Source: a virus. From it: DNA of 64,000 nucleotides. The translations under genes were made by a program, and so were the position numbers. Below, piece by piece: positions 1 through 64,000 of the stretch. A model generated the notes under the pieces. It was not told the origin of the DNA. It was given only the letters and a program-made list of their open reading frames with translations, and made no database searches. Numbering within the stretch: position 1 is the stretch's first letter; the number at the start of each line of letters is the position of its first letter. The stretch is from IMG/VR virus record IMGVR_UViG_3300046457_000143, positions 13,935 through 77,934 of that record; one strand, given 5' to 3'.

Positions 1-879
1 AACGGGCTGATCGAGCACAAGTATCCGGAGATCCCGCAATCCGCACTCACCATGGTCCAGTTCATGAACCAGGATGCGGAAGCACTCACCGGCGTGAAGA
101 GCTTCAGTGGCGGGGTGTCCGGTGCAGCGTATGGTGATGTGGCAGCCGGCATCAAGGGTGCGCTCGACGCATCGGCCAAGCGGGAGATGGCCATTCTCCG
201 GCGACTCGCCAAGGGCATGAGCCAGATAGGCGACAAGATCATCGCCATGAATGGCGCCTTCATGTCGGAAGAGGAGACCGTCCAGGTCACCGCCGACGAG
301 TTTGTGACGGTGCGCCGGGATGAGCTGATCGGCAACTTCGATCTGATCGTGGACATCTCCACGGCTGAGGTGGACAACCAGCAGTCGCAGGATCTGGCGT
401 TCATGTTGCAGACGCTTGGACCGAAGGCCGACTGGAGCTTCACGGCGATGATCCTCTCCGAGATCGCACGTCTGAAGAGAATGCCGGAACTGGCCAAGAA
501 GATTGCCGCGTTCAAGCCACAGCCCGATCCGATGCAGCAGCAGTTGCTGCAGATGCAGATCGACAAGGAGAAGAGCGAGATCGACAAGAACAACGCTCAG
601 GCCGAACTCTATCGTGCGCAGGCCAAGGCTGCTTCGGCTGTGGGCGACAAGACGAACCTCGACTTCGTCGAACAGGAAACCGGCACCAAGCACGCTCGGG
701 ACATGGAAAAGCAGTCGGCCCAGGCCGAAGCCAACCAGAACCTGGAAGTCACCAAGTCCCTGCTCAAGCCAAGAAAGCAGGCCAATGGTGGCGAGTCACG
801 GCCGGATGTGCCGGCCGCCGTCGGCTACAACGCTCTTTCACGGGCACAAAGCGGCGTTCCTGCTGGACAACCTGGCTAG
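1..879 (+). CDS. Portal protein, C-terminal part (N4 gp59-like); gene starts before the window
   Basis: Frame is open from base 1; [20 protein letters not shown] and [11 protein letters not shown] segments resemble N4-type portals; lies upstream of the capsid gene as in N4. Confidence 0.88.
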
Positions 880-988
880 GAAACTCCTACAATCCTCACG
901 TTATGTTTGGGGTCGCACATACAGGGCGGCCCCATTCATACGGGGACTTTTACGGATCAACCCTCAACCTATCTTTTAGAGAGCATCC

Positions 989-1357
989 ATGCACTTCACA
1001 AGCCAGCTCCAGGAACTCGAACAGGCTCTGGAAACCGCCAAGAAAAATGTCGCCCTGCGTGACGCCCTGCTGAAATTGCAGGGCAACAAGGATTTCAAGA
1101 AGCTCGTGACCGAGACCTACCTGGTCAACGCAGCTGCCGACTTCGCCCGTCAGTCGGGTGATCCGGCGATGGGTGAGCGCCAGCGTGCGGACGCACTGGC
1201 CATGGCGCAGGCACCGGGCCACTTCAAGCGCTTCATGCACCTGGTCTTCGCACAGGGCCAGCAGTCGGAAGCGGATATCCCCGAGCTGGAACGCAGCATC
1301 GAGTTTGTCCAGAGCGGTGGCAACCTCGACGATCAAGACGAAAACGATCAGGAGTAA
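989..1357 (+). CDS. Hypothetical protein (N4 gp58-like position)
   Basis: 122-aa ORF with GAGAG RBS and phage codon usage, between portal and gp57-like gene. Confidence 0.7.
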   Translation: MHFTSQLQELEQALETAKKNVALRDALLKLQGNKDFKKLVTETYLVNAAADFARQSGDPAMGERQRADALAMAQAPGHFKRFMHLVFAQGQQSEADIPELERSIEFVQSGGNLDDQDENDQE

Positions 1358-1361
1358 CTAG

Positions 1362-2660
1362 ATGCCACTCGCAGCGGGCCAGAACCCGCTGGAGTTGAGC
1401 GATGAGGATTTCCTGAAAGAGATGGGAGCCGGCTTCTCTGGCTCCACGACTCAAGCAACCGAGTCCGTTCAGGAAACCCCCACCGCTAACCCCAGCGAAG
1501 AGGCAGCGGTTGCCTCGACTGAAACCAAAGTCGAAACCCCCGAAACGAAAGTTGAACCGACTCCGGCTGAAGTAGAAGCGAAGTCGGATGTTGCATCTAC
1601 GCAAGAGACCACTGGTAAACAGGGTGCGAATGATGTTAACGTTCAACCCAATCTGGAGTCGAAGGAAAGCAAGCAGGGCGAAGCAGCTGCAAGTGATACT
1701 GCAACCAAGCCGGCAGGTAAGGAGCAGGGCACCCAGGACACGTCGAAAGTCGCTGAGACCACCGACAAGTCAGCCGAGTCCGACAGCACTGTCGACTACA
1801 AAGCGTTTTACGACCGGGTGATGACGCCCTTCAAGGCAAACGGCAAAACGATTGAGCTTCGCAATCTTGACGAAGCGATCAGCCTGATGCAGATGGGGGC
1901 GAACTACACCCGCAAGATGCAGGACATGGCGCCGCATCGCAAGACCCTGCTGATGCTCGAAAATGCGCAGCTGACGGATCCGGACAAGTTGTCGTTCTTG
2001 ATCGATATCAACAACGGCGACCCCAAGGCGATCCAGAAGCTGCTCAAGGACAAGGGAGTCGATCCCCTGTCGATCGACACCAGCGAAGATTCAAACTACC
2101 TTGGCGGAAATCACAAGGTCAGTGATGAAGAAGCGAACTTTCGCACCCACCTCGACGACCTCAGTTCGCACGAGAATGGCAAAGCGACGCTTCAGACCAT
2201 CAACTCGACATGGGATCAGGCTTCTAAGGATGTGCTGTGGAAAGAGCCACAGGTCATGCTGGCCATTCACCAGCAGCGCGAGAACGGGATCTATGCCCGC
2301 ATCGAAGCTGAGGTGGCGCGTCAGAAGACTCTGGGCCATGTTCCAGCTGATCTGCCGTTCATCAATGCCTACAAGGTGGTTGGTGATGCGATGGATGCGG
2401 CAGGCGCCTTCAAAGACCTGGTAGCTCAAGCTCCCGCCCAGAAGACTCCTGCCACACCCACTGCGACGACTCCCGAGACCAAGGTCTCCAAGGAGCCGGT
2501 AGCAACTCGTGTCGTCACTCCCAAGTCGGCTGCGGCTAACGCAGATCAGGCCGGTGCTGCTGCGGCAACGCGCAGTACCCCTCGTGAAGCAAAGCCTGTC
2601 ATGAATCCCCTCGCCATGTCGGATGAGGAGTTCTTGAAGCAGATGAAAAACCGGCTCTGA
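1362..2660 (+). CDS. N4 gp57-like head morphogenesis protein (possible scaffold)
   Basis: PFKANGK...LMQMGANYTRKMQ core, low-complexity acidic arms, directly upstream of the major capsid gene. Confidence 0.75.
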   Translation: MPLAAGQNPLELSDEDFLKEMGAGFSGSTTQATESVQETPTANPSEEAAVASTETKVETPETKVEPTPAEVEAKSDVASTQETTGKQGANDVNVQPNLESKESKQGEAAASDTATKPAGKEQGTQDTSKVAETTDKSAESDSTVDYKAFYDRVMTPFKANGKTIELRNLDEAISLMQMGANYTRKMQDMAPHRKTLLMLENAQLTDPDKLSFLIDINNGDPKAIQKLLKDKGVDPLSIDTSEDSNYLGGNHKVSDEEANFRTHLDDLSSHENGKATLQTINSTWDQASKDVLWKEPQVMLAIHQQRENGIYARIEAEVARQKTLGHVPADLPFINAYKVVGDAMDAAGAFKDLVAQAPAQKTPATPTATTPETKVSKEPVATRVVTPKSAAANADQAGAAAATRSTPREAKPVMNPLAMSDEEFLKQMKNRL

Positions 2661-2674
2661 TAAGGGATTGACCC

Positions 2675-3910
2675 ATGCCATTGAACTATAACGCCCCGGC
2701 CGACGGGACAAAGTCGAGCATCGACGGCGCTGGTTCCGACCAGATGCAAACCTTCATGTGGCTCAAGCAGTCACTGGTGACCGCACGCAAGGAGCAGTAT
2801 TTCATGCCCCTGGCGAGCGTCACGAACATGCCGAAGAACTTCGGCAAGAAGCTCAAGGTGTACGAGTACATCCCGCTGCTCGACGACCGCAACATCAACG
2901 ATCAGGGTCTCGACGCTGCAGGCGCCACCTACGCTGGCGGCAACCTGTACGGTTCGTCCAAGGACGTGGGCAAGATCACGGCGAAGCTGCCGCACCTGAC
3001 CGAAAACGGCGGCCGTGTGAACCGTGTCGGTTTCACCCGTATCGAGCGCGAAGGTACGTTCCACAAGTTCGGCTTCTTCTACGAGTGGACGCAGGAGTCG
3101 ATGGACTTCGACTCGGATCCGGAACTGGCCCAGCATCTGGCCACGGAACTGATGAACGGCGCCGTGCAGATGACGGAAGCCCAGCTCCAGATGGACCTGC
3201 TCGCCGCTCCTGGTGTGGTCATGTTTGCGGGCGCCGCAACGTCGAAGGCCACGGTGACGGGTGAAGTCGTGCCGGCTGCCGGTGGCAACCCGGAAATCCC
3301 GGCCTCGGTGGTGTCGTACAAGAACCTGTCGCGTCTGGACCAGATCCTGACCGACAACCGTTCGCCCACCTCGGTGACGATCATCACGGGTTCGCGCCTG
3401 GTCGACACGCAGACGCTCGGCGCACGCCGTGTGATGTATATCGGCTCGGAACTCGTGCCGGCGCTCGAAGCGATGACCGACCTGTTCGGCAATCCGGCGT
3501 TCGTGCCGATCCAGAAATACGGCGATGCCGGCACGCTGATGAATGGCGAGATCGGTGCGATCGGCAAGTGGCGCTTCATCCAGGTGCCGGAAATGCTGCA
3601 CTGGGCAGGCGCTGGTGCAGCGGCGACGGATGCGAATCCGGGCTACCGCACCTCGATGGTTGGCGGCACGGAGCACTACGACGTGTTCCCGATGCTCACC
3701 ATCGGTGACGACTCGTTCACGACCATCGGCTTCCAGACGGACGGCAAGACGGTCAAGTTCAACGTCATCACCAAGATGCCGGGCAAGGACACGGCCGACA
3801 AGACCGATCCGTACGGCGAACAGGGTTTCAGCTCGATGAAGTGGTACTACGGCATTCTCATCAAGCGCCCGGAACGTCTCGGCATCATCTACACGGTCGC
3901 ACCGGAATAA
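2675..3910 (+). CDS. Major capsid protein (N4 gp56 family)
   Basis: 411 aa; [27 protein letters not shown] and [16 protein letters not shown] motifs; strong codon bias. Confidence 0.95.
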
Positions 3911-4002
3911 AGCCGGCGTGAAGCACTGAACCAGGAGGAAGGAGATTGTCCCCACAGTCTCTTTCCCTCTGGCTCCAAGTATCTGGAACCCAAGGAAAAG
4001 CC

Positions 4003-4653
4003 ATGAGTACCCTGAACGAAGACCTGGACGGCGAGAACGCGCAGGACGACCAGCTCACCGAAGCTGATGAACTCAAGTTGCTGAAAGAGCGTGCCACGCT
4101 GATGGGCATCAAGTTCAGCAACAACATCTCGGTCGCCACCCTCAAGGAGAAGATCGAGGAACGCATGTCGGGCACCACGAAGAGCGAAGCTCCGGAGCCG
4201 CAGGTCAAAGCCAATCCGCTGGCAGGTGAAGAGACCCCGGCTGATGGTCAGCCTGTCAAACGCAAGTCGCTGCGCCGGTACCTGCACGACGAGGAGATGA
4301 AGCTCCTTCGCGTGCGTATCACCTGCATGGACCCGAAGAAAGCGGATCTGCACGGTGAAGTGCTGTGTGTCTCCAACGAGTATCTCGGCAACGTGAAGAA
4401 GTTCATTCCCTACGGTGAAGCAACCGAGGGTGGCTTCCACATCGAGAACTGCCTGTACAAGACGCTGCGTGACCGGGAATTCCTGCAGGTCCGCACGCTC
4501 AAGGGCGACAAGTCCAACGGCATGACGCCGCGCATCGAGACGAAATGGGTGCGTGAATTCGCCATCGAAGTCCTGCCGCCGCTCACGCCCCAGGAGCTCG
4601 CGGACCTGAAGGTTGCACAGATCGCTGCCGGTAGCCTCGACGCGGCGAAATAA
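4003..4653 (+). CDS. N4 gp55-like protein
   Basis: LKERATLMGIKFSNNI and LRVRITCMDPKK motifs; AAGGA RBS before ATG 4003; synteny. Confidence 0.75.
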   Translation: MSTLNEDLDGENAQDDQLTEADELKLLKERATLMGIKFSNNISVATLKEKIEERMSGTTKSEAPEPQVKANPLAGEETPADGQPVKRKSLRRYLHDEEMKLLRVRITCMDPKKADLHGEVLCVSNEYLGNVKKFIPYGEATEGGFHIENCLYKTLRDREFLQVRTLKGDKSNGMTPRIETKWVREFAIEVLPPLTPQELADLKVAQIAAGSLDAAK

Positions 4654-4671
4654 AGCTCACGCCCCAACGGG

Positions 4672-4700
4672 AAGCCCGTCCAGATATGGGCGGGCTTTTT
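4672..4700 (+). terminator. Intrinsic terminator
   Basis: AAGCCCGTCCA-GATA-TGGGCGGGCTT stem followed by a T-run. Confidence 0.8.
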
Positions 4701-4723
4701 GTTTCTGAACCAGGAAAAACAAG

Positions 4724-5605
4724 ATGGCTACTTACGGTATCGATACCGACGCAAACCTGCTGTACACCCTGCTGCTGTCGGCTGAACACATCACCGTCCC
4801 GACGCTGGATCTCACCGCTCCCGTGTTCAACATTCCGGGTGACAACACCTCGGGTGCCTACCAGCAGATCAACCCGCTCACCAATGCGGACATGACGGCC
4901 GGCGCCATCGACGGTACCGGCACGTTCGACGTGCTGATGCAGGGCATGAAGGCGCAGCTGCGTGAAGAGTTCGAGAAGGGCCGCATTACCGGCGCCGAGT
5001 ACACGAAGGCCTATGTCGCCCTGGTGCAGAGCACGATGCAGTTCGCCGTGCAGTACCTGCTCGGCCGGGATCAGGCCTACTGGCAGTCGGTGCTGGCCCA
5101 GTCGCAGGCAATCACTGCCCGTGTGGGCCTCGAGCAGGCCAAGATTCAGGCGTTCACCGCCCAGGTCGAGGCACGCAATGCCACGGCAGCGCTCGCCCTG
5201 ACCAAGGCCAAGCTCGGCACGGAAGACGCACAGTTCGGCCAGCTCAAGTACCAGATCGACAACCTGCTGCCGGCCCAGCTCACGCAGGTGCAGGCCCAGA
5301 CCCAGGTGACGAACAAGCAGGTGGCGCTCGTGGGTGAGCAGACCGAAGTGCAGCGTGCGCAGACGCTCGATGTGCGTACCGACGGCCAGACGGTGGCGGG
5401 TGCGCTCGGCAAGCAGAAGCAGCTCTACACCCAGCAGATCACGAGCTACCAGCGTGATGCGGAAGTGAAGGCGGCCAAGATCTTCAGCGATGCGTGGATC
5501 ACGATGAAGACGATCGACGAAGGCATCACTGCACCGGCAGGCTTCTCCAACAGTTCGGTGGATACCGTGCTCACCGCGCTCAAGACCAACAACGGACTGG
5601 GCTGA
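4724..5605 (+). CDS. N4 gp54-like virion structural protein
   Basis: GTGTFDVLM...RITGAEYTKAY and KAAKIFSDAW motifs; synteny. Confidence 0.8.
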   Translation: MATYGIDTDANLLYTLLLSAEHITVPTLDLTAPVFNIPGDNTSGAYQQINPLTNADMTAGAIDGTGTFDVLMQGMKAQLREEFEKGRITGAEYTKAYVALVQSTMQFAVQYLLGRDQAYWQSVLAQSQAITARVGLEQAKIQAFTAQVEARNATAALALTKAKLGTEDAQFGQLKYQIDNLLPAQLTQVQAQTQVTNKQVALVGEQTEVQRAQTLDVRTDGQTVAGALGKQKQLYTQQITSYQRDAEVKAAKIFSDAWITMKTIDEGITAPAGFSNSSVDTVLTALKTNNGLG

Positions 5606-5607
5606 TC

Positions 5608-8331
5608 ATGGGGAGCATCTTCAGCAGCGGGCCGACGACCGTCGTCTCCTCGACTGTTTACAACCTCGCCGGGGACGTGAACAAGCGGAGCAATTTTCTG
5701 AAGACCACGGTCATCAGCAATGTCGTTGGGGAATCCACCATGTCCATGGGGGAGTCGATCAACCGTGCATACCTGAATGGTCCCGCCATGAAGTTGCGCT
5801 CCTTCGCCCGGTGGGCGGAGGGCAGTGCTGACTACAACCATGTGATCGGCGCCGCTGCCGGGCGGATCACCACAGGCAACTCGCTGGATGTGAATGAGCT
5901 GGCCCGCCAGATCCCGCATGACGCTGGCTACACGGTGTCCCTGCAGCAGAGCGATCTGGGGCCGGCCGACAGTGCGTGGTGGGCTGACCAGTACGTGGCG
6001 GAGCATCATCCTGAACGCCTGCTGACCGACTGGCATGCGGACTATGACGTGCCGTCCAACACGGTCACGATCACCTACGCGGACCACACCACCGAAACGT
6101 TTCACCCGGTCGGGCTGGACATGAATGCCCGGTACATCTTTGCGGCCTACACCCTGATCACGGGCAAGGCAGTCGGGGCTGTGACGCCGGGCAATACCGT
6201 TTCCCTTGGCTCCGCTGGCAGCTTTCCGGCGACGGCCGGCTGGACGCTCGATTCGAACCTGGCTACCAGCAAGGTGGTGAACCTGCGCAAGACCGTGACA
6301 CGGGTCGTCAGCTACTCGGATGGCCGTCCGGTCGAAACCAGCACCACGGTCGACACAACCAGCATGACCTATGCCGAGACGCATACGGTCTACGAAAGGA
6401 CGGACTTCAAGGGCATTGATCTGGCCAACCCCACCCGGACCTACTCGATCCGCTCGATCATGAGCCAGGACCAGACGGTCAGTGCCGTGGCGGGGGCGCC
6501 TTCCGTGGCCACGATGACGGACACGGCAGGCGGTGGGGTGACCCAGACGATCACGATCACCACCGTGGTGGAGTCGGCCAGGTTCGCCCGGTCCTACCGC
6601 ATTGACACGCAGGACATCACGAACAACACGATCTCCCCGGTCAAGGTGTTCATCTACCAGCTCGGTGCGGGCAATGCCGTGCTCGATGCAATGTTCAACC
6701 TGCCCGTCCAGTTCGGCTCGTTCTTCCCGTACATCCCGATCCGGATCAATAACCAGTTTGTCTCCGAGTCCTATCTGCCCGATGTCTATGCGATTGCAAA
6801 GAAGGCCTACAAGAAGTCAGTAGGAGGTCAACTGGACGACACCATCGCCCAGATCGCAGACAACGCCTCCATTGGCGATATCGACTACACCTATGCGGTG
6901 TTCGGCGTCTCCCTGAACGTGGCGGAAGTGAAGTGCAAGAGCTACATCTACACGTTCTTCAAGGCGATCATGGAGTCCCAGTCGTATGACAGCCGGGCCT
7001 ATGAGCGATGGAAGACTGACTGGAATGATGCCAAGGCCTCATGGGAAGCCTATGGCGCATGGTTGAGAGCCAACTGGGGGACGGGTACCGACAATGTGGC
7101 CACCATGCCGCAGATACGGCCGTACCCGTCACTGCCGCAGCAGTCGGTGAGTATGTATGTCCCGGCTGACTCCCCGATGAACTACAACATCCAGATGTTC
7201 TGGAACAGTGTTGAAGAGTCGACCGGTGCCGGCATGCACTCGCCGGATCACGCAGTGGGGGACATGTGGTGGGTGATCAACCCGACCGAGAGTTTCGACC
7301 AGACCACCTACTTTGTTGGGGACTCGGACATCGTTCCCTACGTCGATGCGATCAGGGTCGAGTCGGTGACCCTGTATTCCCAGGTCAGTGCGAACAACTG
7401 GACAGCGCTCACGCTGCGCGGACTGGTGCACCGCAACCTGATCTATGGGGGCAATGCAGTCTTCACTTCCGCTGTGGATGCGCTCAACGACAGGGAAGAG
7501 TCTGGCTTCATCATTCCCCTGCAGGAAGATATCTACCGCACGACGCCGCTGGTGGATGCTACCCAGATGGCCACGGCCTGCTGCTATCTCGTCTTCAACT
7601 GCTACAAGGTGGTGAAGAAGAAGTGGTACCAGACGGGGCTGTTTACCGTGATCATCATCATCGTCATTATCATCATCACGTGGCTGACGTGGGGTAGTGG
7701 CACCGGCCCAGCCTCGGCCGGGTTGCTCGGCACCAATGCCGGGGTGGGTGCGGCGCTCGGCTTTACCGGCACCCTGGCGATCGTGGTCGGCGCCATTGTC
7801 AATGCGGTCGCTGCGATGGTGCTGGTGAAGCTGATCGGTGTGGCTGCGGACAAGATCTTCGGTGAGAAGATCGGCTCTATCGTGGGCGCCATAGCAGCCG
7901 TGGTGGCCATCGTGGTTGGCACCAGTTACGCCAATAGCGGCAACTGGACCACTGCCATGTCCTCACTCACCAGTCCTTCCAACCTGCTCCAGCTCACCAG
8001 TGCTGTGGCAGGGGGTGTGTCTGGCTACATCGGTTCCGAGACACAGGACATAATTAAAGAGACCAGCGATATGCTGGAGTCGTACAATGAAAAGATGGCG
8101 GATGTGCAGGATGCCTATCAAGCCACCGGCATGACTGACCTCGCACAGTTCGACCCCATGCAGCTCACGGATGCCGGTGCCCCGAAGCGGCCCGATCACA
8201 TCTACGAGCCAGCAGCCAGCTTCCTCAACAGAACACTGATGACCGGTAGCGACATTGCGGACCTGCAGAACATGCTGATCTCGCAATTCACGTCATTGAC
8301 TCTGGACCCCAATCAGAACCTCGTTACCTGA
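5608..8331 (+). CDS. N4 gp53-like virion protein with C-terminal hydrophobic segments
   Basis: Starts MGSIFSSGPTTVVSSTVYNLAGD; KKKWYQTGLF followed by long hydrophobic helices; synteny. Confidence 0.8.
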   Translation: MGSIFSSGPTTVVSSTVYNLAGDVNKRSNFLKTTVISNVVGESTMSMGESINRAYLNGPAMKLRSFARWAEGSADYNHVIGAAAGRITTGNSLDVNELARQIPHDAGYTVSLQQSDLGPADSAWWADQYVAEHHPERLLTDWHADYDVPSNTVTITYADHTTETFHPVGLDMNARYIFAAYTLITGKAVGAVTPGNTVSLGSAGSFPATAGWTLDSNLATSKVVNLRKTVTRVVSYSDGRPVETSTTVDTTSMTYAETHTVYERTDFKGIDLANPTRTYSIRSIMSQDQTVSAVAGAPSVATMTDTAGGGVTQTITITTVVESARFARSYRIDTQDITNNTISPVKVFIYQLGAGNAVLDAMFNLPVQFGSFFPYIPIRINNQFVSESYLPDVYAIAKKAYKKSVGGQLDDTIAQIADNASIGDIDYTYAVFGVSLNVAEVKCKSYIYTFFKAIMESQSYDSRAYERWKTDWNDAKASWEAYGAWLRANWGTGTDNVATMPQIRPYPSLPQQSVSMYVPADSPMNYNIQMFWNSVEESTGAGMHSPDHAVGDMWWVINPTESFDQTTYFVGDSDIVPYVDAIRVESVTLYSQVSANNWTALTLRGLVHRNLIYGGNAVFTSAVDALNDREESGFIIPLQEDIYRTTPLVDATQMATACCYLVFNCYKVVKKKWYQTGLFTVIIIIVIIIITWLTWGSGTGPASAGLLGTNAGVGAALGFTGTLAIVVGAIVNAVAAMVLVKLIGVAADKIFGEKIGSIVGAIAAVVAIVVGTSYANSGNWTTAMSSLTSPSNLLQLTSAVAGGVSGYIGSETQDIIKETSDMLESYNEKMADVQDAYQATGMTDLAQFDPMQLTDAGAPKRPDHIYEPAASFLNRTLMTGSDIADLQNMLISQFTSLTLDPNQNLVT

Positions 8332-8341
8332 CAGGTGCTCT

Positions 8342-8791
8342 ATGGCATTGCCGCAAACCTATAACTTCGGACAGGGCGATAACGTCACGCCCTACCCGTT
8401 CCAGATGCCGGCCGGCTCCGGCCAGCCGTGGGACTTCAGTGGTATCAATTCCTACGGCATGGGTGGCACGCCCACGCTCGGGGCGAATGCTGCCGGTACG
8501 ATTGCCGGCGCTACCCCCAAGGGTTTTTTCGACGGATCCGGTCTCGGCATGAACCTGCCGACGCTGCAACTCGGGCTGGACACCGTCGGCAAGCTCGGCA
8601 GTCTCTACGCCGGTATCTCGGCGCTGGGCCTGGCCAAAGACCAGTTTGGCTTCCAGAAAAACATGGCCGAGAAGAACTACACCAACTCGGTCTCGAGCTA
8701 CAACACGTCGCTGGAAGACCGGGCCAATGCCCGTGCTTCGGTGGACGGCTCCAATGCCGCGGCGTACATCGCTGCCCACAAACTCACGTAA
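8342..8791 (+). CDS. N4 gp52-like small ejection/structural protein
   Basis: 149 aa, Gly-rich; LAKDQFGFQK...SYNTSLEDR motif. Confidence 0.75.
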   Translation: MALPQTYNFGQGDNVTPYPFQMPAGSGQPWDFSGINSYGMGGTPTLGANAAGTIAGATPKGFFDGSGLGMNLPTLQLGLDTVGKLGSLYAGISALGLAKDQFGFQKNMAEKNYTNSVSSYNTSLEDRANARASVDGSNAAAYIAAHKLT

Positions 8792-8800
8792 GGAGAAGCC

Positions 8801-10900
8801 ATGGCTGTCCTGACCTGGCGCAACGTGGATGCGCCCTCGGATCGCGGCAACTCGGCCATCAATGGGCTGACTGCTGCGGCCAACCTGTTCAATACCGGTG
8901 CCTCGGGCATCGGGGATGCGATCGGCAACTTCGGCAAGGCGCAAACCACGCTGGCCAACAACGCTGCCGTGCAGGCTGCATCCCGGCTTCAGGATGCAGA
9001 CCAGCTGAAGGCTGCACTCGCTGACGGCTCGCTTCTGTCGGGCCTTCAGGGAGTGGATCCTTCCCGTGTCGATGCGGCAACGGTGGGCGACATCAACACC
9101 CGTGTGTCGAACCTGCTGCTTGACCGTGGCCGGGATCTGAACAACCAGACCACGTCTCAAGCCCTGCATGACACCCAGTACACGCAGAACCGGCTGGAGA
9201 CGAATAACGCACTGACCGACGCAGCCCGTCCTGCACTAAATGCACTCTTTCTCGCCTCGAAGAGCCGGGATCCGAAAGCGATTGCTGCGGCGCAGGCTGA
9301 TCCGGCTCTGGCCCAGTTGCCGTCTGATGTGCTTACGAAGTTCCTGACGGATGCAACCGCCCAGGAACAGGGCCGGGCATCACTCACCGGAACCGATCTC
9401 ACGAACCGGGGAACGGGAATCAGCAATGATGCCCGTGCGCTCGACCTCAAGATCAACCAGCGCAATGACGCTGCGCAGCAGGGTGCGCTTCAGGTCATGA
9501 ACCAGCTCCGGGATGCAGCCTCCGGAGGTGAGGCACTCTCGCAGTACAGCAGCATCGCCAACTCGCTCGATCCGCAGGTGGCGGCAAGCGTGCGGGCACA
9601 GCTCGAGCAGCGCTGGGGTCCGATCTTCGGCGGTGGCAGCGGAGCAGGTTCTTCCCCTGGCTCAGGTGGTACGGGCGCGGCCGGCTCCATTGCAGGTGCA
9701 GCCGGTGGTGGACTGGCCCCGCTTGGCGGTGCACCGCTCGCTGTGGGTGATGCTGGCACGGCTACGGGTGGCGAGTACAACGTCACCTTCGGCTACAAGA
9801 AGACTGATGTGCCGATCACCTCGATGTCGATTGGCGATCTGACGAAGAAGGGTGGACTGCAGGATCAGATGATCAATGATCCGAGCCTGAAGAACTCACC
9901 CATTGGTAAATATCAGATCAACAAGGAGACACTGCTCGACTTTGCTGGCCGGCTCGGTATCAAGCCGGGCACGAAGTTCACGCCTGACGTGCAGGACCAG
10001 CTGGGCGAGGCGATCTTCAATGATCGCAAGTCGCAGGATCTGTCCAAGACCTGGGAATCGTTGAAGAATATCCCCGGTGCCAGTACACCGGGTGCGTTCA
10101 AGAACAAGTCCTGGGCCGAGGTCAAGGACTTCATCGCACAGCAGGAAGGCACGGCCAAGGCCCAGACGGCGGCTGAAGTGCGCAACGAAGGCAAGACGCT
10201 GCTCGACAGTCTGGCGAACCTGAAGATCAACCAGGGCCAGAAGATCCAGCTGAACCAGGCCAACGGTGTGGAGAAGGCACTGGCTGTCTCCCGCACGGGA
10301 GATGCCGGCAGCGAGGCCAGCAACCTGATCACTACCGTGCCGGCATTCAAGGGTGCGGACGCCGGGTGGCTTACGGACGAGATCAACACCGTGATGAAGC
10401 GGGGGAACTTCACTGCTCCGCAGGCGGCAACGCTCATCCAGCAGCACCTGAAGTCGAACCAGGGGACGCTGGCCAACTTTGCCGACAGGGTACGCACACT
10501 GGGTGGCCTCACTGATGGCTTCACGGGCACGGACGCTTCGCCCAATCTGCCAAGTGGTCAGCGTATCAATGACCGTGCCTTGCTGGCAGCAGCTGACTCG
10601 AATGCCCAGGGTCAGGGTGTGGCACAGCTTGCCCAGACGCAGGGCATGCAGGCAACCCAGGCGCAGGTCGATGCAGCCAATGTCGCGCTCCAGCAGGCAC
10701 AGGAGCAGTTGATCAATGCCCGCCAGCGGGCGGCCGCCAACCCGAACTGGAAGGGCTTGGCGGACTATGAAGCGCAGTACCGGCAGGCTATTATCCAGGC
10801 CCGACTGCTTCTTGCTGGTGGTGCCAACAATGCCCCTGTAAACTTGGTGCCAGGCTACAACGATCAAGCAGCACGCAGAGCAGCGGCAACCGTCCGCTGA
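8801..10900 (+). CDS. N4 gp51-like ejection protein with internal lysozyme-like domain
   Basis: Starts MAVLTWRNVDAP; Ala/Gln-rich; internal YNV..G / GKYQI / FTPDVQD / WESL motifs of lambda-R-like transglycosylases; upstream of vRNAP. Confidence 0.75.
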   Translation: MAVLTWRNVDAPSDRGNSAINGLTAAANLFNTGASGIGDAIGNFGKAQTTLANNAAVQAASRLQDADQLKAALADGSLLSGLQGVDPSRVDAATVGDINTRVSNLLLDRGRDLNNQTTSQALHDTQYTQNRLETNNALTDAARPALNALFLASKSRDPKAIAAAQADPALAQLPSDVLTKFLTDATAQEQGRASLTGTDLTNRGTGISNDARALDLKINQRNDAAQQGALQVMNQLRDAASGGEALSQYSSIANSLDPQVAASVRAQLEQRWGPIFGGGSGAGSSPGSGGTGAAGSIAGAAGGGLAPLGGAPLAVGDAGTATGGEYNVTFGYKKTDVPITSMSIGDLTKKGGLQDQMINDPSLKNSPIGKYQINKETLLDFAGRLGIKPGTKFTPDVQDQLGEAIFNDRKSQDLSKTWESLKNIPGASTPGAFKNKSWAEVKDFIAQQEGTAKAQTAAEVRNEGKTLLDSLANLKINQGQKIQLNQANGVEKALAVSRTGDAGSEASNLITTVPAFKGADAGWLTDEINTVMKRGNFTAPQAATLIQQHLKSNQGTLANFADRVRTLGGLTDGFTGTDASPNLPSGQRINDRALLAAADSNAQGQGVAQLAQTQGMQATQAQVDAANVALQQAQEQLINARQRAAANPNWKGLADYEAQYRQAIIQARLLLAGGANNAPVNLVPGYNDQAARRAAATVR

Positions 10901-10918
10901 TCATCTGAACTGTCAATG

Positions 10919-10948
10919 AAGCCTCATCCAGAAATGGGTGGGGCTTTT
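10919..10948 (+). terminator. Intrinsic terminator
   Basis: AAGCCTCATCCA-GAAA-TGGGTGGGGCTT-TT. Confidence 0.75.
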
Positions 10949-11007
10949 CTCGTATCTCGCGGTAAACTTCCGATACTTCAAACTTATCTCTAATTGCAGG
11001 GACCGCA

Positions 11008-14000
11008 ATGGCAGACCTGAACAATTTGCTGGCCAGTGCAGCCGGCTCCACGCCGACTTCAGCCGACCTCGCCTACGAACAGGCACGACAACAGGGTGAT
11101 GGCCAGCTCGCCCGTGGCCTGGGTAGCCTGGGCGCTGGTATCAGCGCAGGCCTGGGCAAGCTCGGTGACCTGACGAACAGTCACCTCGTTACGCCTTCGT
11201 CTACCGCTCCGGTACCGGTGCAGAACCCGAACTCACTCGATGCTGTCTCGGCCCGAGTCACAGCTTCCCTGGCTCCGCTTGCGCCGAACAAGCAGGCAAG
11301 TGTTGCCGAGAAGATGTCGGGTCTCACGGGTGAGAGCTACTACCCCATCGCAGTGGCAGACAGTCGCCAGTCCGATGCAGGTCTTCAGTCCGCAGGCGAG
11401 GTCGAGAAAGACCTGCGCACGATGGACCAGATCTCGTTCGTGCTCAAGTACGGCAACGAAGGCCAGAAGATGCTCGACCGCTACAACTCGGCAAGCCGGG
11501 ATGTGAGCCAGCAGAACATCAATGACCGCAACTGGGGCGAGACGCTCAAGGATTCGGCCAACTCCCTGGTGACTGCGCCCATCACTGGACTCACCTCCAT
11601 TGCAGCCTGGGGTGCCGGCCAGCTGAATGCAGGCGTCGGTGCGGAGATTGCAAAGAACACTGCCGACTTCGCCAGCAAGATGCAGGGGCTGAAGTCCCAG
11701 AAAGCACAGGACACAGCCGCGCAGAACGCAGCCATCTCCCCGCTGCAGGATCGGGATAACGAGCAGCAGTATCAGGCTGATCTGAAGTCGGGTTCGTCCA
11801 ATATCGTGGCAACCGCCCGTAAGGTTGGCCGGGACTTCATGGCAGGTGCTGCGAACGAGTTCAGTAATCCGACGACACTGGCTGAAGGCTCGGCCAATGC
11901 CCTCGGCTCACTGCTCGTGTCGGCACCCATTGGTGGCGCAATTTCGAAGGTGGCGGCCCCGATCACCAAGGCACTGCTGCCGGAATCGGCCCGGCTCGGT
12001 ATTGCACTGTCGGCCGATACCTCCCGTGCGCTCGGTGAGCGCTCCGCTTCCCGCCTGCTCGATGCGGCGATCCAGAAGGGTGAGACCCATCTGCCGATGG
12101 CAGCCTCGGTGGCCTTGCAGGAAGGGGGCGGTGCCTACCAGCAGACGGCATCTGATGTCATGGGCACGGACCTCGACACGCTCGCACAGCAGTCGCCAAC
12201 CTTCCAGAAGCTGGTCGCTGGCGGCATGAAGCCGGAAGACGCACGTGCGGAGCTCGCCAACCAGGCGGGGCAGGCGGCTGCACCGAAGCAGGCCGCCGTC
12301 GGCGCACTGACCGGCTGGGCCGTGGCGCCGTTTGAAGCCCATCCGTTCCAGGTCGGTAGCGCTCGGGCATTCGTCCAGAATGCGCTGGTCAAGGAACCGC
12401 TCGAAGAGGGTGTGCAGAACGCTACTGGCCAGTTCTTCCAGAACCAGGCCGAGCGTGACACGGGCGTCGATCCGGCCAAGGATCTGTTCGACTCGGTCGG
12501 CCGCCAGGCAGCACAGGGTGCGATCTACGGTGCAGCGGCGGCGGGTACCACGGCAGCGCCGGGTGCAGCACTCTCGACCACGGCACGGGCAGCACTCGGT
12601 GCCGGTGCACTGACGGTCAAGGGTGCGAAGGCACTGGCAGACCGTGCCCCGGATGCGCTCAGTGCAGTGGCCGACAGCACACCGCGCAACCTGCAGGACG
12701 TAAAGGACACCCTGTCCTCGGTCTATGACGCTGCCGCCAATGTCGGTGGCAAGGTGGCCGATGTCGCCTCGAAGGCCGGCAATGCAGCAGCGGACCTGTC
12801 GTTTGGCTACGCGCCGAACGTGTCCGGTAAGGTGGCTGACGCCTACGACTACACCAAGGCGAAAGCCCAGAAGGGTATCGATGCGGTGAAGTCGAAGTTC
12901 CCGGATGTGAAGGATGCGGCCGGCAATGTGGCCGATGCGGTGACGGGTGCTGTCACCGGAGCCAGGGAGAAGGCGGCCGACGCTGCGGATGTGAACTTCG
13001 GCGGCGTGGTGCGCAATGCAGCTTCCCTGGCTCGCAGTGGTCTGTCAGCTGTGAAGCCCTACATCAGCCGGGTGACCGACTACTTCGCCAATCGTGGCGA
13101 CGCCGTCATGAAGGTCAACGAGCGCAACTCGCCGGTGTCCGACGAGACGATGGCTGGTGCCTCGCAGGAGCTGGCCGCACAGAATGGCCAGCTCGATGCG
13201 CTGAAGCAGGAGATCGCAGATACACCGGACGTGGGCGATGACGTGAAGGCCCGTGCCACGGATTATGCCGAGCGCGCCGCACGCATCACGCAGCTCCCTC
13301 CCGAACAAACGGCTACGTGGCATCCGGCAGTGCAGGCGGTGGTGGGCAACACGACCGATCGCTATGCAGCGATCCAGCGCATGCAGTCGTTCCTGGCCGA
13401 CACGAAGCACAGCGATGCAGACCGCCTGGCGGTGGCTGCCCAGCTTCAGGCCGAGAAGGAAGATCTGCATGGTCTGGCCGACGCCAACCCTCGCCAGCTC
13501 GATGGGCTGCCGGAAGATCACGGTCTGCGTTCGTATGCACAGGGTGCGGCCGCATTCGTGCAGGGGATCAGCCAGACGCCGGGGATGAGCCGTGCCGATC
13601 GTGCAGCGGTGCCGCTGATCAAGCGGGCTGCCGAGATCATCAAGCCGCTGACTGAAGAACGGGTCAACACGCCTGAAGGTCAGGCTGATGCGAAGACGAT
13701 TGCCAATCTGGCGGAAGTTGCTCCGACTGAGTTGCCGGAAGGTTCGATCCAGACGGCACTGAAGCATGCTTCAAAGCTCGGTCTGAACCCGAACCAGAAG
13801 CGTTCGTTGCAGACAGCCGATGGTCTGCTTAAGTCGGCCAAGGATCACTTCGACCGTCTGGTGGCCAATGGTGACAAGCCGCTAAGTCCGAAGGATCTGG
13901 TGACCAAACAGGTGACCGCCGGTGAGTCGGACCACCCCTTCAAGAAGTCGGCGGCGCAACACGCCCAGCGGATTGCGGAGTCGTACCGTGCGGGTGATCT

Positions 14001-17000
14001 CGACACTGCCCGGCTCCAGCTTCTCGATCTCCAGAAGTTTGCCCACAGCCAGCAGAACAAGCTCGCTGCGATCAACCAGGCGCTGGCTGGCGGGAATACG
14101 GATAAGAGTAACGCGGTCCACTACGAGGCTCTCTCGGGGAATGCTGACCGTTCGTTCTATACCAGCGAGGAGGGTGTCTGGGTTGACCCGGTTCACTTCG
14201 GATCGGTTCGTCTTGCCCGTCGGGTAGCCTCCGAGGCCAGGTTCCTCACTGATCTGTCGAACCACCTTGCAACGGCGTACCCTGATCTGGGTGTTGAACA
14301 TCTGGCAAATACCTCGCTGGATTCCCGTCTGGCAGACGGTACGGTTAGTGAAGTGGTGCAGGGCTTCAAGAGTGGCGCCCGGTCGGTCAATTCTGGTACG
14401 TCCGAGGCAAAGAGCCAAGAGACGAAACAACCCGTTACGACTGCCGAGACTGTAGCAAAGGCCGAGGTAAAAGATGCTGCCGCAACGGCCGCTGAACCTG
14501 TAAACACTGCCGCAGCAGTGCAGGAAGTCAAGGAAGCGCCGGCAGTCAAAGTCGAGCAGGCAACTGAGACAGCTCCTTCTTCTGGCTCACAGACCAAGGA
14601 AACTTCCAATCAAGGAACCAAGGAGGAAGTGAAGCCCCGCAAGCCTACTGTCCTGACTGCACTGAAGGATGCCTCGGATGCCGATCTCATTGCCCAGTTC
14701 GCAGATCTCTCCGGCCAGGCCAGGCGCTCGGTCGGTGAGCAGGCCGTGATGGAAGCCGTGCGCAAGGAGTTGGGCCGCCGTGGTATCGAGGCAGCCTCCG
14801 AGTCCGACCCGAAGCAGGGTGTGGCCGCAGCGTTCCCCTTCCTGGTTCAGCCTGGCGCCGAAGGCAATGCCTTCACGAACAGCTTCCGTCTGGCCAAGGC
14901 CGATGCGAAGGGTAACCCGCCGTCGAACATCCTCACGCACGAGGCGCCGCTCGCCGGTATCGGGGATGGCGTGAAGCAGCAGATCCGTGTGATGCCGGCC
15001 AAGGCAGGCAAGGGTGTGTACGAGTCGTACAAGTCGGTCTTCAATGGCGCCAATGAAGTCGCCAAAATCATGCGCGCCAACCTGCAGCACTTCCTCACCG
15101 AGAACGAGGATCGCAAGAGTGGCAAGAAGCGCACGCCGGTAGGTGAGCGTTTCCGGGATGGTGTCGAGGCGCACCGCTGGCAGGCTGGCAAGGTGCTGAA
15201 CCTGACCGAGGACACGGGCACGACCTTCCACTACAACGAGCAGCTCCTGCAAGGCTCGGTACTCGCTGGCATGAGCTGGTGGCTGACCTCCGGCCAGCAG
15301 GGCGGTGTCTACGATGAGAAGGGTGCAGCCGAGAATCTCGGTGTGGGTGAGCAGGTCGTCGGTGACGACATCATGAACCGGGTGAAGGGCACCACGTCCA
15401 CGCTCGATGCACTCGACTCGCTGGCGGCCAAGATCACCCAGTACTGGGGTGTGCGTGCGAATGTCGACGCACAGGAAGGTCTCGCTCAGGGCATCCCCCT
15501 GTCGATGGCCGCTGAAGTGCTGCGTGGCCTGACCGCTGCGGGCTATCTGGAAGTGGATAACTTCTACGTCCATCCGACCGAAGTCGACACGATCTTCGAC
15601 AACCCGACGGCTGACGAGATCAAGGAGATGGGCCTCAAGCACATCCAGCGTCTGGTGACGGTAAAGACCGACAACGAGCGCAACAGCAAGGACAAGCGGG
15701 AAGTCCTCAACAGCGAGATGCTGGCGAACCTGCGCAAGTATCCGGACCTGATCGAGCGTGCAGTGCTGAATGATCCCACGCCGGCGTACTACTTCAGCGG
15801 TGCCCGCCCGAAGGTGGCCACCGAGCAGATGCGCAACGAGTTCGTGAAGAACACGCAGGACCAGCTCACGGCAATAAAGAATGAGCAGGAGACGCCGAAC
15901 TACCTGAACGGGACCATGGCGAACCTGTACTTCGACATGGGCCGTGATGTTGCGCTGCGCTGGTTCGGTGCTGGTGACCTGACCGATCGCACGCTCAATG
16001 TGAACCACGAGCTGAGCCTTGTCGGCCAGAACCGCTCCATCTCGCAGGCCTTCGACGAGTTCGAGAACCTGCATGCGGCACTCACCGGCGAAGCGGAACT
16101 GAAGGGTATCCCCGTCACCGATGTGCCGACGCACTACGGCTACAACATGAGCCGGGTGGGCCGGATGCAGATGCTCGGCAAGTTCAATCCGCAAAGCACG
16201 AAGTTCATTCGTGAGGTCATGCTGCCGACCCGTAGCACGCTCGACCTGTCCAACGCCGACCAGCGCCGGGCATTCGATCTGGGTCTCGCCCAGGCACTCG
16301 GTATCAAGGTCCACAACGAGACCTATGAAGTCGTGCAGGCCAAGCTGGAGACGCTCCTCGGCAAGACCTTCAAGCCGGCCGTCGATCACCTTCAGCAATG
16401 GCTGAATGGCAAGGCCGACTTCGACACCTTGCCCATCGAGAATGCGTTCCGTGCGGCGGGGCTGCCCATCTCTCCCCTGGCTCTGCATGCGCTCACGGAG
16501 TGGGCACGTCATGAGAATGCGAGCGCTGATGAGCGCAAGGCTTTCACCACGACTGCCTACCTCGAAGCTGACGGCATGACCAATGGTCCGGTTAACGCCA
16601 TGGCGCTGCTCTCGGTCGGCCCGTTCGATGAACAGTGGGTGACCAACATGCGCCGGGGTGGTCTTGTCATTGGCGGCAATGAGTCGAACACCTCGCAGTG
16701 GATCCGCAACCAGCCGGACAATGCCGACCTGTACGCGGTGGCCACCGATCGCCTGAAGAGTCACATCACGGATCTGAAGGCCTACTTCGCCAACCGGCAG
16801 ATGGTCGACCTGCAGAACCAGATGGAGCACATGCAGTCGCTGATGAACCTGTTCCTGCCGGATCTGGAATATGACGGCAAGACGCTCTCGATCGGCCGGG
16901 GTGTGGCGAAGAACCCGCTGACCATCACCATCTACGGCTCAGGTGAGCGGGGCATTGCCGGCAAGATCGCCCGCACGATGACCGCCGAGATCTACGCGCG

Positions 17001-20000
17001 TATGAGCAATGCAGCGCAGCTGATGGCTGATGCTGAGCGGGGCAAGCAAGAGATCACGCCGGCGCAGGCATTCTTTCCGAATGACCCGATGGCCGCGGAG
17101 AACTGGAACCGCTTCAAGCAGCACATGAACGCACTCACCAACAGCGTGGCCATGAGCTACGACGGTGACTACACGTTCGAGGAAAAGCCGACGAAGCCTA
17201 ACGAAACGGGCGGTGATCCGCAGGCCTATACGCTGGCCACCGACGAGCTGAAGAACCTGACGACCAACATCCAGCACCTGTTCGTGAAGCCGCTGACGAG
17301 AGCCATCGGTGACACGGTCGGCAATACCGACAAGGGTGCGACGATGGTCCGCATGGCCACGCAGTCACAGTCGATCATCCTGAAGCGCCTGTTCCTCAAC
17401 GGTGTCGAAGCGGCACTGGAAAAGCGTGCTGCGGCTGACCCGACCTTCAAGAAGAGCGACTTCCTGTCGGCCAGGGAAGTGCGGGCCGTGCTCGACTCGC
17501 TGGAGGCTTACCACCCACTGCTGCAGTCCGACGACCAGACGTTCTTCGTGGCCGGTAACTCATCGAGCTACACGAACAGCTCGCCGTTCGGTATGGCGCT
17601 CGATGACTCGTTCCGCTCGCCGGGCTTCGTCTATGGCCCGGACAATGCTGGTGTGGCGGGTATCCCGTTCCTGAACATCGGTATGGGCGACGGCCGGATG
17701 ATGCAGATCCTGGCCAACGATCCGCGCATTGCCCGCACGCTCAAGATATTCGACGGCATGAACATGCCGCTCGACTCGATCATGGAGCAGAGCCGCGCCG
17801 CCAACGAGGCGGTCCTCGAGAGCTGGAAGGGCAATCCGCTTCAGGTGGTGCTCGATTCGTTCCGCCCGTTCATGGAGCAGGTGGAGAAAGACGGCATCGG
17901 CTCGCTCAAGATGACCCCGGATGAAGAGCTGGCACTGGCCAAGGCAATCTTCGGCCTCAATGTGAAGGCCGGTGAAGTGACCCTGGAGGAATCGTTCGAC
18001 CGCATGAAGGAGTTGGTCTCCTACGTGGAGCGTGGCGCCATGCAGGTGGAAGCCCGTCACCGGGTGCTCGACCAGCTCAATCTCTCCCTGGATCAGATGT
18101 CCTCGGCAGGGGCGCCGCATGTCGTTGAAAACAAACTGCAAATTTCGGGTACCGATAAGGAGATCGCTGACCAGATGGCGAAGCTGTACGCCGATGAGCT
18201 GGCGAAGATCAAGGTTGAGCGCGGTCTCGTCAAGGAAGATGCCCCGCAGCGTGCTCCCGAAGAAACGGCTGCACATACCGCAGCAGTGGAGTCGGAAAAC
18301 ATCGCCGGCCAGATCAACCAGTATGGCCGTGTCAACAAGGCCACCGGTGTCCGGGTGCTCTCGCCGTCGGCCATCAAGAAGCTGACGAAGGGTCTGGAGA
18401 ATATCCCGGCCCATCAGAAGGCACTGCTCAACGAGATCCGCCTGTCGTTGTCGACGAAGGGCTACTCGGTGGTGACGGGTACCGCTGAGCAGCTGGCCGC
18501 TTACGCGCGGAACCAGGGGGACGAACAGTCCGTCTCGCTCAACCGTGGCGACTCGGGTGTGACGCTGCCGGCCAGCAAGCGGATCTATATCCTGAACCCG
18601 GATAGCGAGGTGCTCACGCACGAACTCATCCATGCGGCAACGTATGAGACGGTGCTGGCCTACTATGAGGCCTACGAAGCAGACACTGGCCGGGCAGGTG
18701 ATCCGGCGTATCCGGGTGGCCAGAACTCGGGTGAGGTCATCAACGCCATCCAGCGTATCGAGCAGATGCTCGAACAGTTCCGCAACCTGGATGTGTCGAA
18801 AGAATCGCTCGGCACGCAGCAGGCCTACGCCGACGCCATGGCGGCGATCAACCAGGCCTCCGGTCAGGACGCCATCTCCAAGGCCCGTGCGCTGAACGAG
18901 TTCATGGCCTGGGCACTGGCGAACAAGAATCTGGCGGAGCTCGCCGGCAGGACCAAGGTCTCTCCCCTGGTTCAGCTGGCGAAAGCCGCATTCGATGCGA
19001 TCAAGTCGCTGATCTGGGGCCGCAAGCGTGTGGCCGATCCGAAGCCGGGTGACGATCTGTTCAGCAACCTGCTGTTCAACTCGTCGATCGTGATGCGATC
19101 GCAGCCGACACCGCAACAGGCGCTCTCGGCCACGGCGCTCTATCACTCCTCGAGCTACGGCACCAACAGCCGGCTGGCGGACTACAACCAGACGTTCGCC
19201 CGCATGCTGGAGAACTTCCGCACGCAGCCGGATCGCAAGGACCAGCCCACCACGTTCAAGGCGCAGGTCAACTTCGCCGCCGTGCAGGCAGCAGGCCTTG
19301 CCGTCTCGCTGCGTGGACTGGGCTTCCTGACGACGCCACAGGAAGCCTCGACCTTCGAGCTGGTGGCCGCCGTCCTCGGCACGCAGATGCACCTGGATGC
19401 CAACTCCCTTGCTCTGGCTCAGGAACTGTACCAGCACGTCGTGAAGAACCTCGAAACCGAGCACTTCATGCGGACCAAGTCTGAAGAGAACGATCAGGGG
19501 GACCGCCACCAGGCGCAGCAGAAGTACAACGCCATCATCGGTGACTTCGGTTCGACCAAAGACCGCAGTGGACGCAGCTCGCTGCTGCCGGTGTTCATTG
19601 GTCTGGCCATTGTCGATGACCAGTTCCGGGACATCCTGAACACGATCGGTCTGCCGGAGAAGATGAAGAGCACGGCGAACTCCAGGGTCGATGCGATGCT
19701 GGAGAACTTCTTCGGTGGCCTGACGCAGCGGCTGGCCGAGCGCACCGCAGGTCTGAAGAATGAGCCGACCGTGGGTGCTGCGATCGACGCACTGCTGCAG
19801 CACGTCATGAAGGTGGCGGCCGAGCGTGAGGACTACATGAGCGTCACGGGTGCCGAGACGTTCCTCGACACGCTCGACCGCAAGGTGGTAGAGGCGGTGA
19901 CGGCACTGTCCGACAAGGGCGTCGATGCGATGCAGAAGATCATCGACGATCCGAAGTCCTCGCCCATGGCAAGGAACGCCGCCAAGTATGCGCAGCTCTC

Positions 20001-22512
20001 GTTCAAGATGGCGACCGAGAAGGGCGGCAATGAAGTGGCCGAGTCGGTGGTGGAGCTGATGAACCGGGCCAATGCGTGGCAGCCGCTGCATGACCTCGTC
20101 TATGACTTCGTCGGCCGCACTGAACAGAACGCTCCGGTCTACGACATGCTGAAGCTCGTGCATAGCCAGGTCTCACAGGATCGTCAGAACTACCGTGAGC
20201 AGGTGCCGTCGATCATCGCCTCGAAGTTCACGCGTGAGCTGGAGGATCACGAGTGGACGACGCTGCACCGGGCACTGACGAAGACCGACATTGCCTCGCT
20301 GCGTCAGTCGCTGTCGAACGCCGAGATCACCGAGATCCTGGGTGATGCCAAGCAGCATTCGGCAGCGATCGATGCACTGGAAAAGCAGCTCCAGGATGCC
20401 GAGCCGAAGTGGTTCGCCGCACGCCAGAAGAAGGCGCAGCAGCTCGCCCGCTACATGATGACCAGTGAAGTCGGCCAGAACCTGCTGAGGAATGCCCATG
20501 CGGTGGCGCACCTCTGGGGCGAGAACAACCGTCCGAAGAGCGCCGGCGAGCATATCGTCAGCATGGTCGACCAGCTGACCACGCTCTATGCGCTGGAGCA
20601 TCTCACGCCGACCGAGCGGAGCAATCTCCTTTCCCTGGTTCAACAGGAGGCCGCAGGCATCGCCTACTCGACGGACTACCTGACAGGCCAGCGTGCGGAA
20701 GAGCAGCGCAAGATGAACACCCGCAGCGGCCGCGCACTGGCCAATGCCTTCAAGGGCTACGTGCCCGAGCAGACCGCTGGCGGTGTGCATCTGGTCGTGG
20801 CGGATGACAAGGAATACCAGCAGTGGACCGAACGGGCCTACGAGCGCCTCGGTGACTATCAGGGTTCCACCGCTGATGGAACCAAGGGAAGGATGGGGTA
20901 TTACTTCTCCGGCACGTCCCCGAAGAATGTGTTCCTGCAGGGGATGTTCCAGAACGTGCGGCATACCGCAGGTGGCGTGGACATCCTCACGGGTTACAAC
21001 AACTCGACGATGACGGCGGGCCGCATCACCGACCGGGAGCAGGTAGCACGTATTGCCCTGAACCTGCGCTTCGAGAAGGGCAACGAGCCGCTCATGCCAA
21101 TCTACGACCGCAACGGCGGCGTGGTCGGCTTCGAGCGTTCGATCGACCCGGAGATGCTGGCGAAGATCCAGACGCCGCAGAACATGGCCAACCAGATCGG
21201 TGCCTGGCGTGGCCGGCAGGTCGAGGAGGAGAAAGCGCAGCGTTTCAACAATGCGTTGATCGATGCCCTGCACGACCGCTACAAGTCGGACATGAAGCAG
21301 AGCGGCAGCAATGCGCTCGGCTACGTGAACCTGTTCGACAAGGCTTACCTCAAGACCAATCCGGTGATTGCCGATGCAGTCAAGCTCTGGACGCCGGAGA
21401 CCCGCTCGGCCATCAAGGCAGCATTTGGCGAAGATGCTTTCTGGGTGCCCAAGGACATGCTGCACGATGTAACGGGTTACCGTCAGGCATCAGTGGGTGA
21501 CGTGTGGACGGGTAACTCCCGCTGGTCCAAGGAGACTCAGGACTTTGTGCGCCGGACTCTCATTGGTATGTTCGGCAACAAGGCCTACGAATACTTCGTC
21601 AACGGCGAGAAGATGTTGCAGAACTTCATTGGTGATGCCAAGACACTGATCGTAGTGAAGAGTGTTGTGGTGCCGATGGTCAACGCAATGGGCAATGTGT
21701 TGCAACTCATGAGCCGCGGAGTGCCGATCAAGCACATCATGACCAGTGTTCCGAAGAAGATTGCCGAGACTAACCTGTATGTGAAGCAACGTCAGAAGCA
21801 GATCGAGATCGAGGCAGATCTGCGCACTGCAACTGATGACGTGGTGCAGACCCGTCAGCTTCAGACTCAGTGGCAGGTGATTGAGGATGGCTTCAAGCGT
21901 CTGTCGATCTACCCGCTCATTGCCAATGGTGAGTTCACGGCGATTTCGGATGCCTCGAAGGTGGGTTCAGATGATGTTGCTCTGACTTCGGGCAAGTGGC
22001 ACTCGTTCATGGAGGCACAGGTTGCGAAGTTGCCGAAGTCCTTCCAGACCGCTGCACGGTACGCCCTGGTGACCAAGGACACCGCACTGTACAAGGGTCT
22101 GCAGAAATCTGTGGAGTATGGCGACTTCATCGCCAAGGCTGTGCTGTATGACGACCTGACGGGTCGCAAGGGGCTGAACCAGGAGAAGGCACTGGGCCGG
22201 ATCACCGAGGAGTTCGTGAACTACGACAAGCTGCCGGGACGTTTCCGGGGCTACCTCGAATCCGTGGGCCTGCTGTGGTTCTACAACTTCAAGATCCGGG
22301 CGACGAAGACGGCCATGTCGATGCTGCGCAATAATCCGGTGCATTCGATGCTGGCCTACAGCCTACCGCTGCCGGACCTGTTCAGCTCGGTGGGCACGCC
22401 GCTCTCGGACAACTTCATTGCGAAGCTGTTCTCCGGACAGATCGGGTATAGCTGGGGGCTGGGCCAGCTGCTCCATGCTCCGCAGATGAACCCGTGGGTG
22501 AACATCCTGTAA
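11008..22512 (+). CDS. Virion-encapsidated RNA polymerase (N4 gp50, vRNAP)
   Basis: 3834-aa ORF; single-subunit RNAP motifs SRVGRMQ, YLEADGMTNG (A), RGVAKNPLTITIYGSG (B), KIFDGMN (C); no Cys seen on reading, as in N4 vRNAP. Confidence 0.97.
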   Translation: MADLNNLLASAAGSTPTSADLAYEQARQQGDGQLARGLGSLGAGISAGLGKLGDLTNSHLVTPSSTAPVPVQNPNSLDAVSARVTASLAPLAPNKQASVAEKMSGLTGESYYPIAVADSRQSDAGLQSAGEVEKDLRTMDQISFVLKYGNEGQKMLDRYNSASRDVSQQNINDRNWGETLKDSANSLVTAPITGLTSIAAWGAGQLNAGVGAEIAKNTADFASKMQGLKSQKAQDTAAQNAAISPLQDRDNEQQYQADLKSGSSNIVATARKVGRDFMAGAANEFSNPTTLAEGSANALGSLLVSAPIGGAISKVAAPITKALLPESARLGIALSADTSRALGERSASRLLDAAIQKGETHLPMAASVALQEGGGAYQQTASDVMGTDLDTLAQQSPTFQKLVAGGMKPEDARAELANQAGQAAAPKQAAVGALTGWAVAPFEAHPFQVGSARAFVQNALVKEPLEEGVQNATGQFFQNQAERDTGVDPAKDLFDSVGRQAAQGAIYGAAAAGTTAAPGAALSTTARAALGAGALTVKGAKALADRAPDALSAVADSTPRNLQDVKDTLSSVYDAAANVGGKVADVASKAGNAAADLSFGYAPNVSGKVADAYDYTKAKAQKGIDAVKSKFPDVKDAAGNVADAVTGAVTGAREKAADAADVNFGGVVRNAASLARSGLSAVKPYISRVTDYFANRGDAVMKVNERNSPVSDETMAGASQELAAQNGQLDALKQEIADTPDVGDDVKARATDYAERAARITQLPPEQTATWHPAVQAVVGNTTDRYAAIQRMQSFLADTKHSDADRLAVAAQLQAEKEDLHGLADANPRQLDGLPEDHGLRSYAQGAAAFVQGISQTPGMSRADRAAVPLIKRAAEIIKPLTEERVNTPEGQADAKTIANLAEVAPTELPEGSIQTALKHASKLGLNPNQKRSLQTADGLLKSAKDHFDRLVANGDKPLSPKDLVTKQVTAGESDHPFKKSAAQHAQRIAESYRAGDLDTARLQLLDLQKFAHSQQNKLAAINQALAGGNTDKSNAVHYEALSGNADRSFYTSEEGVWVDPVHFGSVRLARRVASEARFLTDLSNHLATAYPDLGVEHLANTSLDSRLADGTVSEVVQGFKSGARSVNSGTSEAKSQETKQPVTTAETVAKAEVKDAAATAAEPVNTAAAVQEVKEAPAVKVEQATETAPSSGSQTKETSNQGTKEEVKPRKPTVLTALKDASDADLIAQFADLSGQARRSVGEQAVMEAVRKELGRRGIEAASESDPKQGVAAAFPFLVQPGAEGNAFTNSFRLAKADAKGNPPSNILTHEAPLAGIGDGVKQQIRVMPAKAGKGVYESYKSVFNGANEVAKIMRANLQHFLTENEDRKSGKKRTPVGERFRDGVEAHRWQAGKVLNLTEDTGTTFHYNEQLLQGSVLAGMSWWLTSGQQGGVYDEKGAAENLGVGEQVVGDDIMNRVKGTTSTLDALDSLAAKITQYWGVRANVDAQEGLAQGIPLSMAAEVLRGLTAAGYLEVDNFYVHPTEVDTIFDNPTADEIKEMGLKHIQRLVTVKTDNERNSKDKREVLNSEMLANLRKYPDLIERAVLNDPTPAYYFSGARPKVATEQMRNEFVKNTQDQLTAIKNEQETPNYLNGTMANLYFDMGRDVALRWFGAGDLTDRTLNVNHELSLVGQNRSISQAFDEFENLHAALTGEAELKGIPVTDVPTHYGYNMSRVGRMQMLGKFNPQSTKFIREVMLPTRSTLDLSNADQRRAFDLGLAQALGIKVHNETYEVVQAKLETLLGKTFKPAVDHLQQWLNGKADFDTLPIENAFRAAGLPISPLALHALTEWARHENASADERKAFTTTAYLEADGMTNGPVNAMALLSVGPFDEQWVTNMRRGGLVIGGNESNTSQWIRNQPDNADLYAVATDRLKSHITDLKAYFANRQMVDLQNQMEHMQSLMNLFLPDLEYDGKTLSIGRGVAKNPLTITIYGSGERGIAGKIARTMTAEIYARMSNAAQLMADAERGKQEITPAQAFFPNDPMAAENWNRFKQHMNALTNSVAMSYDGDYTFEEKPTKPNETGGDPQAYTLATDELKNLTTNIQHLFVKPLTRAIGDTVGNTDKGATMVRMATQSQSIILKRLFLNGVEAALEKRAAADPTFKKSDFLSAREVRAVLDSLEAYHPLLQSDDQTFFVAGNSSSYTNSSPFGMALDDSFRSPGFVYGPDNAGVAGIPFLNIGMGDGRMMQILANDPRIARTLKIFDGMNMPLDSIMEQSRAANEAVLESWKGNPLQVVLDSFRPFMEQVEKDGIGSLKMTPDEELALAKAIFGLNVKAGEVTLEESFDRMKELVSYVERGAMQVEARHRVLDQLNLSLDQMSSAGAPHVVENKLQISGTDKEIADQMAKLYADELAKIKVERGLVKEDAPQRAPEETAAHTAAVESENIAGQINQYGRVNKATGVRVLSPSAIKKLTKGLENIPAHQKALLNEIRLSLSTKGYSVVTGTAEQLAAYARNQGDEQSVSLNRGDSGVTLPASKRIYILNPDSEVLTHELIHAATYETVLAYYEAYEADTGRAGDPAYPGGQNSGEVINAIQRIEQMLEQFRNLDVSKESLGTQQAYADAMAAINQASGQDAISKARALNEFMAWALANKNLAELAGRTKVSPLVQLAKAAFDAIKSLIWGRKRVADPKPGDDLFSNLLFNSSIVMRSQPTPQQALSATALYHSSSYGTNSRLADYNQTFARMLENFRTQPDRKDQPTTFKAQVNFAAVQAAGLAVSLRGLGFLTTPQEASTFELVAAVLGTQMHLDANSLALAQELYQHVVKNLETEHFMRTKSEENDQGDRHQAQQKYNAIIGDFGSTKDRSGRSSLLPVFIGLAIVDDQFRDILNTIGLPEKMKSTANSRVDAMLENFFGGLTQRLAERTAGLKNEPTVGAAIDALLQHVMKVAAEREDYMSVTGAETFLDTLDRKVVEAVTALSDKGVDAMQKIIDDPKSSPMARNAAKYAQLSFKMATEKGGNEVAESVVELMNRANAWQPLHDLVYDFVGRTEQNAPVYDMLKLVHSQVSQDRQNYREQVPSIIASKFTRELEDHEWTTLHRALTKTDIASLRQSLSNAEITEILGDAKQHSAAIDALEKQLQDAEPKWFAARQKKAQQLARYMMTSEVGQNLLRNAHAVAHLWGENNRPKSAGEHIVSMVDQLTTLYALEHLTPTERSNLLSLVQQEAAGIAYSTDYLTGQRAEEQRKMNTRSGRALANAFKGYVPEQTAGGVHLVVADDKEYQQWTERAYERLGDYQGSTADGTKGRMGYYFSGTSPKNVFLQGMFQNVRHTAGGVDILTGYNNSTMTAGRITDREQVARIALNLRFEKGNEPLMPIYDRNGGVVGFERSIDPEMLAKIQTPQNMANQIGAWRGRQVEEEKAQRFNNALIDALHDRYKSDMKQSGSNALGYVNLFDKAYLKTNPVIADAVKLWTPETRSAIKAAFGEDAFWVPKDMLHDVTGYRQASVGDVWTGNSRWSKETQDFVRRTLIGMFGNKAYEYFVNGEKMLQNFIGDAKTLIVVKSVVVPMVNAMGNVLQLMSRGVPIKHIMTSVPKKIAETNLYVKQRQKQIEIEADLRTATDDVVQTRQLQTQWQVIEDGFKRLSIYPLIANGEFTAISDASKVGSDDVALTSGKWHSFMEAQVAKLPKSFQTAARYALVTKDTALYKGLQKSVEYGDFIAKAVLYDDLTGRKGLNQEKALGRITEEFVNYDKLPGRFRGYLESVGLLWFYNFKIRATKTAMSMLRNNPVHSMLAYSLPLPDLFSSVGTPLSDNFIAKLFSGQIGYSWGLGQLLHAPQMNPWVNIL

Positions 22513-22515
22513 ATG

Positions 22516-22545
22516 AAAAAGGCCTCCAGCAATGGAGGCCTTCTT
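22516..22545. terminator. Bidirectional terminator between convergent late and middle blocks
   Basis: AAAAAGGCCTCCA-GCAA-TGGAGGCCTTCTT. Confidence 0.85.
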
Positions 22546-22670
22546 GTTTGGGTGGGGAATCGAGCATAGGGTCTCGATTCCCCTGACCGTCTTTAGCTTA
22601 GTGTCCAACTGTGTTGCCACGGTCGTCCGGACATCTCCACTCTCTCAGGGCGAAGGATCACATCTTACAA

Positions 22671-22844
22671 CTATCGGCGGGGCCGTCTCTTCTCTGGCTC
22701 AGGTGCTTTGCTGGCGAGCCAGCAGACGATCCCGATGATGGCGAGTATCGCCAGATAGGGGGCCATCGAGACCACCATCGCCGTGATGGCGATGAAGGCG
22801 ATCACGAAGACCACCACTATCAACAGGACCGACAGCACGTTCAT
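22671..22844 (-). CDS. Small membrane protein (57 aa, two hydrophobic segments)
   Basis: Read by hand: MNVLSVLLIVVVFVIAFIAITAMVVSMAPYLAILAIIGIVCWLASKAPEPEKRRPRR; start overlaps the upstream stop. Confidence 0.7.
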   Translation of the reverse strand: MNVLSVLLIVVVFVIAFIAITAMVVSMAPYLAILAIIGIVCWLASKAPEPEKRRPRR

Positions 22845-23377
22845 CAGCCGTTGCTGATGCGCTTGAGGTTCGGGAACAGCGAGCGGCCAGCGGGCTTGGC
22901 TTCAGCGGCCGGCTGTGCACCGGTTTCGCCGTCGCCGGTGTCGGCTTGCTGCTGCGGCTCGTCACCAGCTTCCGCCGTATTCGTCGGCTCCGTCGAGCCG
23001 GTATTCTGGTCGGAGCCGGTCGAGCCAGCGAGCTGTTCCTGCGTGAACTGCTGGGCGCCTTCCTGGACGGCCTGGTTGCTCACCGGGGGCTGTTCCTGCT
23101 TCCCCTGGTTCAGCTCCGGGCTGCCCTTGGGCGCCGCAATGGTAACGCCTGCCTTGGGCGTGAAGGCCGGAGCCGGGGTCGGTGCCGGCGCTGCGGCCTT
23201 CGCCTTGTTCTGTGCTGCCGGCACGATGTCGATGTTGGCCGTGAAGCCGGCATCGCCGCGCGTGGAGCGCAGATCGATGGTGATCTCCATGCCTTCCTTG
23301 ATCGAGACCTGTTGCTCGATGTGGGCGCGGATAGCGGCTTCGATTTCTGCCTGAACGATGATGATCTGCATGGTCAT
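22844..23377 (-). CDS. Hypothetical protein
   Basis: MQIIIVQAEIEAAI...IDLRSTRG N-domain, low-complexity tail ending RSLFPNLK; ATGA-coupled to the RuvC-like gene. Confidence 0.7.
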   Translation of the reverse strand: MTMQIIIVQAEIEAAIRAHIEQQVSIKEGMEITIDLRSTRGDAGFTANIDIVPAAQNKAKAAAPAPTPAPAFTPKAGVTIAAPKGSPELNQGKQEQPPVSNQAVQEGAQQFTQEQLAGSTGSDQNTGSTEPTNTAEAGDEPQQQADTGDGETGAQPAAEAKPAGRSLFPNLKRISNG

Positions 23378-23952
23378 ACCTTTGCGAAAAGTCGCATGAG
23401 TGTTTGAAACGCGGGAGTCCGTACTCCCGCATGAATGGCTGCTATGGCGTCGGCGCAATGCTCTGACTCGTTCTTCAGGTCACCCTTCCTGTGCTTGGCC
23501 CCGTTCTTTTCCTGCCGGGGCCATGGCGCATCCGGGTACTCCATTACTGCTGCATCGATCATCTGCTTCTTGGTGGCGTTGCGATTGCCCGTGAGGGATT
23601 CCTTCACGTCCAGCGCATCCACCTGGATGATCTCGATGCCTGCGAGCCGCATGGCACCCAAGATTCCACAGACAATCCCGTAAGACTTCATGCCGTAGGC
23701 AGACTGGCTGCCTACCGGCACTTCCGCAAAAACCACGTTGCACTTCTGAGCCAGGGGAAAGATGCCCCGGCACAGCTCGGTGGCGAGATGCACGTCACTG
23801 GAGTTCTTGCGTACCTGCTTGCCGTCCAGATCCTCACCTTTAATGATGAGGATCTGGTTCAGCTCGAACACGCCAGAGTCCAGATCCAGCATCCCTTCGG
23901 CCAGACCCCAGTTGCGGTAACTAGGGTCCATGCCCAGAACGCGGACCTTCAT
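23374..23952 (-). CDS. RuvC-like Holliday junction resolvase
   Basis: VLGMDPSYRNWG, FAEVP, ATKKQMI and EHCADAIAA catalytic motifs. Confidence 0.85.
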   Translation of the reverse strand: MKVRVLGMDPSYRNWGLAEGMLDLDSGVFELNQILIIKGEDLDGKQVRKNSSDVHLATELCRGIFPLAQKCNVVFAEVPVGSQSAYGMKSYGIVCGILGAMRLAGIEIIQVDALDVKESLTGNRNATKKQMIDAAVMEYPDAPWPRQEKNGAKHRKGDLKNESEHCADAIAAIHAGVRTPAFQTLMRLFAKV

Positions 23953-23958
23953 GGCGCT

Positions 23959-24726
23959 TTACTTGCTGCCGAACAGCGACTTGCGCGGCGCTGCTGCTGC
24001 ACCGCCTGCTGCCGGTGCGCCCGACTTGGGCGACTGCGGCGGGCCGCCTGCGGTACCAGCCTGCTTGCCGTCGTACTTGCGGCCGTCCTTGACCTTGTCC
24101 CTGTTCAGGTCCAGCCAGGCGTCCCAGAACACCGGTGCATCGGCGCCGTTGCGGGCTTCCGCGCAGGTGAGCTTCAGCTCCGGGTGGAAGACCTTGTCGG
24201 TCGTGTTTTCTTCACGTTCTTCCGGACCCGGCACGTACACGCCGGCATCGTTCTTCACGTTCTTGTTCACGAGGCGGCGCAGGATGCCGAGAGCGACCTT
24301 CTGGCCCGTGCAATCGACGAGGTGCGGCATGGCCTTGTTGACCTGTTTGCCGTCTTCCCAGACCTGCACGACCTTGTCTTCGGCGTCCTGCTCGGCCAGA
24401 CCCTTGCCGGTAGCGATCAGGCAGATGTCGTCGACCATCGTGAAGCCGGGCAGGGGAGACTTCTTGCCGGTCTTGTTGCCGCTGCGATCCTTGGCTTCGA
24501 ACCAGTTCTCGCCGTTCTTGTTGGTGACCCAGAACACCTCGCGGTATTCCTTGCCGCCTTCTTCACCGATGAAGGTGACCGAACGTGCGCCGCCATCCGA
24601 GGTGCCGGCGAACATCGCCTTGATGGTCATCTCGTAGATGTTGGAGTTGCGCGGCTGGTAGCCGCCCAGGCGGTCCTGCGATTCTTCCAGGCCATCGGTG
24701 CTGAGTTTTCCGAACAGAGTGCTCAT
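23959..24726 (-). CDS. Single-stranded DNA-binding protein (N4 gp45-like)
   Basis: QDRLGG N-terminus, LPGF..VDDIC, ENTTDKVFHP and C-terminal KSLFG typical of N4SSB; synteny. Confidence 0.85.
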   Translation of the reverse strand: MSTLFGKLSTDGLEESQDRLGGYQPRNSNIYEMTIKAMFAGTSDGGARSVTFIGEEGGKEYREVFWVTNKNGENWFEAKDRSGNKTGKKSPLPGFTMVDDICLIATGKGLAEQDAEDKVVQVWEDGKQVNKAMPHLVDCTGQKVALGILRRLVNKNVKNDAGVYVPGPEEREENTTDKVFHPELKLTCAEARNGADAPVFWDAWLDLNRDKVKDGRKYDGKQAGTAGGPPQSPKSGAPAAGGAAAAPRKSLFGSK

Positions 24727-24797
24727 AATGTTTTCTTTATTTCCGTTTTGTTGATGTTTGAGTTCGCCGTTTGTGTGTAGAGAACCCGGTTGGTTGC

Positions 24798-25517
24798 TCA
24801 GCCGCCGTAATACGACTTCAGCCGGCCAAACACTTGCTTCAGATCGTTGTCGATATAAAGCTCGTTGCGATTCCAGAGACCCAGGGCGGAGCGCATCTTT
24901 TCCCCCTGGCTCTCCTTGGTGACGCGGGTACAGAAGACGTACTTGACGCCATCCTCGCGCTCCTCGTCGGTGATGTGCAGCAGATCGTTCTCGATGCTTT
25001 CGAGCTTCTTGACCGGCATCTGCTTGGTGCCGAGGATCGTGGTGAAGTCCGCTTCCACGCCGATCTTGCCGACGGCGCCCTTGATGGGCACCTTCGTCTC
25101 GAACGTGGCGGTCTGCTCGTTCACCTGCGTGTCCTCGTGGGCCATGATTGCGTAGTCCTTCGTGCCGGCCTTGATCTTGTGGATCAGATCCCGGTAGAAG
25201 TTGCCGTAGGCGCCCCACGCAGCCTGCGTGTTCACTGCGCCGACCACGTACTGGCGCTCGTACATCGACATGAGGAACGTGATCGTGTCGAGCACTGCAC
25301 CCTTCACGTCATTCGTGCCTTCGATCTCGTCGATGTGGTTGAGCACTTCGTATGCGTCGGCCACTTCGACACTGGCCATGAACTTGTCCCGGAATGGGAG
25401 TTCCTTTAGGTCGGTGTTCAGATACACCATCGAGTCCTGCTCCAGGTTCCGAAGCGAGGTGGATTTCCCCGTGTTCGGTTTGCCCATGATCAGCACGATG
25501 TTCTTGTTCTGAGCCAT
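24798..25517 (-). CDS. AAA_24/Sak4-like ATPase (N4 gp44-like)
   Basis: Walker A GKPNTGKS, VLDTIT Walker B region. Confidence 0.85.
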   Translation of the reverse strand: MAQNKNIVLIMGKPNTGKSTSLRNLEQDSMVYLNTDLKELPFRDKFMASVEVADAYEVLNHIDEIEGTNDVKGAVLDTITFLMSMYERQYVVGAVNTQAAWGAYGNFYRDLIHKIKAGTKDYAIMAHEDTQVNEQTATFETKVPIKGAVGKIGVEADFTTILGTKQMPVKKLESIENDLLHITDEEREDGVKYVFCTRVTKESQGEKMRSALGLWNRNELYIDNDLKQVFGRLKSYYGG

Positions 25518-25587
25518 GTATTGCTCCCTTGAATGCGTGTTGGCCCAGTCGCCAACCCCAAACAACAGGGTCGGCGGCCGATCCGGT

Positions 25588-27765
25588 TTATGCAGCTTTC
25601 TTGTTGAAGCGCTTGGCGACAGACACGAAGATCGTTTGACGGATCTCGTCCTCGGTCAGCCCGTTGCTGAGCTTCGCGTTGAAGGCCAGCGTCGCCTGCT
25701 GCACCGAATACAGATCCATGTCCGAATCCACCAGTGCCATGGCGAACTTGAGCAGGTTGTTATTGCGGTTGCCGCTGGCGATACGCTGCGCAAACCAGCG
25801 CTCGAGGTTGTCCATCGAGGCGATCTTTTTCATCTCCTCGTTGTGCGCCTCGTTCTTCGCCGTCTTCGGGATGAATGGCAGCGCATCGAGGATTTCGCCA
25901 TCGAGGCTGTAGTGGTACTGACCCCCGGCAAAGCTCTCCCACTTCTTGCTTCTCTGGTTCGCTGCTTCATCGGTCGGGAACGGCAGCCACTCCATGATGG
26001 AATTCATGAAGGCCTTGTACTCGTCCGATGACAGCTCCAGCCGGTAGTTGATCGGCAGCACCAGCCGGAAGCGATCGCCGTTGCCGTCCTTGCGGTGGCG
26101 CTTGGTGGTGTAGGTCATGAACTTGTATTCCTTCATCAGCTCATGCACTACTTCCAGCGTCACGCCCTGGTCGATGTCGAGCACCACCAGGTTGAAGCCC
26201 GGCACCACGTTTTCCTCGGCCCGGTGGCCACCCTTCAGGAAGTGGTTGCACCAGTGCAGCGGATCGCCGTTGTCCTGCGCACCGTTGGTGAGCACATGCA
26301 ACTGGTCAAACGGGATCGACTCCGAGAGGTAGTTGTAGGCCCAGTGCTCGCCATAGGAGAGGGTGACCTCATTGAGATCCGTCTCCTGCAAAGTCTCACC
26401 TCTGTACAGCTCGATGCCGTCAGCGAAAGACTTCTTGATGATGATGTGGTTCTTGTAGCCATGGGCAATGGCCATCGTCATCATTTCGTTGCGCGCCGCC
26501 TGGCCGGTCTTGTAGTACGGCAGGTTCTCGTGCAGATCCGCGTGCGTGACTTCCTTGCCGCAGGTGGCGATGTACTTCGCCAGCTTCACGTAGGCTTTCT
26601 CGCGGTTCAGGATCTGCTCGAAGCTCTTGCCGCATTCCTCGACCAGCAGGATGGCGCTCATCAGATGCTCCATCTCGACGGTCATCGACTTGTCGACGAA
26701 CGCCAGCGCACCAGCGAGTTTGACGGCCTTCCAGTAACGGTGGCCGAGCTCCGCCTTGCGCACTTCCTCGTGCTCCGGCATGGTGGCGGCGGCCGCCTCA
26801 CAGGCCAGGCGATACTGGATCAGACGCACGCCGACCGGTTCATCGACTTCCATGCGCCAGCCGTGCATCGCCGGGTCTGCCAGGTCATGGAAGTGGGTGG
26901 CCCACTTCTTCACGTTGGCGTCGTTCGACGGGGAGGTGAGCTTCTTGTAGATCGCCTCGGCCGTTTCCCTGGTCTCGGGTTTCGTGACCTGATGGCCCCA
27001 GCCGAACAGGCAGCGCCGTGCGTAACCCGTATCCAGCATCGAGTAGAAAGCATCCTCCGTGATGGAGCCGTCGAGCAGCTTGGCGGGTGTGCCGAAGAGC
27101 AGCATGTTGGTCGGCGTCTTGCCGTCCATCTCCTGCCCACGGGTGTTTTCCGCCGTGTTCTTGGTCAGCTTCTGCTTTACCAGCCCCTGGTCGTAGAGTT
27201 CGAGGAACAGGTTCAGCACCTCGACTTCCTTGATCAGGTTGGAGCCGATTTCATCGATCTGAAGATTGATGGAACCGGCCTGCGCCAGGATCAGCTTGCT
27301 GCGCAGCTGCTTGACTGCCGGCACGGTGCCCGAGTCGAACGTGAAGGCGTAGTGGCCAGCACGGGTGTATTCACCCTTGACCGCTTCGAACTCCTCGTTC
27401 GGATCCGACGCATTGCGCACGGCCCGGTTATTGGCGATGGTCCACAGATGCTTCTCTGCGATCACGCCCATCGTGTCCTCCATGAACCGCTCCTTGAAGC
27501 CGGCCATGAATTCGTTCTCGATGATGTTGACCGAGTGCCCCTTGCCGTAGCCCGAGGTGGCGAGCGCCAGTGCGTAGATGTTCACCGGAATCTCACCACG
27601 GTCCTTCGTAACAATCGTCGCCCGCATGTTGCTGGCGAGCTTGCCCAGGAAGTAGGCGACTTCTGTGCGGAAAAATCCGCGATCCGTGTTCTGCGTTTTA
27701 TTGCAGAGCACATCGACCATCTCTTCGATGGCGGGGTGGTGGGTAACTCCGGTGAGATCAATCAT
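25588..27765 (-). CDS. DNA primase (N4 gp43-like)
   Basis: P-loop SGYGKG, DEIGSNL, VLDID, YTTKRH, RFRLVLP, C-terminal GNRNNNL (PriCT-like). Confidence 0.85.
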   Translation of the reverse strand: MIDLTGVTHHPAIEEMVDVLCNKTQNTDRGFFRTEVAYFLGKLASNMRATIVTKDRGEIPVNIYALALATSGYGKGHSVNIIENEFMAGFKERFMEDTMGVIAEKHLWTIANNRAVRNASDPNEEFEAVKGEYTRAGHYAFTFDSGTVPAVKQLRSKLILAQAGSINLQIDEIGSNLIKEVEVLNLFLELYDQGLVKQKLTKNTAENTRGQEMDGKTPTNMLLFGTPAKLLDGSITEDAFYSMLDTGYARRCLFGWGHQVTKPETRETAEAIYKKLTSPSNDANVKKWATHFHDLADPAMHGWRMEVDEPVGVRLIQYRLACEAAAATMPEHEEVRKAELGHRYWKAVKLAGALAFVDKSMTVEMEHLMSAILLVEECGKSFEQILNREKAYVKLAKYIATCGKEVTHADLHENLPYYKTGQAARNEMMTMAIAHGYKNHIIIKKSFADGIELYRGETLQETDLNEVTLSYGEHWAYNYLSESIPFDQLHVLTNGAQDNGDPLHWCNHFLKGGHRAEENVVPGFNLVVLDIDQGVTLEVVHELMKEYKFMTYTTKRHRKDGNGDRFRLVLPINYRLELSSDEYKAFMNSIMEWLPFPTDEAANQRSKKWESFAGGQYHYSLDGEILDALPFIPKTAKNEAHNEEMKKIASMDNLERWFAQRIASGNRNNNLLKFAMALVDSDMDLYSVQQATLAFNAKLSNGLTEDEIRQTIFVSVAKRFNKKAA

Positions 27766-28742
27766 GGCGTTTTCAGGTAACGGTCCTTCTGTGTGCAGAC
27801 ATTGAATGACTCACAGTACGAGCAGCGTTTGACTTCGCCGGGTACCGTGATGACAATTCCCTTGCCTCCCTTGTCGACCTTCCAGAACTGGTTCGCTTCG
27901 TGAAGCGCATCAAAATTCTTGGTCGATTTCCCCGAGGTCTTGGTGGGGTCGCTGTAATACTTGAACTTCGGTGCCGAGCGCCAGAGTTCTTCTTCCGTGC
28001 ACTCCGGCAGTTCGCTCTCCGGCGTGTTCCAGTACTTCTGGATCAGCGAGAGCTTCCAGGTGACCCACGCTTCCGTCTCTTCGAGAGAAAGCAATGGCAC
28101 GTCCTTGTAGGCCACCCGCTGCGGCGGATACTTCGGGTTGGACTTCGCATCCGCCGAACTCCAGTCCGTGAACAGGAAGTTGATGCGAATGAAGTCCTCG
28201 GTGATCTTGTCCGGGTTCAGCCAGCGATAGATCGAACCCTGCAGGCGGTAGTCGTCGTCCTTGCCGCCATAGATCCAGGTCCACACGGAGGTGGACTTGT
28301 AGTCCTGCACGATGCCTTCAGCCACCATGTCGAACTTGCCGCCGACGATGTAGACACGGCCATTGACGTTGACTACCCTCTTGGCCCGCTGCTCCAGATA
28401 GATCGGGATCGTCCCTTCCTCTGGCTCATCGGGGTTGATACGGATGCGGTCGATCACATCGTCCGGATAGCCGAGCAGCCGCAGTGATTCGCGGTGACCC
28501 TTGAGCCAGGCCTTCTCGATGGAATCGTGAATGGCCTTGCCAAGCGAGCTGGCAATGAAGTCGGCCACATCGGGCATCACCTTCTGGTGAGCCGGGATGC
28601 GGTGCGGGAGTACGAGGTGACGGAGAGGGCGCATCAGCCGGGTGGCGCTGACGTAGTTCTCATCGTTCTGATAGTCGTACTCGTCATGCAGAAGCCACAC
28701 TGCCATCGGCAGCGAGACATCATTGTTGTTGGTGACGAGCAT
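27762..28742 (-). CDS. PD-(D/E)xK exonuclease (N4 gp42-like)
   Basis: GKAIHDSIE, GGKFD...QDYKST, QGSIY motifs; C-terminal Cys cluster. Confidence 0.8.
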   Translation of the reverse strand: MLVTNNNDVSLPMAVWLLHDEYDYQNDENYVSATRLMRPLRHLVLPHRIPAHQKVMPDVADFIASSLGKAIHDSIEKAWLKGHRESLRLLGYPDDVIDRIRINPDEPEEGTIPIYLEQRAKRVVNVNGRVYIVGGKFDMVAEGIVQDYKSTSVWTWIYGGKDDDYRLQGSIYRWLNPDKITEDFIRINFLFTDWSSADAKSNPKYPPQRVAYKDVPLLSLEETEAWVTWKLSLIQKYWNTPESELPECTEEELWRSAPKFKYYSDPTKTSGKSTKNFDALHEANQFWKVDKGGKGIVITVPGEVKRCSYCESFNVCTQKDRYLKTP

Positions 28743-28790
28743 GAGGAGTCCTCAATGGTGAATGGGTAGAAGCGGAACCAGGGAAAGACT

Positions 28791-29135
28791 TCAGGGGATC
28801 TTGAATGCCTTGCTTACCTGGGCAGCGAATTCCCGTTCCTTCTGGGTCACCGGTTTTCCCTCAGCCAGCTCCAGCTCACGCAGGGAACGCCTGGCGTAGT
28901 GCACGCGCTTCTCAGCGTCGTACTTCGCTTTCTGCCCCGGCTTGCCATTGCCCAGACGGGCAGCGGCGGTGCGCCAGATCGCCTTGAATTCACAGGCTTC
29001 GTTGAAGTCCATGTTCAGGGCGGCGATGATGTCCTCGCACTCAGCCTGGTAGGGCAGCTGCTCTTCCCGCTGCGGATGATCCACCTGGGCCAGGTAGTAA
29101 TTCACCCGGCCGCCTGTGAGCTTGGCGCCGCTCAT
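28791..29135 (-). CDS. Hypothetical protein, DUF3310-like
   Basis: GGRVNYY, ECEDII, F..A..FKAIWR, YDAEKRVHY pattern. Confidence 0.6.
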   Translation of the reverse strand: MSGAKLTGGRVNYYLAQVDHPQREEQLPYQAECEDIIAALNMDFNEACEFKAIWRTAAARLGNGKPGQKAKYDAEKRVHYARRSLRELELAEGKPVTQKEREFAAQVSKAFKIP

Positions 29136-29500
29136 TGCAGCGATACTCCGGCCGACTTGACGACCTCCAGCGCCGCAGCCTTCTTCACCACCGGGCGGTG
29201 CAGGAACTCTTCCTCGGTCATGAAACCGAGGCTGATGATGTTCTGGAACACCACGTCGATGACCTGGATTTCAGCGAACGCTTCATCACCCAGCTTGTGC
29301 TTGAGCACCATCTGCGCTTCGACCTGTGCACGGGCGAGCTCGGCAGCACCGATGCGGTCTTCCTTGCTGGTGATGCGGGCATTCAGGCGCGCAAAGGTCG
29401 GCTGACCCTTGGGCTGATTCTTCTCGTCGAGTACGACGAAGGTGATCTCGGCAGCGATCAGGAAGTGAAACCGCTTGCCGTTCTGGACGGTTGATTTCAT
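29132..29500 (-). CDS. Hypothetical protein
   Basis: 122-aa ORF with AGAGG RBS, overlap-coupled to the next gene. Confidence 0.65.
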   Translation of the reverse strand: MKSTVQNGKRFHFLIAAEITFVVLDEKNQPKGQPTFARLNARITSKEDRIGAAELARAQVEAQMVLKHKLGDEAFAEIQVIDVVFQNIISLGFMTEEEFLHRPVVKKAAALEVVKSAGVSLQ

Positions 29501-29549
29501 GTGGGCCTCTTCTAAAGGGAAAGAAGGGGAGCACCGCGTTGGCTGCTCC

Positions 29550-29568
29550 CCTCAAACTTATATCTAAT
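29550..29568 (-). promoter_or_regulatory. Putative RNAP II (middle) promoter
   Basis: ATTAGATATAAGTTTGAGG; the same motif recurs in several intergenic regions. Confidence 0.65.
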
Positions 29569-29627
29569 GGATGGATGATAAAGGACTGATTCCGCAGTGT
29601 CCAGCGGTTAACGACACCCAAAGAAAG

Positions 29628-32285
29628 CTATGCAGGTTCGGCGGTCAGGATCTCTGCGATCTCCTCTTCCCTGGCCCCATTGGGGATGCCGATCTCGTCG
29701 GCCCAGGTCGGGAAGAACACGGACAGCTCGCCGCCGAGTTTGACCTCGTCGTGCCAGATATCCGGGTGGTCCTGCCACTGCACGGCCTTGACCAGGTGCT
29801 CATTCATGAAGGCGAGTGCGGCCAGATCCTCCCGGACCAGGTAATACTGCGCATCGTGAATGTGTGAGACCGGCCGGATGTCGTGCCGGTACTTCGACCC
29901 CCGCACCTTTTCCATGAATTCGACGCAGGCACGGGTGTTGAGCAGACACCAGCTCTGGCCCATGGCATTGCCGGCTGTGCGGCCTTCCGCCTCGGCTTCC
30001 CGTGGCGTCTTGCTCGTGCCCCGGATAACCTGAGCCAGACGGGGAGTGCGGACCCGCAGCCCGAAAGCCACGGTGACGTAGCCGTCTTTGGCCGCCTGGT
30101 CGAGCCGGTCCTGCACCCACTTGATGCTGACGTGGTAGAGCGACTTGTAGGCCGCCTCAATGGCCGTGGCCAGCGTGAGCGTGAAGCCACAGTTCTTCAT
30201 CAGCGTCGAGAAGGTGCCCTGATACGTCAGCGCAAAGGTGGGCGCCTTCGAGTCCTGCCGGTAGTCCTTGTACTTCACCTCGATGGAGTTGATGCTCGCC
30301 ACCGAGTTGGGATCGATGTCGGGCATCTTGTCCCCGAAGTACGCGTGAGCACGTAGACAGTGACCGTCATAGCCATCGGTGTAGACCTTCAGCTTGTTCG
30401 GATCCTTCGTCGTGAGCGCACTGATGCGATCTTCGAGGGATGCGAAGTCCAGTCCCGTGAAGATCCAGCCGGGCGGCGCCTGGAAGCAGTACTTGATCAG
30501 CTTGCCGAGCGAGAGCTTGCCCTTCTTCACGAACTTGGCCAGCACCGGGTAGGCAGCGAGGAGCGCCGCGGAGATCGCCATCACCACGTTGGCCGGCAGA
30601 TTCTGCATGTTCGGGTCGTTCGAACTCAGGCGGCCGGAGACCGTGCCGCCCAGGTTGTAGTTGCCGAACAGGTACCACCAGCCGTCCGGCCCCTGCTGCG
30701 CATTCTTCAGCGCCGGGATGAAGCTGGTCAGGATCTTGTCCACCGCCGCATGCTCAATCAGTGCGGCAAACATGGCCTGCACATCAGGATCCTTCGAGTG
30801 GTTCTTCAGCTTGTCGAGCGTGTCGCCATCGCACGAAGGCTGCCCGGTTTTCGTCAGCGAGATGACTGGCAGGCCCAGCATGCCGTACAGCAGATCCTGC
30901 ATCTGCGTGGACGAGCGTGGATTGAACACCACATCATCTGGCACTTCGGCCAGCGTGATGCGCTTCTTCTTCCACTTGCCGTGCATCTTCTCGATGTACT
31001 TTTCCTTCAGCCGGTACTCGAATTGCTCGATGACCTTTGTCCCCTTGAGACGGACCATCACATCGTCATACACCGCCTGTAATGCGGTATCGACTTCCAT
31101 GACTGCAGGCATATAGACGGGCATGCCCGTCAGCTGCATCTGGATGATGTCCTTGGTCCCCGGCTTGAACAGCTTCTCGTAGGTGTTGAGTTGCTGGTCT
31201 GCCACCATCGTGGGGTAGTGCTTGTCGTGCGTGTACCAGGTCGAGAGGCCGTCGATCAGGTTGTATTCGAGCAGCTGCGTGAGCGGGATCCGGGTGATGT
31301 CGTTGATCTCGGTCTGCGCGTAGTTGCCGGCGAATGCCTGTGCCTGCGTCTTCAGACTCAGGTCGTTACCGGCACACGAATTCGTCGCAAAGTACGTGAT
31401 GAGCAGCGAGCAGTCCCAGTTCTTCAGCAGCACTTCCTGACCATGGAGCAACCCCTCGGTGTCGAGGATGTGATCCATGTAGAGCTGGTAGATCAGGATG
31501 TACACGTCGAAGGCGATCCGGTGATAGATCGCCCGCTGACTCATCCGCTCAAAGAAGTGCCGCAGCAGCTTCCTGCGGTGTTCGTTGCGCACCTGACGGC
31601 CGAACGGGGCAGACGTGGCGCCCTCGATGGGCACGTAGTCGACCGGGAAGGCAATTCCTTCTCCTTGGTTCCAGGCGAAGCTGATCGTGCCGATTCCGGC
31701 GTTGTAGTGCTTCAGGCCGAACGTCTCGATGTCCACCGTGAGTGGGACGTTCATGGCGAGGAGCCGCTCCAGCCACGCCTCGATCTCGCCGTCGGTCGTG
31801 GGATATTCCGCGAACCTGATGAGGTCGTGGCCGGGGGCGTTGTAGGCGCCGGTGGCGTGACCAACCAGCGCATCCATCGCCTGCTTGATCCGTTCCTTGC
31901 ATCCCTTCGGATCATGGAACATGGTCCGGTACGAGGGGATGTAGAGCACCTTCTGCGGCCCGTACTTGCTGTCCATCACGTAGCCAAGATTGGCATCGGC
32001 CTTCGCAGCGCCGGTGAGCGCCTTGAAGTAGCCGGAGTCGGACACCAGGATGTACTGGCACTTGTTGTCGTCGATGACTTCCTGCAGCTGCTCGGTGAGG
32101 TAGCGCTGCATCTCACCGACCGAGGTTTTCTTGCCGGTGAAGTGCAGGTCCAGCACCATCACGTCTTCCTTATCCACCACTGAGCCAGAGGGGAAATAGA
32201 CCCGCTCGATCTCGCTGATCTGGATCTGCCCGACCAGCAGGCAGACGGGATAGGTGGGTTGCTGCTCCCAGACGTGGTGGCGCAT
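29628..32285 (-). CDS. DNA polymerase, family A (N4 gp39-like)
   Basis: Exo I VDIETF; SGRLSSNDPNMQNLP; motif A DFASLEDR; motif B RQDSKAPTFALTY; motif C HIHDA. Confidence 0.95.
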   Translation of the reverse strand: MRHHVWEQQPTYPVCLLVGQIQISEIERVYFPSGSVVDKEDVMVLDLHFTGKKTSVGEMQRYLTEQLQEVIDDNKCQYILVSDSGYFKALTGAAKADANLGYVMDSKYGPQKVLYIPSYRTMFHDPKGCKERIKQAMDALVGHATGAYNAPGHDLIRFAEYPTTDGEIEAWLERLLAMNVPLTVDIETFGLKHYNAGIGTISFAWNQGEGIAFPVDYVPIEGATSAPFGRQVRNEHRRKLLRHFFERMSQRAIYHRIAFDVYILIYQLYMDHILDTEGLLHGQEVLLKNWDCSLLITYFATNSCAGNDLSLKTQAQAFAGNYAQTEINDITRIPLTQLLEYNLIDGLSTWYTHDKHYPTMVADQQLNTYEKLFKPGTKDIIQMQLTGMPVYMPAVMEVDTALQAVYDDVMVRLKGTKVIEQFEYRLKEKYIEKMHGKWKKKRITLAEVPDDVVFNPRSSTQMQDLLYGMLGLPVISLTKTGQPSCDGDTLDKLKNHSKDPDVQAMFAALIEHAAVDKILTSFIPALKNAQQGPDGWWYLFGNYNLGGTVSGRLSSNDPNMQNLPANVVMAISAALLAAYPVLAKFVKKGKLSLGKLIKYCFQAPPGWIFTGLDFASLEDRISALTTKDPNKLKVYTDGYDGHCLRAHAYFGDKMPDIDPNSVASINSIEVKYKDYRQDSKAPTFALTYQGTFSTLMKNCGFTLTLATAIEAAYKSLYHVSIKWVQDRLDQAAKDGYVTVAFGLRVRTPRLAQVIRGTSKTPREAEAEGRTAGNAMGQSWCLLNTRACVEFMEKVRGSKYRHDIRPVSHIHDAQYYLVREDLAALAFMNEHLVKAVQWQDHPDIWHDEVKLGGELSVFFPTWADEIGIPNGAREEEIAEILTAEPA

Positions 32286-32302
32286 GGCGTGAAGTTCCTT
32301 CT

Positions 32303-32842
32303 TCAGTAAATCATTCGACTGATTGCATACAGCTCGATCCTCGGCAGGATCCGCTGGTACATCTTCAAGTCCCGATCGTTCAGACATGCGGCCTCCTCGA
32401 AAGGAACAGTACGGGGGGTCTGCCGGTCACGCTCATTGAGATAGCTGATGAGCACTTCAGGCAGACGGTTGCGAAAATCCTGGGTGTCGGTGTAGCCATT
32501 CAGGCACTTGTAGAGCATCTGCTGGATCGACTGACGGTCCCGGTCGATGTAGGTCCGGTCGGCCAGGTGGTCATCCATGTCCGACCAGAGCGTCAGGTGC
32601 AGCGTCGGGTAATGCCGGTTCTGGGGGATGGCGAATGCCCGTGCCGAGCGGTACACCGTGCCCTTGTACATAAAGGCGAGCACCCCATGCGACGGGGCAA
32701 TCTCTTCCTGCCGCTCGACCATGCGGTCGATGGCGGTTTGCAGCCGGCGATTCTCGGCGGCGAACATCTGCGCCAGCATCCCGTCGATGAACTTCGACAG
32801 GGCGTTTTCCGGCGTCGTTGGGGTTGGTCCTCGGCGGGGCAT
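32303..32842 (-). CDS. Hypothetical protein (N4 gp38-like position)
   Basis: 179-aa ORF with RBS, between helicase and polymerase. Confidence 0.7.
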   Translation of the reverse strand: MPRRGPTPTTPENALSKFIDGMLAQMFAAENRRLQTAIDRMVERQEEIAPSHGVLAFMYKGTVYRSARAFAIPQNRHYPTLHLTLWSDMDDHLADRTYIDRDRQSIQQMLYKCLNGYTDTQDFRNRLPEVLISYLNERDRQTPRTVPFEEAACLNDRDLKMYQRILPRIELYAISRMIY

Positions 32843-32857
32843 AGCTCTTCCTCTGGT

Positions 32858-34168
32858 TCAGGTAATGAGGCCTCCAAACTTGGACGCCAGTTCGCCATAA
32901 CAGACGACACGGCGGCGTGCACGGGAGAAGGCGACGTAAAGCAGGCGGGCTGCCTGATCGGGGTTGCGGCAGGTGGACAGGTCACCCAGGTCGAGAAAGA
33001 CCGTCTCGTAGGTGCTGCCCTGGGCCTTGTGCGTGGTGGCTGCATCACGCTGGCGAAGGTCGGGAAAACCGTTCTTCAGTGCGTAATAGGTCCGCCACAG
33101 CTTCTTGCCCTTGTAGTACTTGAGCAGGCTGTCATAGTGGTCCCGGTCCACCGGAATCATCACGTCCCGGTACACCTCGTTGTACCGGTTTTGCAGCACC
33201 GCACGGACACACTCGAGCTCGGCATCGCCTTCGTTGATGTCGACCATTTCATTGGTCGGATTCAGCTCGACGATCTCGACTTCCTCTTCGGCGTGCATGG
33301 TGCCGTTTTTTACGACGCAGCCGCCGTTGTTGACCAGGAACTCGCCCACGGTGAAGTCATCGCCCAGTCCCCGGAGATCCCGGATGTGCTGGTTGTAGAG
33401 CTTCACGCGGTTGTTCGTGTAGCAGAGGATGCGGCTGTCAAACGTCTGCTGTTTGAACGTGCGCTCGATCTCGGCTTCCATCTGGGCGGAGTCGAGCAGG
33501 TCGATCACACCCGGCACGATCCGGATCGGATGAAAGACACCGTCGTTGACCGTCTGGCGAAGCTGCGCATTGGTCGCCTGCAGATCCGGGTTGTTGGTCC
33601 GCATCTGCTCGGTCAGCTCGAAGAAGTTCGTTGTCGCCTGCGGGCCATAGACCGGGCTGACGGCTTCCATCACCGGGTTGAGCTGGCGATCGTCCCCGAC
33701 GAACACGATCTTGCAGTTCAGCGTGCCTTCACGAATCATGTTCAGCAGACCTGTGTCGATCATCGAGGCCTCGTCGATGAAGATGATCTTGTTGCGGTGA
33801 ATCGTCCACTGCTTGCCCCGGTCCAGATAGGTCTTGCCACTGGACCAGTCCTCCCTGATGACGAGATTCATGAAGGAGTGGATGGTGGAAGTGGGGCGCT
33901 TGGCCGCTTCGGCCAGCACTTCGGCGGCCTTGTTGGTGGTTGCCGTCATCACCACTTCCGTGTATTCGGGCTTCACGTCGATCATCTTGCAGGTGTTCAG
34001 ATAACTGGGCATGACCTGGTCAATCAGATGCGACATGAGGTACGTTTTACCCACACCACCGGGGCCGGAGATGCGGATCTCTTTCTCAGGGCTGAACAGG
34101 AAGTCCATGAAGCCATCAGCCGCTGCCTTTTGTCCCTGGTTCAGCGGGACGGTTTTCAGTTGTTCCAT
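32858..34168 (-). CDS. SF1B DNA helicase (Dda/RecD-like; N4 gp37)
   Basis: GPGGVGKT, ATTNKAA, IDEASM, GDDRQL, THKAQGSTY, YVAFSRAR. Confidence 0.93.
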   Translation of the reverse strand: MEQLKTVPLNQGQKAAADGFMDFLFSPEKEIRISGPGGVGKTYLMSHLIDQVMPSYLNTCKMIDVKPEYTEVVMTATTNKAAEVLAEAAKRPTSTIHSFMNLVIREDWSSGKTYLDRGKQWTIHRNKIIFIDEASMIDTGLLNMIREGTLNCKIVFVGDDRQLNPVMEAVSPVYGPQATTNFFELTEQMRTNNPDLQATNAQLRQTVNDGVFHPIRIVPGVIDLLDSAQMEAEIERTFKQQTFDSRILCYTNNRVKLYNQHIRDLRGLGDDFTVGEFLVNNGGCVVKNGTMHAEEEVEIVELNPTNEMVDINEGDAELECVRAVLQNRYNEVYRDVMIPVDRDHYDSLLKYYKGKKLWRTYYALKNGFPDLRQRDAATTHKAQGSTYETVFLDLGDLSTCRNPDQAARLLYVAFSRARRRVVCYGELASKFGGLIT

Positions 34169-34229
34169 GTAGGAGTCCTAATAGGGATACGCCCCTGACC
34201 GGAGCCAGGGGGACAAACAGATGGGGGAG

Positions 34230-34745
34230 TTACTGCGGGTCGTCGAAGACGGGGATGCGCTGCGGTACGAACTGTTCGAGGTTGGCCTTGAAGTAGTCCG
34301 GTCCCTTCATGATCTTGCCGTTGGCGTCCACGATGGCCTTGCCATCGACGAACTTCGACCAGTTGGAGTCGTTGACTTCAGCGAGTGCTTCGACAACCGG
34401 GAAACCGCAATGCTGGCCCACACCGGAGGCGGTGACCACCTGATCGCACAGTGAGTCCAGAAAGTCCTTGCGGTCTTCCGGCAGGACCGTGATGACACGA
34501 TCGTTCGCTTTCAGGTGACTGGCTAATGCCTTGAGGGCAACTCTCGCCTCGTGCAGTAGCACCGCAGTCTGGGGATTACACGGAGTAATCTCATCGACCA
34601 TTTCACCAACTTCTTCGAAGTGGACGCCGGTTTGCGTATGGAACTGCTTGCTGGTTGGATTTGGACGGGCTTCCTTGAACCAGTCAAGAGTTGCGCTCAG
34701 GGTATTACTTTGCTGTTTTTGGTCTTGGTTTGACACTTGAATCAC
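34230..34745 (-). CDS. MazG-like NTP pyrophosphohydrolase
   Basis: EEVGEM, LDSLCDQVV, EVNDSNWSK, GKIMKGPDY motifs. Confidence 0.85.
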   Translation of the reverse strand: MIQVSNQDQKQQSNTLSATLDWFKEARPNPTSKQFHTQTGVHFEEVGEMVDEITPCNPQTAVLLHEARVALKALASHLKANDRVITVLPEDRKDFLDSLCDQVVTASGVGQHCGFPVVEALAEVNDSNWSKFVDGKAIVDANGKIMKGPDYFKANLEQFVPQRIPVFDDPQ

Positions 34746-35043
34746 CGTTGGCTAGGAACTCCTTGACCAACAGGTTGCGCACAAGATCCTTGATCGAGAT
34801 ATGCGGCCCTAGTTGTTTGACCAACCAGTCCTGTTGTTTTGGAGTTAATGATTTAAAGACATCCTCCATAAAGGTGCGTCGAGTGTCAGCAGGGCTGATC
34901 CCAAGTGCCTTTAAGCGGAGGGTGATCGTTGTTGGATGACACTCCAACAGCTTTGCAATGGTGGACAAGGACAATCCGACGCTGTTTAGTCGGATGATGT
35001 CCTCGTCCGTTGCCTTTCGGTTAGCCCGGTAGACGCCTGACAT
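34705..35043 (-). CDS. HTH DNA-binding protein (N4 gp35-like)
   Basis: IIRLNSVGLSLSTIAKLLECHPTTITLRL helix-turn-helix; DTRRTFME. Confidence 0.8.
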   Translation of the reverse strand: MSGVYRANRKATDEDIIRLNSVGLSLSTIAKLLECHPTTITLRLKALGISPADTRRTFMEDVFKSLTPKQQDWLVKQLGPHISIKDLVRNLLVKEFLANGDSSVKPRPKTAK

Positions 35044-35134
35044 GACTGTGAATCTCCTCAAAATAACCTCTAGTTTGACATGACTAGAACTATCTTGGAA
35101 GTCAAGCAGGTTTACTGTGGCTTACCGCACAAAG

Positions 35135-37156
35135 CTAGGCAGCCAACTTCTTCTTGAGGCGGTAGACCTGGTCCTTAGACAGGCCCGTCTTTCTGGCCAC
35201 CTCGATGTTGCTAAGTCCCTGATCAAGCAGGGCAAGTGCTTCCGTCTGCTTGTCCCCGGTGGTGATCACCTCGGTCTTCTGGCCCTTGGGGGTGCTTTTG
35301 CTCACGGCCTTCACAGGCTTGGGAGCGTTTACCGGTGCGGGTTTCGCGCCGAGTACTGCATCGAGTGTGACGGCTGTGTTCTCCGGCAGACCCAATGCTG
35401 TCCAGCTCTTGCGGGACTGCTTCTTGAGTGCCTTCAGATCTTGCGCAGCTGCCGCACGTTCGATTTCAGTTTTTGCCTTGTTGACTGCCTGAAGGAGGGC
35501 GGTAGCCTTGTCTTTCTGGCTCAACGTGCCGGTGCTTTCCACGGTCGATTCTGCCTTGTCCCCCAATGTTTCTTTGGGGTCATTTGACATAATAAAGATT
35601 ATCGAAGCCAAATCGTGGGGCTGTTCGGCAGGGGTTTCCGGTGCCTCGACAGCCGGCTTGACCAGATCTTCAGCCTTGACATCGGGCGCTACCGGCAGCT
35701 TCGCCTCCAGTGCTTCGGTCATGTCGAGTGCCGAGGCGGCACCGCTGATCGGCGCCGGGATCTGTTCCGCTGAACGCAGGCCCGTGTCCGTGTAGGTCAC
35801 GTTGGTGCCGCTGTGGCCGCCGACTTCGACGAGCTGCGTGATACCGATGTGGTTGCCACGCAGCACGTTGTTCAGCAGCACCGCGCCTTCCGGATCCTGC
35901 GAGATCGACACACCCTGATCCACCAGTTGACGCAGTCTGTCCGGCAGCTCAGCGAGGATGTGGTAACCCGCCACCCGCATCTTCGTGTGCTCGTACTCCG
36001 GCACCGCAAACACGTCTTCCGGACGGAGCTTGGCCATGATCGTCACGTTGCCGCTGAAGCTGCGCACGTAGCTCATCACGCCTACATGCAGACCGTTCGA
36101 GCACGAGTTGCGGCGGTTCGGATCGACCAGGTGCGGCAACAGGTAGACGTAGCTGCCGACCTTCTGACGGATCTTGCCCGTGTGCACGTCGACGAAGACA
36201 CCCTTCTCGGCACGGTTCAGCTTCTTGTAGATGACGATGGAACCGTCATCGGCAATCGGCAGATCGCCCTTCTCGATGAATTTCATCAGGTCTTCGACGC
36301 TGTGCCCACGCTGGTCGATGATGGCCGACAGGCGCTCGATGAAGCGCGTGAATCCAGCGTAGTTCTGGAGCTTCTCCGACTGGCGAAGGTGACGGGCGAG
36401 CTTCTGCGCATCCGGCACGATGGCACCGGTCTCCGTGTGCAGGGCGACGATCGTTTCCGTCTTCTCGTCGAGCGGCGTGTGAAACTCGGCACGCTCCGTG
36501 CCCACACTGTTGCCGACCAGCTGCTGCATGCGGTCTTTTGCGACCGCCAGCTTTTCGGCATTGGTCACTTCCCTGACGTACCCGGTGGCAGGATCGACCT
36601 TGACGCTGAGGTTTGTCGGGTAGACTAGCGTGGCCTGACCGGTAGTTGCGTTTTCCTTTTGCGTAGCCGTAGCTTCATCAGCCACAGCCGGCGTCGGATC
36701 TGCAGGTTCATCCTCTTCCTTGGTTCCCTGGTTCGTCGCTTCCTTGGGCACATGGTGAATGCCCATGCCCGAGTCCACCACTTCGAACTTCGACTCCGGC
36801 TGGCCCGGAAATACGCCGATCGAGAGCGGCGAGATGTACGCCACTTCTTCCGGCACGGCCACCGGCGACTCCGTGTTGACGAGCTTCTTCAGGAAGCTCT
36901 TGGCCACCTTGAAGAACTTGATCACACCACCGGTACCCTTCTCCGCTGCGCCGAACTCGCTGCGCACGATGTGCACCGGCGTGATATCGACAGCTGCCGG
37001 CTTTCCCTGTGCGAGCAGCTCCTTGGAGGCACTCACGATACCCGGCAGGCGTGCATCACCCTGAGCCAGGGTGAGCGTGCTGCCGTCCTGGAAATACAGC
37101 ACGGCGTAACGGGTATCGACCGACAGTGCCACGATGGTGACGAGGTTATTGTTCAT
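35135..37156 (-). CDS. rIIB-like protein
   Basis: LPIADDGSIVIYK, VDPNRRNSCSNGLHV and KMRV motifs; C-terminal HTH. Confidence 0.88.
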   Translation of the reverse strand: MNNNLVTIVALSVDTRYAVLYFQDGSTLTLAQGDARLPGIVSASKELLAQGKPAAVDITPVHIVRSEFGAAEKGTGGVIKFFKVAKSFLKKLVNTESPVAVPEEVAYISPLSIGVFPGQPESKFEVVDSGMGIHHVPKEATNQGTKEEDEPADPTPAVADEATATQKENATTGQATLVYPTNLSVKVDPATGYVREVTNAEKLAVAKDRMQQLVGNSVGTERAEFHTPLDEKTETIVALHTETGAIVPDAQKLARHLRQSEKLQNYAGFTRFIERLSAIIDQRGHSVEDLMKFIEKGDLPIADDGSIVIYKKLNRAEKGVFVDVHTGKIRQKVGSYVYLLPHLVDPNRRNSCSNGLHVGVMSYVRSFSGNVTIMAKLRPEDVFAVPEYEHTKMRVAGYHILAELPDRLRQLVDQGVSISQDPEGAVLLNNVLRGNHIGITQLVEVGGHSGTNVTYTDTGLRSAEQIPAPISGAASALDMTEALEAKLPVAPDVKAEDLVKPAVEAPETPAEQPHDLASIIFIMSNDPKETLGDKAESTVESTGTLSQKDKATALLQAVNKAKTEIERAAAAQDLKALKKQSRKSWTALGLPENTAVTLDAVLGAKPAPVNAPKPVKAVSKSTPKGQKTEVITTGDKQTEALALLDQGLSNIEVARKTGLSKDQVYRLKKKLAA

Positions 37157-39635
37157 CTGCTTTTCCTTTCATGGCGCTCATGACGAGCGATTTGATTGCC
37201 GCTTTGCGGTCGGGAAACTTCTTGATCATTTCAAGCGGTTCGCTGAACGTGAAAAGGAACCGGCCGAGCATTTCGTCCTTCTTGATGAGCTGCACCTTCT
37301 GGACGAAAGCCGGCTCTTCCAGCTTCTGCTGCTTGATGGCAAGGATCGGTGCACAGTCATCGGCCGACTTGCCGAGGTAGCTGGCAAGGTCGCTGACCTT
37401 CGCGTATTCGAGGCGATTGCACAGACGCTCCATCGCCGGATCGACACGCAACTTGTCGTAGCCGGGCAGCTTCACGCCGAGGTACTGCAGCAGCTCAACC
37501 TGATCCGGACGAACGTTGTACTGTTCTTCCAGCGCATTGAGCCGATGCTTGGTGCGGTACGTGGTGAATGCCGGATCCTGCACTGCATCCCACAGCTTGC
37601 GGCCGAGGTAGCGGGTGACATCGATGGCCCCACGCTTGATGGCCATGTTCTTCTCGATGCCGTTGCGCACGACCACACCGTGTTCCCTCTCCTCCTGGCT
37701 CAGATCCACGTAACCACCGTAGTGACTGAGCGAACCAGTGGAAGAGACACTGTCCACGTCGATATAGAAAAGCGGCGTGTCAGTCGTCACCAGGCCAGAC
37801 TTCATCTGCTTGATGCGGTAGATGTCCATCTTGCGAACACCCTCGTCCGTGTAGACGTTCGAGAGCGACATCAGCGCATTGGCCGTCTTCTGCTTCGACC
37901 CGGTAGCAACCGTCACCGGACTCTTGCGATTGGCGTTGCGCCGCTCGTTTTCCTCCCGGATCTCCGCTGCTCCGTCATCCCACTCATGGTTGAGTGTCAG
38001 GTCAACGACCGTCATCCCGGCATCGGTAAATGCCTTGACGATGGCGTCCTTGTTCTTGCAGATCGGCTCGATCTTGTAGACCCAGGTCTGCGGACGTTCC
38101 ATGATCGCCATGTCCGGGCAGCACTCGATGCTCATCTGGAGCTTGCGGGTGCGACTCGTCACGAACACGGTCGGCCGGTCGATGAGCATCCGGATCCGGT
38201 CGAACTCCTCGACATCCATGTAGCTCATCAGGGGTTGCCACCTGACCACAGCACCGGAGTGGATGAACCGTTTGGCGTGGTACATCTGCTCGGGCTTGAG
38301 CAGTTCCCGGTTCGCCAGGAACACACGCGAGAGTGGGCGCAGGATGAAGTGACGGGCAAAGGCCTGCTTCATCTCGACCTGGCGCGTCCAGTGTGCACCC
38401 CGAAGACGGGTACGCAGGTGGTGATAGGCCTTCGTGGCGGCCTTGTTGCTGAAGACCGTCGCACGCTTGAAACCTGCATGCTCGGCTTCCCGCAAGGCAC
38501 GCTCGTACTTCGCCCACTTCGCTGCACCGATCGGGTTGGACAGATATCGCTGCACCGCATACGGCTCGATGAAGTTGGAGAGGGGTGCCCGCGCTTCCAG
38601 TGTCTGGCGACTGGACAGTCCCTGCTTCAGCTTGTCGATGGCGTTTTTGATCGCACCGGGGATCTGCCTGAGAATGTCTTCCTCGATGCGGGCAACGAGG
38701 GCGACACACAGATCGACAATGCCGTTCTCCGTCATCTTCGAGCTCGAGAGCGACTCACGGGAAGGCGTGAGTGCCAGCGTGCCTGGTGCGGCCTGGATGA
38801 CCATACGGCCGAAGCCGACGATCTCCATGAACTCCAGCAGGAGCTTGGTGGCCTCATGCGTGCCTGGCGTCATCAGCATCGGGTAGATCACCGCACCGTA
38901 ACGCACGAACAGCTTGTGGTTGCCCATGTAACGGTCGTACCAGTTGTCGCTGTTCACATCGTAGGAACCAGGAGTGGAATCCAGCCCCAGGATCCTGAGC
39001 TTCATCGGCTCTTCGAAGTGACCTTCACGCATGAGCGTGGCGTTCATGTCGCCGTGCATCACCACGTAACGGATGTAGAGCAGGATCTGGTCGACGTGTT
39101 CTGCCTGCAACTGGATCCTGACCGTGATGCCGCTTTCTTCGGTCGGCACCGACATGACTGTCTGGATGGCTGGCAGGCCACCCGTTTCAACGCTGGCTTT
39201 CGTCAGGTTGTAGATGGTCTTCGTTCCCTGGTTCTGGTTGATCACCCGGAACGATTCGACATAGGCCCACGGCGACTTGGCACCGAGGCCAAAACCACCG
39301 GTGACCATGAGCTTCTTGCGCTTGTCGCTGCCGCCATACGTGCCATAGACGACCGGGAACTTCTCCTTGGGGATGCCAAGGCCGGCGTCCTTGATGACCA
39401 GCTCCAGTGACTCGGTGATGGTGATCTGCAGCGGCGTGTCCGTCGTGCCAGCTTCGATGTTGGCGTCCCATGCGTTGCACAGGACTTCACGGATCATGGC
39501 GAGCTGCTGGTTCGAGTACAGGTTGGACGAAAGCATCATCAGGAAGCCTGCGTCCTCGACCATGCCAACCGCTACTGTTTCCTGCGCACCGAGCGTGGCT
39601 GCGGTGGCTTGCCCTTGGGCGTCTGCGACTTCCAT
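37146..39635 (-). CDS. rIIA-like protein (GHKL-type ATPase N-domain)
   Basis: LYSNQQLAMIREVLCNAWDA, DAGLGI, GGFGLGAKSPWAY. Confidence 0.9.
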   Translation of the reverse strand: MEVADAQGQATAATLGAQETVAVGMVEDAGFLMMLSSNLYSNQQLAMIREVLCNAWDANIEAGTTDTPLQITITESLELVIKDAGLGIPKEKFPVVYGTYGGSDKRKKLMVTGGFGLGAKSPWAYVESFRVINQNQGTKTIYNLTKASVETGGLPAIQTVMSVPTEESGITVRIQLQAEHVDQILLYIRYVVMHGDMNATLMREGHFEEPMKLRILGLDSTPGSYDVNSDNWYDRYMGNHKLFVRYGAVIYPMLMTPGTHEATKLLLEFMEIVGFGRMVIQAAPGTLALTPSRESLSSSKMTENGIVDLCVALVARIEEDILRQIPGAIKNAIDKLKQGLSSRQTLEARAPLSNFIEPYAVQRYLSNPIGAAKWAKYERALREAEHAGFKRATVFSNKAATKAYHHLRTRLRGAHWTRQVEMKQAFARHFILRPLSRVFLANRELLKPEQMYHAKRFIHSGAVVRWQPLMSYMDVEEFDRIRMLIDRPTVFVTSRTRKLQMSIECCPDMAIMERPQTWVYKIEPICKNKDAIVKAFTDAGMTVVDLTLNHEWDDGAAEIREENERRNANRKSPVTVATGSKQKTANALMSLSNVYTDEGVRKMDIYRIKQMKSGLVTTDTPLFYIDVDSVSSTGSLSHYGGYVDLSQEEREHGVVVRNGIEKNMAIKRGAIDVTRYLGRKLWDAVQDPAFTTYRTKHRLNALEEQYNVRPDQVELLQYLGVKLPGYDKLRVDPAMERLCNRLEYAKVSDLASYLGKSADDCAPILAIKQQKLEEPAFVQKVQLIKKDEMLGRFLFTFSEPLEMIKKFPDRKAAIKSLVMSAMKGKADEQ

Positions 39636-39638
39636 TTG

Positions 39639-39977
39639 CTAGTTCCTTGTGAGAGGGGTGAATTGAAACTTGAGAGGCGGTTTGTAGTGCTCTTCCCAAT
39701 CGGCATCGACGATCCAGCTGCGTACCCATGCAGGCTCGTGGGACCGGCGTAATCCGTGCTCGTCTATGAACGACTCGATAGACGGGTGTTGCATTTCGAC
39801 GTAGTGCCTGAACGGCGGCTGGGCCTGGTCATGCGGAAACGGCAGCAGGACAAAGCCATGCAGGGCCAGCGCCAGGATCATCTGGTTGTTCCATTCGGCG
39901 CCCCCGTTGTTCCAGCCGGGGCCAGTGCCGACAAACACCTTGTCTATCGTTTCTCGGTACTCCTGTTCGGTTTTCAT
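39639..39977 (-). CDS. Hypothetical protein
   Basis: 112-aa ORF, AAGGAG RBS, downstream of a promoter motif. Confidence 0.65.
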   Translation of the reverse strand: MKTEQEYRETIDKVFVGTGPGWNNGGAEWNNQMILALALHGFVLLPFPHDQAQPPFRHYVEMQHPSIESFIDEHGLRRSHEPAWVRSWIVDADWEEHYKPPLKFQFTPLTRN

Positions 39978-40002
39978 GGTGGGTTTCTCCTTTGAGTAGC
40001 TA

Positions 40003-40021
40003 CCTCAAAGAAATATCTAAT
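40003..40021 (-). promoter_or_regulatory. Putative RNAP II (middle) promoter
   Basis: ATTAGATATTTCTTTGAGG directly after a terminator. Confidence 0.65.
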
Positions 40022-40029
40022 CAAAGGAC

Positions 40030-40061
40030 AAAAAAGAGGGGCACCGGTTAAAGTGCCCCTA
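40030..40061 (-). terminator. Intrinsic terminator after thyX
   Basis: AGGGGCAC/GTGCCCCT stem with a T-run on the - strand. Confidence 0.75.
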
Positions 40062-40124
40062 AAACGGTTGGCATGTTGGGGCTTGCACCCCGAAAAAACA
40101 ATTCAACCTCCCACAAACTTAATT

Positions 40125-41111
40125 CTAACCAGGTACGAACTCTCCCGGCAACATCTTTCGGTACTGTTGCCATCCGGTGAAGTTGCCGTGCAGCTCCGGA
40201 TGCTTGTAGGCAGGCCCAAGTGTCCGGGGGTCCGCGTAGGTGAAAACTTCGTCCGGTGTGGCCTGATGCTCTGCCGGCGAAGCGTGCAGCGGCTCGGCCA
40301 CCACCAGCCTGTCATGCAGGCCGGCGTCTTCCTCGACGGTGGTCCTGCGGCCGTCATGGGTGAGATAGCTGACACGGGCACAGCGGGCGGTACTGACCTT
40401 GCGTAGCACCTTGTAGATCTCTTCCTTGCGAGGCATGTCGCGGGTGGCGCGGCCTTCCTGGCAATACCGGGTAGCTTCGACCCAGTCTTCAGCGAGGTTG
40501 ATGTAGGGCAGGTGCCACTCGCCTACATTGACCAGCTGGGGAACTGACAGCAGCATCGCGTGCTGCATCAGGTCTGACAGCTCCTTGATCTCCGGCTGCG
40601 CATCGGCATGCGAGCGGAGATTGAAGAAGTTGGCATAGCTCGTGGCCGTACAGACCACATTGATGTGTGCCCATGGTTCGAGCAGCCGGTTAGCGATCTG
40701 CTTGTGCAAGCCGATTTCCATCATCGCTTTCACATGCTTGACCACGTCATCCAGTGCATCGAGCCAGTGACAGGAAGCGAGCAGCTTTGCTTCCGGGTCC
40801 AGCTCTTCACGGGCCTGCATGCCCGGTTGATTCTTACCCCAGTGCAGCGGTACGACAGGATCACGCAGAATGTCCTCGATCATCCGGTTCACCGGAATGG
40901 CACGGCTGGATGAGGCATTGCGTGAAAAACCCTTGTCGTACATCAGCCCGTCATGCAGCGCTTCGTAGATGACCGCCTCCGGAGTCGAACTCAGGATGCG
41001 GTGCGTCAGCTCTTCCGCATGAATGAATCGCGGATAGCGAAGCTGGAACGTAGTCAACCGCTGGCCAGAGGGGCTGATGGAGTCTGCAATGGTTTTGACG
41101 GTGATGGTCAT
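40125..41111 (-). CDS. thyX: FAD-dependent thymidylate synthase
   Basis: PRFIHAEELTHR...SRNASSSRAIP, HKQIANRLLEP, NFFNLR..ADAQPEI, HASPAEH. Confidence 0.9.
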   Translation of the reverse strand: MTITVKTIADSISPSGQRLTTFQLRYPRFIHAEELTHRILSSTPEAVIYEALHDGLMYDKGFSRNASSSRAIPVNRMIEDILRDPVVPLHWGKNQPGMQAREELDPEAKLLASCHWLDALDDVVKHVKAMMEIGLHKQIANRLLEPWAHINVVCTATSYANFFNLRSHADAQPEIKELSDLMQHAMLLSVPQLVNVGEWHLPYINLAEDWVEATRYCQEGRATRDMPRKEEIYKVLRKVSTARCARVSYLTHDGRRTTVEEDAGLHDRLVVAEPLHASPAEHQATPDEVFTYADPRTLGPAYKHPELHGNFTGWQQYRKMLPGEFVPG

Positions 41112-41596
41112 TGATAACGGTCCTTCAATAGACGGAGATTGTTCAGGGTGAATTGAATCCCGCCTACGAACCCCTGCACCTGTTGATACATCTCAAGTTG
41201 CTGCCGTCTTGTGGTTGCGGCCTGGAGATCGTCGGTGAGGTTCAACGCTGCTTTTAACTGTCCCAGCTCGTCCCCGTTACAACCGAACTTGCCGAGACGT
41301 TCGTACCGCTCACCCACGGCGATAAGGCTGCCCAAAGCAGGCAAGAAGACTTCTTTCTCAAGAGTCTGCTTACCTTCTTCGTCAGCGAACGCTGCGAGTG
41401 ATGCCCCGACCAGTGTCCGGAAGGACACGGTCAGGTACTCTTCTTCCCCGCCCCGGCCTTGCACAATCGCTTCCAGATGTGCGTGGGGAATCAGTGCGAG
41501 ATTCAGCTCCTCCTCCTTGCTGTTGCGAAAGAGGATCGACTGACGCACGAACTTCTTGCGTGACTGGTGAAATTGGGGGCGTGGCATATCAATCAA
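41108..41596 (-). CDS. Hypothetical protein
   Basis: 162-aa ORF overlap-coupled on both sides. Confidence 0.6.
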   Translation of the reverse strand: MIDMPRPQFHQSRKKFVRQSILFRNSKEEELNLALIPHAHLEAIVQGRGGEEEYLTVSFRTLVGASLAAFADEEGKQTLEKEVFLPALGSLIAVGERYERLGKFGCNGDELGQLKAALNLTDDLQAATTRRQQLEMYQQVQGFVGGIQFTLNNLRLLKDRYQ

Positions 41597-41835
41597 CCTT
41601 TCTTGTAAAGCGGTGTTCCAACTGGAACGTCTTCAGCCTTGTAGACCACAATGGTCCAGGCATCGGTACCCGGCATGGCACTGGCAACGCCTGCCTGCTT
41701 GAAACCTTCCGGATGCTCCGGGACTGGCAGACCCAGTTCCTTGCGGCAGCGGCCCACAGCACCCAGGATTAGCTGGGCGGCCGCCTCGACACCGTCAGTG
41801 AAGGTGGTGGCTGCCTGTTTATCTTTCTGGATCAT
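41593..41835 (-). CDS. Hypothetical protein
   Basis: 80-aa ORF in a tightly packed operon. Confidence 0.6.
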   Translation of the reverse strand: MIQKDKQAATTFTDGVEAAAQLILGAVGRCRKELGLPVPEHPEGFKQAGVASAMPGTDAWTIVVYKAEDVPVGTPLYKKG

Positions 41836-41842
41836 TGACTGA

Positions 41843-42061
41843 TCACTCCCAGCCTGCGATTTCGGTCACACGGGCGAGCTCGTCTTCCGTCACCTGTTCC
41901 GGCTCTCCTGCTGCAGCCAGATCGTTCATGAAGTCGTGCAGCTTGTCGCTGGCCCGATCGCTGATGCCATCCGGGCACAGCGCCTTCTCAAGCGCACCGA
42001 GTGCACCCCAGTACGCTATGCGTGCAGCGACGGCCGCACGTAACAGTTCAAGGTTGTCCAT
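41843..42061 (-). CDS. Hypothetical protein
   Basis: 72-aa ORF, GAAGGA RBS. Confidence 0.6.
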   Translation of the reverse strand: MDNLELLRAAVAARIAYWGALGALEKALCPDGISDRASDKLHDFMNDLAAAGEPEQVTEDELARVTEIAGWE

Positions 42062-42209
42062 CTTTACGTCCTTCGAGTTTGGCCAGATCCTTTTCGCACT
42101 GCTCGTAGATGGCCTTGGCCTTGGCTTGATCGCCGTCTTCGAGCGCCTGGTAGAGCTGCGAGCCGGGAGCGACCTTCACATCCCGGTACGTCTTGCAGTT
42201 GCGGTGCAT
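42048..42209 (-). CDS. Hypothetical protein (53 aa)
   Basis: Read by hand: MHRNCKTYRDVKVAPGSQLYQALEDG...; GGAGG RBS. Confidence 0.6.
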   Translation of the reverse strand: MHRNCKTYRDVKVAPGSQLYQALEDGDQAKAKAIYEQCEKDLAKLEGRKDGQP

Positions 42210-42700
42210 CAGAACCTCCGTTTTCCCTGATAGAAGGCGAGCTTGGCTTTCGCCCGCTCGGTTTTCTTGCTGGCCAGGGCGCCGTTCTTTGCCCTTGGTT
42301 CCGGTTCATCCTGAGCCAGCGGAGGAAGACGGGCTTCCATGGCCAGCAGCTCGTCGATCAGACCGGGGTTGCTGAACGGTCCCTGAACGCCGATCCCTTT
42401 GATTCGTACCGGCTCGGTGTAGATGTCGTCGATGATCATCATCTGGACCTCACCTTTTTCCATCCAGATCTTGCGGCCGATGCACACCGAGGTGAGGTCA
42501 CCGTAGCCAGGCGTGGCGAAGTCCACGCCCAACACAAGCTGTTCGAGAAAGGACTTGCCAGGTTCGCGGATCTGCGAAGCGAGCATGCGTTTCTCGATCT
42601 CTGCAAAGTCGAGCTGGTCGAGCCATTCGAGCGTCCTGCGGTGATAGTTCTCCAGCATGATCTCGGGCTTGTAGAGGGAGACGAATTCGCTGAATTTCAT
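42209..42700 (-). CDS. Hypothetical protein
   Basis: ATGA-coupled ORF starting MKFSEFV. Confidence 0.6.
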   Translation of the reverse strand: MKFSEFVSLYKPEIMLENYHRRTLEWLDQLDFAEIEKRMLASQIREPGKSFLEQLVLGVDFATPGYGDLTSVCIGRKIWMEKGEVQMMIIDDIYTEPVRIKGIGVQGPFSNPGLIDELLAMEARLPPLAQDEPEPRAKNGALASKKTERAKAKLAFYQGKRRF

Positions 42701-42936
42701 TCGTCCACCAGCGTGCACATGTTGACCGGCCAGAGCCCGCCGTCTTCGTCGACCACGAGCATCACGCCGTTGGCGTTCGTGCGCGTGAGCTGGCTGTTCC
42801 AGTCCACCACGCTGCCGCTGCCGCCGCTGTAGTCCGGCACACCAGCATCGCTCCAGCCCGTCACTTCCGCCGTCACGTTCACGGTATCCGCGGTGCCCAC
42901 GATGCGCAGCCCGGTGGGTGCTCTCATCTGTTTCAT
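42697..42936 (-). CDS. Hypothetical protein
   Basis: 79-aa ORF, GGAG RBS. Confidence 0.6.
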   Translation of the reverse strand: MKQMRAPTGLRIVGTADTVNVTAEVTGWSDAGVPDYSGGSGSVVDWNSQLTRTNANGVMLVVDEDGGLWPVNMCTLVDE

Positions 42937-42945
42937 CCCTGGCTC

Positions 42946-43260
42946 CTAGCTGTGGTGGGTGTATTTCGTACCGTCTTCACGGGAGACGGCTGCCATCGTG
43001 AAGCCACGCGTGCCCTGCGGAGCGTCGGCATCGCGGTACGTCAGACAGACCTCTACATCGTCCATGCCCGACTTGCCGACCTGAATGCCACCGTTGACAT
43101 GGGAATCCTTGGTCGAGCTGGTCATTCCGTAGAACACCATGTAGCCGAGCGCCTTGAGAAAGGCTTCGTGTTGCTGCGCTGCCTGGGGGAACTTGCCGTG
43201 ATCGAAGACCAGCTTCTCGCTGTCGAAGTGGATCTCGAGAGTCCGTTTGACGAATGCCAT
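42946..43260 (-). CDS. Hypothetical protein
   Basis: 104-aa ORF with strong RBS. Confidence 0.65.
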   Translation of the reverse strand: MAFVKRTLEIHFDSEKLVFDHGKFPQAAQQHEAFLKALGYMVFYGMTSSTKDSHVNGGIQVGKSGMDDVEVCLTYRDADAPQGTRGFTMAAVSREDGTKYTHHS

Positions 43261-43275
43261 GTCCTGCTCCTTGGT

Positions 43276-43731
43276 TCAGGCCGCTACTGCGTCCTGTGCA
43301 ACTTCGATCGGCATGTGGTAGATCGGGCAATTGCCGTCCTTTTCCTCGCCGTACCAGCACAACAGGTGTTGGCCCGCCTGGTTGCGCTTCCACATCTTGC
43401 CGGGGTACACACCGGAAGGGATCGACGTGTCGTAGCTCGATAGCTTCTTGAAGTCCTGCGGATCGAGCAGTGCCTTGCCGTCACGGATGAAAATCATCTG
43501 ACGGTCAGGCTGCGACCAGTGTTTGCCGAGCGGATCGGTCATCTCGGGGATGATGTCGACACCGTTCATCGGCTTGGCCGTACCGTCGATCGCTTCCTTG
43601 CGCTTGACATCGGCACGCACGTTGCGAATGTGTTGCAGCAGGCTTTCCTCGCTGAACGGATGGCCTTCGATGGTGTGGTGGTTGCCCAGCCACGTCTCAA
43701 TCTGGTCCAGCAGTTTGTCGTTCGTCTTCAC
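43276..43731 (-). CDS. Hypothetical protein
   Basis: GTG start after GGAG; MTDPLGKHWSQP...YDTSIPSGVYPGKMWK is a recurrent phage motif. Confidence 0.65.
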   Translation of the reverse strand: MKTNDKLLDQIETWLGNHHTIEGHPFSEESLLQHIRNVRADVKRKEAIDGTAKPMNGVDIIPEMTDPLGKHWSQPDRQMIFIRDGKALLDPQDFKKLSSYDTSIPSGVYPGKMWKRNQAGQHLLCWYGEEKDGNCPIYHMPIEVAQDAVAA

Positions 43732-43754
43732 TGATTTCTCCCGTTTACCAATAG

Positions 43755-43787
43755 AAAAGGGGCGAGAATCTTTCGACACTCACCCCT
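43755..43787 (-). terminator. Intrinsic terminator closing the candidate ncRNA
   Basis: GGGGTGAG...GAAA...CTCGCCCC-TTTT. Confidence 0.7.
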
Positions 43788-43945
43788 GATGAATCATCTT
43801 GGAGCACTCTGACAACCGGGCCGAATCCCATTTGTTCCGCGTTGACAGTGGACCACGCTCACGCAATGCCCTGCGTAAGACTCTTAGGTGGCCTTGCCTC
43901 CAGCGGCGTCAGCCAGAGTGCTCGAAGATGACAACCTTGCTTGCT
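43755..43945 (-). ncRNA. Candidate rod-like structured RNA (~190 nt)
   Basis: 18-bp terminal helix with one mismatch (43794-43811 with 43914-43931) enclosing nested G-U helices; own promoter motif and terminator. Confidence 0.6.
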
Positions 43946-43964
43946 CCTCAAAGTTATATCTAAT
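43946..43964 (-). promoter_or_regulatory. Putative RNAP II (middle) promoter
   Basis: ATTAGATATAACTTTGAGG directly after a terminator. Confidence 0.65.
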
Positions 43965-43975
43965 ATACGATCAAT

Positions 43976-43996
43976 AAAAAGCCCCTGTCAAGGGAC
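43976..43996 (-). terminator. Intrinsic terminator
   Basis: GTCCCT-TGAC-AGGGGC-TTTTT. Confidence 0.7.
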
Positions 43997-44049
43997 TTGC
44001 TGGCGGGGGAACCCCAAACAAACAAAGATGGGGTGCCCCCGCTGTGACC

Positions 44050-44253
44050 TCAGTCGTCCACTTCTGCTGTGGCCTTCGCCCGGTATCTGACGAATGCGTA
44101 CTTGAACTGCCGGTCCATGTTGTCCCGGCAGGGGCCGCACCACCAGCGGTACTCCGTATCGAGCAGGGACCAGGCGTTATCGCACCCGCAGCTGCTACAC
44201 CGAGGCAATAGCTGAGACGGGCTCGTCTCGCTGGTTTTGGTACTTTCCGTCAT
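44050..44253 (-). CDS. Small Zn-ribbon protein
   Basis: CSSC...CGPC pair; start uncertain. Confidence 0.5.
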   Translation of the reverse strand: MTESTKTSETSPSQLLPRCSSCGCDNAWSLLDTEYRWWCGPCRDNMDRQFKYAFVRYRAKATAEVDD

Positions 44254-44719
44254 ACCGTTGATGCTCCTTCGTCTGGTGAAACACGACCTGAGCGATCGCG
44301 GCGCCCTGCGGAATGACCAGGCCACCGCTGCCGTGGTAGACGAGTTCGAGTGTCAGGAATCCCTTCCACCCTGGCTCGATCACGGTATTGAATACGCTCA
44401 GGCCTTGCCGTGCCCAGGTGGACTTGTCGTGCACGATGCCGATCATGTCGGTCGGCATGTCGAACTCTTCGATGGCCGAGGCGATGATGAACTGACCGTG
44501 CGAGCGGCGGTAAGCGGTCACCTTCCCTTCCTGGTTCCGCTCGGTCGAGATCACGTACCGCTCGCTCCAGCTCTTCTGCACGAACTGGATCTCCTGCTTG
44601 ATACGGATGTCGTATCCCGCTTCACCCAGGCCACGGCTGACGCCATGCTCGTGCACCTTGTAGCCGATCATGTCCTTGATCGGCTGCCTGAGAACCAGTC
44701 CTACTCCGTTTATCACCAT
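44195..44719 (-). CDS. dcd: dCTP deaminase (N4 gp26-like)
   Basis: GYDIRI, HDKSTWARQG, IEPGWKGFLTLEL, YDGKYQNQ. Confidence 0.88.
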   Translation of the reverse strand: MVINGVGLVLRQPIKDMIGYKVHEHGVSRGLGEAGYDIRIKQEIQFVQKSWSERYVISTERNQEGKVTAYRRSHGQFIIASAIEEFDMPTDMIGIVHDKSTWARQGLSVFNTVIEPGWKGFLTLELVYHGSGGLVIPQGAAIAQVVFHQTKEHQRYDGKYQNQRDEPVSAIASV

Positions 44720-44725
44720 GTTGGG

Positions 44726-45871
44726 TCACTCGCTGATGTGGACTACGTCACCGAAGCTGGGCGTGTGTCCGTGCTTGCTCTTCAGACACACCCACAGAAC
44801 CGGAATCTCATCCAGACCGGTGGGGTCCATCGGTGAGCATTCCATGTCGGAAAAGATGATAGCAGCGGTCGGCTTCTCTTCCAACATATCTCTACGGACA
44901 CAGTCCAGACTCGTACCTCCCCGACCGATGATTTCGAGTTTCTCGAACTCGTCGTCTTCTTCCCACACGTCGATCCGCTGGATCTTCGTGTCGAACTGGA
45001 CCACGGAAAGTTTTTCCGGTCGGAACGTGTCTTTCACAAACTTGAGTTCGGATTTGAACCGCACCGCATGACTCATGCGGATCGATCCTGACACGTCGAT
45101 GTACCAGCGCAGGTTTTCCAGCCGGCCCATCTCCAGCTTGCGGCCGGGCAGGTAGATGTCATCGAAGCGGCGATTGGGCTTGGCCCAGGTGTAGTCCTCG
45201 TCGAGCAGCTCCGAGAACCAGCGCTGCAGCACGGTCTGCCAGGGAATGACCGGCTTCAGGAACTGTTCAACCAGCTCCCTGATATCACCGGGGACATGCC
45301 CTGCCCCGCTCATCTTCGCGTGCTGGATGGCGGTCACCACCTTGGACACCACCTGATTCTTCTTGGCGTTGTCCATCGGGAACATGTCCACGCCGGTGCC
45401 CGGCCCCCATGCGCCGAAGTTCGGTACTCGGGGTTGGGCCATGATCTTGTCGTAGACATCTTCTTCGGCCATGCCGTCGTACTGGCTATCGAGCAATCCG
45501 CCGAACTTGAAGTCGCACCGCTCCTTCTCCAGATCGCCGTTGATGATGTAGTCGCAGGCCTGATTCCATCCTTCCGGATCGCGGTTGCCGGCCCGCACCA
45601 TGTGCAGCCGTGCGACGTGCCACAGCTCATGACGCAGCACCGTGTTGCGGTTCTCCGGAGCCAGGGTGAGAAACCAGTCCGGGTTCCACCAGAGGTTGAT
45701 GCCGTCGGTGGCCGCCGTGGGAATCTCCCGCGTCCAGGCGAACTCCAGGCTCGACATGATCGAGCCGAGGAAAGCCGCCGTATCCGACTTGAGAAACACA
45801 CTGCTCTTCGTAATGTCGAGCAGCTTGTTCAGGACGCGTAGATCCATGCTGGCCGGGTCGGCAGCTTGCAT
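44726..45871 (-). CDS. Metallopeptidase/vWA domain protein (N4 gp25-like)
   Basis: TAATDG, HELWH (HExxH), DVSGS MIDAS motif, GRGGT, FSD. Confidence 0.88.
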   Translation of the reverse strand: MQAADPASMDLRVLNKLLDITKSSVFLKSDTAAFLGSIMSSLEFAWTREIPTAATDGINLWWNPDWFLTLAPENRNTVLRHELWHVARLHMVRAGNRDPEGWNQACDYIINGDLEKERCDFKFGGLLDSQYDGMAEEDVYDKIMAQPRVPNFGAWGPGTGVDMFPMDNAKKNQVVSKVVTAIQHAKMSGAGHVPGDIRELVEQFLKPVIPWQTVLQRWFSELLDEDYTWAKPNRRFDDIYLPGRKLEMGRLENLRWYIDVSGSIRMSHAVRFKSELKFVKDTFRPEKLSVVQFDTKIQRIDVWEEDDEFEKLEIIGRGGTSLDCVRRDMLEEKPTAAIIFSDMECSPMDPTGLDEIPVLWVCLKSKHGHTPSFGDVVHISE

Positions 45872-45886
45872 ACTCTTCTCCTTGGT

Positions 45887-46102
45887 TCAAAAAATGGCAA
45901 TGCGGCCGTCGCTGTCCTGGCCATCGAGACGATTGCCCCACTTGATGTCCAGCTGCGCCGGGCGGGGATAGATCCACGAGACACTGCGGCAGCTCTCGGT
46001 CTGACATTCCAGACCCAGGTTTGCCTCCGCATCGCTCGTGAAGATCTTGAACAGCTCCCCGCCGCAACCCCCGCACTTCATCTGCTTGAGGTCGGTGTAC
46101 AT
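45887..46102 (-). CDS. Small Zn-ribbon protein
   Basis: MYTDLKQMKCGGCGG...CQTESC; fills the gap between the AAA and vWA genes. Confidence 0.6.
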   Translation of the reverse strand: MYTDLKQMKCGGCGGELFKIFTSDAEANLGLECQTESCRSVSWIYPRPAQLDIKWGNRLDGQDSDGRIAIF

Positions 46103-46104
46103 GC

Positions 46105-47148
46105 TCAGATCGTCAGATACTTGGCCAGCTCGCTCATCGCCTTCGTGAACGAAGGGTGCTGGCGCAGGTTCGGATGACGGACCATGGTCGAGCGGAAGAA
46201 CAGGATCCGCATCGAGATGCCGAATTCCTGCCGGTTCACGTAGGTGCACACGTCGTCGAAGTTCACGACGTTGATGTTTTCCATCAGGTGAGCGATGGTC
46301 GCCCACTTGGATGAAGCCGAGTCCGGGATGCGGAGATTCTTCGGATCCTTGACCACCATATCGATGGTGACCAGATCCTTCCACACGTTGGCGAACGTGA
46401 TGAACTCGGTGGCAATGCCGCTGGTGAGCGCACCGGTGAGGAGCGGCGCCTTGTCGGTCAGGTCGCCCTGATAGTTCGGCAGCTGGCACAGGCTGTTCAC
46501 GAACTCCCAGGTACGCGGACAGGCGAAGGTCTTCTCCGTGTGCGACGGGTTGAAGTCCATCAGCTTGTTCTCGAACTGCGACAGGAAGCCGATGATGCGC
46601 TGGTCGTAGTTGTTGGCGAACGCGACATCGTAGAGCCACTCCTGGAAGTTCACTTCCAGCTCCAGATGCACGACACGGCTTTGCATGGCCGTGCTGATCT
46701 GGTTGACGATCGCCCGGTCGGTGGACAGGTTGCCCGCTGCCGTGATCACGCAGTTCGGGTGCAGCTTGAACTGGCCGACCATGCGGTCGAGCACCAGCTT
46801 GTAGGCCGCAGCCTGCACGCTCTTGGCCGATGAGTTGAATTCATCGAGAAAGAGCATCCAGCCAGCGAAGTCCTTCGGCACCGGCGTGTCTTCCAGCGGG
46901 AAGAGATCCTTGAACGGGAGAAACTGCGCAAACCCGTCGTGAAAGCGGGGCAGTCCGGAGAGATCTTCCGGAGCCGAGGTGGAGAGCCGGTGGTCGATGA
47001 CCTTCAGATCGAAGTCCTTGGCCACCAGCTTCATGATGCTGGACTTGCCTACGCCCGGCGATGCGGTGACGAAGGGGACCAGTCCAGCTTGCAGTGCGTC
47101 AGCGATAAAGCTGCGGAGTTGACGGGGTGAACAACGATATGCGTCCAT
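46105..47148 (-). CDS. MoxR-type AAA+ ATPase (N4 gp24-like)
   Basis: SPGVGKS, LFLDEFN, AAGN, CPRTW motifs; partner of the vWA gene. Confidence 0.88.
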   Translation of the reverse strand: MDAYRCSPRQLRSFIADALQAGLVPFVTASPGVGKSSIMKLVAKDFDLKVIDHRLSTSAPEDLSGLPRFHDGFAQFLPFKDLFPLEDTPVPKDFAGWMLFLDEFNSSAKSVQAAAYKLVLDRMVGQFKLHPNCVITAAGNLSTDRAIVNQISTAMQSRVVHLELEVNFQEWLYDVAFANNYDQRIIGFLSQFENKLMDFNPSHTEKTFACPRTWEFVNSLCQLPNYQGDLTDKAPLLTGALTSGIATEFITFANVWKDLVTIDMVVKDPKNLRIPDSASSKWATIAHLMENINVVNFDDVCTYVNRQEFGISMRILFFRSTMVRHPNLRQHPSFTKAMSELAKYLTI

Positions 47149-47162
47149 GCCTTCCAGGTTCC

Positions 47163-47807
47163 TTATTGTGCGACCTCCGTGCGCAGAACCTTGCCGGCGT
47201 GGATCGCCTGGCACAGCTCGTCATAGGCTGCCAGGAGTTTTTCCTGGGTCAGCTCACGGAAGTCAGAAATTGTTTTCTCAGGCATGAAATCAGCGATTCC
47301 AAACCTTCCTCGGGCCTTCAGTCGGACTGAGTCGCCCCAAAAAACCGGCATGACAGGTGCAATCAGACGGGTGTCACGACATCGCGTGACTGCCTCCATC
47401 CAGCGATCTGCCAGCCAGTGCTGCTCATTGGTCCATCGCCACTCCGGGTGCTGCTCGAGAGTGAGTCGGTGAAAGAAACACACCTCGACGTTGTGCAACC
47501 AGTCGATCTGACCTTCACCACAGGTGGACTGAACGAGGTATTCATTGCCCCGACAGGTCACACGGACCTGCTTGAGCCATCCCATACGGAACTCCAGGCG
47601 CCGGTGACCCGAGATCAGGAGCAGGTCTCCTTTCCTCAGTACGTCATCGCCGCCTGCGAGATCCAGGGAAACAAAGCCGGTGTGCGTCCCAAAGGTACGG
47701 GGCGTCTCCGATGCAGCATTGGCCATCCCATGAATCCGGGAGACACAGAACTGCAGCAGATAGTCCGTGATCATCTGGTGCGAAATGTCGTGGTGGCAGC
47801 GGTTCAC
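47163..47807 (-). CDS. Hypothetical protein
   Basis: 214-aa ORF, GTG start after AAGGAG. Confidence 0.6.
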   Translation of the reverse strand: MNRCHHDISHQMITDYLLQFCVSRIHGMANAASETPRTFGTHTGFVSLDLAGGDDVLRKGDLLLISGHRRLEFRMGWLKQVRVTCRGNEYLVQSTCGEGQIDWLHNVEVCFFHRLTLEQHPEWRWTNEQHWLADRWMEAVTRCRDTRLIAPVMPVFWGDSVRLKARGRFGIADFMPEKTISDFRELTQEKLLAAYDELCQAIHAGKVLRTEVAQ

Positions 47808-47912
47808 GTTAGGACTCCTTGTTTGTCATGGCACAAATGGTGCCATAGCAATCTTCGAACCCAATGTGTGCTGTCACACATTCACACTGTTCACTCCATC
47901 TGACACCACAGA

Positions 47913-48122
47913 TCAGTAGTTCCCATCCAGCAGGATGTGGGCAGCTGCCTTCGACAGATTGACATTGACTATCTCATCCATCGGAAGTGTCTGATGCAAA
48001 CCCAGTTTGGCCAGCTCAGCTTCGAGCATCTCTTTGGCTTCTGCCTGCGTGGATGCCACCATGACGGCAGCAGTACCCACCGGCCAAAAGCCTTTGAACC
48101 CCGTACAGGTGTATAGCTTCAT
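47913..48122 (-). CDS. Hypothetical protein
   Basis: FKGFWPVGTAAV...ILLDGNY; overlap-coupled. Confidence 0.65.
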   Translation of the reverse strand: MKLYTCTGFKGFWPVGTAAVMVASTQAEAKEMLEAELAKLGLHQTLPMDEIVNVNLSKAAAHILLDGNY

Positions 48123-48496
48123 AGGTCACTCACGTCCTTGGCGAGCAGCTTTTCCTTCGTCAGCATATCCAGAGGACTGTCCCCGCCGTTGTAGTAGATG
48201 CAGTTGTAGGGCTGGATCGTGGTGAGATCCAGATCGAAGCCGCTGGCCGCTGCCAGCTCGATGAACTGTTTAAGACCTTGCGGAGCCAGGGAGCCGAGAT
48301 GCAGCCCGTAGATGTTCTCGCGCTCACTCAGCGACTTGTTCGAGTTGTAGTCGACATAGAGCAGCGTGCCGTCATAGGTGACGGACAGTTCGCTCTTTTC
48401 GTTCCATAGGTTCTCGTTCGCTTCCTCGCTTTCTTCCTCGCTCAGAGGCTTCAGCAGGACGGCGACGAAGCCGTACTGACGCACTGTGCTGCTCAT
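48119..48496 (-). CDS. Hypothetical protein
   Basis: 125-aa ORF, ATGA-coupled. Confidence 0.65.
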   Translation of the reverse strand: MSSTVRQYGFVAVLLKPLSEEESEEANENLWNEKSELSVTYDGTLLYVDYNSNKSLSERENIYGLHLGSLAPQGLKQFIELAAASGFDLDLTTIQPYNCIYYNGGDSPLDMLTKEKLLAKDVSDL

Positions 48497-48852
48497 ACCT
48501 TCTCCTTGGCTCGGCTGGCTCGCCGGCGTTGATTCTTCAGATGGGAAACCAGCTCCAGGTGAACTGGGTTACAGCAGAGCCGGTGGAAACACAGGTGATC
48601 GATCTGCTTCTTGCCGGGGATGTAGCCGAAGTAGTGGGTGTACACCACGAGGTGCACAGCCACGGTCTGCCCATTCAGGGACATGCGGCCGTAACCACCG
48701 CCCTTCCCTTCCCCGCTTGTCGGCCCTTGCCAGATGTGGCAGGGACTGGGCATGCCGTCGACCTCGAAGCCCATGTCCACCACCAGCACCCGCTCCATGA
48801 TCCGTTCGATGATGGAGACCCGGCGCTCGGTCTGTGGAGCCAGGGTGCTCAT
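48493..48852 (-). CDS. HNH endonuclease (N4 gp22-like)
   Basis: CHIWQG, GYGRM, IDHLCFHRLCCNPVHLELVSH. Confidence 0.85.
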   Translation of the reverse strand: MSTLAPQTERRVSIIERIMERVLVVDMGFEVDGMPSPCHIWQGPTSGEGKGGGYGRMSLNGQTVAVHLVVYTHYFGYIPGKKQIDHLCFHRLCCNPVHLELVSHLKNQRRRASRAKEKV

Positions 48853-49199
48853 CGCCGGATACCCTCCTCCCACTGTCTGGCCAGGTGATTCAGCCAGCGA
48901 CGCCGGAAGGCCTGCACGTTCACCGTATTGAGCAGCTGATTGTCGATCCCGATGCGCTGCAGGTAGCAGTGGACGGTGCAACCCTCAGGCAGGCGAGACT
49001 CCACGATCCGGGTAGCCGCAAAAGCCTGGGCAGGGGAAATACGACCCAGCTGCTTTGCTCTTGCTATCGCATGGCAGATGAACCCTTCGGCACCATCCAA
49101 GGAGCCTGTGCCACTCCACAGGAACTTCTTCGCTTCGCGGAACGGGTTGCCCGTGGTGAAGTCCGGCCCGTAGAGCTGTGTCATGTTCATCGTTTCCAC
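48849..49199 (-). CDS. Hypothetical protein (paralog of 49957-50265)
   Basis: Shares LW.G, ICHAI and R..WL.HLA..W..G.RR. Confidence 0.65.
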   Translation of the reverse strand: METMNMTQLYGPDFTTGNPFREAKKFLWSGTGSLDGAEGFICHAIARAKQLGRISPAQAFAATRIVESRLPEGCTVHCYLQRIGIDNQLLNTVNVQAFRRRWLNHLARQWEEGIRR

Positions 49200-49210
49200 C
49201 TTGAGGACTC

Positions 49211-49960
49211 CTATATGTCACGCATAAAGAATTGATGGATGACGCTGTTCAGCAGACGAATGCCGATCGGTGTCTGTTCAGCCTGCTCCTGCATGCGCTG
49301 TACGATCACGCGGGATGCCACCTTGTCGTTCGTGTTCGGGTACAGCGCCTTGTACTGCTGGTACAGATCAACCTTGCAGATATGCTTCTGCAATTCATCG
49401 AGGGGCACCTCATCCGTGCAGAACACGAGCGGTACCCGGCCGATGAACTCCGTGCGCAGACCTGCATCCTTCAGCCCCTGCAGGCTGTCGATGCGCTGGT
49501 TGCTGTAGGCGCCGGCGAAGATGAACAGCGAGTTGTCGATCCGGAACGGCTCGTACTTGCCGTAGTCCGTGAAGATCGACGTGTACTTGCTCTCCAGCGC
49601 GGTCAGGAACTCGTCCTGCACCATCGAGCGGTACGACTCGGTCTGCTCGCCGTTGCGCTGGAACAGCTTGTCGAACTCGTCGACGAAGATGATGTTCGGC
49701 GTCGTCCACGTCTCACGCAGCTTGCGCAGTGCCTTCGACAGACTGTTGCCCGACAGGCCTTCGGCGGTGAGACCGGCTGCGTTCACTTCGATGACCGGCA
49801 GCTTGTATTCCTTGGCGACCTGGCCGATCAGATACGTCTTGCCCGAGCCAGATGGACCAGTGAAATGGAAGTGCGGCCGGATCGCCGCTTCCGATTCATG
49901 GAACACGCGCATGATGTGGTCGAGCTGGCGCACGACCCGTTCTTGTTGCGGGAATATCAC
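49211..49960 (-). CDS. ClpX/HslU-like AAA+ ATPase
   Basis: GPSGSGKT, IFVDEFDKL, LFIFAGAY, EFIGRVP; GTG start coupled to the upstream stop. Confidence 0.8.
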   Translation of the reverse strand: MIFPQQERVVRQLDHIMRVFHESEAAIRPHFHFTGPSGSGKTYLIGQVAKEYKLPVIEVNAAGLTAEGLSGNSLSKALRKLRETWTTPNIIFVDEFDKLFQRNGEQTESYRSMVQDEFLTALESKYTSIFTDYGKYEPFRIDNSLFIFAGAYSNQRIDSLQGLKDAGLRTEFIGRVPLVFCTDEVPLDELQKHICKVDLYQQYKALYPNTNDKVASRVIVQRMQEQAEQTPIGIRLLNSVIHQFFMRDI

Positions 49961-50265
49961 CTTCTCTCTCCTTGGTTCCATTTGGCCGCAAGGTGGGCCA
50001 ACCAAAGAAAGCGATGGCCTTGGATGGCCAGGTCGTTGATGTCGCCCAGAAGCACGCCCGCCTCGTTGCACAGCCAGCCTTCGAGGGTCTTGTGGCCTTC
50101 GAGGCGGTTGTGAATCATCGTGCGCGAGAGTGCGCTCTCTTCCTGTGTGATGCTGCCCAGCTTCTCTGCCGCCATGATGGCGTGGCAGATGTAGATCTCT
50201 TTACCCTTGATCGGGTAATTGCCGTCCCAGAGGTGGGCTAGAGCGGCATCAAAAGGAGTGGTCAT
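49957..50265 (-). CDS. Hypothetical protein (paralog of 48849-49199)
   Basis: AAGGA RBS; motifs shared with 48849-49199. Confidence 0.65.
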   Translation of the reverse strand: MTTPFDAALAHLWDGNYPIKGKEIYICHAIMAAEKLGSITQEESALSRTMIHNRLEGHKTLEGWLCNEAGVLLGDINDLAIQGHRFLWLAHLAAKWNQGERR

Positions 50266-50611
50266 TTTTTCCTTCTTATTACAGTGGGGGCACAACCTGC
50301 TTACAACTGAGGGCGTGATTTTGCCCAGGTCACCCTAAAGAGTAAACGGGTTGCATGAAATATTTTTAGTGGTAACTTTGAGGTCACACTTTGATTGAAG
50401 CGTTTGCTGGAAAAACCACCAAATACCCTCTTTGTTCGTGCTATTGAGCTGGATTGTTGCTACGGAAGCCAACAAAATCTTCACACAATAGAACTATGTT
50501 TGTGGAAGTCATCCGGACCTAATAAGGAACGGATGACGTAGGGGCCGGAACGCGCGTAATGCTATTGACAGTGTAATTATTACGTCACCTGACAATTGTC
50601 CTTTGCAGTAT

Positions 50612-51877
50612 TCAGCTCAGTGCGTACTCGGTGTCCGGGATTTCCTTCCACATCTCGGCATCGAGCGGCATGACCTTCAGGTCGTTACGCTCCAGGATCT
50701 GACGCAGCAGGAACTGCAGCATCTTCGAGCGGGCCAGCAGCATCAACTGGTTGTTGTACTGCCAGCGCAGGTCATTGCCGTAGTTCGGCAGGCAGCGGAA
50801 GCAGTCGTGGATGGCCATGATCGCAAACGGCTTGGTGGGCAGCGAGAGCAGCAGCTCACGCAGCACCGCTTCGTCGATCAGGTCGATGTTGTCCACGCGC
50901 AGGTGATCCAGGATGCGGGCCGACAGGTAGCCCGACTCCAGGTACAGGTGCCAGAGCTCGAGCACCAGCTTGTCGTCAGCGTCGCTGCCGATCTCACCCT
51001 TGCCTTCCAGTGCGTCCCAGACGCGACTGATTGTCGCAGGGTCGTAGCTGCAGCGGCGCACCATCTCCCGGACGATCATCCCGTCGATCGAGTGGATGGT
51101 GTTGGCGCCGAGGGACCGGCCGCTCTCCTTGCACATGTTGACCTTGCGCTCGCAGTCGTAGGGCACGTCCATGAACTGGACGGTCTCGACTTGCGTCGCC
51201 ATGACCTTGACGTGCACATGGAAGTTGTCCGGTAGCACCCAGCTATTGACCAGCGCATCGGGATTCCACATGCCGAGGAAGGCCTTGTTGAGTTCCCATG
51301 CGGCCGGCGCCACCTCTTCCATGACTTCGTGGAAGACGTGCAGCTGGTGGCCCTCACCGAATACCTTCTTGGGCACAGCTTCGGACCCGTAGAGCGCCGT
51401 CATGATGGCGTCCTTGCAGTCGCTGCGGTTGATCTTCACCTGCGGTGCCTTCTTGTCGCCGGCCACATCTGCCAGCGTCTTCACTTCCGGGCCGCCGTTG
51501 GTGAGGCGCTCGCACATGATGTCGTAGACACCCGTATAGGCATCGGCCCGCTTGAGCACACCGTTGAGCCAGCTCGGGATGACGTTGCACAGCTCCGCGG
51601 CCTTGCGGTCGCCGGTGACGGCCGCCAGGATCTGCAGACCTGAGCTGGTCGCATCGAGCGAGATCGGGTAGCCCGACGCCTCGTTGCCGAGCATGGCCTC
51701 GTAGGCGCACACACCGGCGAAGTACAGTGCCGGCGTCTCTGCCGTGGCCAGCATTTCGTGCAGGCGGTTCTTGTGGGTCTCGAACCAGTCGAGCCGTTCT
51801 TCCCACGTCTTCTTGTCCAGGCCGTAGTTCGAGGCGATGTCGATAGCCAGATACTGTGCGCCGGTAAATTTCTGCAT
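50612..51877 (-). CDS. RNA polymerase II subunit 2 (N4 gp16, RNAP2)
   Basis: T7-like motifs LDATSSGLQ (A), RSDCKDAIMTALYGS (B), ANTIHSIDG, IHDCF (C). Confidence 0.95.
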   Translation of the reverse strand: MQKFTGAQYLAIDIASNYGLDKKTWEERLDWFETHKNRLHEMLATAETPALYFAGVCAYEAMLGNEASGYPISLDATSSGLQILAAVTGDRKAAELCNVIPSWLNGVLKRADAYTGVYDIMCERLTNGGPEVKTLADVAGDKKAPQVKINRSDCKDAIMTALYGSEAVPKKVFGEGHQLHVFHEVMEEVAPAAWELNKAFLGMWNPDALVNSWVLPDNFHVHVKVMATQVETVQFMDVPYDCERKVNMCKESGRSLGANTIHSIDGMIVREMVRRCSYDPATISRVWDALEGKGEIGSDADDKLVLELWHLYLESGYLSARILDHLRVDNIDLIDEAVLRELLLSLPTKPFAIMAIHDCFRCLPNYGNDLRWQYNNQLMLLARSKMLQFLLRQILERNDLKVMPLDAEMWKEIPDTEYALS

Positions 51878-51899
51878 GGTTGACTCCAGGGTAAAAGAC

Positions 51900-51938
51900 C
51901 AAAAGAAAAAGCCGCCAGGATTGCTCCATGGCGGCTTT
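51900..51938 (-). terminator. Intrinsic terminator after the tRNA-like element
   Basis: AAAGCCGCCA...GCAA...TGGCGGCTTTTTCTTTT. Confidence 0.8.
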
Positions 51939-51947
51939 GCGTATTAC

Positions 51948-52034
51948 GGTGGACGGAGGTGGGAGTTGCACCCACATACCTGATGAGCATCCGAAGATGC
52001 CCCCCTGCCTCTGCTGTTTGAGCTATCCCCGTCC
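51948..52034 (-). ncRNA. tRNA-like RNA lacking a canonical anticodon loop
   Basis: 8-bp acceptor GGACGGGG/CTCCGTCC plus ACC, TAGCTCA D-arm, T-arm GTGGG-TGCAACT-CCCAC; middle arm is GGGCATC-TTCG-GATGCTC. Confidence 0.65.
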
Positions 52035-52039
52035 GTTAA

Positions 52040-52306
52040 CTATTTCCGATACCGGGCCAGCATCTCCCGGATCTGCTGCATGTTCAGTGTGTCGACACTG
52101 CCCACATTCACCGGCGGGAATGGCCGGGCTGCATCAATCTTCTGCAGGCGCTTGATGATGGGCTGGATCTTCCGCTGGTAGTCCTGATGCAGCTCGTTGA
52201 GGATCCACCTGAGCTCTGCTTCCTCGGACTCGAACCGGGGCAGATCGGGGATGAATCCACCCTCCTCTTCCTGGCTCAAAATCCTGCCCCTCCCTTGGGC
52301 ATGCAC
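52040..52306 (-). CDS. Hypothetical protein
   Basis: Open frame between the neighbouring gene and the tRNA-like RNA; start uncertain. Confidence 0.5.
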   Translation of the reverse strand: MHAQGRGRILSQEEEGGFIPDLPRFESEEAELRWILNELHQDYQRKIQPIIKRLQKIDAARPFPPVNVGSVDTLNMQQIREMLARYRK

Positions 52307-52461
52307 TTGGTCACGGCGTCACCACCCGTGGCTACAGCAGCCTGACGTGTAGCGCCAGCCAGTGCGGTGCAGGCAGCCTGCGAGTCAGTCTCCTGGAACT
52401 GGACGGCGGTGCCGCCGCTCAGGTGGGTGGCAACGACCAGTACCCATGCTGCTGTGCTCAT
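52276..52461 (-). CDS. Small exported protein with two Cys
   Basis: Hydrophobic N-terminus AAWVLVVA; GAGG RBS; ATGA-coupled. Confidence 0.55.
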   Translation of the reverse strand: MSTAAWVLVVATHLSGGTAVQFQETDSQAACTALAGATRQAAVATGGDAVTKCMPKGGAGF

Positions 52462-52721
52462 TGTGTGTTCCTCATCTGGTTGATCATGTCTTCGAGTTGA
52501 TGGATTTTCTGCTGCATGGCGTCAAACCGCTGGTTGACGCTTGCGTCCTGCTGGGCACGGTCGCCTGCGTAGTGCAGCACGAGTCCCATGCCGCCTTCGA
52601 GCGAGCTGACCTGCCCGCCCAGGCGCACGTACTGCTCACGTACCTCGGCACGGAAGGAGCGCTGCTCCTCCTGTATGCGGGTGAGCATTTCCTTGATGAA
52701 CGTCATGTCCGGATCAGCCAT
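52458..52721 (-). CDS. Small coiled-coil protein
   Basis: 87 aa with heptad pattern; GGAG RBS overlapped by a DnaA box. Confidence 0.6.
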   Translation of the reverse strand: MADPDMTFIKEMLTRIQEEQRSFRAEVREQYVRLGGQVSSLEGGMGLVLHYAGDRAQQDASVNQRFDAMQQKIHQLEDMINQMRNTQ

Positions 52722-52730
52722 TGTGGATAA
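52722..52730 (-). promoter_or_regulatory. DnaA box
   Basis: Perfect TTATCCACA adjacent to the iteron cluster. Confidence 0.75.
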
Positions 52731-52736
52731 CTCCCT

Positions 52737-52898
52737 GGATGCCCATCACGGGTGATGGTTAATTTAGGTAGATGTCCATCATGGGTGAGGGACATTTCAC
52801 GTTTACGGGACCGGATTGTCCCTCATGGGTGATGGGTAATCTGCTAGATAGCCATCACTGGTGAGGGGCATCTCCGAGATAACCATCATGGGTGATGG
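52737..52898. repeat. Five iteron-like palindromic repeats (putative plasmid origin)
   Basis: CCMTCAY(G/T)GGTGAKGG at 52743, 52776, 52820, 52852, 52883, each preceded by RGAT; spacing 33/44/32/31 bp. Confidence 0.85.
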
Positions 52899-52930
52899 CC
52901 ATTTTTTCCCTCTATATAAGGTTTAGATGT

Positions 52931-53584
52931 TTACAGATCTTCTTCAGACTGGGTGATCGGCAAGTCGATGTTCCTGAGCTTGAGGATGCCTCTTATTTGA
53001 GCAATAGCTTCCTGCGACACCGTGCCCTGCCCAGGTGCAGGGGCAATGACCACGTTGTTCTGCACATTGTTGTCGCCCACCTGCACGTTCACGTTGTACA
53101 TGTTGACGATCACAGTCGCTGGGAGGGGCTGTCCGGCCTTCACACGGGCACGGGCCTCCTCCAGCTGTGCCCCGGTCTCCCGAGGCCTGTAATCACCGAA
53201 CTGGAGCTCTCCTACGGCGTCCTGTGACCTGCGATCCCGTAGCCATACCTTTTCTTTGAAGGTGTATTCCGTCATACGTTTGTCAGCATCCCGGCTGGTG
53301 GGCCGGCCACGCTCGACGAGTCCGAGCTCCACCAGGTGCCTGAGCGCCCTTTCGACCGTCGGCACGCTGATGTTCAGGCGGCTGGCGATCTCCGGCACCT
53401 TGGCCAGTGCCTTGCCGTCGTCGAGGCTCGTGTAGGTCTTGAGCATGACGTAAACGGCAATACCATTGACGCCCATCTTGTCCAGCGGCGCTCCGCGCAG
53501 CACATGGACCCAGAGCAGGTTCACATCCAGCTCATCCCAGAGCTGGCCCTGTGAGACAGTTGGACCTGGTAGTTGACGGTTCAT
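52931..53584 (-). CDS. Winged-HTH protein, probable plasmid replication initiator
   Basis: AVYVMLK...VPEIASRLNISVPTVERALRHLVELGLVER (HTH_36-like); last gene of the par operon, adjacent to iterons and DnaA box. Confidence 0.7.
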   Translation of the reverse strand: MNRQLPGPTVSQGQLWDELDVNLLWVHVLRGAPLDKMGVNGIAVYVMLKTYTSLDDGKALAKVPEIASRLNISVPTVERALRHLVELGLVERGRPTSRDADKRMTEYTFKEKVWLRDRRSQDAVGELQFGDYRPRETGAQLEEARARVKAGQPLPATVIVNMYNVNVQVGDNNVQNNVVIAPAPGQGTVSQEAIAQIRGILKLRNIDLPITQSEEDL

Positions 53585-53910
53585 CAGTACCCTTCCTTCT
53601 CCGCCTGGGCGATCAGCCGGTCGGCTTCCTTTTCAAGGGTAGTGTTAACGAAGTCCTTGATGGTGTCGATCTTGTCCCAGCCCTTCAGGGTCTCGATCTT
53701 CTTGGCCAGCCGCTTGGTGATCTCGTAGTTCGCCTTGTGCGGTTCTTCCATGCCCGGTGCCAGCCAGGTGCGCTTCTTTCCTTGGTGGCTTGCTTCCAAG
53801 GCTACTTCCTTCCTTGGTTCCAAGGCTACCGGGGCTTCATGGCTGGGGCCGGCAGGCTTGGCCGACCCGGCGCGTGCGAGATTCAGACTGGAGAAGTGCT
53901 GCTTAGACAT
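53584..53910 (-). CDS. ParG-like ribbon-helix-helix partition adaptor
   Basis: 108 aa; disordered N-arm, C-terminal strand-helix-helix KANYEI-TKRLAKKIETLK-TIKDFVNTTLEKE; overlaps the parA stop. Confidence 0.7.
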   Translation of the reverse strand: MSKQHFSSLNLARAGSAKPAGPSHEAPVALEPRKEVALEASHQGKKRTWLAPGMEEPHKANYEITKRLAKKIETLKGWDKIDTIKDFVNTTLEKEADRLIAQAEKEGY

Positions 53911-54541
53911 GGGCGGGCCTCCGCTCGATACGGTCCACGATGAACTGCGCCATCTTCTGCACGTTGATGGACGGGGTGCCTTTGTAGAACTCGGTGATCC
54001 CCTGCCCGGCAGCCAGTGCCTGCCAGTAGCGGTTGCTCTTCGGGATGTGGCCGGGGATGACCGGCCCGACTTCCGCGAGCTTGTCCCGTGCCTGCTTGGC
54101 GACAGCCTGCCCGTTGGTCTCGTTGAGCAGGAAGATGAACTTCTTGTTCTCCTGGTCGCACAGATCCACCGTGGGCATGACGGCTTTCAGGTCGCCTACG
54201 GCGTGCTTGCAGGGGATGATCACCAGGTCTGCGAGCTTGATGGCTTCGAGGTTGATCGGGGCCACCTGCGGCGGCGTGTCGATCACGCACCATTTGAAGC
54301 CGGCCTTGACCGCCTTGGCGTGTTCCTTCGTGACCGTCGTGCTCTCGTCGACGTTGATGAATGCGGGGGATTCGGAGAACTGGCTGCGCGTGTTCCACCA
54401 GCCGGCATGGGTGCCCTGACGGTCCAGGTCCATGGTCACGACTGGACCGAGCCCCATTTCTTCCAGAGCGACACACAGGTGAGCTGCGTGCAGGCTCTTG
54501 CCTACTCCGCCTTTGAGACAGGAGAAGACGACAGTCTTCAT
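53903..54541 (-). CDS. parA: ParA family partition ATPase (short, type Ib)
   Basis: Deviant Walker A KGGVGKS, A' DLDRQG, Walker B IDTPP, ADLVIIP; 212 aa, no N-terminal HTH. Confidence 0.92.
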   Translation of the reverse strand: MKTVVFSCLKGGVGKSLHAAHLCVALEEMGLGPVVTMDLDRQGTHAGWWNTRSQFSESPAFINVDESTTVTKEHAKAVKAGFKWCVIDTPPQVAPINLEAIKLADLVIIPCKHAVGDLKAVMPTVDLCDQENKKFIFLLNETNGQAVAKQARDKLAEVGPVIPGHIPKSNRYWQALAAGQGITEFYKGTPSINVQKMAQFIVDRIERRPAHV

Positions 54542-54548
54542 GGAAACT

Positions 54549-54640
54549 CCAAGTTAGGTTGGTTTCTTGGTTAACTCTAACCTTCCTTCCTTGGTTTGGA
54601 TACTTGTTAACTTGGTTCCTTGGTTACTTGTGTTTGGTAG
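54549..54640 (-). repeat. Degenerate 8-bp AACCAAGN array upstream of parA (putative centromere/operator)
   Basis: - strand reads ACACAAGT AACCAAGG AACCAAGT TAACAAGT...ACCAAGG AAGGAAGG...AACCAAGA AACCAACC. Confidence 0.7.
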
Positions 54641-54645
54641 AGTAC

Positions 54646-54675
54646 AAAGGAGACCAGGCTGTATGCCCAGTCTCC
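54646..54675 (-). terminator. Hairpin/terminator upstream of the par-rep unit
   Basis: GGAGACTGGGC-ATACA-GCCTGGTCTCC-TTT. Confidence 0.6.
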
Positions 54676-54849
54676 TTATGCACTGCGTGAGTTCTTTCTG
54701 ACTTCGTCTATCCAGTCTCGGGATGTAGCAGGGTTGAACAGGCGCATCAGGCGGCGATGAGCTGCCGCCATCTGCTCGGTGCGTACAGGGTCTTTCGGTG
54801 TGGGGATGGTGGGATGAGGATCAGGCTGCTTTGCTTTTTTCGCAGGCAT
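54676..54849 (-). CDS. Hypothetical protein (57 aa)
   Basis: Read by hand: MPAKKAKQPDPHPTIPTPKDPVRTEQMAAAHRRLMRLF... Confidence 0.5.
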   Translation of the reverse strand: MPAKKAKQPDPHPTIPTPKDPVRTEQMAAAHRRLMRLFNPATSRDWIDEVRKNSRSA

Positions 54850-55057
54850 TCCTTGTTACCTTGGTTCCTTCATTCCTTCGTGCCCGTTCGCAGAGGCTAT
54901 GTGCCACGTTGTCGATGACGGTTATGCTCTCGTCCGGCATCTGCGTGAGGACGAATTGCCGTGCCGTCTGGTGATCGACCGGGTTCCGGCTGTTCGCCTC
55001 GACCCAGATCAGGTAGGCATCCAGCAAGGCCCAGCTCACTTCGCTGCATTCGTTCAT
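54821..55057 (-). CDS. Hypothetical protein (78 aa)
   Basis: ATG after AAGGAAGGAAG; starts MNECSEVSWALL. Confidence 0.5.
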   Translation of the reverse strand: MNECSEVSWALLDAYLIWVEANSRNPVDHQTARQFVLTQMPDESITVIDNVAHSLCERARRNEGTKVTRNACEKSKAA

Positions 55058-55119
55058 TGGTTGCTTCCTTCCTTGATTCCTTGGTTGCTTGGAAACTTCG
55101 TTCAAAGGATCCCAGCGTC

Positions 55120-55929
55120 TCATTGCGTCACCTCGCCATCTGCGAACTCGATGACGGCCTTGTTCCACGGTCCACCCTGCGGATTTACGTGGTGTCCCTG
55201 GCTGTAGGTGCGGCCGCGCTTGTCGTACCGGTGGGTGAGGTAGAACTCGTTCCCTTCCTTGAGAAGTACAGCGATGACAATGTGAGCAGTCTCATCGTAT
55301 TTCTTGAAAGCTCGCTTGCGCTTGTCGAACTCCTCTCGGGTTTCTCCTTCCTTTGCTCGATCAAGGTTCCTCCACTGGTTCTTGATCATCTTCGAGGTAT
55401 TGAAGTTGAGCCGGTACTTCACCTTGTTCATGCGGTTCAGGTGATCCAGGCAGACATCGTCCTCGTGATGGTTGTCCTTCAGGATGACGCTGGAGTTGGT
55501 ATCCAGGTAGGCACCCTGTGCGTTGTGCTTCAGCTCCAGCGGCGGCACGATCATGGGCAGCGGATACTGGAACTGGTCAATCTCCGCCTGCACCTGCTCG
55601 CTGAGCTCGAACTTGACGATGAACTGGCGCCATTTCGGAGACCAGTCCACCAGATCGATCTCGGCACACTTGAGCAGCAGATCGGCCACTTCCTGGGCCT
55701 TGTCACAGTGGTGGCGCAGGCAGCCGACCAGCGTCGACACATCCGCCCGCTTGTGCAGGGCCATCTGCACCAGCACATCGAGGGCGAACGCCTCGGGCAC
55801 GCCGTGCTTCTTCGCGTGTTCCACGAAGACCGGATCCACGGAGAACTCATGGCGCATGCGGCTCATCAACTGGTTTTTGCTGAACAGACGCTCCAGCTCG
55901 AGCTGGTGTTCCTTCTTTGCTTGGTTCAT
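55120..55929 (-). CDS. RNA polymerase II subunit 1 (N4 gp15, RNAP1)
   Basis: FQYPLPMIVPP and FYLTHRYDKRGRTYSQGHHVNPQG (T7-like DxRGRxY). Confidence 0.95.
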   Translation of the reverse strand: MNQAKKEHQLELERLFSKNQLMSRMRHEFSVDPVFVEHAKKHGVPEAFALDVLVQMALHKRADVSTLVGCLRHHCDKAQEVADLLLKCAEIDLVDWSPKWRQFIVKFELSEQVQAEIDQFQYPLPMIVPPLELKHNAQGAYLDTNSSVILKDNHHEDDVCLDHLNRMNKVKYRLNFNTSKMIKNQWRNLDRAKEGETREEFDKRKRAFKKYDETAHIVIAVLLKEGNEFYLTHRYDKRGRTYSQGHHVNPQGGPWNKAVIEFADGEVTQ

Positions 55930-55956
55930 GGTTTCCTTGGTTCCTTGATTGCTTGG

Positions 55957-56112
55957 TTAATGGAGAGTGCGGGTCTCGTACTCCTGGTTCTCGACCAGCT
56001 CACGCGGCAGCTCGTGCTGGATGAAATGCACCATAGCTGCCTCAGTTTCAAACTGGACGATGATCCCTTCGCATTCGAGCTGATAGCGCGGCACCAGGTC
56101 ATCGTCAGACAT
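55957..56112 (-). CDS. Hypothetical protein (51 aa)
   Basis: Read by hand: MSDDDLVPRYQLECEG...; GAGG RBS. Confidence 0.5.
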   Translation of the reverse strand: MSDDDLVPRYQLECEGIIVQFETEAAMVHFIQHELPRELVENQEYETRTLH

Positions 56113-56296
56113 GACCGAGTTCCTCTTCGATGATGGTCTTCTTCACCAGACGCACTTCCGGGATCACACCTTTGGCTTTCTCCCGACGCTCTTTGGCCCA
56201 CTTGCGTGCAGCCTCAGCGCTGCTGAAGCTCATGATCCGGTGACCATTGGCTGATTCGAGGATGAAATCCTTTTTGATGGTGCCAAGTGTGTTCAT
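56105..56296 (-). CDS. Hypothetical protein
   Basis: 63-aa ATGA-coupled ORF. Confidence 0.6.
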   Translation of the reverse strand: MNTLGTIKKDFILESANGHRIMSFSSAEAARKWAKERREKAKGVIPEVRLVKKTIIEEELGHV

Positions 56297-56589
56297 GACA
56301 GTTCCTTGATGGCGGTATCGATGAGTTCCAGCACGACTGCGCCCCTGAAGTCGGTATCCCGGTTGGGTACGACGAGACGCACAGTCTTGCTGGCCTGGAT
56401 GGCTTCCATGATGTCGCGCACGGCATCGGCTACCGTCACATCAGTCTGGACGGCCGAAAAAAGCCAATCGGTGTAGCTCTCTTTGTCCCCATCCTGGAAT
56501 AGGGGAGAGCCGGGAAGGATCGCGAAGTAGGCCCGGTTGGGCCAACGGCCTTCGGTGGCCGAGATCACGAAAGGTTCATTGCCTGGCAT
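56293..56589 (-). CDS. Hypothetical protein
   Basis: 98-aa ORF in a packed operon. Confidence 0.6.
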   Translation of the reverse strand: MPGNEPFVISATEGRWPNRAYFAILPGSPLFQDGDKESYTDWLFSAVQTDVTVADAVRDIMEAIQASKTVRLVVPNRDTDFRGAVVLELIDTAIKELS

Positions 56590-56890
56590 GGTCTTTCACC
56601 CACTTGATGCGATCGACGTTGAGATGAGCTTCGCCACGATCCACCTCACGGTTGTATTCCTGGGCGAACGTGTGGAAGGGATGCAGGAAGCTGGTGGTGT
56701 GCTTCATGAACTGGGCGATCATTTCATCGTGCAGAGCGCGATATCCCAGCTGATCGTTTCTGTTTGCCCATTGACGCAGGGCGCCACAGAGTCCGTGGTG
56801 ACGGCTGAATCCCATTTCTTCGCTGGCACCTGCTTCCAGCCACCACAGGTAGGCTCGATAGAACTCGGTGAGAGATTCAGATTGCGGCAT
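56576..56890 (-). CDS. Hypothetical protein (tandem paralog)
   Basis: QSE.LT.FYRAY..W...GA, GLC..L..W, HLN..RIKWV..HA. Confidence 0.7.
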   Translation of the reverse strand: MPQSESLTEFYRAYLWWLEAGASEEMGFSRHHGLCGALRQWANRNDQLGYRALHDEMIAQFMKHTTSFLHPFHTFAQEYNREVDRGEAHLNVDRIKWVKDHARQ

Positions 56891-57260
56891 GTTCGCGCAC
56901 CCACTTGATACGGTGTTCGTTGAGATGGAGTTTTTGCTCCGCCTTGTCCCGCTCGTAAGCCAGTGGATGACCGTCGAACGGGTATGAGTCATTGCGCCGG
57001 GCTGCCAGGAACTGGTTGCGCATCTCGTTACTCAGATCAAAGATGATCTGGTTGCCCAGTCCGATGGCACGGCTCCAGAGTCGCAGGTTGCGACACAGGC
57101 CACTGTTACGCGTGAACACGGGTATGAACGGTGCACCGTCATCGACCCATGCGGCATACGCACGGTAGAACTGGGTGAGCCGCTCGCTCTGCTTCGGCAT
57201 CTCGAATGTGCCGAGGTACTGTTCCTGAAATTCTTTCTGGTTCACCACCAGGCTCTCCAT
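56877..57260 (-). CDS. Hypothetical protein (tandem paralog; start may be 57200)
   Basis: Same motifs as 56576-56890. Confidence 0.7.
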   Translation of the reverse strand: MESLVVNQKEFQEQYLGTFEMPKQSERLTQFYRAYAAWVDDGAPFIPVFTRNSGLCRNLRLWSRAIGLGNQIIFDLSNEMRNQFLAARRNDSYPFDGHPLAYERDKAEQKLHLNEHRIKWVREHAAI

Positions 57261-57424
57261 GCGTTGTCGTTAGTGTTTGCCTGGGTGCGGAGCACGTCCT
57301 CACGTTCCTGGCGGGAGAAGTGTTGCTGCTGATACTTGCGGCTCCCTACAACCCGGCGCTTGCTCAGCTCCAGCTTTTTCTTCTGGATCCGGCGTTGCTT
57401 GGGCGTTTGCTGATAGTTCTTCAT
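57242..57424 (-). CDS. Small basic hypothetical protein
   Basis: MKNYQQTPKQRRIQKKK...; AGGAG RBS; downstream of a hairpin promoter. Confidence 0.6.
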   Translation of the reverse strand: MKNYQQTPKQRRIQKKKLELSKRRVVGSRKYQQQHFSRQEREDVLRTQANTNDNAWRAWW

Positions 57425-57483
57425 CTCTGTCTCCTGGTTCAAAGCGCGAAGCGAAGGCGAGGGCAGGGCAAAGCCCACCCACG

Positions 57484-57501
57484 CATCAGGCGCGGAGCGC
57501 C
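57484..57501 (-). promoter_or_regulatory. vRNAP hairpin promoter
   Basis: Template (+) strand GGCGC-GGA-GCGCC with C 11 nt from the loop centre, N4 P2 geometry. Confidence 0.8.
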
Positions 57502-57508
57502 GAAGCCA

Positions 57509-57811
57509 TCAGGTTGGAACGCACATCTGGTAGACATCCGTCTCGCTTTCGGGGATGACCTTGTAGATGGTGTTCATCGTCTCGAACTCGTTTTGCTCGA
57601 GATCGATGCGTTGGAGAAATGACGTGCGGACCTCTTCGCCGGTTTTGAACACCCGGTGCTGATCCTCATGCACACGGGCTTCGGACTTGTCCACCACCAT
57701 CACGGCCCGCAGCACAAACTTACCTGCGTATTCCTGGTTGCCAATCCAGATGTCCTCTGCGCGGACCAGCTGCGCCTTGCACACGAAGGCAACCTTCTTT
57801 CCTTGGTTCAT
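57509..57811 (-). CDS. Hypothetical early protein
   Basis: AAGGA RBS; VRTSFL..I......FETMNTIYKV motif; frame extends to 57919. Confidence 0.6.
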   Translation of the reverse strand: MNQGKKVAFVCKAQLVRAEDIWIGNQEYAGKFVLRAVMVVDKSEARVHEDQHRVFKTGEEVRTSFLQRIDLEQNEFETMNTIYKVIPESETDVYQMCVPT

Positions 57812-57995
57812 AGAATCCTTCTTTCCTTGGTAGCGGGAACGCACAAAAACGCGAGATCGAGGTTTTCGCGGCAGCGAAAACCTCGGGCGAGCTGTGGGCA
57901 GATAGTCTTTAGAGGCCATCTATCCACTTTGTGGAAATAAGTTGACTTTGGTCTTTAGGTCAGCGGACCCGGAGTTGAACTCTGTGCCTATCCTT

Positions 57996-58014
57996 ATTAG
58001 ATATAAGTTTGGGG
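57996..58014 (+). promoter_or_regulatory. RNAP II promoter motif in antisense orientation
   Basis: ATTAGATATAAGTTTGGGG, one mismatch to the 29550 copy. Confidence 0.55.
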
Positions 58015-58108
58015 AAGCGGCATTGTATCGTTAACGGTTGCCGTGTCTATCCCTGGTCTGAGCCGCTGGCGGATACCAACCAGTTGCCTGGTCAGTACCC
58101 GCTCAGCT

Positions 58109-58522
58109 TTAAGCCAGTGCCAGCTTCTTGACGAAGCGGTTCTTGCCTTCGTCGACCGATACCGTGGCTTCCTCACGGACACGGCGGATCTGGATCTGGA
58201 GCGCTGCGTCCGCATTGAGAATGCGTTCTTCGCCCGGCTTCAGTTCCTTGGCGATCGCCATGAGTTGCTCCCACACGTCGTTGCGTGCAGCCTGCAATTC
58301 AGCGAATGCCTCGTTGCTGGAGTTGGTCTTCAGCGGCTTCATCGTGTCCAGCGGCAGGCCCATGGGCAGCGAGACGAAGATGTCCTCGCCTTCCGGACCT
58401 GCGCCCTTGGCGAGGTAGCCGATGTTGATCCAGAATTCAGCCTTCTCGTCAGCCTGGCCCTTGCCAGTGGACGCACGGACGTTGCTCTTCGAGCCAAAGC
58501 GCATTTCGAAATCGGTTGCCAT
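58109..58522 (-). CDS. N4 gp2-like ssDNA-binding RNAP II activator
   Basis: KAEFWINIGY, FVSLPMGLPLD, LKPGEE, LQIQIRRV; early position. Confidence 0.85.
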   Translation of the reverse strand: MATDFEMRFGSKSNVRASTGKGQADEKAEFWINIGYLAKGAGPEGEDIFVSLPMGLPLDTMKPLKTNSSNEAFAELQAARNDVWEQLMAIAKELKPGEERILNADAALQIQIRRVREEATVSVDEGKNRFVKKLALA

Positions 58523-58576
58523 GATGTAAATCCTTGAGAGAGTTGAGGAAACTGGGATGCCCTATGCACCCCAGCC

Positions 58577-58594
58577 CAACAGGCGCGGAGCGCC
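58577..58594 (-). promoter_or_regulatory. vRNAP hairpin promoter
   Basis: GGCGC-GGA-GCGCC with template C at +1. Confidence 0.8.
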
Positions 58595-58608
58595 CGGATG
58601 ATCTGCGA

Positions 58609-58776
58609 TTACGCGTTGATCAGCTTGCGTGCGAAGGCGTCACCACGGTTGATGGCCTTGGCACCGGCATCAGCGGCCTGAATGTCCGAGGCGTAGAAGC
58701 CAGCGGACTGCCACACCACACCACCTGCGATTGCTACGAGCAGCAGCAGCTGCACACCACGGTTTTTCTTGGGCAT
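58609..58776 (-). CDS. Small membrane-anchored early protein
   Basis: MPKKNRGVQLLLLVAIAGGVVW; AGGTG RBS. Confidence 0.55.
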   Translation of the reverse strand: MPKKNRGVQLLLLVAIAGGVVWQSAGFYASDIQAADAGAKAINRGDAFARKLINA

Positions 58777-58821
58777 GAAATCACCTGAGAGAGTGAGATT
58801 GAGGGTGACCGAATGGCCACC

Positions 58822-58840
58822 CGTCACACGCGGAGCGTGT
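58822..58840 (-). promoter_or_regulatory. vRNAP hairpin promoter
   Basis: ACACGC-GGA-GCGTGT with template C at +1. Confidence 0.8.
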
Positions 58841-58848
58841 TGCAGCGG

Positions 58849-59157
58849 TTAGTCGCCGCCAGGTTCAGGGATGTCGAGCAACCCCTGATCTGCGTACCAC
58901 TCAGCGATCTGCTGCATGGACCAGCCGTTCTGGATTGCCAGACGCTCGATGTCCGATTCCGGAATGTCGTTGTCCAGCAGCAGCGCACGGAAATGGTCGT
59001 GGCGCTGCGTCTCACGGGCTTCACGACGCTCACGGAGCAGACGGTTGAACTTCTGGGTTTCGGTCTCAGCGTGGTAATACGCGTTCACATGTGCGGTGTG
59101 ATCGAACTTGCAGAACAGTGCTACGCCCGACGGGACCAGCACTAACTTGACAGCCAT
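58849..59157 (-). CDS. Hypothetical early protein
   Basis: GGGAGG RBS; starts MAVKLVLV. Confidence 0.65.
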   Translation of the reverse strand: MAVKLVLVPSGVALFCKFDHTAHVNAYYHAETETQKFNRLLRERREARETQRHDHFRALLLDNDIPESDIERLAIQNGWSMQQIAEWYADQGLLDIPEPGGD

Positions 59158-59167
59158 GGCCGCCTCC

Positions 59168-59368
59168 CTAATTTGAATAGCGGTTGTGTGCTTCACCAAA
59201 GTTGATGAGCCACCCGGCAGTCAGCAGGCTGATGCCGATGAGCAGGAACGCTGCATCGGACCAGGCGCACAGCAAGTGCATCGCACCAATGAGTTGGGCT
59301 ATGCCACAGACAAAGGTGGCCAGGCCAGACAGCGTGAGCAGCACCACCAGGAATGTATCGAGACGCAT
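59168..59368 (-). CDS. Small two-TM membrane protein
   Basis: MRLDTFLVVLLTLSGLATFVCG...AAFLLIGISLLTAGWLI; GAGG RBS. Confidence 0.65.
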   Translation of the reverse strand: MRLDTFLVVLLTLSGLATFVCGIAQLIGAMHLLCAWSDAAFLLIGISLLTAGWLINFGEAHNRYSN

Positions 59369-59374
59369 GATTGA

Positions 59375-59393
59375 CCTCAAAGATATGTCTAAT
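59375..59393 (-). promoter_or_regulatory. Putative RNAP II promoter
   Basis: ATTAGACATATCTTTGAGG. Confidence 0.6.
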
Positions 59394-59411
59394 GAATGAC
59401 GTAAAAAAGCC

Positions 59412-59430
59412 CACCACATGCGGAGCATGT
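59412..59430 (-). promoter_or_regulatory. vRNAP hairpin promoter nested in a terminator-like stem
   Basis: ACATGC-GGA-GCATGT inside a GCCCA/TGGGC stem with a T6 tail on the - strand. Confidence 0.75.
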
Positions 59431-59581
59431 AATGGGCGTTGAGCAGGGCAGATAGCGATAGGCAGACACGCTGCCCATTGCTATCCCACCTGTGTTGCCT
59501 TTGACTTTGGTGTTGACGGCAGTAGAACTGAGTTGACGTAACCAAGGCCAACCACCGAAGTGGTTGACCTTTAGACTACGT

Positions 59582-59935
59582 TTAGGCTACAGCCTTGAGC
59601 TTCGACTGCGTCTGAGCGAAGGTGACATCACCTTCATCACCCAGTTCATCGAAGGCCAGTGCGAACAGATCCTCATGATCTTCCGACTGAGCCATGAACT
59701 TCTTGATCTCAAGACGACTTGAGGTGAGTTCACGTGCCTTTTCCTGACGGACAGTGGCACTGAATACCTTCTTGTCGTAGTTACTACGAACAACCTGATT
59801 CTCCGCAGCGTCAGTGACGCTACGATTGAGCATGCCAATGCTGGCATTGACAGCACCGAGTGTGTTGGTGACTGCGTCAGCCGACGACACAACTGCACCG
59901 AACACTGCACCCAACGTTACGCGAAGGTTAGCCAT
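59582..59935 (-). CDS. N4 gp1-like early protein
   Basis: MANLRVTLGAVFGAVVSSADAVT; first gene behind the outermost hairpin promoter. Confidence 0.75.
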   Translation of the reverse strand: MANLRVTLGAVFGAVVSSADAVTNTLGAVNASIGMLNRSVTDAAENQVVRSNYDKKVFSATVRQEKARELTSSRLEIKKFMAQSEDHEDLFALAFDELGDEGDVTFAQTQSKLKAVA

Positions 59936-59970
59936 GATCCACTCCATTAAAGTTAACGGACAACATTGTC

Positions 59971-59991
59971 CTTACACGTGCGGAGCACGTG
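59971..59991 (-). promoter_or_regulatory. vRNAP hairpin promoter (outermost)
   Basis: CACGTGC-GGA-GCACGTG. Confidence 0.8.
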
Positions 59992-60225
59992 CAGGTGTTG
60001 CAGTGTTGTGTGTTAACAAGGGTGGGTCATGGATTGACCACGCTAATTAGTACGGGGGGGGTAGTGTTAGTGTATGGGGGCTGGCGCCCCCAATACCCTG
60101 AAGTGAAACATCACTATGAGGTTCTGCCCAACCCTCTGCCTAAAAAATAGGCACCGCGGCTAATAGTGAAGTCCAAAAAATTTGGCGAGAATTTTTGTCT
60201 ATACGCGACATAACTTGGAGGTCAT

Positions 60226-60450
60226 ATGAGCGAGAAGATGTGGACCTATGCGGAGATCACCGCGAGTACCCAGCGGCAGCTCAATCGCTATGCCGATCAG
60301 GCAGCGAAGGAGACGGATGAGTACACGATCCGGTTGCTGAAGGGTATGGCGCTGGGCGTGCAGATGCACTGGGAAATGCTGACGTTCGGCTCCCAGGATG
60401 AAGGCGATATAGCCCAGATCGCAGTGCTGGTCAGCAGGATCAACGGCTGA
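60226..60450 (+). CDS. Hypothetical protein
   Basis: GGAGG RBS, 74 aa. Confidence 0.65.
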   Translation: MSEKMWTYAEITASTQRQLNRYADQAAKETDEYTIRLLKGMALGVQMHWEMLTFGSQDEGDIAQIAVLVSRING

Positions 60451-60571
60451 GGCGTTGCAGCTCGCTGATCCGGGATCAGCTCGCGTGCGTGTGGAGGGAG
60501 GAAGGCTGAGCCAGGGACGCAACTAACCGTCTTTCCCCCTGGTTCCGGCCGCAGGCTGACGCCCAGAAAAG

Positions 60572-60605
60572 ACAAAGGAGAGCAGTGTGAGTGCTCTCCT
60601 TTGTT
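60572..60605 (+). terminator. Strong hairpin/terminator
   Basis: ACAAAGGAGAGCA-GTGTGAG-TGCTCTCCTTTGT (13 bp). Confidence 0.7.
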
Positions 60606-60927
60606 CCCTGACTGTTGACCGATTCAGGCTTCGTGTCGTCTCACCGGCTAGGCTTCAGCACATGATGCACACTGAAGAGGAGTTCGCTGGCGACGATTGC
60701 GGTGGTTATTGCTCCCCACTCCCGCTAGGGTATCAGTCAAAACGAAGGCTAAGCAGCGGTCCCCGCGTGCGCCGGGGGGAAGTGGAACCCCCGGCACAGA
60801 AGAACGTTAACATCAGATGGTAATTAGTACAACGACATTCTTCACCATGGTGGCAAGCCCACCACCCCTTCTGCGGGAGCAGACATAGGGATCCCCCTCC
60901 CATTCCATAAGGAATAGAGTCGGAAAA

Positions 60928-60946
60928 GTTAGACATATCTTTGGTT
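60928..60946 (+). promoter_or_regulatory. Putative RNAP II promoter
   Basis: GTTAGACATATCTTTGGTT, core identical to the 59375 copy. Confidence 0.55.
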
Positions 60947-61019
60947 AGACTTTAGACTGCGTTTAGTCCATGAACGGACGATACCGTAAACGAACCAAGG
61001 AAACAAGGAACCAAGGAAA

Positions 61020-61808
61020 ATGGAAACCACAGAAGAACAGCTGGCCGCCGCTGCCAAGGCGCCACGAGTCAGCAAGGCTGAAGTCGAGCGCGCTATCCGG
61101 GAGGGCAAGGTGACCTACACCGTCCTGCCGAATGGCCGCACGACTGTCTGCCAGATCGAGCTGTTCAACGAACGCTTCTCGGTCGAGGGCAGCTCGGCCT
61201 GCGTGTCGAAGGAAAACTTCAACCAGCAGTACGGCGAGGAGGCTTCGCTCAAGGAAGCGACCAACGAGGTGTGGGGTGTGCTCGGCACCGTGCTCGCCTG
61301 GAAGCTGAGCCTGATCGATGCAGCCGGCCCGGCAAGCGGGGCGATCATTTCCCTCCTTGGCTCCCGGCCGCTGACGTATGTCGGCACCAAGGTCGTGCGC
61401 GCCGTGCCGATGAGCCTGGGCACCTACAACGAACTGCGCGGCTGGACGATCCCGGAGAACGAGGATCCGGAGACGCCGGGTTATCTCGTCGAGTACACGG
61501 ACGGCGGCAAGCCGAACGTCGAAGGCTTCGACGGCTACGTGTCCTGGTCACCCCAGGATGTGTTCGAACGCGCTTACACCGTGGGCCATGAGCCGAAGCC
61601 CACCACCTTCATCGACCGCCTGCGCGCGGAGATTGACCACGAGCAGGGCAAGTTCGAAAAGCTGCTCGCGTTCCTCACGACCGACACGTTCCGGGATCTG
61701 CCGGCAGCAGACCAGCGTGACCTGGTCGTCCAGAAGTCGTGCATGGAAGAGCTGGTGTGGCTGCTCCGGAAGCGACTGCGCCGGGCTGAGGCCAAGGCCG
61801 GCAAGTAA
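61020..61808 (+). CDS. Three-domain protein: N4 gp49/Sf6 gp66-like domain, YxSWSP domain, crAss001_48-like helical hairpin
   Basis: TTVCQIEL..F.VEG.SACVSKENF; YVGTK...GYLVEY...YVSWSPQDVFERAY; FIDRLRAE...LLAFL...Q...M...L.KR. Confidence 0.75.
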   Translation: METTEEQLAAAAKAPRVSKAEVERAIREGKVTYTVLPNGRTTVCQIELFNERFSVEGSSACVSKENFNQQYGEEASLKEATNEVWGVLGTVLAWKLSLIDAAGPASGAIISLLGSRPLTYVGTKVVRAVPMSLGTYNELRGWTIPENEDPETPGYLVEYTDGGKPNVEGFDGYVSWSPQDVFERAYTVGHEPKPTTFIDRLRAEIDHEQGKFEKLLAFLTTDTFRDLPAADQRDLVVQKSCMEELVWLLRKRLRRAEAKAGK

Positions 61809-61812
61809 ATCA

Positions 61813-61831
61813 CGGGGGGCTTCGGCCTCCC
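61813..61831 (+). terminator. Hairpin with UUCG loop after the gene
   Basis: GGGGGC-TTCG-GCCTCC; weak U-tract. Confidence 0.45.
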
Positions 61832-61854
61832 ATCTCAGTTAACGGACCCGACAA

Positions 61855-62553
61855 ATGAATCAACCCCTCACCAAGGAACTGGTCGAGCGGGCGCTACCCG
61901 CCAACCTGAAGAACGCGGCGACGCCCCAGCTCGTCGATCTGATCAACAACATTGCCCAGGATCCGCTCGTCGCGGAACAGATCCGGGACAACTTCATCTC
62001 GTTCAGCTCCGTGCTGGCCGACGGCAAGTACAAAACCGAGGACTACGTGCACGCGGTGGCCTTCTGCTCATACCGGATGATGGGCGACAGCCAGAAGGAT
62101 GCGTACTTCAAGACGTTCCCGGCCCGCATGCAGGCGCTGCTCTCCAAGGGAGCGGACGAAAAGACGATCTCCGCCTACACCTCGGCCTATGCCAAGGGCA
62201 AGCTGGTGAACAAGGTGATGGAGCAAACGCTGGTGCCGGCGTGGATTCTGAACAATCACCTGTTCCAGGAGGCGCTTGTCACGCAGGCAAACCTCATGAG
62301 AACCGCACAGAGTGAGAAGGTAAGGACAGATGCCGCCAACTCACTGCTCACTCACTTGGCTAAACCCAAGGATGTAGCGGCTGCTGTGCACATTGACATG
62401 CGGGAAACTTCAGGTATGTCCGAACTCAAGGACATGATGAGGAAGATGGCTGCCCAACAACATGAACTCATGTCTGCTGGAGTGACAGCCAAGGAGGTTG
62501 CTGGCCAACGTCTGATCGAAGTAACTGACGTGGAGGCCAAAGACATCCCATGA
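61855..62553 (+). CDS. Terminase small subunit (N4 gp69-like)
   Basis: DYVHAV.FCSY, AY.KTFP.R, SEKVRTDAANSLLTHL; ATGA-coupled to the large subunit. Confidence 0.8.
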   Translation: MNQPLTKELVERALPANLKNAATPQLVDLINNIAQDPLVAEQIRDNFISFSSVLADGKYKTEDYVHAVAFCSYRMMGDSQKDAYFKTFPARMQALLSKGADEKTISAYTSAYAKGKLVNKVMEQTLVPAWILNNHLFQEALVTQANLMRTAQSEKVRTDAANSLLTHLAKPKDVAAAVHIDMRETSGMSELKDMMRKMAAQQHELMSAGVTAKEVAGQRLIEVTDVEAKDIP

Positions 62554-64000
62554 AACTCCTCAAACAAGAGCTTGATGTGTGGCTTGACCAGGTCAATTAC
62601 AAGGATCTGAACAGTTTAGGCTACACACCGAGTGAGTTTGCCCTGACCTTCATGAACTTTATCAAGCTCGTGAATGGGGGACAGGGCGAATCTCACGCAA
62701 CACCTCCGGTTCACCTGAAGATGCTGGACAAGGTAGTCGAATCGAAGTCCGACTACATCGCCAACCTCTGCTTCCGGGGTGCAGCGAAAACTACTCTCTT
62801 CTTCGAGTATTTTTCCCTGTTCCTCGCGGTCTTCGGCTACCTCGAAGGCTTCGGCAAGGTGGAGTCCATGATCTACGTGTCCGACTCCATGGACAACGGG
62901 GTGAAATCCGCACGCAAGAACATCGAGTTCCGCTACAACAACTCGGAGTTTCTGCAGTATTGGATCCCGAAGGCGAGCTTCACCGACAACTACCTGGAGT
63001 TCGAGGGTAGGGGCGGGAACCGTCTGGGCATCAAGATGTTCGGGGCGAAGACCGGTATCCGGGGGACGAAGATCTTCGGCAAGCGGCCGAAGCTGTGCGT
63101 GCTCGATGACCTGGTGAGCGACGACGACTCGAAGTCGAAAGCCGCGATGATCGCCATCAAGGACACGGTCTACAAGGGGGTGAACCACGCACTGGACCCG
63201 ACGCAGCGCAAAGTCATCTTCAACGGTACGCCGTTCAACAAGGACGACATCCTGATCGAGGCGGTCGAGTCCGGCGAGTGGGATGTGAACGTGTGGCCGG
63301 TGTGCGAGCGCTTCCCGTGCACGGAGGAAGAGTTCGTCGGCGCCTGGCCGGATCGCTTCACGTTCAAGTACGTGAAGGAGCAGTACGACCTCGCGGTCGG
63401 GACCGGTCACGTCGCCGCGTTCATGCAGGAGCTGATGCTGCGCATCTCGTCGGACGATGAACGTCTCGTCATGGACACCGAGATCCGCTGGTACTCCCGG
63501 CAGAACCTGTTGCAGAACAAGCACAGTTTCAACTTCTACATCACCACTGACTTTGCCACCAGTGAAAAACAGACGGCTGACTTCTCCGTCATCAGTGTTT
63601 GGGCTTACAATTCCAACGGAGACTGGTTCTGGGTCGATGGCGTCATGGAACGCCAGAAGATGGATAAAACCGTCGATGACCTGTTCAGACTCGTTCAGCA
63701 GTACAAACCGCAGCAGGTAGGCATCGAGATCACGGGACAGCAGCAGGGCTTCATCTCCTGGCTCGAAAAAGAACAGATCCGCAGGAATATCTGGTTCTCT
63801 TTCGCAAGCAGTGAGAAGACAGGCACTCCTGGCATACGCCCAATCACCGACAAGCTCTCCCGCTTCAATCTTGTAGTTCCCTGGTTCAAGGTCGGGAAGA
63901 TGTTCTTCCCGGAAGAGATGAAGCATTCCGTCATCATGGGACGGGCGATGGGCCAGATCAAACTGGTTACCCAGTCGGGCATCAAGGGAAAGGACGACTT
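62550..64000 (+). CDS. Terminase large subunit (N4 gp68), runs off the window end
   Basis: Read by hand from ATG 62550: CFRGAAKTT Walker A, LCVLDDL Walker B, NGTPF, ITTDFAT nuclease Asp. Confidence 0.93.
   Translation, partial: MKLLKQELDVWLDQVNYKDLNSLGYTPSEFALTFMNFIKLVNGGQGESHATPPVHLKMLDKVVESKSDYIANLCFRGAAKTTLFFEYFSLFLAVFGYLEGFGKVESMIYVSDSMDNGVKSARKNIEFRYNNSEFLQYWIPKASFTDNYLEFEGRGGNRLGIKMFGAKTGIRGTKIFGKRPKLCVLDDLVSDDDSKSKAAMIAIKDTVYKGVNHALDPTQRKVIFNGTPFNKDDILIEAVESGEWDVNVWPVCERFPCTEEEFVGAWPDRFTFKYVKEQYDLAVGTGHVAAFMQELMLRISSDDERLVMDTEIRWYSRQNLLQNKHSFNFYITTDFATSEKQTADFSVISVWAYNSNGDWFWVDGVMERQKMDKTVDDLFRLVQQYKPQQVGIEITGQQQGFISWLEKEQIRRNIWFSFASSEKTGTPGIRPITDKLSRFNLVVPWFKVGKMFFPEEMKHSVIMGRAMGQIKLVTQSGIKGKDD

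What the first reader, a model, noticed from the sequence alone, without database searches (positions are those of the whole stretch)
43755..43964. Standalone ~190-nt rod-like RNA with its own promoter and terminator
Seen: terminator, then promoter motif (43946-43964), then an ORF-poor segment, then a terminator. The segment has an 18-bp closing helix (TCATCTTCGAGCACTCTG/CAGAGTGCTCCAAGATGA), an asymmetric internal loop with a small hairpin, and nested helices CCGC/GCGG, GGCCAC/GTGGTC and CTTACGCA/TGCGTGAG. The G-U pairs work only on the - strand. Inference: size and shape recall 6S RNA, relevant because N4 late genes use host sigma70 RNAP; it could instead be a decoy RNA. A 16-codon TTG-start ORF after GAGGAG is an alternative reading.
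Basis: partly seen in the sequence, partly recalled or inferred. Interest (0 to 1): 0.72.

Follow-up and report, generated by a model that had tools for sequence, protein, structure and literature searches.

The report
New three-way-junction RNA of phages
The stretch encodes a real, conserved, folded non-coding RNA with its own promoter and terminator; it is not 6S RNA but belongs to an undescribed RNA family that other phages carry in tRNA clusters, inside the spacer of a split tmRNA gene, or in circularly permuted form.

Summary
On the minus strand a near-consensus sigma70-type promoter (TTGACA-18-TATATT) precedes a rod-like structured RNA of about 205 nt that ends in an intrinsic terminator.

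The 6S reading and the micro-ORF reading do not hold. Rfam has no match. A covariance model built here found homologues in three other N4-like phages, in an 18.6-kb phage fragment (between two tRNAs, next to a permuted tmRNA), and in cultured Stenotrophomonas phages. In QDWS359 it fills the intervening segment of the permuted tmRNA gene. In DLP_5 and DLP_3 it follows tRNA-Ser.

In seven sequences, 31 of 42 base pairs show compensatory changes. The conserved part is a three-way junction of about 50 nt: UG(A/C)CG, AAYAAR, and a small hairpin NGG-AUUCGN-CCN. A third phage group carries the same junction circularly permuted.

My best reading (inferred) is a stable trans-acting RNA of the tRNA/tmRNA world that binds a host factor. 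A self-cleaving or processing element is the main rival.

The scan's earlier notes cover only this same genome, not other DNA. The function is unknown, but cultured phages make it testable.

The parts
44003..44042 (-). Hairpin after the stop (44052-44050) of the upstream small Cys-rich ORF. Its loop holds the block TTTGTTTGG (44022-44014), which is invariant in all four N4-like relatives.
43962..43991 (-). Sigma70-type promoter: -35 TTGACA at 43991-43986, 18-nt spacer, -10 TATATT at 43967-43962. The -35 lies in the loop of a terminator-like hairpin (43998-43979).
   Evidence: 11 of 12 positions match. TTGACAG and the 17-18 nt spacing are conserved in four phages.
43946..43965 (-). One copy of the phage-wide motif ATTAGATATAAGTTTGAGG, a candidate phage-specific promoter or start-site motif. 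Its GAGG is the remnant ribosome-binding site of a small ORF that is lost here.
   Evidence: 6 copies against 0.1 expected
43933..43955 (-). Small 5' hairpin P0 (AACUUUG/CAAGGUU). It is a leader remnant and is not part of the conserved family core.
43912..43931 (-). P1, 5' strand of the long closing helix.
   Evidence: 16 of 22 P1 pairs covary
43907..43911 (-). J12, the conserved junction strand UGACG. The family consensus is UG(A/C)CG.
43837..43906 (-). P2, the long arm. Its base CCGC/GCGG is conserved and its tip is variable.
   Evidence: Variants in other samples cluster at the tip.
43830..43836 (-). J23, the conserved single strand AACAAAU. The family consensus is AAYAAR.
43818..43829 (-). 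P3, the small hairpin GGG-AUUCGG-CCC. The family consensus is NGG-AUUCGN-CCN.
43794..43817 (-). J31 (G, then GUU) followed by the 3' strand of P1.
43751..43786 (-). Intrinsic terminator: stem GGGGUGAG.../...CUCGCCCC followed by UUUUCUAUU.
   Evidence: Conserved with covariation in relatives.
43276..43731 (-). Downstream gene with a GTG start (phrog_24427, function unknown). It is not part of the RNA.

Best explanation
What is shown. Positions 43955-43751 (minus strand) form an independent transcription unit for a structured non-coding RNA of about 205 nt. The RNA belongs to an undescribed family defined by a three-way junction of about 50 nt:
- P1, the closing helix;
- J12, UG(A/C)CG;
- P2, the long arm;
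- J23, AAYAAR;
- P3, the hairpin NGG-AUUCGN-CCN, followed by RGU and the return strand of P1.

Helix sequences covary freely. P1 and P2 can be long, short, capped or opened (circular permutation). Only the junction is fixed.

What is inferred. The RNA is a stable, trans-acting molecule whose junction folds into a specific shape recognised by a host factor of the tRNA/tmRNA/RNA-processing world, acting as a decoy or sponge.
- In this N4-like phage, host RNA polymerase makes it from a strong sigma70-type promoter and the terminator ends it.
- In other phages it is cut out of tRNA or tmRNA precursors by tRNA-processing enzymes.
- The long P1 may serve only as a processing or stability stalk.

My confidence by step:
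- real conserved RNA on this strand, about 0.95;
- acts in trans rather than in cis, about 0.65;
- binds a protein as a decoy, about 0.4.
For: Fold and family
- The fold is far better than shuffles, and no Rfam family matches.
- Model R2 finds one copy per genome in four complete N4-like genomes. It also hits L088/L116 (E = 3e-11), QDWS359 (49.5 bits) and DLP_5 (43.1 bits). DLP_3 was found by blastn.

Covariation
- With 5 sequences: 93.7% of cells paired, 25 of 42 pairs with compensatory changes, 0 of 500 shuffles as good, and slid controls at about 36% paired.
- With 7 sequences: 31 of 42 pairs compensatory.

Contexts that point to a free RNA
- In L116 it lies between two tRNAs, upstream of a permuted tmRNA.
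- In QDWS359 it is exactly the intervening segment of a permuted tmRNA gene. That segment is absent from mature tmRNA (PMC11915505).
- In DLP_5 it follows tRNA-Ser.
- In phage Summit the same slot holds a tRNA-like insert instead.

Other support
- The window and L004 kept the promoter, RNA and terminator after losing the small ORF that L009 and L010 carry between promoter and RNA.
- The same J12, J23 and P3 occur in circularly permuted order in L125, L126 and L130, with covarying P2 and a capped P1.
- No protein gene is shared between the contexts, which points to a host partner.
Against: - There is no expression data. No RNA run is available, so the transcript ends are inferred.
- No partner has been identified.
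- The core is not a recognisable tRNA, tmRNA tRNA-like domain or T-loop. The sixth loop base varies, and DLP_3 and L130 change loop bases.
- Conserved junction strands together with natural circular permutation are also the signature of small self-cleaving ribozymes.
- In L009 and L010 the RNA lies in the 3' UTR of a small ORF, so a cis role is not excluded.
- The family is small: about 11 sequences from about 4 phage lineages.
Confidence: 0.55

Rival explanations
1. Self-cleaving ribozyme or RNA-processing module. The junction catalyses or directs a cut that separates neighbouring RNAs: the tmRNA pieces, tRNAs, or the small-ORF mRNA from downstream RNA.
For: - About 17 near-invariant junction nucleotides sit among freely covarying helices.
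- Natural circular permutation occurs, as in hammerhead and twister ribozymes (own knowledge).
- Every other context is a transcript that must be cut.
Against: - No known ribozyme model matches.
- The hammerhead-like string CUGACG is CUGCCG in most members, so the essential A6 is not kept.
- In the window and L004 there is nothing upstream in the transcript to process, yet the unit is retained.
- tRNA-processing enzymes already explain excision in the arrays (PMC11915505).
Confidence: 0.15
2. Hfq-dependent base-pairing sRNA or Hfq sponge. J23 (AAYAAR) would bind the distal face of Hfq, the terminator U-tail would bind the proximal face, and the P3 loop would act as a short seed.
For: - AAYAA is single-stranded and invariant and fits the A-R-N motif (own knowledge).
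- The N4-like versions end in a U-tailed terminator.
Against: - The versions in tRNA arrays and in the tmRNA segment have no U-tail.
- The only free conserved bases are about 6 + 6 nt, short for a seed.
- The invariance of J12 is unexplained by this reading.
Confidence: 0.1
3. Cis-acting leader for the downstream gene (riboswitch, attenuator or antitermination RNA). Folding of the RNA would decide whether the terminator at 43786-43751 is read through.
For: - The order promoter, structured RNA, terminator, ribosome-binding site and gene is conserved in four phages.
- The group-2 versions also precede a terminator-like hairpin and a gene.
Against: - P1 is an 18-22 bp helix that does not overlap the terminator, with 7-11 nt between them, and no alternative pairing is conserved.
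- The same RNA occurs with no expression platform, between tRNAs and inside a tmRNA gene.
- The downstream genes differ between contexts.
Confidence: 0.07
4. 6S-like RNA that mimics an open promoter and sequesters host sigma70 RNA polymerase.
For: Rod-like shape, a size of about 150-200 nt, and a side hairpin on the 3' side of the internal loop.
Against: - No 6S model matches.
- The 5' side of the loop has at most 5 unpaired bases, so there is no template bubble.
- The element tolerates a 4-bp capped P1 and circular permutation, which a 6S rod would not.
- It also occurs in siphoviruses that are unrelated to N4 and its use of host RNA polymerase.
Confidence: 0.03
5. DNA-level element (single-strand hairpin signal, origin, or MITE-like insert), or the 16-codon micro-ORF.
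For: - Sporadic, cassette-like distribution, with the core swapped inside a shared basal stem in DLP_5 versus Summit.
- An open 16-codon frame in the window.
Against: - 23 G.U pairs favour one strand, the same strand as the flanking tRNAs, promoter and terminator.
- The stem sequences are not conserved, unlike transposon inverted repeats.
- The ORF's start, stop and frame are not conserved, and there is no start codon in L002.
Confidence: 0.03

Closest known systems
Intervening sequence (IVS) of permuted two-piece tmRNA genes (Rfam RF04321; PMC11915505)
   Same: In phage QDWS359 the element is exactly this segment, and its P1 continues the tmRNA acceptor stem. Six other phage tmRNA genes also have a long-hairpin IVS. 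An IVS can carry other RNA genes, for example a tRNA (PMC11915505).
   Different: The window has no tmRNA or tRNA-like domain. The other phage IVSs lack the conserved junction. The element also exists entirely outside tmRNA genes.
Non-tRNA stable RNAs in phage tRNA clusters: T4 species 1/2 RNAs, and GOLLD/ROOL next to phage tRNAs (own knowledge)
   Same: These are phage-borne structured RNAs released along with tRNAs, with no known function and a sporadic distribution.
   Different: There is no sequence or structure similarity (no Rfam match). This RNA is much smaller than GOLLD or ROOL, and in N4-like phages it has its own promoter and terminator.
6S RNA
   Same: Rod-like shape, a size of about 150-200 nt, and an own transcription unit.
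   Different: It has no central bubble and no 6S model hit. The functional core is a three-way junction that tolerates permutation.
Small self-cleaving ribozymes (hammerhead, twister)
   Same: A three-way junction with invariant junction strands, natural circular permutations, and frequent occurrence in phage intergenic DNA.
   Different: The core sequences differ, the hammerhead A6 is not conserved, and no cleavage has been shown.
D-armless tRNAs and the tRNA-like domain of tmRNA
   Same: The helix order around the junction is the same: closing stem, short strand, long arm, 6-nt strand, small UUCG-containing hairpin, closing stem. The RNA also shares contexts with tRNAs.
   Different: It has no 7-bp acceptor stem plus CCA. 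The P3 loop has 6 nt and lacks a conserved T-loop A58. ARAGORN and the Rfam tRNA, tmRNA and YrlA models do not match.
Putative sRNAs of the N4-like phage LUZ7 (PMC9163698)
   Same: These are short non-coding transcripts from an intergenic region of an N4-like phage.
   Different: They come from a different location (between orf69 and orf70, expressed late). No homology was tested or seen, and blastn of the window RNA against cultured phages found nothing.

Membership tests
6S RNA | Match to the Rfam 6S covariance models | tested here: not met
   cmscan at E <= 10 over 43300-44500 and at gathering threshold over the whole window found no 6S hit.
6S RNA | A large central bubble, single-stranded on both sides (open-promoter mimic) | tested here: not met
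   The 5' side has at most 5 nt (UGACG), partly paired. The 3' side is J23 plus the P3 hairpin, so this is a three-way junction.
6S RNA | Binds the sigma70 holoenzyme and templates product RNA | not testable with these tools
   This needs biochemistry.
tmRNA / tRNA | Acceptor stem with CCA, T arm, and detection by ARAGORN or Rfam | tested here: not met
   ARAGORN finds 0 genes in the window and there are no Rfam hits.
Bacterial Y RNA (YrlA) | Match to Rfam RF02553 (tRNA-like module plus Ro-binding stem) | tested here: not met
   No hit on the element in the window, L116 or L125. In L146, YrlA matched only the true tRNAs.
Hammerhead ribozyme | Core CUGANGA ... GAAA ... UH around three stems | tested here: not met
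   J12 is CUGCCG in most members (A6 lost), J23 is AAYAAR, and no Rfam hammerhead hit appears.
Transcription-terminating riboswitch / attenuator | An aptamer helix that competes with the terminator, and a constant association with a regulated gene | tested here: not met
   P1 and the terminator are separate and both are stable. The element also occurs between tRNAs and inside a tmRNA gene.
   The window scores 141 bits. Core table; covariation.
Autonomous promoter-to-terminator unit (moron-like) | A sigma70-type promoter and an intrinsic terminator flanking the insert, conserved in relatives | tested here: met
   Actual transcription was not tested.

The most novel reading that the evidence does not exclude
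The junction is a new class of functional RNA fold shared by unrelated phages. It would be either a new self-cleaving or processing ribozyme, or a new tRNA/tmRNA-world mimic that hijacks or blocks a host factor (for example SmpB, RNase P, or a tRNA-targeting defence nuclease). Phages would move it as a cassette between tRNA arrays, tmRNA spacers and stand-alone units.
Probability: 0.3. Interest if true: 0.9.

Novelty: categorically new. Interest (0 to 1): 0.72.

Why it matters
Phage genomes still hide functional RNAs, and this one has unusually clean comparative support. It shows dense covariation, an invariant junction, natural circular permutation, and four different ways of being expressed.

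Its places in tRNA arrays and in a tmRNA spacer tie it to translation or RNA-processing biology, or to defence against phages.

It also occurs in cultured Stenotrophomonas phages (DLP_5, DLP_3, QDWS359). Function, partners and possible catalysis can therefore be tested directly, and the roughly 50-nt core is small enough for structural work.

Tried and rejected
Searches that did not extend the family
- blastn of the window RNA against cultured phages found no match.
- The first pattern scan returned four chance hits inside GC-rich coding sequences (L005-L008).
- The genome and metagenome pattern scans returned 21 loci, mostly coding or unconvincing. L101 and L104 lack P1 and were left out.
- Later viral scans also gave chance or coding hits (L118-L124 and L155-L161; L160 lies inside a 77-codon ORF).
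- 73 further dCTP-deaminase loci of N4-like phages have no copy within 4 kb.
- The L116 relative L145 has tRNA-Met instead.
- The tmRNA intervening segments of Xanthomonas and Bordetella phages have no R2 hit.
- Pseudomonas phage Y1 and Vibrio phage JSF39 were short chance matches.

Other negative or empty results
- No copy was found in the 151 Pseudomonadota genomes sampled. This is a weak test, with only 19 candidates scored per genome.
- No protein is shared between the contexts.
- No RNA holder is listed among the public runs. Laid contigs only showed further DNA variants.

Ideas considered and rejected
- A hammerhead-like alternative pairing (CAA/UUG extension of P3) is not conserved.
- The T-loop reading of P3 fails because the fifth and sixth loop bases vary.

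Full report
**Setting.** The window is part of a complete 77.9-kb virus genome with direct terminal repeats. It is N4-like, with a 3834-codon virion RNA polymerase ORF. The source appears to be a rhizosphere metagenome.

The finding lies on the minus strand in the early/middle region. It sits between a dCTP deaminase gene plus a small Cys-rich ORF (stop at 44052-44050) and a gene of unknown function that starts with GTG at 43731.

**Observation.**
- The promoter scan finds TTGACA-18-TATATT (43991-43962), matching 11 of 12 positions.
- The minus-strand RNA folds at -90.2 kcal/mol, z = -5.4. The plus strand reaches only -76.3 kcal/mol.
- The fold contains a small 5' hairpin, a long closing helix (P1), a junction with a small side hairpin (P3), a long arm (P2) and a separate terminator.
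Only this copy also has a TTGACA -35 element.

**Homologues and covariation.** Rfam has nothing here. Through the flanking genes I found a relative, L002/L004. It has the same architecture and nine compensatory pairs.

A covariance model then found L010 and L009. There is one copy per genome in four complete N4-like genomes. A core-pattern scan added L088.
- With five sequences, 93.7% of cells are paired, against about 36% when partners are slid by a few columns. Twenty-five of 42 pairs show compensatory change, and 0 of 500 shuffles match that.
- With seven sequences, 31 of 42 pairs are compensatory and there are 23 G.U cells.
- The sense strand scores 135-177 bits, against 23-25 bits antisense.

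The promoter is conserved too: TTTGTTTGG, TTGACAG, a 17-18 nt spacer and the TTAGAnnTA...GAGG block. L009 and L010 carry a roughly 45-codon hydrophobic ORF between the promoter and the RNA. The window and L004 have lost that ORF but kept the promoter, its ribosome-binding-site remnant, the RNA and the terminator.

**Where else it lives.** There are four contexts outside the N4-like phages.
- In L116, an 18.6-kb phage fragment, the RNA sits exactly between two tRNAs and upstream of a permuted tmRNA.
- In the cultured Stenotrophomonas phage QDWS359, the model hit (49.5 bits) is precisely the intervening segment of a permuted tmRNA gene. That gene matches RF04321 at 108.7 bits. The hit lies between the CCA end of the acceptor piece and the 5' end of the coding piece. 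This segment is removed from mature tmRNA by tRNA-processing enzymes and can host other RNA genes (PMC11915505).
- In DLP_5 and DLP_3 the RNA follows tRNA-Ser in a tRNA array.
- In their relative Summit, the same basal stem encloses a tRNA-like insert instead.

Other phage tmRNA intervening segments are long hairpins but lack this junction.

**Circular permutation.** Three phages of another group (L125, L126, L130) carry a structured RNA between genes similar to Pam3 gp33 and gp34. Its centre reads, in order: P2 3' strand, AAYAAG, the P3 hairpin, a short capped hairpin, UGCCG, P2 5' strand.

That is the same junction with the ends moved from P1 to P2. P2 covaries (CGUCUCGG/CCGAGACG, CUCGG/CUGAG, CUGG/CCAG). 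So does the capped P1 (GGCC/GGCC, GAACG/CGUUC, GGGC/GCCC). The fixed part of the family is therefore only the junction: UG(A/C)CG, AAYAAR, NGG-AUUCGN-CCN and RGU.

**Interpretation.**
- 6S is rejected. There is no model hit and no bubble, the RNA tolerates permutation, and it occurs in siphoviruses unrelated to N4.
- The micro-ORF is rejected.
- A riboswitch or attenuator is unlikely. P1 does not compete with the terminator, and the element occurs without any expression platform.
- tRNA, tmRNA, YrlA and hammerhead membership all fail.

Three facts favour a stable trans-acting RNA. The unit is retained without the small ORF. In other phages it is released from tRNA or tmRNA precursors. No phage protein neighbour is shared between contexts. 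Together they suggest that the folded junction is recognised by a host factor. That last step is inference.

The invariant junction strands and the natural permutation keep a self-cleaving or processing role alive as the main rival. The AAYAA strand plus U-tail keeps an Hfq role possible for the N4-like versions.

**Limits.**
- No expression data exist. No RNA holder is listed among public runs.
- The motif may be among unnamed candidates in a 2023 catalogue of phage structured RNAs (PMC10690425). I could not check this.

Noticed in passing
window 10981-10995, 29555-29569, 40008-40022, 43951-43965, 59380-59394 (all -) and 57995-58009 (+): Six copies of the motif ATTAGATATAAGTTTGAGG (0.1 expected by chance), most of them just upstream of genes and after terminators. 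This is a candidate phage-specific (middle?) promoter or start-site motif, and it is also conserved in relatives.
   Followed up: partly
L009:5014-5155 and L010:1720-1851: A hydrophobic small ORF of about 45 codons (MY...RAV.R...EYG*) lies between the conserved promoter and the RNA in two relatives. It is deleted in the window and in L004, leaving only its ribosome-binding site.
   Followed up: partly
window 51948-52034 (-): A tRNA-shaped RNA, flagged by another reader. It folds as a cloverleaf whose anticodon arm is a UUCG-capped hairpin. ARAGORN and Rfam do not call it. This phage therefore carries a second stand-alone structured RNA.
   Followed up: partly
L146:2881-3175, L147-L151, L116:5074-5376: Seven phage genomes (hosts where known: Stenotrophomonas, Xanthomonas, Bordetella) carry permuted two-piece tmRNA genes. 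In each, the intervening segment is a long hairpin that continues the acceptor stem and ends in (U)GAU before the 5' G. Most of these genes are unannotated. In QDWS359 an opposite-strand 'hypothetical protein' (gene 42) is annotated over the tmRNA.
   Followed up: partly
L116:5727-5803 (-): A tRNA with an abnormal anticodon loop. ARAGORN reports it as tRNA-??? with anticodon 'gcgg'. It sits directly upstream of the element.
   Followed up: no
L152:975-1105 and 1245-1440; L164:270-745: In DLP_5 and Summit, the stretch after tRNA-Ser holds further rod-like structured segments besides the element. In Summit a tRNA-like insert (T arm CAGGUUCGAAUCCUG) replaces the junction inside the same basal stem GCAUAG/CUAUGU.
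   Followed up: partly
L125:1270-1420, L126, L130, L134 (upstream of the gene similar to Pam3 gp34): A larger intergenic RNA of about 120 nt with a covarying outer stem and two flanking hairpins. Its central domain is the permuted junction in three genomes and something else in L134. Other relatives (L127-L129, L131-L133) have different or no inserts. A hairpin with the loop GGAGCCUCGG before the gene is conserved in most of the closer relatives (L125, L126, L128-L130, L132, L133) but not in L127, L131 or L134.
   Followed up: partly
L117:6306-6391 (-): A sub-threshold match to the alphaproteobacterial ar14 / CcsR1 sRNA families (41.5 bits; gathering score 58.8).
   Followed up: no
window 44014-44022 (-): The block TTTGTTTGG, about 22 nt upstream of the -35 element, is invariant in all four N4-like relatives. 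It may be an UP-like element or a protein-binding site.
   Followed up: no
window 43768-43993 (runs X2 and X4): Soil and gut metagenome contigs hold further variants of this RNA. Their differences cluster in the P2 tip (43854-43885). One variant has an insert of about 186 nt where relatives carry the small ORF.
   Followed up: partly

What the first reader, a model, noticed from the sequence alone, without database searches (positions are those of the whole stretch)
52458..54675. Complete plasmid replicon (parA-parG-rep-ori) between the RNAP II subunit genes: candidate N4-like phage-plasmid
Seen: a coupled operon of a short deviant-Walker ParA, a 108-aa RHH-like protein and a winged-HTH protein, followed by five iterons and a perfect DnaA box. 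The same genome keeps an intact lytic replication set (Pol A, primase, helicase, SSB), and no integrase appears in the window. Known: type Ib ParA plus RHH adaptor, and Rep plus iterons plus DnaA box, define low-copy plasmids and P1-type prophages; coliphage N4 is lytic. Inference: this phage can persist as an episomal prophage using a second, host-dependent replicon. I cannot tell from here whether this has already been described for Schitoviridae.
Basis: partly seen in the sequence, partly recalled or inferred. Interest (0 to 1): 0.92.

Follow-up and report, generated by a model that had tools for sequence, protein, structure and literature searches.

The report
Plasmid maintenance cassette in N4-like phage
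A complete N4-type phage, from a group usually treated as strictly lytic, carries an intact plasmid-style replication origin and partition operon between its two RNA polymerase II genes, so it can probably persist in cells as a low-copy plasmid, although that was not shown directly.

Summary
On the minus strand, ParA (212 aa, KGGVGKS), a 108-aa protein and a 217-aa winged-helix protein overlap by 8 and 1 nt. After them come an AT-rich patch, five 16-bp palindromic repeats and the only perfect DnaA box of the 77.9-kb genome.

The decisive evidence is comparative. In 11 loci the winged-helix gene is followed by 3-7 locus-specific palindromic repeats, mostly about 32 bp apart, and then by perfect DnaA boxes. 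These loci are the window, a 104-kb Polaromonas plasmid with no other annotated Rep, six non-N4 viral contigs and three sister N4-like genomes with the cassette in the same slot. This marks a host-DnaA-dependent iteron origin.

A homologous ParA-small-wHTH triad sits in an Acinetobacter Schitoviridae phage. That phage is 99% identical, over the 3.6 kb compared, to a circular "plasmid" of a clinical isolate.

The complete genome has no integrase, S24 repressor or HTH_3 repressor. The RHH fold of the small protein, the centromere and actual plasmid carriage remain unproven.

This scan has reported the same kind of cassette before on sister genomes. I found no paper describing N4-like phage-plasmids.

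The parts
53903..54541 (-). parA: small Walker-type partition ATPase (212 aa, KGGVGKS, no N-terminal HTH)
   Evidence: It is 55-57% identical to the ParA at the same slot in sister N4-like loci L021, L022 and L054.
53584..53910 (-). 108-aa protein, candidate centromere-binding adaptor. The N-terminal ~60 residues are disordered; the C-terminal part has a beta-like stretch plus two helices (RHH-like, unconfirmed).
   Evidence: A small gene sits at this position in every copy of the cassette and shares a C-terminal pattern. The monomer model has helices 66-76 and 82-106 (pLDDT 63). There are only weak RHH leads. The predicted ParA contact got weak support: 0.45 against a best control of 0.02.
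52931..53584 (-). rep: 217-aa single winged-helix protein, candidate replication initiator of the HTH_36/DnaD_N-like kind
   Evidence: It is always followed by co-varying iterons and DnaA boxes.
52900..52935 (.). AT-rich patch (28% G+C) between the rep stop codon and the first iteron; candidate unwinding element
52743..52898 (.). Five 16-bp palindromic iterons (CCATCAyGGGTGAkGG type), starting at 52743, 52776, 52820, 52852 and 52883
   Evidence: Equivalent arrays with other sequences follow the homologous gene in 10 other loci.
52722..52730 (-). Perfect DnaA box TTATCCACA, abutting the start codon of the next ORF
   Evidence: It is the only perfect box in the 77.9-kb genome. Perfect boxes lie at the same relative place in L001-L007, L021, L022 and L054.
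54559..54640 (.). Array of ~8-bp-period AACCAAGG-like words upstream of parA; possible operator or centromere, uncertain
   Evidence: The same word is common in 5' leaders of this phage and of Axy11, which lacks the cassette.
54647..54677 (.). 13-bp-stem hairpin between the upstream 57-aa ORF and the parA leader
   Evidence: I24; function not tested
52458..52721 (-). 87-aa coiled-coil ORF directly after the origin. Small ORFs of similar size and character (70-82 aa, predicted from translation only) follow the origin in L021 and L054.
55120..55929 (-). N4-type RNA polymerase II small subunit (gp15-like), upstream flank of the slot
   Evidence: phrog_2166, E 2e-103
50612..51877 (-). N4-type RNA polymerase II large subunit (gp16-like), downstream flank of the slot
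   Evidence: phrog_2051, E 5e-152; Pfam RNA_pol

Best explanation
The block is a working plasmid-maintenance cassette carried by an N4-like (Schitoviridae) phage. It lets the phage genome persist as a low-copy extrachromosomal replicon, either as a phage-plasmid or as a stabilised carrier state.

Proposed mechanism, with shown and inferred steps marked:
1. Inferred: after entry, the linear genome circularises through its terminal repeats.
2. Inferred, no promoter identified: host RNA polymerase transcribes the coupled parA-small-rep operon.
3. Architecture shown, binding inferred: dimers of the single-winged-helix Rep bind the five palindromic iterons. These are spaced about three helical turns apart, so they lie on one face of the DNA.
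4. Box shown and conserved, role inferred: host DnaA binds the adjacent perfect box. Together they open the AT-rich patch and load the host replisome for theta replication, independently of the phage's own DNA polymerase, primase and helicase.
5. ParA type shown; adaptor fold, contact and centromere inferred: the small Walker ParA and the 108-aa adaptor, which binds short repeats near the operon, segregate the copies.

The rep-iteron unit behaves as an exchangeable specificity determinant, as plasmid incompatibility units do.
For: 1. Conserved origin grammar. In the window, plasmid pA29BJ2 (L001), viral contigs L002-L007 and sister N4-like loci L021, L022 and L054, the wHTH gene is followed by 3-7 palindromic 16-19-bp repeats. 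In most loci these are about 32 bp apart. Then come 1-2 perfect TTATCCACA boxes, and every perfect box in each 8-15-kb locus lies there. A perfect box in a given 250 bp is expected about 0.002 times.

2. Repeat sequence tracks Rep divergence. L002 (61% identical) has CCCTCATGGGTGAGGG. L001 (31%) has CCCTTATGGGTAAGGG. L003-L007 (42-43%) have TGCCGCACCnGTGCGGTA. L021, L022 and L054 (25-30%) have three further types.

3. A real plasmid uses it. The 104-kb circular pA29BJ2 from a Polaromonas isolate has the same ParA-small-wHTH-iterons-DnaA-box block, and no other annotated Rep or Par protein.

4. The cassette is inherited, not a one-off.
- 3 of 71 IMG/VR N4-like loci, the three nearest by RNAP1, carry it in the same slot.
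- Logan contigs of 74,624, 74,921 and 20,071 bp hold both a 79-83% identical Rep and an N4 RNAP1.
- The ORFs are intact, and G+C matches the phage.

5. Acinetobacter parallel. A homologous triad (hhalign 99.8%, E 1.6e-28 for the wHTH) lies in Schitoviridae phage vB_IME_Ab2712. Over the 3.6 kb compared, that phage is 99.2% identical to circular plasmid pRBH2-3 of A. baumannii RBH2.

6. HTH_36-type proteins are recognised plasmid initiators (PMC3832669, PMC4224046).

7. The complete genome has no integrase.

8. Predicted ParA-108-aa contact: weak support. Score 0.45 against a best control of 0.02. The mark was reached by 58 of 80 solved complexes and 2 of 110 mismatches, but a score of 0.60 or under by only 7 of those 80 and by both mismatches that passed. 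The three runs agree in at least 88% of contacts, and the partner's pLDDT is at least 70.
Against: - No experiment and no isolate. The source is a rhizosphere metagenome, so neither copy number nor carriage can be read.
- No repressor, anti-repressor or other lysis-lysogeny switch was found.
- No sigma-70-like promoter was found upstream of parA by a strict consensus scan.
- Rep has a single winged helix, and its database hits are generic regulator families at or below cut-off. Initiator identity therefore rests on context.
- The 108-aa protein has no ParG or RHH family match.
- The 8-bp words upstream of parA are also the common leader word of this phage lineage.
- In the Acinetobacter element the triad lies elsewhere in the genome, and no clear iteron array or adjacent DnaA box was seen.
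- A phage contig in an isolate assembly can also reflect a carrier state without dedicated maintenance.
Confidence: 0.6

Rival explanations
1. The cassette serves the lytic cycle only. It gives the phage a second, host-DnaA-dependent origin for early theta replication, and a ParA-based way to position replicating DNA. There is no stable plasmid state.
For: The genome keeps the full N4-type lytic set: vRNAP, DNA polymerase, primase, exonuclease, rIIA/B and major head protein. No repressor was found. The cassette sits among early genes, between the RNAP II subunits.
Against: The same cassette is the only candidate replicon of a non-phage 104-kb plasmid. Partition ATPases with adaptors matter for inheritance over cell divisions, not within one burst. 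68 of 71 related N4-like loci manage without it. Diversified iteron specificities make most sense for co-resident replicons.
Confidence: 0.15
2. The wHTH protein is a transcription regulator and the palindromes are its operators, for example controlling the downstream ORFs and the RNAP II large subunit. ParA and the small protein are a stand-alone segregation or regulatory pair. There is no autonomous origin.
For: Palindromic sites bound by dimeric winged-helix proteins are typical operators. All family, PDB and fold matches are to regulators, TubR/AspA-type centromere binders or generic wHTH domains. The repeats lie just upstream of the next ORF, and the DnaA box abuts its start codon.
Against: Perfect DnaA boxes next to the repeats in 11 of 11 loci are unexplained by an operator model. 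This holds even though the downstream genes differ: an O-acetyltransferase in L006, and unrelated small ORFs elsewhere. The plasmid pA29BJ2 would be left without any replicon. HTH_36-type proteins are accepted plasmid initiators. Lambda O also binds palindromic iterons (established knowledge).
Confidence: 0.1
3. The cassette is a selfish or decaying passenger picked up from a plasmid. It has no present benefit for the phage.
For: The cassette is mobile: it occurs in plasmids, in unrelated phage contigs and at a different position in the Acinetobacter N4-like phage. Only a small minority of N4-like genomes carry it.
Against: All three ORFs are intact and translationally coupled. The five iterons and the DnaA box are intact. 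G+C matches the phage. At least seven N4-like genomes or contigs from different samples keep it in the same slot, with 55-57% ParA identity in the three IMG/VR sister loci. That implies long retention under packaging-size constraint.
Confidence: 0.1

Closest known systems
A. baumannii RBH2 plasmid pRBH2-3 (NZ_CP110465.1, 75,126 bp, circular) and Acinetobacter phage vB_IME_Ab2712 (OK149216.1, Schitoviridae)
   Same: It is an N4-like genome carrying a ParA (207 aa), small (102 aa), wHTH (248 aa) triad. The wHTH is homologous to the window's family (hhalign 99.8%). The element is recorded both as a phage and as a circular extrachromosomal record in an isolate.
   Different: ParA is only 31% identical. 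The triad is not between the RNAP II genes. No clear iteron array or adjacent DnaA box was seen. The host is a gammaproteobacterium.
Maintenance block of Polaromonas sp. ANT_J29B plasmid pA29BJ2 (NZ_MN657148.1, positions 3514-5350)
   Same: Same gene order: ParA, small protein, wHTH. An AT-rich stretch follows, then three palindromic repeats 32-33 bp apart, then perfect DnaA boxes. It is the only candidate replicon of that plasmid.
   Different: Rep is 31% identical and the iteron sequence differs. The carrier is a 104-kb catabolic/resistance plasmid without phage genes. The PLSDB gene table is incomplete.
Bacteriophage P1 plasmid prophage (RepA/oriR iterons with DnaA boxes; ParA-ParB-parS)
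   Same: It works alike: a phage kept as a low-copy plasmid by an iteron origin that needs host DnaA, plus a ParA partition system, without integration (established knowledge).
   Different: P1 RepA is a two-winged-helix Rep_3-type protein with non-palindromic iterons. P1 ParA is type Ia, with a large HTH ParB. P1 is a myovirus with a C1 repressor. Here Rep has a single winged helix, the iterons are palindromic, ParA is small, and no repressor was found.
Type Ib partition systems, e.g. ParF-ParG-parH of TP228
   Same: A ParA of about 210 aa with a deviant Walker A and no HTH. A small downstream protein with a disordered N-terminal half and a short helical C-terminal DNA-binding-like part. Short ~8-bp-period repeats upstream of the operon.
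   Different: There is no sequence match to ParG (no Pfam hit). The RHH fold is not confirmed. The repeat word is also a common leader word of the phage, so the centromere is unassigned.
HTH_36-type plasmid initiators (pKL1, pAES1, pMOS2 group; PMC3832669) and lambda O/ori-lambda
   Same: A small initiator whose DNA-binding part is a single HTH/winged helix. It binds repeats with dyad symmetry next to an AT-rich segment.
   Different: The window's HTH_36 score (24.3 bits) is just under the Pfam cut-off (25). Those plasmids have 2-3 repeats upstream of rep. Lambda's origin lies inside the O gene and uses no DnaA box.

Membership tests
Schitoviridae (N4-like phages) | Giant virion RNA polymerase, two-subunit RNAP II, and N4-type replication and structural genes in two opposed blocks | tested here: met
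   vRNAP of 3834 aa (phrog_2206, E 0). RNAP II subunits phrog_2166 and phrog_2051. DNA polymerase, primase, exonuclease, rIIA/B and major head protein are present. The nearest database relatives are Achromobacter, Pseudomonas and Burkholderia Schitoviridae.
Type Ib ParA partition system | Small ParA (~200-220 aa) with deviant Walker A KGGxxK[ST] and no N-terminal HTH | tested here: met
   212 aa with the motif KGGVGKS at residues 10-16. phrog_164 E 9e-26; Pfam AAA_31, MipZ and CbiA.
Type Ib ParA partition system | Small ribbon-helix-helix centromere-binding protein encoded directly downstream | tested here: inconclusive
   The position is right, and the C-terminal pattern is conserved across loci. 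The model shows two helices but no strand, at low confidence. There is no ParG or RHH hit for the window's protein; RHH_3 has E 0.012 for one relative only. The Atlas gives only leads.
Type Ib ParA partition system | Centromere of short repeats next to the operon | tested here: inconclusive
   There is an 8-bp-period array at 54559-54640, and locus-specific short repeats lie upstream of parA in L001, L003 and L006. But the window's word recurs in many leaders, and also in Axy11, which lacks the cassette.
Iteron-type theta replicon (Rep + iterons + DnaA box + AT-rich element) | Array of 3 or more phased repeats next to the initiator gene, with a host DnaA box and an AT-rich segment | tested here: met
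   Five repeats with gaps of 33, 44, 32 and 31 bp. The genome's only perfect DnaA box lies beside them, and so does a 28% G+C patch. The same grammar is found in 10 other loci.
Rep_3 (RepA/RepE/pi) initiator family | Two tandem winged-helix domains; Pfam PF01051 | tested here: not met
   There is no Rep_3 hit in Pfam, NCBIfam or PDB profile searches. The model has one winged helix (residues 30-131), then a helix and a disordered tail.
HTH_36-type plasmid replication initiators | Pfam PF13730 domain in a ~200-aa protein encoded beside its repeats | tested here: inconclusive
   The window's protein scores 24.3 bits against a cut-off of 25. PF13730 and DnaD_N are on record for family members. Atlas neighbours are 96-100% HTH_36 (lead only).
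Phage-plasmid | One replicon with a full phage gene set plus plasmid replication and partition genes | tested here: met
   and the cassette evidence above
Phage-plasmid | Stable extrachromosomal carriage in host cells | not testable with these tools
   The source is a metagenome only. The indirect parallel is pRBH2-3.

The most novel reading that the evidence does not exclude
N4-like phages may achieve latency without any repressor. Their early promoters are read only by the RNA polymerase that comes in with the virion. A circularised copy replicated from the host-DnaA-dependent origin and segregated by ParA would therefore be transcriptionally silent by default. The cassette alone would turn a 'strictly lytic' phage into a plasmid prophage. 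The rep-iteron unit would be swapped among sister phages as an incompatibility determinant.
Probability: 0.15. Interest if true: 0.9.

Novelty: new variant of a known kind. Interest (0 to 1): 0.75.

Why it matters
Schitoviridae are treated as obligately lytic and are widely proposed for phage therapy and biocontrol. The only published hints of lysogeny that I found are integrase-bearing genomes and integrated proviruses (PMC10654107). The large census of phage-plasmids lists no N4-like group and few podoviruses (PMC7969092).

A clade of N4-like phages with a host-dependent iteron origin and a partition operon would add a new lifestyle to the family. It would also explain N4-like 'plasmids' in isolate assemblies, and it bears on safety screening of therapeutic phages.

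It offers a compact, testable replicon of about 2 kb for Burkholderiaceae. The initiator class is poorly characterised: a single winged helix, palindromic iterons three helical turns apart, and a DnaA box. The family has about 1,100 representative clusters at E up to 0.001.

Tried and rejected
The 74.6-76.1-kb Logan contigs and the NCBI isolate contigs could therefore not be fetched.
- Single-protein scans of viral contigs and genome contigs for Rep found nothing. The metagenome scan gave one 1-kb contig.
- Fold searches of the Rep model (Foldseek pdb, VIA wide) returned only generic winged-helix regulators. The pSK41 initiator (Z 7.4) and a DnaD-like primosome protein (Z 6.9) were lost among them, so the searches were not discriminating.
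- NCBIfam and PDB profile searches were likewise generic.
- The profile of the 108-aa protein found nothing meaningful in the PDB.
- The strict sigma-70 scan found no promoter in 52000-56200, and terminator-like hits did not exceed shuffles.
- No RNA holder was listed for the stretch, and the single DNA holder is probably the source sample.
- I rejected calling the AACCAAGG array 'parC' with confidence, because the word is a lineage-wide leader word.
- Other N4-like loci with large RNAP1-RNAP2 gaps: a reading of their ORF translations showed what look like HNH-like and other cargo and no ParA- or Rep-like product, but no family search was run on them.
- No NCBI-sourced Rep homologue was listed. 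Whether the Caballeronia and Paraburkholderia contigs carry this cassette is therefore unknown.
- The paper on RBH2 (Plasmid 128:102707) is not held.
Full report
**What is there.** The window is the last 64 kb of a 77,934-bp IMG/VR virus record with a 127-bp end overlap, rated complete by CheckV. It is an N4-like phage:
- a 3834-aa virion RNA polymerase;
- both RNAP II subunits;
- family-A DNA polymerase, primase, exonuclease, rIIA/B and major head protein;
- two opposed gene blocks.

The nearest database phages are Achromobacter, Pseudomonas, Delftia and Burkholderia Schitoviridae. They match only the RNAP genes of this region. The source sample is a rhizosphere metagenome.

**The cassette.** Between the RNAP II subunit genes (55120-55929 and 50612-51877) lie three minus-strand genes whose stop and start codons overlap by 8 and 1 nt:
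- ParA, 53903-54541, 212 aa, KGGVGKS.
- A 108-aa ORF, 53584-53910, with no family hit.
- A 217-aa winged-helix ORF, 52931-53584.

Directly after the last stop codon come, in order:
- a 36-bp patch of 28% G+C;
- five copies of a 16-bp palindrome, CCATCAyGGGTGAkGG, with gaps of 33, 44, 32 and 31 bp;
- TTATCCACA, the only perfect DnaA box in the whole genome.

An independent Logan assembly of the source run bridges all junctions at flat depth, so the cassette is not an assembly chimera.

In Achromobacter phage Axy11 the same slot holds two small ORFs in about 0.5 kb. Across 68 N4-like loci the gap ranges from -3 to 3,522 bp, and most gaps are under 1 kb.

**Why I read it as an origin.** Database matches for the winged-helix protein do not decide its role.
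- Pfam and NCBIfam hits are generic HTH families at or below cut-off.
- The AlphaFold model shows one winged helix (residues 30-131), a helix, a disordered Asn-rich stretch and a C-terminal helix.
- Fold and PDB searches list regulators, TubR/AspA centromere binders, the pSK41 initiator and DnaD-like proteins without separation.

Context decides instead. The protein belongs to a family of ~190-220-aa proteins, with 1,104 representative clusters at E up to 0.001. I recovered the gene in these places:
- the 104-kb circular plasmid pA29BJ2 of a Polaromonas isolate (L001);
- six non-N4 viral contigs (L002-L007);
- three sister N4-like genomes (L021, L022, L054).

In every one, the gene is followed within about 50-150 bp by 3-7 palindromic 16-19-bp repeats, in most loci about 32 bp apart. 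Then come one or two perfect DnaA boxes, and all perfect boxes of each locus lie there.

The repeat sequence changes with Rep divergence. It is near-identical at 61% identity (L002). It has the same architecture with other bases at 31% (L001). It is unrelated at 25-30% (L021, L022, L054). This is the behaviour of an initiator and its iterons.

pA29BJ2 has no other annotated Rep or Par protein. With the caveat that the PLSDB gene table is incomplete, this block is therefore its replicon. HTH_36-type proteins are accepted plasmid initiators in the literature (PMC3832669, PMC4224046). Lambda O is a precedent for palindromic iterons bound by a single winged helix (established knowledge).

**Partition part.** ParA meets the type Ib criteria.

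The 108-aa protein has a counterpart at the same position in every copy of the cassette. The counterparts share a disordered N-terminal half and a C-terminal pattern consistent with strand-helix-helix. The RHH fold is not confirmed.

A predicted ParA-108-aa complex got weak support. The score was 0.45 against a best control of 0.02. The mark was reached by 58 of 80 solved complexes and 2 of 110 mismatches. Scores of 0.60 or under came from only 7 of those 80 and from both mismatches that passed. The runs agreed in at least 88% of contacts, and the partner's pLDDT was at least 70.

Upstream of parA lies an ~8-bp-period array of AACCAAGG-like words, followed by a small palindrome. Other loci have their own short repeats upstream of parA. 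But the window's word also fills the 5' leaders of other early genes, and it occurs on the coding strand of Axy11, which lacks the cassette. I therefore leave the centromere unassigned.

**Distribution among N4-like phages.**
- Of 71 IMG/VR loci found with an RNAP1 profile, only the three nearest to the window carry the cassette, in the same slot. Their RNAP1 is 63-67% identical and their contigs are 74.7-78.5 kb.
- Their ParA is 55-57% identical to the window's, but their Rep only 25-30%.
- Logan contigs of 74,624 and 74,921 bp have RNAP1 at 64-65% but Rep at 81-83%.

So the rep-iteron unit is exchanged independently of the backbone, as expected of a specificity or incompatibility determinant.

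**Acinetobacter parallel.** A separate acquisition is seen in Acinetobacter. Phage vB_IME_Ab2712 (Schitoviridae, 74.6 kb) carries a homologous ParA-small-wHTH triad elsewhere in its genome. Over the 3.6 kb compared, it is 99.2% identical to pRBH2-3, a 75,126-bp circular 'plasmid' in the complete genome of A. baumannii RBH2. This is the closest thing here to direct evidence that N4-like phages with this triad exist as extrachromosomal circles in cultured cells.

**What is missing.**
- No integrase, serine recombinase, S24 repressor or HTH_3 repressor is present.
- No host-type promoter was found for the operon by a strict scan.
- There are no data on carriage for this phage.

The claim 'persists as an episomal prophage' is therefore an inference, and I give it about 0.6. 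The narrower claim, that this is a functional plasmid-type origin plus partition operon, is stronger, in my judgement about 0.8.

**Literature and earlier notes.**
- The library searches found no paper on N4-like phage-plasmids.
- Zheng et al. 2023 report integrase-, transposase- and DGR-bearing N4-like genomes and integrated proviruses. The words 'plasmid' and 'partition' do not occur in that paper.
- The phage-plasmid census of Pfeifer et al. 2021 has no N4-like group.
- This scan has already reported the same kind of cassette on sister genomes, and it also reported the pRBH2-3 link. I reached the same points independently before reading those notes.
- Their statement that relatives are closed circles in cultured Burkholderiaceae matches the 76-80-kb NCBI contigs I saw. 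I could verify neither closure nor the presence of the cassette on those contigs.

Noticed in passing
window 48369-48384: There is a sixth match to the iteron pattern (CCGTCATAGGTGACGG) inside a coding region, 4.4 kb from the origin. About 0.02 matches are expected by chance in the genome. It could be a remote Rep site or a coincidence.
   Followed up: partly
NCBI proteins P0167, P0171, P0185, P0287: N4-type RNAP1 homologues (86%, 72% and 65% identity for the three in the hit table) lie on 76.5-79.6-kb contigs of isolate assemblies: Caballeronia sp. TF1N1 and LZ034LL, and Paraburkholderia sp. SIMBA_054 and SIMBA_049. These are whole-phage-sized contigs in cultured Burkholderiaceae, and they point to the likely host group. 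No NCBI-sourced Rep homologue was listed, so whether they carry this cassette is unknown.
   Followed up: partly
L014 (Roseococcus MAG contig_21, 296,681 bp), L012 ('archaeon' MAG, 69,347-bp contig), L013 (Gemmobacter MAG, 86,904 bp): N4-like RNAP1 genes occur on MAG contigs. The one inside a 297-kb contig could be an integrated N4-like provirus or a chimera. The 'archaeon' bin probably holds a mis-binned phage.
   Followed up: no
window 53779-53838, 54832-54889, 55040-55099, 55904-55965, 57774-57833, 60981-61040: Arrays of the word AACCAAGGAA with 8-, 16- or 24-nt phasing sit in the 5' leaders of several early genes. One lies inside the 108-aa gene, where it encodes EPRKE/HQGK. Sister phages have longer KEPSKE-type repeats there. 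It may be a translational leader, a promoter element or binding sites for the small protein.
   Followed up: partly
L002 (62-kb viral contig) and L005/L006/L007 (23-41-kb viral contigs): Non-N4 phage contigs carry the same ParA-small-Rep-iteron-DnaA-box cassette. L002 also has a primase-helicase, a DarB-like protein of more than 2,100 aa and a minor head protein. L006 has a Lar-like protein and an O-acetyltransferase. These are further candidate phage-plasmids.
   Followed up: partly
L021 7850-7922, L022 8170-8242, L054 8234-8306: The three sister phages share a conserved segment just upstream of parA that contains the perfect palindrome ACCGTATACGGT, a likely par operator. The window has a different palindrome there (GGTTAgagtTAACC).
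   Followed up: no
L056, L084, L090: In some N4-like genomes the RNAP II large-subunit gene appears to be split by an inserted ORF whose translation looks like a Cys-rich HNH-type endonuclease. This was read from translations only; no family search was run.
   Followed up: no
genome ends (G000 1-127 and 77808-77934): The 127-bp end repeat is about the size of an assembler k-mer overlap, so it need not be the true terminal repeat. Axy11 has a 404-bp repeat. The repeat does not tell a circular molecule from a linear one with terminal redundancy.
   Followed up: partly
window 53978-54152 (record 4): The same metagenome holds a second, diverged parA-like contig, so related cassettes co-occur in the sample.
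   Followed up: no
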